Positions 1-13,281 of a stretch of 13,281 nucleotides of DNA are shown here, piece by piece. Position 1 is the stretch's first letter. Each line of letters starts with the position of its first letter. The notes below the pieces were generated by a model that was not told the origin of the DNA, did not search any database, and worked only from the letters and a program-made list of their open reading frames with translations. The DNA comes from Octopus sinensis (taxonomy: Eukaryota), in assembly GCF_006345805.1 (NCBI RefSeq), contig NW_021826294.1, positions 1 through 13,281 of the forward strand, written 5' to 3'. The translations under genes were made by a program, and so were the position numbers.

Positions 1-33
1 ATATAATATATATATACTATATATATAATAATA

Positions 34-62
<29 letters not shown>
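1..62. repeat. Imperfect (TA)n microsatellite
   Basis: Read directly from the sequence. A second TA tract lies at about 279-330. Confidence 0.95.
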
Positions 63-64
<2 letters not shown>

Positions 65-143
65 GATCAGCAATAATAAATCTCTGAACGAGGTATAACA
101 GAAGCTGCACGAAAATGTGAAGTATATTTGTCACTTTATGTGG

Positions 144-279
144 CTAACCACTAAGGGTGGATGTTACTGTAGCTTGTAGCCCCAGGAGAAACATCTTCTC
201 CAGCTGGGTATTGACAACTTTCTGTGCCCGATCGGTATTTGCAAAGGGAAACCATCCTTCCCATCGTCGACCTGATGAT
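144..279 (+). mobile_element. Possible retroposon (LINE/SINE) 3'-tail remnant
   Basis: GC-richer island ending in ...CATCGTCGACCTGATGAT and running straight into a TA microsatellite, as LINE tails often do. It resembles an interspersed cephalopod repeat from memory only. Confidence 0.3.
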
Positions 280-330
280 ATATATATATATATATATAAT
301 ATATATATATACATTATATAATATATATTT

Positions 331-362
331 AGGCGCATGCGTGGCTGTATAATAAGAAGCTT
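331..362 (+). mobile_element. 5' head fragment of a tRNA-derived SINE
   Basis: AGGCGCATGCGTGGCTGTATAATAAGAAGCTT is similar to the reverse complement of 10449-10480 (AGGCGCAGGCGTCGTTGTGAGGTGTGAAGCTT), the head of the SINE later in this window. Confidence 0.55.
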
Positions 363-395
363 TATTATTATTATTATTATTATTAGGATTATTAC

Positions 396-430
<35 letters not shown>

Positions 431-470
431 TATATTATTATTATTAGATTATTATATTATTTTATTATAT
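361..470. repeat. Imperfect (TTA)n microsatellite
   Basis: Read directly from the sequence. Confidence 0.95.
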
Positions 471-694
471 CAGTGACAAATCTAAATAATTGATGATAGC
501 AATAACATTATGGCAGCAAGCGATATAACATTAGACAGCTATAAATAATTTCTTAATTATATTAGGGGTGTATGAAGCACCAGCTTGCTAGGGAGTGGAG
601 TAAAAACCCAACTTAAACCTCTAATCTCACTGAAAATATTTAATGGACCAACACTAATTTTATGGTTATTGTTATTATCAATTATTTAGATTGT

Positions 695-697
<3 letters not shown>

Positions 698-729
<32 letters not shown>

Positions 730-743
730 TGATGATGATGATG

Positions 744-789
<46 letters not shown>

Positions 790-790
790 G

Positions 791-834
<44 letters not shown>

Positions 835-912
835 TGATGATGAGATGATGATAATATAATAATAAAATAATAATAATAATAATATAATAATAATAATAAT
901 TATAATAATAAC
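698..912. repeat. Compound (AAT)n/(GAT)n microsatellite
   Basis: Read directly. It explains the poly-N/D/L/I ORFs at 662-946. Confidence 0.95.
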
Positions 913-957
913 AACCACATCTTTTACGAATATTTATTTTGAACATGTATGTGTGTT

Positions 958-1087
958 CTGTGTCTGTGTTTGTTCTTCATCATCATTGATGAGAACCGGG
1001 TTGGCATATGTACGCCCACCACTACAAGTCGATGATCCAGCATGGCCACAGTCAAATGACTAAAACAAATAAAAGTGTAAAAGAGTA
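958..1087 (+). mobile_element. 3' half of the same SINE family, internally deleted
   Basis: CCAGCATGGCCACAGTCAAATGACTAAAACAAATAAAAG matches the reverse complement of 9504-9543 (CTTTTACTTGCTTCAGTCATTTTGACTGTGGCCATGCTGG). TGTGTTTGT...AACCG...TTGG...TACG also matches the reverse complement of about 9627-9672. Confidence 0.8.
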
Positions 1088-1167
1088 TATTATATATATT
1101 ATATATATATATATATATATACTCTTTAGTTATTTTGTTACTTTTAATTTTCGATTTAGCTCTATTG

Positions 1168-1168
<1 letters not shown>

Positions 1169-1225
<57 letters not shown>

Positions 1226-1256
1226 GATCTATCTATCATCTATCTATCTATCTATC

Positions 1257-1301
<45 letters not shown>

Positions 1302-1306
1302 ATACT

Positions 1307-1334
<28 letters not shown>
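1169..1334. repeat. (TATC)n followed by (TG)n microsatellite
   Basis: Read directly. It is the source of the YLSI-repeat ORF 1008-1367. Confidence 0.95.
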
Positions 1335-1338
<4 letters not shown>

Positions 1339-1941
1339 TATGCATGTTTAATAAATTGTGCTGTTAAATATCTCAAATAAGTCAACAACATGGATGATAA
1401 ACCAAAGAGCTGTTGCTGCATAGAATGACATATTGTGGATATATGCAAATTCTTAATTGGTCAAAGGAATCGGAAATCGTACTGCATTGGTTACATGTTT
1501 ACAAAGAGAAGCTGATCCTCATTGCACCTTGTCAGCATCGCAGAGTTAGGACAAGTTCACTTGACCATTAGATTTTTTAAACATATTAAAAAAGTTACAA
1601 GACCGAGTTGATCATATGGAAGTAATTCAAATAAACCTATGGCACAGATTGATATATTCATCTGGTTTTAGTATATTGAATTACATAAGCAATTAATTCT
1701 TAATGAAATGAAATTTGGAATTATTAATGAAACACTAGAATTAAATCTTAATTTTCATAAATTATCCTGCATTTCCTTTTAAATTGTTCTTTGATTGGGA
1801 AATATATACAGAAATCTAGCACTCAACTTTTCACAAAATATCCCGCATCTTTCAGCATTGAATACTTTTTTTTATTTAATTTACTAAGAATGTAAAAGTC
1901 ATTGTTTTTCACTCCCTTTTCCTTATATATATATATATTAG

Positions 1942-2529
1942 AAGGTTTGGAGATGATGTACAGGTATTTTCCTATGATCGTTTGCGCTTCATATTCTTAT
2001 AGATGAACCACTTTTCGTACGCTTTCAAAAAACGTATTTTTCATACCCTTTCGTACTATCTTAAAAAAAAGCTCATTTTCTTCACTTTTCTGCAGTGAAT
2101 CACAGATGGAAATCTTTCGGGTAAAGTTGTCCTCATTCAATTGATATGGGACCAAAACATCGAGCCTTCTGAGGAAAATGAGCTTTTGTTTTTTGAAGAT
2201 AGTACGAAAGGTTACGAAAAATACGTTTTTTGAAATTGATACAGATGGATTTCCTTACTCGATTCAGGTATTTTGAAAACAACTGTGATCATCCCAGTCA
2301 TATAATGAGGCTTGGTGTTGCCTAACTCCATTTTAATCTCAGGTGGCTAACCAGAGCGACGGAAAAATTTTCCGATCGAAATCTTGAAAATCACTTCTGG
2401 CACACACACTCCGTAATGGCATCCTCTCCTTTCACCACGCATATGTTCCTGCAGGTTTTCAGAGCTTTCCTTGCCTTCTTTAGAATAAAAAAGCACGAGG
2501 TATCTATAATGTTAATTCTGCCTCGTCAT
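1942..2529 (-). pseudogene. Mariner DD34D transposase pseudogene, N-terminal half
   Basis: Manual minus-strand translation across frameshifts: MTRQN*HYRYLVLFYSKEGK / KALKTCRNICVVKGEDAITECVCQK*FSRFRSENFS / RSG*PPEIKMELGNTKPHYMTGMITVVFKIPESSKEIHLYQF / RLDVLVPYQLNEDNFTRKISICDSLQKSEENELFFKIV / YEKWFIYKNMKRKRS*. These are, in the correct order, the two HTH domains, the RSGRP linker, the WVPHEL motif and the TGDEKW motif. Confidence 0.9.
2023..2235. repeat. Inverted repeat with arms 2023-2084 and 2170-2235, inside the mariner fossil
   Basis: By eye the arms are reverse complements, with about 3 substitutions plus a length difference in a T/A run. The spacer is 85 bp. Confidence 0.95.
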
Positions 2530-2792
2530 TTTCAAGGTGATCTCAAGGTGATGATGCGAAAGGCACAGATTGAGGTTAGCTACTTATTAGAATGCTTGAA
2601 ATTTAGTAACGACTAAAACCGATCAGACTTTTTACCCAACCCAATACTTGCTCAATACTCTTTACTCAATACCATGATTCACATGCTTGGCTATTCTAGA
2701 AACAGCTGTAAGAGATTTGTTTGTATTCTCTGATTAAGTTAAATGTTTTTCGAGTTATGCTAAATGTTTTGCTTTCTTATTTTCTGTTTTAA

Positions 2793-2884
2793 TCTATCTG
2801 TCTATCTATTTATTTATCTGTCTATCTATGTCTGTATTCCTCTCTCTCCCTCTCTCTATATATGCCTCTGTGTGTGTATATGTA

Positions 2885-2929
<45 letters not shown>
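2793..2929. repeat. Compound TCTA/TC/TG/(TA)n microsatellite
   Basis: Read directly from the sequence. Confidence 0.9.
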
Positions 2930-2932
<3 letters not shown>

Positions 2933-4797
2933 ATGCCTCTGTGTGTGAGTATACACACATATGATGAATATACGTATGTATATAAGGAAGCGAAATGTTC
3001 GTGCTTATAACAATTGTGACACTGGTTTACTAAAGAAAATATTCATAGATTACTTTTCTTATTTGTTCCTCAAGTCTACATTGATCGCAACCTTACCGAC
3101 AATCCTTCGTGTGTGGTCCTTTCAGGAATTTTAATATCATTTCTTATAACTTAGTAACAGAGTTATCTTTCTCTTATTTTATTGATAAACGAATTCTGAT
3201 AGATTTATAGTGATTAAATACAGCAACTGTTAGCTTTCTCTTTATCGACTATAATAACTATTACTACACCTATATTTATTAATTACACAGATGTAATACA
3301 ATAATAATATATGTAATTTCGTACTTATATATACACGTGTTCTGCAAAATGGGTGCTTATGCGTCTCCCCACTTGCCAACCTTCGTATCAACCAATCCCA
3401 TATGATATAAGGATTAATGAAAACATCGTAACGCGTGAAAACATCCCTTGCTGTGTCTCTAGGTCGTCGATCGATCTGATTAATATAGCAACAAAATTTC
3501 CATTGGATCACAGTTTTCGGTCTTGAAAACCAAAGAACTCGCCTGGCTGTATGGTCTTAGATACATAAAAGACAGGATTGTCATAGCTAGCATGATTTTT
3601 AAGCACAATTCTCTCTCAAGATGGAGATAGGCATAAACACTACCAATAACAACATTAGCAATAATAATAACAACAGTAAGAGCTCCATCATTCCAAGAGT
3701 GTAATGTTCCCCCTTTCTGGAAATGTCCAAGACTTTTACCATTGGTAATTATGAAATACACAATGGAAGTATAGAATTAACGGTCAAAAAACTTATTTAG
3801 GATTTGCACCAGCTATTGTTCTTTTTGTTGTTAGTCCTGATCCAGTGTATCCTGATGCACCGTGACCATCACATTTGATTAATCGGACATTATATCCTGG
3901 ATTGCATCATCTAACATATCTTTGGTCGTTTAGATTTAACTACTTTTTCTAAGAAGTCGAACGGCCAAATAACAGTTATCGGTGTTAACTTGTTTGACGT
4001 CAGTTTTTTAAGTATCGCAGCTGTCGCAATGCTTTAGTGACAATAAAACATTCAGCAAATTGTTGAAATTGTCACATTGATAAAAATATTTCTGGAAAAA
4101 TGAAATAAAAATATATAGTTATTAGACATCATAGAGAAAATTAATAACTATTTATTTCAAAAATATGTCACAAACTGTGATAAAGAGGAAGTGCTAATAG
4201 CGAAGATGTTTCGCCTGATTGTCACACATTTATACTTCTGGAAGGAGTCAATTACAGCCGATTAAACTGATACACGTACTTTAGTGATACTTATCGAAAT
4301 TTGGGAGAAAAAGTCATGGAAGAAATAGTAACAGAATAAGCTGCACAAAATAGTTTTTAAAAACGTCGCAGGAAAACTTTAGTAAATGGCCAATTTAATT
4401 TTGTGTTTCATTGTTTTGCTTAAGATATGTAAAACGACTTTTTTTTTACCACAGACATGCAAATGATATTATGTAAATTATGTGTAAGTCATACATTATT
4501 AGTAAAATAAAAGGTCATCACTGTTATTTATTTTATTACTTTAAATATTATTTATGGTATTCAAATGAAGTCTGACATATTTTCCCGTGTTTTTTTTTTA
4601 GACCTAATTAGGATTATATATTTTTTTGTTTGAATATTTTCTCTTGTGACGATATTTCTCTTTCTCACTGTTTTGATCTGAGAATAATAACTGAAAGGAT
4701 GTTTTTAAGTAAAATCTTTATTAACAGCATTAATGCATTAATGTCTCTTGGAAAACCTTAATTTTAAAATTACTTTAATTACATACATACCTACCTC

Positions 4798-4806
4798 TGT
4801 GTGTGT

Positions 4807-4853
<47 letters not shown>
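4798..4853. repeat. (TG)n microsatellite
   Basis: Read directly from the sequence. Confidence 0.95.
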
Positions 4854-4854
<1 letters not shown>

Positions 4855-4869
4855 ATGTCTGTGAGTAAT

Positions 4870-5460
4870 ATTTCGAACTAGTGAGTATTTCAATACTGAT
4901 GTATTGAGTAGAGCAGTTTGGGCTGCCTAATGTCATCCGCAGTCGGGGTATATTTCCGGTGGATCCACTTCAGGAATTCCGCAGTGTTAGTTGAGATAAT
5001 AATCGATTAAAGAAACAGAAGATGGAATTGGTATAACTCTTTATTTCGTACGACGATCATTTCGACCCATCCTGCGACTGGCATTAATGGGTGGGATGCT
5101 GTGCATCATATTGCCATCTGAGTCACATCAGGTACATTCATAGATAAAGTGGCGTCTCGCTAAAGATCTTGACTTTGGGCGGTCGCGTTATTTTCCCGCT
5201 TCAGTTAGGGAATGGGGTATTGGTACAATTGTCCTTATTTGTAAATATCCATAACAGATAATAGTAAATACTTGTAAATATAAACATATAAACTGTAAAC
5301 AAGAAAGAAAGAAAGAAAAAACAAAAAAAATTTTTATCAAGGAAAAGTAAATGTGAGAGGGAAAGACAGACATATAGATGCACATATATATGCGTGATCA
5401 GGTGTGAGCGATTAAGTGAGTGCGTTTATGTGTGTTTGTGAGTACGTGTGTTTATAATAA
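4870..5460 (-). mobile_element. Putative Penelope-like pseudo-LTR or retrozyme-type non-autonomous element (boundaries approximate)
   Basis: On the minus strand a pyrimidine/T-rich tract is followed by a GC-richer segment, the hammerhead motif and AATAAA. This layout is known for Penelope pLTRs. No RT or GIY-YIG coding sequence is visible. Confidence 0.45.
5047..5136 (-). ncRNA. Minimal type I hammerhead ribozyme motif with one core deviation
   Basis: Minus strand reads UGUAC-CUGAUGU-GACUCA-(49 nt)-UGGGUC-GAAA-UGAUCG-UC-GUACG. Stem I is UGUAC/GUACG, stem II is GACUCA/UGGGUC, and stem III is minimal with a palindromic GAUC loop. The cleavage triplet is GUC (cut between 5052 and 5051). AATAAA follows at 5045-5040. 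A9 of the CUGANGA box is U here. Confidence 0.75.
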
Positions 5461-6624
5461 TATCACAAATTAAAATACATTTCATTGAGTTGTTTTTCAT
5501 ATTTCTCGTTTGGTTGTATTGAAAAGTATTTCAAATTAGGTATGTAAATTCAGAGATTCTAAAAGATTTGAACACGTGTTATACATACTACAGCATTTAA
5601 TACATTAAAGATTTAAGAAGGTATTCTAACACTAGGTTAAATTTGAAAGTGACAGAGTAGAAAAATTGGAAAAATAAAAAATAAAACAACAAAAAACCCC
5701 ACAAACTATGTTTGGTAAAAAAAGAAAAGAAAAAAGAAAAGACAGAAACAGAAATACTTATTCATAAATTAAGAGGAAAGAATGACGAAATATCCGTCAG
5801 CATAAAGAGAATATAGAGAGCGGGACGTCTCGAAACGTGGACTGATTGAATCGAATGCTTAGCACAACTTGAGCCCCAAACCATATCTAAAGAAGATAAT
5901 TTTCTAGATGCAGTTAGGTGTAAGTTCATTTATCTAGTATAGAGCAAAATAGAACAGAAAAATAACGTCGAATGGATGTGTCATATATATATATATATAT
6001 ATTTTCTGTTTGCATTATTTGGTTGCCATGGGTAAAAATGGCATTGTGCTAAAGGCCAAAATTTTAGCTTTCATTTGCATAATCAACCGTGAAAATATAC
6101 CAGAAAAAGTATCAAATTTCACAAAATTTCAAGTAATTTTTGAATTATTTTTGTGATTTTACATGCACGCGTAAAAGTGCAATAATTTTGTCGACTTGGC
6201 CGCGGCCAAGCTTGCTTTGGTTATCGATTTTTTTCTCCCCTTAATCCTTTCATATTTTTCTACCAATTTGTATTCTGAATTTTTTTATGCTATTTAACAT
6301 GTAGTTAGAATAGATTTTTATAATTAAAACCAATTTTGATGTCTTCCTGACTCAATTGTTTGGGGGTTGAAGATAAGGCTACAGAAGGCTTCTTTCTAAT
6401 CGCGGGTACACGTAGGTCTTTTGGAGTGGTCATTAGCATCGCGCAGCGATGCCATCAGCTATGGAAATGATGAGAAGGAGTGGAAGAAGAGAAAGAAGAA
6501 CAAGAAGATAAAGACGAAGAAAAAATATTAAAAAATAAGAAAAAGAAAGAAGAGAACAATAAAAAGTAACTAGGCAAAGAAGACGAACAAAAGAAAGGGA
6601 AAAGGAGACAATACCACCACCAAA

Positions 6625-6655
6625 ACCCGAGCGAAGCACGGGTCAAAATAGCTAG
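6625..6655 (+). mobile_element. Helitron-like 3' terminus
   Basis: GC-rich hairpin ACCCGAGC-GAA-GCACGGGT (6625-6643, one mismatch), then 8 nt, then CTAG (6652-6655) followed by T. This is the canonical Helitron 3' signature. The 5' end was not located and may lie near 5981. Confidence 0.6.
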
Positions 6656-6754
6656 TCTAATCTATAAAAATACAAATCAATAATGTTTCATATATCATCA
6701 ATATGATGGCTGCCCCCTTGTTATCGAGTATGGCCATTGCACGAAGCTTAACTA

Positions 6755-7412
6755 TTATTGGTACTGTGATCGAATGTGATTTTTTAGCCGAGCCAAAGAT
6801 CGACAATGTCTTGTACAGAATTGGCAGCTAAAACCTTTACCGGCAATAGCCAGCTGTAGTTGTTACTGGGCTTCATGTATCTTTGCATGTCGTCTAAGTC
6901 CTCCTGCCGAATTACACTCTCTTCCACATGCCCGACAGATATGATTAGTATGGTGTGTTACACCACCACCAGTTGCCAGGTTGTCACTCATCTGTCTCGT
7001 TTTATGACTACGAAGATGACTCATGAGTCCAGCTTTACTGAGGCAGAGTCTTGCACAGACACTGCATGTCAGCATCATAGGAAGACCCTTCCCATCTGGA
7101 AGTGTAACAGCGATGTCCTTCCTGACATTCCTCCTTACTTTCTCATGCGCAACTCGAGATTTCTCAAAAGTAGCTGTTCCCTCGTGCACAACCTTCTCCA
7201 CCTGCTACGATCAATAGCTATGCCCTCCCATGTGTCAGGAGAGATGCAAGCATCTCTTAAGGAAGCCTTCAGCAAGTCCTTATACCTCTTTTGGTTTATG
7301 TGGAGGTCGTTCTCCTTTAGCTAACTCTCCATAATAGAGTTGTTTTGGCATCCTTGAATCCTTCATCCTGACCTGATGACCACTCCATCTGAGACTTTGC
7401 TTTAACACTATG
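6755..7412 (-). pseudogene. C-terminal part of the RTE ORF with three C2H2-type zinc fingers
   Basis: Manual translation gives IVLKQSLRWSGHQVRMKDSRMPKQLYYGELAKGERPPHKPK / RYKDLLKASLRDACISPDTWEGIAIDRSRW, the typical RTE post-RT motifs. It continues with CSVCARLCLSKAGLMSHLRSH and CRACGRECNSAGGLRRHAKIH. Past an in-frame stop at 6865-6863 comes CQFCTRHCRSLARLKNHIRSQ, ending TAA TAG at 6757-6752. Confidence 0.9.
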
Positions 7413-9328
7413 TGCTATACTGATGACGAAAAAATTTCTTTCTACCATGCTTTGGAGGGCATTATAAGAAATATCCCTCGGGCAGACAAAGTCATCGTAC
7501 TGGGTGACTTTAATGCTAGAGTGGGTAGGGATTTTAACACATGGACTGTAATTGGAAAGCATGGGGTGGGGAAGTGTAATAGTAATGGCATGCTTTTGCT
7601 GCAGATGTGTGAGGAGCTGAGTCTGTATGTTACCAATACCATGTTTCAACGAAAGAATAAGTTTAAGACCACATGGATGCATTCTGCATCTAAAGAATGG
7701 CATATTCTGGATTACATCCTTGTTAGGGTGCGTGACAGACAGGATGTGCAGTGTGTTCGTGTTCTTCGTGGAGCTGAGTGTTGGACTGACCACCGCCTAG
7801 TACGTGCAAAAGTGAAATTAGTCACAAAACATAAAATCCGAACTGCAGGGATTACCCTGCCTAAAAGACTGAATGTTGATCGTCTTAGGTGTAATAGTGT
7901 GAAGAGAACTTTACGAGAGGAAATGAATGCTGCAGATATTGGGGAGGATTGGCCGACCCTTAAAAGTCAGTTTATGATATAGGCAAGAAAGTTCTGGGAT
8001 TGATACAAAGAAAGCATCAAGTTTGGTTTAAAGAAAATGAACATATAGATGATTTACTGGCTGATAAAAGACGTACTTTGTCATGCTATTTGTCAGCAAA
8101 GCCACAGGAAAGGGAGATGTTGCATAGGGAACTCAAGGATGTAAAATCACGTGTGAGGCAAAGACTCTCTCAGATGAGGGATACGTGGTGGTGTAAGAGG
8201 GCTGATGAGATACAGGTGGCGACGGATTCTAGTAACACAAAGATGTTGTATGGTCTTTTGCGAGAAGTTTATGGACTGACGTCTTCTCTGATGACACTAC
8301 TTCGAAGCAGGGATGGTAAAGAACTTCTTCGTGATTCACAAGGAATTCTGCGAAGGTGGCACGAACACTTTGATGAACTTTTGAATCAGCAGTCTGTAGT
8401 TAGTGAGGATGTTTTCAATCTCATCCCTGGATTACCTGTGAAGGCAGCACTTGCAGAACCTCCAAAGCTGGAAGAAGTTGCAGTGGCTGTCTCAAGGTTA
8501 AATAATGCGAAGTCTCCGGGTATGGATGACATACATGCGAAGTTGTTACAGCATGGTGGTGAGAAACTTCTGCAGAAACTTCACTCTTTGTTTGGTAAGG
8601 TATGGACTAGTGAATCTGTACCTGAGGAATGGAGAGATACAGTAATGGTGGTCTTGTATAAGGGAAAGGGCAACAGGAATGATTATGGTAATTATAGGAG
8701 AGTATCATTGCTTTCTGTCGTAGGAAAGATTTTATGCAGGATACTTCTGGATCGTCTGCTGAAACACGTTGCAGATTGTGTTCTTCCACAAAAGTCAATC
8801 TGGCTTTCGTGTGGGACGTGGCACTGTTGATATGATCTTTTCAGCTAGACAGCTTCAGGAGAAGTGTGTGGAACAAGATCTGGATTTGTATCAAGTTTTT
8901 GTCGATCTGACAAAAGCCTTTGATACCGTTAATAGAAAATCATTTTGGGAAGTCCTCCAGAAACTTGGGTGTCCTGAAAATTCCTTGCTTTGGTTAGGTC
9001 TTTTCATGAAGGGTAGGGTTAATGTTAGAGGGAAAATGTCGGTGCCCATTTCAAAACAAAATGGAGCGAAACAAGGGAATATTCTGGCACCGCCCCTATT
9101 TGCCATATATTTTGCGATGGTGTTCTGTATTGCATTCAGAAATTGCAGCATGGTGTTTACATCCATTATCGAACCTCTGTCAGCATATCAGGCGCTTTGC
9201 TGCAAAAACAAAGGTATTTATCTCTATCATAAGTGACCTTTTGTATGCAGATAATTGTGAGCTAGTAGCGCACACGGAGATTGATATGTAACACATTTTG
9301 AATGCATTCTCTGATGCTTGCACTGCCT

Positions 9329-9329
<1 letters not shown>
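7406..9329 (+). pseudogene. RTE ORF body: partial APE endonuclease plus reverse transcriptase, frameshifted
   Basis: ORFs 7410-7982, 8000-8830, 8769-9236 and 9022-9291 carry the APE motifs VLGDFNARVG, ILDYILV and TDHRLV. They also carry the RT motifs KSPGMD, LYKGKG..NYRRVSLLS, QSGFR, FVDLTKAFD, GAKQG..LAP.LF and LLYADN (degenerate YADD). The frame continues past a stop as HILNAFSDACTAL and then breaks off. Confidence 0.95.
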
Positions 9330-9363
<34 letters not shown>

Positions 9364-9437
9364 GTGTATGTTTATGTGTTTGTCCACCGATCTTGACAGT
9401 GTTGCTTTTGGAAGGCTAGAAATGCACCATCAATATA

Positions 9438-9489
<52 letters not shown>

Positions 9490-9712
9490 CACATACCTAT
9501 GTTCTTTTACTTGCTTCAGTCATTTTGACTGTGGCCATGCTGGAGCACCGCCTTTTGGTCGAAGATATCGACCCCTGGACTTATTCTTTGTAAGCTTGGT
9601 ACTTATTCTATCTGCTAATTACGGGGACGTAAACGCACCAACATCGGTTGTCAAGATCGGTGGACAAACACATAAACATACACACAAATATATATATATA
9701 TATATATACATA
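9329..9712. repeat. Exact local inverted duplication with arms 9329-9398 and 9649-9712
   Basis: TTTGTGTGTATGTTTATGTGTTTGTCCACCGATCTTGACA (9359-9398) is the exact reverse complement of 9649-9688. The match continues through the TA tract, which differs only in length. Confidence 0.95.
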
Positions 9713-10480
9713 TAAGAGGGATGACCACTAAGTGGACATCCATTATGCTAGAGGTAGACCCCATATGGTCTGACCACTAAAAAAAGATTGTTCTCAAGAA
9801 AATTTAGCAAACGCGAAAACGTAAGCGAGCAAGACAAATGAAAAGATACAAAATATAAAGATTAATCAAAATATAACCCCAAATGTAATTGGTAGAACTA
9901 TATGCATGTTCAATCTCATGCAGATATCCCGTGTATAGTTCTGCAAATTATATTTTACTATGACGATCACACTGATGAACTGCGGGCATTTACGTATATA
10001 ATTATGTAAGTGTTAACAATGAGATTGGGTTTGTGATTAATCTTTATATTTTGTATATTTTCATTTGTCTTGCTCGCTTACGTCCTGGCGTTTGCTGAAT
10101 TTTCTTGAGAACAATCTTTTCTTACTGGTGAGACCATATGGGGTCTACCTCTAGCATAATAGTTGTCCACTTAGTGGTCATCCCTCTTATATGTACGTAG
10201 TATAATTTTTCTGAATCTTCAGATTTTTCAATATGCTGGGCCACTAGTTTTAAATTGATATTCATCAAATTAATATTCAATTTTTCATCCTTATATTTAA
10301 ATTTATATATATATACGACGTGCTTCTTTTCAGTTTCTGTCAACCCAATGCACTCACGAGGTTTTGGTCGGCCCGAGGTTATAGTAGAAGACACTTGCGC
10401 AAGGTGCTACGCAGTGGGAATGAAACCCAAACCATATGGTTGGGAAGCAAGCTTCACACCTCACAACGACGCCTGCGCCT
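9503..10480 (-). mobile_element. tRNA-derived SINE (octopus-type), split into a tail (9503-~9690) and a head (~10308-10480)
   Basis: The minus-strand head has degenerate A-box-like and B-box-like (GGTTTCATTCCC) motifs. Head and tail match the fragments at 331-362 and 958-1087 and an abundant octopus SINE as I recall it. About 600 bp of foreign DNA interrupts its central TA tract. Confidence 0.8.
9707..10195. mobile_element. Fold-back element with ~162-bp inverted arms (9707-9868 and 10034-10195)
   Basis: By eye the arms align without gaps and with about 10 mismatches. The spacer is ~165 bp, there is no credible coding capacity, and it is inserted in the SINE's TA tract. Confidence 0.85.
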
Positions 10481-10483
10481 ACA

Positions 10484-11046
<563 letters not shown>

Positions 11047-11219
11047 TTGGACCCAATACTCCTCGACTGAGTCTTAGTTATGCCGTCGTGACATACAGCG
11101 TGTCCTGTACATGTTTAGACATGATGTGGCCCATCCCTCTTTCGGCTTGACCGTAGCCAATTTCTTCCTGGTGTAGAGTTATACAGACAGAGAACAAAAG
11201 CAAGAGAAGTTGAATTGAC

Positions 11220-11310
11220 TAGAGTACAGGACAAGTAATTTATTTATCGACCCAACAAGAAAAATGGAAAGTAGATATGTTGCAGATTTCAATTCAGAGC
11301 CTGATGAGAC
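11220..11310 (-). mobile_element. Possible highly diverged tRNA-SINE remnant of a second family
   Basis: TTATTTATCGACCC...GATTTCAATTCAGAGC resembles the reverse complement of a SINE B-box plus the GGGTCGATAAAT core seen in mollusc SINEs. This rests on recall only. Confidence 0.3.
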
Positions 11311-11629
11311 AGAAAGATTGTTATATTTGAAACTAAAAAAATTTTGTCAATGAGATTTATACATACATTCTTACTTACATACATACACATACATGTATGT
11401 ATGCATATACTTATATGTATGTGTGTGTGTGTATATGTATATATGCGTGTGTATGTGTCTGTGTTTGTATATATGAATGTGTGTGTGTACGTATGAGTGT
11501 GTTTATAATACAAATATACATTTGCTGTATGAAGTTTGATCCAGCCTGGGCTGTCCACACACTGTCTCGAATTTCAATCTTGTTTAGGCGCATGCAAAAC
11601 ACACATATATATCTATCTATGACATTTCT

Positions 11630-11772
11630 GTGCACCATCCCTATTGATCGTTTTTTTTTCGATCCCCTTGATCGAAAACCTACCTCTCCTTTTTTATTCT
11701 CCCCTAAAAGAAAAGCTCTACTTTGTAATTTGTCCCTTGTGTGTTCAGCCCTGTGTGGCTAATAAAGAAACA
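11630..11772 (+). mobile_element. Probable LINE 3'-UTR tail fragment
   Basis: A pyrimidine-rich tract followed by ...CAGCCCTGTGTGGCT-AATAAA-GAAACA, running immediately into a (TATC)n tract, the usual form of a retroposed tail. Confidence 0.4.
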
Positions 11773-11773
11773 T

Positions 11774-11782
11774 ATCTATCTA

Positions 11783-11877
<95 letters not shown>

Positions 11878-12005
11878 GTCTGTCTGTCTGTCTGCCTGTC
11901 TGTCTGTCTGTCTGTCTGTCTTTTGTCTGCCTGTCTATCTATATACATATACACACACGTATATATGTATTTGTATGTATATATATATATGTATATATAT
12001 ATATA
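11774..12005. repeat. (TATC)n/(TGTC)n/(TA)n compound microsatellite
   Basis: Read directly from the sequence. Confidence 0.95.
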
Positions 12006-12254
12006 TGTTTATCAAAATGTACACAGATAGCTTTTATCGAGGGAAGAGCATAAGATATATTCATTACTATAATTACTATTTATTTTTGCATTTATTTTAT
12101 ATCCGCTAGTTCTGTTCAATATTTTCCGGAAAGTAGTTTAATGACAACACTAATGAAATGGCTTTATACCAAATTATTTTAATCGTGATTACCAACAATT
12201 ACTAATGGAACAGTACGAAATGTTATGCCCAAATAGATGTCCGTATGTGGTGTG

Positions 12255-12258
12255 TATA

Positions 12259-12303
<45 letters not shown>

Positions 12304-12401
12304 ATAGAGAGAGAGAGAAGAGAGAGAGAGTGGAGGGGAAAGAAAAGAAGAGTGATGGAGAGGGGGAGAGAGAGAAGGAAAGAGAAAAGGAGATAGAAAG
12401 G
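12255..12401. repeat. (TA)n followed by a polypurine GA-rich tract
   Basis: Read directly from the sequence. Confidence 0.9.
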
Positions 12402-13281
12402 GATATTCACATATTCATACATACAAAAATCATGGAAACATATATAAATTTATATGATTTCATACCTGACATGCACACACACGCATGAAATGTGAGCGTG
12501 CATATATATTTGTTTCAGAGACTTTATGTGTATATACAGGCATTTGTAAATATATATATACATAGATCTGTTTATATGTGTATGTATATATACATCAAGG
12601 CAGTATTACAATTATATATTTATGCATTTCTCAATAGTATTGTAGTATTCATCATTTTGCTATATCTATCACACAAGATGCGATATTCTTACAATACATC
12701 TGTATGTCTAGCCGCATATATAATGTAATTTCAAGAATACCTTCCGTAGTATTGAGAGGAAACCATCTTCATAAAAATCAATAAGAAATGATTTCCCACT
12801 TAAATACGATGGCAATGATATGAAATGAAAGTTGATTTTAATTAACAGGGAGTGGCAACTCCCATGAACTTTGCGAACTAATAATATCGTTTTCTTGTTG
12901 TTGTTGTAGATTTTATTGCTGTTTAATCCCCATATCGGCCATACATTTATGTAGTTGCCTTTCTATCTACGTTGTATATCTATCTTTCCCCTTATTTTGT
13001 GAAAGTGGCTTTGTCTTAAAACTTCTAGGAGGATATATATATATATATAATTCTAAAATGAAATGAAATAAAATAAAGTAAAATGAATAAAACCGAATGG
13101 GATTTTTTAATTACGGTGTCTGAAACGTAAGAATGAGTATGATGGGAGAAGTGACCTTACACATTTAAAGAAAGTCCAACGTTTTGTATCTTTATGTACA
13201 GACTTTTCTTACTCGTAATTATTTGTGTGTGTGTGTGTGTGTGATTTCCATGTCAGTCATATACTGTGAAAAATGCTGTGT

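What the first reader, a model, noticed from the sequence alone, without database searches (positions are those of the whole stretch)
5040..5136. Hammerhead ribozyme with long stem II, palindromic stem III and a CUGAUGU core
Seen: every part of a type I hammerhead is in register on the minus strand, directly followed by AATAAA. Stem II carries a 49-nt insert that can itself pair (UGGCA/UGCCA, GAUGC/GCAUC). Established: minimal type I hammerheads with palindromic stem III occur in Penelope-like pLTRs and metazoan retrozymes and are proposed to cleave as dimers. Inference: this marks a non-autonomous, ribozyme-processed retroelement family. A9-to-U and the GAAAU (for GAAAC) change are either decay or a family-wide variant core, and a variant core would be notable.
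Basis: partly seen in the sequence, partly recalled or inferred. Interest (0 to 1): 0.75.

Follow-up and report, generated by a model that had tools for sequence, protein, structure and literature searches.

The report
Mutant-core hammerhead in Hydra retrotransposon
This is an aged fragment from the end of a protein-coding Penelope-type jumping gene whose hammerhead (self-cutting RNA) motif has an unusually long arm and, in a whole subfamily, a changed core letter that likely weakens cutting, which suggests the element kept spreading without needing an efficient ribozyme.

Summary
The type I hammerhead at 5136-5047 (minus strand) is real (0 of 200 shuffles). It is not a retrozyme: it lies in a 5'-truncated end piece of a dispersed Penelope-like element. 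Longer copies carry a decayed RT + GIY-YIG ORF with Hydra-clade motifs upstream, and copies end at two fixed sites, one per arm in 39 of 57 inverted pairs. U9 is a subfamily trait, not decay: 39 U against 57 A among 100 listed exact matches. GAAAU, the G-U in stem II and the UGGCA/UGCCA helix are private to this copy, which is predicted to misfold. Loop II is 6 nt in sister subfamilies and 62-65 nt in others, likely a decayed duplicate of the ribozyme's own 3' half. Both copying start sites lie 3' of the cleavage site, so inserted templates were uncut there; an attenuated ribozyme would cost little. Cleavage is untested. The scan noted long-armed hammerheads in such elements on other DNA before, but none with CUGAUGU. 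New variant of a known kind.

The parts
4862..5370 (-). 5'-truncated, single-armed copy of the 3' pseudo-LTR plus tail of a Hydra-type Penelope-like element (U9 subfamily); 5' edge approximate
   Evidence: 70-85% identity to dispersed copies over this span; only one arm of the family in the window
5132..5136 (-). stem I, 5' strand (UGUAC)
   Evidence: same in all five subfamily majorities
5125..5131 (-). core C3-U9, CUGAUGU; U9 at 5125 is the subfamily variant
5119..5124 (-). stem II, 5' strand (GACUCA; family GACCCA, so U at 5121 is private)
   Evidence: C at this place in 42 of 50 U9 copies
5070..5118 (-). loop II insert, 49 nt here, 65 nt in most U9 copies (about 16 nt deleted); likely a decayed duplicate of the ribozyme's 3' half
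   Evidence: loop lengths; alignment to the short-loop form, p = 0.0015 for the oldest long subfamily
5064..5069 (-). stem II, 3' strand (UGGGUC)
5060..5063 (-). core G12-A15.1 (GAAA)
5053..5059 (-). stem III and palindromic loop (family ACGAUCGU with A15.1; here C15.2 has decayed to U)
5051..5052 (-). predicted cleavage site after GUC (C17 = 5052); untested
   Evidence: hammerhead numbering; C17 in 32 of 50 U9 copies, U17 in 28 of 32 long A9 copies
5047..5051 (-). stem I, 3' strand (GUACG)
5040..5045 (-). AATAAA, kept in all subfamily majorities; candidate poly(A) signal, untested
4996..4999 (-). first fixed 3' end of the family (short end), which this copy reads through
   Evidence: 88 of 230 arms end here
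4862..4995 (-). tail, about 135 nt here, up to the second fixed 3' end
   Evidence: 95 of 230 arms end at the tail end
4798..4853 (.). (TG/CA)n microsatellite, likely insertion target
   Evidence: a microsatellite follows 55 of 95 tail ends and 57 of 88 short ends, against 85 of 668 background stretches

Best explanation
The motif is a decayed type I hammerhead inside a 5'-truncated end piece of a protein-coding Penelope-like retrotransposon with Hydra-clade motifs, and its U9 core is shared by a subfamily that kept spreading, likely because the change only weakens a ribozyme whose cut the copying step does not need. Shown: dispersed copies, two fixed 3' ends about 55 and 190-200 nt past the cleavage site, two-armed inverted insertions, microsatellite targets, an upstream RT/GIY-YIG remnant, and five subfamilies differing in loop II, loop III and positions 7, 9 and 17. 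Inferred: the element's own endonuclease nicks (TA)n/(CA)n DNA and its RT copies the RNA from the two fixed sites; since copies run through the cleavage site, the templates were uncut (or rejoined) there. Inferred: the ancestral short-loop form would cut as a dimer through the 8-nt palindrome; a tandem duplication of its 3' half made the long loop II; A9 then changed to U in one source lineage, losing the A9-G12 pair (recalled structure) and leaving slow, probably protein-assisted cutting or none. The window copy itself is likely dead.
For: Copies: (each scored only 40 candidates of 250, 59, 513). Two ends and arm asymmetry: 183 of 230 arms end at two sites; 39 of 57 inverted pairs have one short and one tail end, 1 two short ends, 0 two tail ends, the pattern described for PLEs (PMC8557442 passages; PMC11167929 text). 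ORF link: L242 holds an inverted U9 arm, linker + endonuclease remnant, 3' UTR, a U9 hammerhead and the tail in one run; L241 has a U9 hammerhead 1.6 kb 3' of the endonuclease; L255 holds RRMRWKA, ADKT, TLKDHK, CSCx5C, GIY-YIG, CxxC..E, CxH in order beside an inverted family arm, collinear with 630-720-aa database proteins (tblastn E down to 3e-61); these are the Hydra marks listed in PMC8557442 section 11. U9: 39 U, 57 A, 2 G, 2 C in the 100 of 120 matches listed, control 0; clustered on a tree with position 9 masked (7 changes against 37.7 shuffled); linked to loop III GAUC (44 of 49 against 2 of 31, p = 2e-14) and C17 (p = 5e-8); both states at near-equal depth in three independent data sets under three organism labels. 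Core mutants did not affect insertion in vitro for PAc (PMC11167929).
Against: No cleavage or RNA-end data. The hammerhead's 33 core and stem positions stay unchanged between the basal and derived U9 groups while about 14 of 160 other columns differ (counted by eye, p about 0.05), loop III is a perfect palindrome and H17 changed from U to C after U9 arose; this points to continued constraint and fits a working variant as well. The ORF in U9-linked copies is broken, so it is not shown that the U9 source encoded its own enzyme. Most endonuclease-bearing loci show no hammerhead within 1.5 kb (5 of 30 have one downstream on the same strand, 4 of 30 an inverted one). The window copy is not itself joined to an ORF. 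The smallest branch holding all U9 rows also holds 5 A9 rows (support 82). Pfam GIY-YIG is below its cut-off (E 0.0013) and no Pfam RT match was obtained. No tree against reference Hydra elements was built. The size of the A9U effect is recalled, not read.
Confidence: 0.72

Rival explanations
1. Working variant ribozyme: U9 with the 65-nt loop II, the perfect GAUC palindrome and the GUC site is an active dimeric (perhaps protein-assisted) hammerhead kept by selection, with the long arm or the element's protein making up for the lost A9.
For: 0 of 33 core and stem positions differ among U9 sub-groups while flanks drift; loop III keeps its palindrome through a double change A-U to G-C between short and long forms; stem II extends by a GA/GA tandem and CUGC/GCAG in all long majorities; predicted dimer energies of U9 copies are close to two free monomers (-2.8 to +1.8 kcal/mol for 4 copies).
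Against: A9 is in the consensus core (PMC3088659, PMC7151607 passages) and in all 26 Hydra hammerhead rows of PMC8557442 File S2; U9 makes a closed monomer fold 4.4 kcal/mol better than the open core, against 0.6 for the nearest A9 group; the inner loop II hairpins are not kept between subfamilies; the constraint test is borderline and copies were picked with hammerhead anchors.
Confidence: 0.25
2. The U9 subfamily was a non-autonomous derivative (ORF already broken or partly deleted) moved in trans by A9 Hydra elements.
For: Nearly all U9 copies are short end pieces; every ORF remnant seen is broken; the one near-complete ORF (L255) sits beside an A9-type arm.
Against: Short copies are expected from 5' truncation and end at scattered places; U9 copies in L241, L242 and L203 reach the endonuclease or the UTR just behind it; A9 copies are equally short and broken.
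Confidence: 0.2
3. Metazoan non-LTR retrozyme: a small non-coding repeat amplified through circular RNA.
For: Type I hammerhead in a GC-poor animal repeat; no ORF in the window copy.
Against: Only 2 same-strand repeats among the loci examined, neither a head-to-tail array; no fixed 150-450-nt monomer; coding remnant upstream.
Confidence: 0.03
4. U9 is private decay of this copy, or the motif is chance.
For: This copy does carry private changes (U15.2, U10.4, 16-nt deletion) and is predicted to misfold.
Against: 0 of 200 shuffles; U9 in 23 of 24 flank-found copies; U ten times as common as G plus C at position 9.
Confidence: 0.01

Closest known systems
Hydra-clade Penelope-like elements and their hammerheads, e.g. 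Hydra-1_Obim (Craig et al. 2021, PMC8557442; passages, section 11, supplement searches and part 2 of the supplement read)
   Same: C-terminal GIY-YIG endonuclease, RWK, DKT, CxCX5C linker, CxxC and CxH around E/N, microsatellite targets, type I hammerhead near the 3' end with a short palindromic stem III.
   Different: A different family: the listed Hydra-1_Obim hammerhead has another sequence and an 8-nt loop II. All 26 Hydra rows in File S2 have A9 and loop II of 3-10 nt; here loop II is 6 or 62-65 nt and one subfamily has U9. The 3' UTR is 1.1 kb or more with a TG-rich tract, so the element is likely longer than the <3 kb given for Hydra.
[quoted passage not shown]
   Same: Short stem I without loop 1, G10.1-C11.1, 6-bp stem II, palindromic 15.2-16.2 region, mostly single truncated copies or close opposite-strand pairs, predicted dimer use.
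   Different: No extra nucleotide between 9 and 10.1 (all 100 listed matches have one base there); long loop II; the core variant described in the text read is U3-A8, not U9.
PAc (Poseidon of Anolis; Frangieh et al. 2024, PMC11167929; parts 1-2 of 4 read)
   Same: Two fixed RT start sites 3' of the hammerhead that give a tail on some ends; uncut RNA as template.
   Different: Other clade; tail 30-40 bp there, about 135-150 here; PAc has a canonical core and its hammerhead overlaps the ORF start, which was not seen here.
Metazoan non-LTR retrozymes (Cervera and de la Pena 2020, PMC7229834; passages read)
   Same: Type I hammerhead in an animal repeat.
   Different: Retrozymes are non-coding tandem 150-450-nt repeats with canonical tertiary contacts and circular RNAs; this family is dispersed, truncated, inverted and tied to an ORF.

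Membership tests
Type I hammerhead ribozyme | Three stems around the core in type I order | tested here: met
Type I hammerhead ribozyme | Consensus core C3 U4 G5 A6 N7 G8 A9, G12 A13 A14, A15.1-U16.1, H17 | tested here: not met
   A9 is U in this copy and its subfamily; met in full by the A9 sister subfamilies. This copy is therefore filed as a hammerhead-derived variant, not a canonical member.
Type I hammerhead ribozyme | Active fold is favoured | tested here: inconclusive
   Not for this copy (stem II probability 0.004); stems I and II form in the U9 majority and stem II in 23 of 54 long U9 copies; prediction only
Type I hammerhead ribozyme | Site-specific self-cleavage | not testable with these tools
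   no assay; only contigs, no raw RNA reads
EN+ Penelope-like elements | RT plus GIY-YIG endonuclease ORF upstream of the pLTR | tested here: met
   in other copies, broken: L255, L242, L241, L209, L207, L210; not in the window copy
EN+ Penelope-like elements | 5'-truncated and inverted insertions with a tail at one end | tested here: met
   39 of 57 inverted pairs short + tail, 0 tail + tail
EN+ Penelope-like elements | Hammerhead in the pLTR | tested here: met
EN+ Penelope-like elements | Tandem pLTR-ORF-pLTR copy showing the tail running into the ORF start | tested here: inconclusive
   no copy continues past the tail into shared sequence; L244 has hammerhead + tail directly before a truncated ORF piece
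Hydra clade | RWK motif and DKT in place of DKG | tested here: met
   RRMRWKA and ADKT in L255; definition in PMC8557442 section 11
Hydra clade | CxCX5C linker; CxxC and CxH beside the conserved E and N; no CCHH | tested here: met
   CSCRDRSKC (L244), CQQCSEE and RCMH (L255), read by eye; CxCX5C in 111 of 150 and CxxC..E in 129 of 150 best phmmer hits
Hydra clade | Insertion into (TA)n microsatellites | tested here: met
   112 of 183 fixed ends followed by a microsatellite of any kind, background 85 of 668; (TA)n and (CA)n both seen
Hydra clade | Placement in the Hydra clade on an RT tree | not tested
   reference proteins were seen only in the paper's supplement and were not brought into a tree
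Hydra clade | Generally short (<3 kb) | tested here: inconclusive
   ORF about 2.6 kb plus 1.1 kb or more of 3' UTR suggests about 4 kb; no complete copy found
Metazoan non-LTR retrozymes | Tandem non-coding monomers of 150-450 nt | tested here: not met
   coding remnant upstream
Metazoan non-LTR retrozymes | Abundant circular RNA | not testable with these tools
   no raw RNA reads on offer

The most novel reading that the evidence does not exclude
A natural A9U hammerhead lineage that stayed functional: after a duplication built a 65-nt loop II, the U9 subfamily kept its core and stems, held a perfect dimer palindrome and gained a GUC site, so it cleaves as a tuned-down, protein-assisted dimer. 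The five subfamilies in one genome would form a step-by-step natural series for testing what the hammerhead does in Penelope-like elements.
Probability: 0.25. Interest if true: 0.65.

Novelty: new variant of a known kind. Interest (0 to 1): 0.42.

Why it matters
Why Penelope-like elements carry hammerheads is open (PMC8557442 says the function is unclear; PMC11167929 found core mutants insert normally in vitro). Here one family gives a natural series: short loop A9, long loop A9, long loop U9. If U9 is inactive, it is genomic evidence that an element amplified to hundreds of copies after crippling its ribozyme while keeping the fold. If it is active, it widens the hammerhead core consensus at a position treated as fixed. 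Either way, search descriptors with short loop II and fixed A9 miss these motifs (no Rfam match).

Tried and rejected
Rfam scan: no hammerhead match at E <= 1. Retrozyme, chance and private-decay readings rejected. An extra nucleotide between 9 and 10.1 was allowed for and not seen in the 100 listed matches. A scrambled (SGC-type) second cleavage strand inside loop II, a lead from earlier notes, was considered by eye and dropped: the duplicated strand no longer pairs with stem I or III. The first upstream walk was swamped by a microsatellite and its 30 loci were left out; the second gave 3 hits. I first read the ORF as Neptune from memory and changed to Hydra after reading the clade's motifs. 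Word-index protein searches gave little; Pfam found no RT on the broken pieces or on five long relatives; the Atlas gave no answer. RNA: no RNA holder listed; contigs cannot show ends or strand. The p-values for 'hammerhead conserved versus flanks' are inflated, because copies were found or anchored with hammerhead motifs and clusters were made on the other columns; only the by-eye count is used. The lower decay of core bases in single copies (11 of 196) is not used for the same reason. One dimer fold (L072) came out distorted and one (L096) failed. Lunse et al. 2017 and two hammerhead reviews were not held; figures and supplements of PMC3088659 and PMC4209133 were not seen; any of these may list an A9 variant. 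Searches for a natural U9 core found none; the one CUGAUGU passage is a relaxed search pattern.

Full report
Observation. On the minus strand the window holds a type I hammerhead layout: stem I 5136-5132/5051-5047, core CUGAUGU 5131-5125, a 6-bp stem II closing 49 nt, GAAA 5063-5060, a two-pair stem III with loop GAUC, C17 at 5052, and AATAAA at 5045-5040. A relaxed descriptor finds only this site and nothing in 200 of 200 dinucleotide shuffles of the window. Rfam does not detect it. The copy's own predicted fold is not the hammerhead: the 3' strand of stem II pairs instead with ACCCAU in the insert (probability 0.73 against 0.004).

It is a dispersed repeat. Searches of the 2.7-Gb own genome with the motif, its upstream flank and its downstream flank returned 42, 43 and 40 matches from 40 scored candidates each, 69-93% identical (self matches aside). 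The window copy spans about 5370 to 4862, ends at a (CA/TG)n tract and has no second arm in the window. An 18-base pattern matches exactly 120 times, control 0; at about 12% divergence that means very roughly several hundred to a thousand copies (my estimate).

Which oddities are inherited. In 24 copies found by the upstream flank alone that reach the core (of 29 non-self loci), position 9 is U in 23 and C in 1. Genome-wide, the 100 listed of 120 matches have 57 A, 39 U, 2 G, 2 C; A totals 69 of 120. Contigs of three independent runs under three organism labels show A at 43-48% of depth there. So U9 marks a subfamily. With position 9 masked, U9 copies cluster on a tree (7 changes against 37.7 shuffled; smallest branch holding them has 50 U, 3 C, 5 A rows, support 82; 115 rows after dropping one duplicate and copies with loop II of 7-57 nt, the window copy among them). 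U9 goes with loop III GAUC (44 of 49 against 2 of 31) and C17 (32 of 49 against 2 of 32). By contrast C15.2 is the rule (37 of 50), as is C10.4 (42 of 50), so GAAAU and the G-U in stem II are private; the loop is 65 nt in most copies, and the UGGCA/UGCCA helix exists only here. Only 4 of 50 U9 and 5 of 32 long A9 copies keep the whole motif: the family is old.

A series of subfamilies. Two have a 6-nt loop II, A9, the palindrome ACAUAUGU and GUU. Two have a 62-65-nt loop, A9 and imperfect palindromes. The U9 group has the perfect palindrome ACGAUCGU; its basal part keeps GUU and its derived part, to which the window belongs, has GUC. The long loop aligns to the 3' half of the short form (p = 0.0015 and 0.008 against 2000 shuffles for the oldest long group, 0.05-0.26 for the later ones), which suggests a tandem duplication and the order short, long A9, long U9. 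All long majorities extend stem II by a GA/GA tandem and CUGC/GCAG; the inner hairpins differ between groups.

The host element. Of 230 arms, 88 end at a site about 55 nt past the cleavage site and 95 at a site about 190-200 nt past it; microsatellites follow 57 of 88 and 55 of 95 of these, against 85 of 668 background stretches; of 57 head-to-head pairs 39 have one end of each kind, 1 has two short ends, none two tails; only 2 same-strand repeats were seen (duplicate removal between overlapping loci was approximate). This is the insertion pattern of Penelope-like elements (PMC8557442, passages; PMC11167929). Walking upstream through a TG-rich tract led to coding remnants in three subfamilies. 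A search with that stretch gave 40 matches; 5 of 30 loci have a family hammerhead downstream on the same strand within 1.5 kb and 4 of 30 an inverted arm at the 5' junction; of 19 wider loci, several chosen because they lay near known copies, 9 show one downstream. L242 is a complete two-armed U9 insertion with linker, endonuclease, UTR, hammerhead and tail. L255 has a nearly whole broken ORF collinear with 630-720-aa database proteins. Its motifs RRMRWK, ADKT, CxCX5C, GIY-YIG, CxxC..E and CxH are those given for the Hydra clade (PMC8557442 section 11). Pfam support is weak (GIY-YIG E 0.0013, below cut-off) and no tree with reference elements was built.

Mechanism. Shown: the anatomy above. 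Inferred: the element's endonuclease nicks microsatellite DNA and its RT starts at two fixed sites, giving truncated and two-armed copies. Because those sites lie 3' of the cleavage site and copies run through it, the templates were uncut or rejoined there, in line with the finding that core mutants of PAc insert normally in vitro and that its ribozyme cut only with protein. An A9U change, which removes the A9-G12 pair (recalled; A9 is in the consensus core; mutations in the CUGA-G8 region gave low activity in a mutational scan, passage, which does not name A9), would then cost little. Folding adds that U9 favours a closed monomer by 4.4 kcal/mol and that predicted dimer gain falls from -7 to -9 kcal/mol in short forms to about zero in U9 copies. 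Against a simply dead ribozyme: core and stems did not change between basal and derived U9 groups while about 14 of 160 other columns did (p about 0.05 by my count), and GUC arose after U9. I put attenuated-or-idle at about 0.7 and a fully working variant at about 0.25.

Novelty. Hammerheads in PLE ends are known (PMC4209133), also in Hydra elements, where all 26 listed rows have A9 and loop II of 3-10 nt. I found no report of a natural U9 core in the searches, but Lunse et al. 2017 and several figures and supplements were out of reach. Earlier notes of this scan describe long-armed and core-variant hammerheads in Penelope-like elements of this and other genomes, none with CUGAUGU; they are unchecked and are not counted as support. 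Papers seen: PMC4209133 and PMC11167929 parts 1-2 of 4; PMC8557442 passages, section 11, supplement searches and part 2; PMC3088659 passages and section 8; PMC7229834, PMC6765202, PMC6155905, PMC9901934 (supplement list only), PMC7151607 and bioRxiv 10.64898/2026.03.07.710320 passages. Verdict: new variant of a known kind, interest 0.42.

Noticed in passing
window 6860-9291: Broken LINE remnant: endonuclease (PF14529, E 1e-5) at 7380-7982 and RT (PF00078, E 1e-13) at 8763-9236 on +, and a C2H2 zinc-finger frame at 6863-7204 on the minus strand.
   Followed up: partly
window 9707-9871 and 10031-10195: Inverted repeat with 165-nt arms, 93% complementary, 159 nt apart, beside a TA tract; MITE-like or another two-armed insertion.
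   Followed up: no
L004:1982-2600 and L247:6400-6800: Remnants of other Hydra-type elements (CxCX5C + GIY-YIG; DITMGSSDSA and GLYRDD), so the genome holds further Hydra families.
   Followed up: no
L207:895-2855 and L024 (oriented 33-620): A different PLE ORF remnant with a CxxCxxC linker and GIY-YIG (Neptune-like by eye), and a Naiad remnant resembling the Naiad proteins of the PMC8557442 supplement.
   Followed up: no
L138: Two arms in one locus differ at position 9 (A in one, U in the other); likely a reversion after insertion, picked up by my A9 pattern.
   Followed up: partly
window 5013-5464: Near-identical pieces in runs X1, X2 and X6 (three organism labels) suggest this insertion is shared between individuals or species (records 5, 13, 21).
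   Followed up: no
L096:1512: In run X1 (RNA is only a guess) all 5 contigs laid carry A9, none U9; too few and unverified to count.
   Followed up: no
L242:4967-5300, L206, L207: A TG-rich simple-sequence tract several hundred bases long is an internal part of the element's 3' UTR in all subfamilies and hides the ORF link from plain searches.
   Followed up: partly
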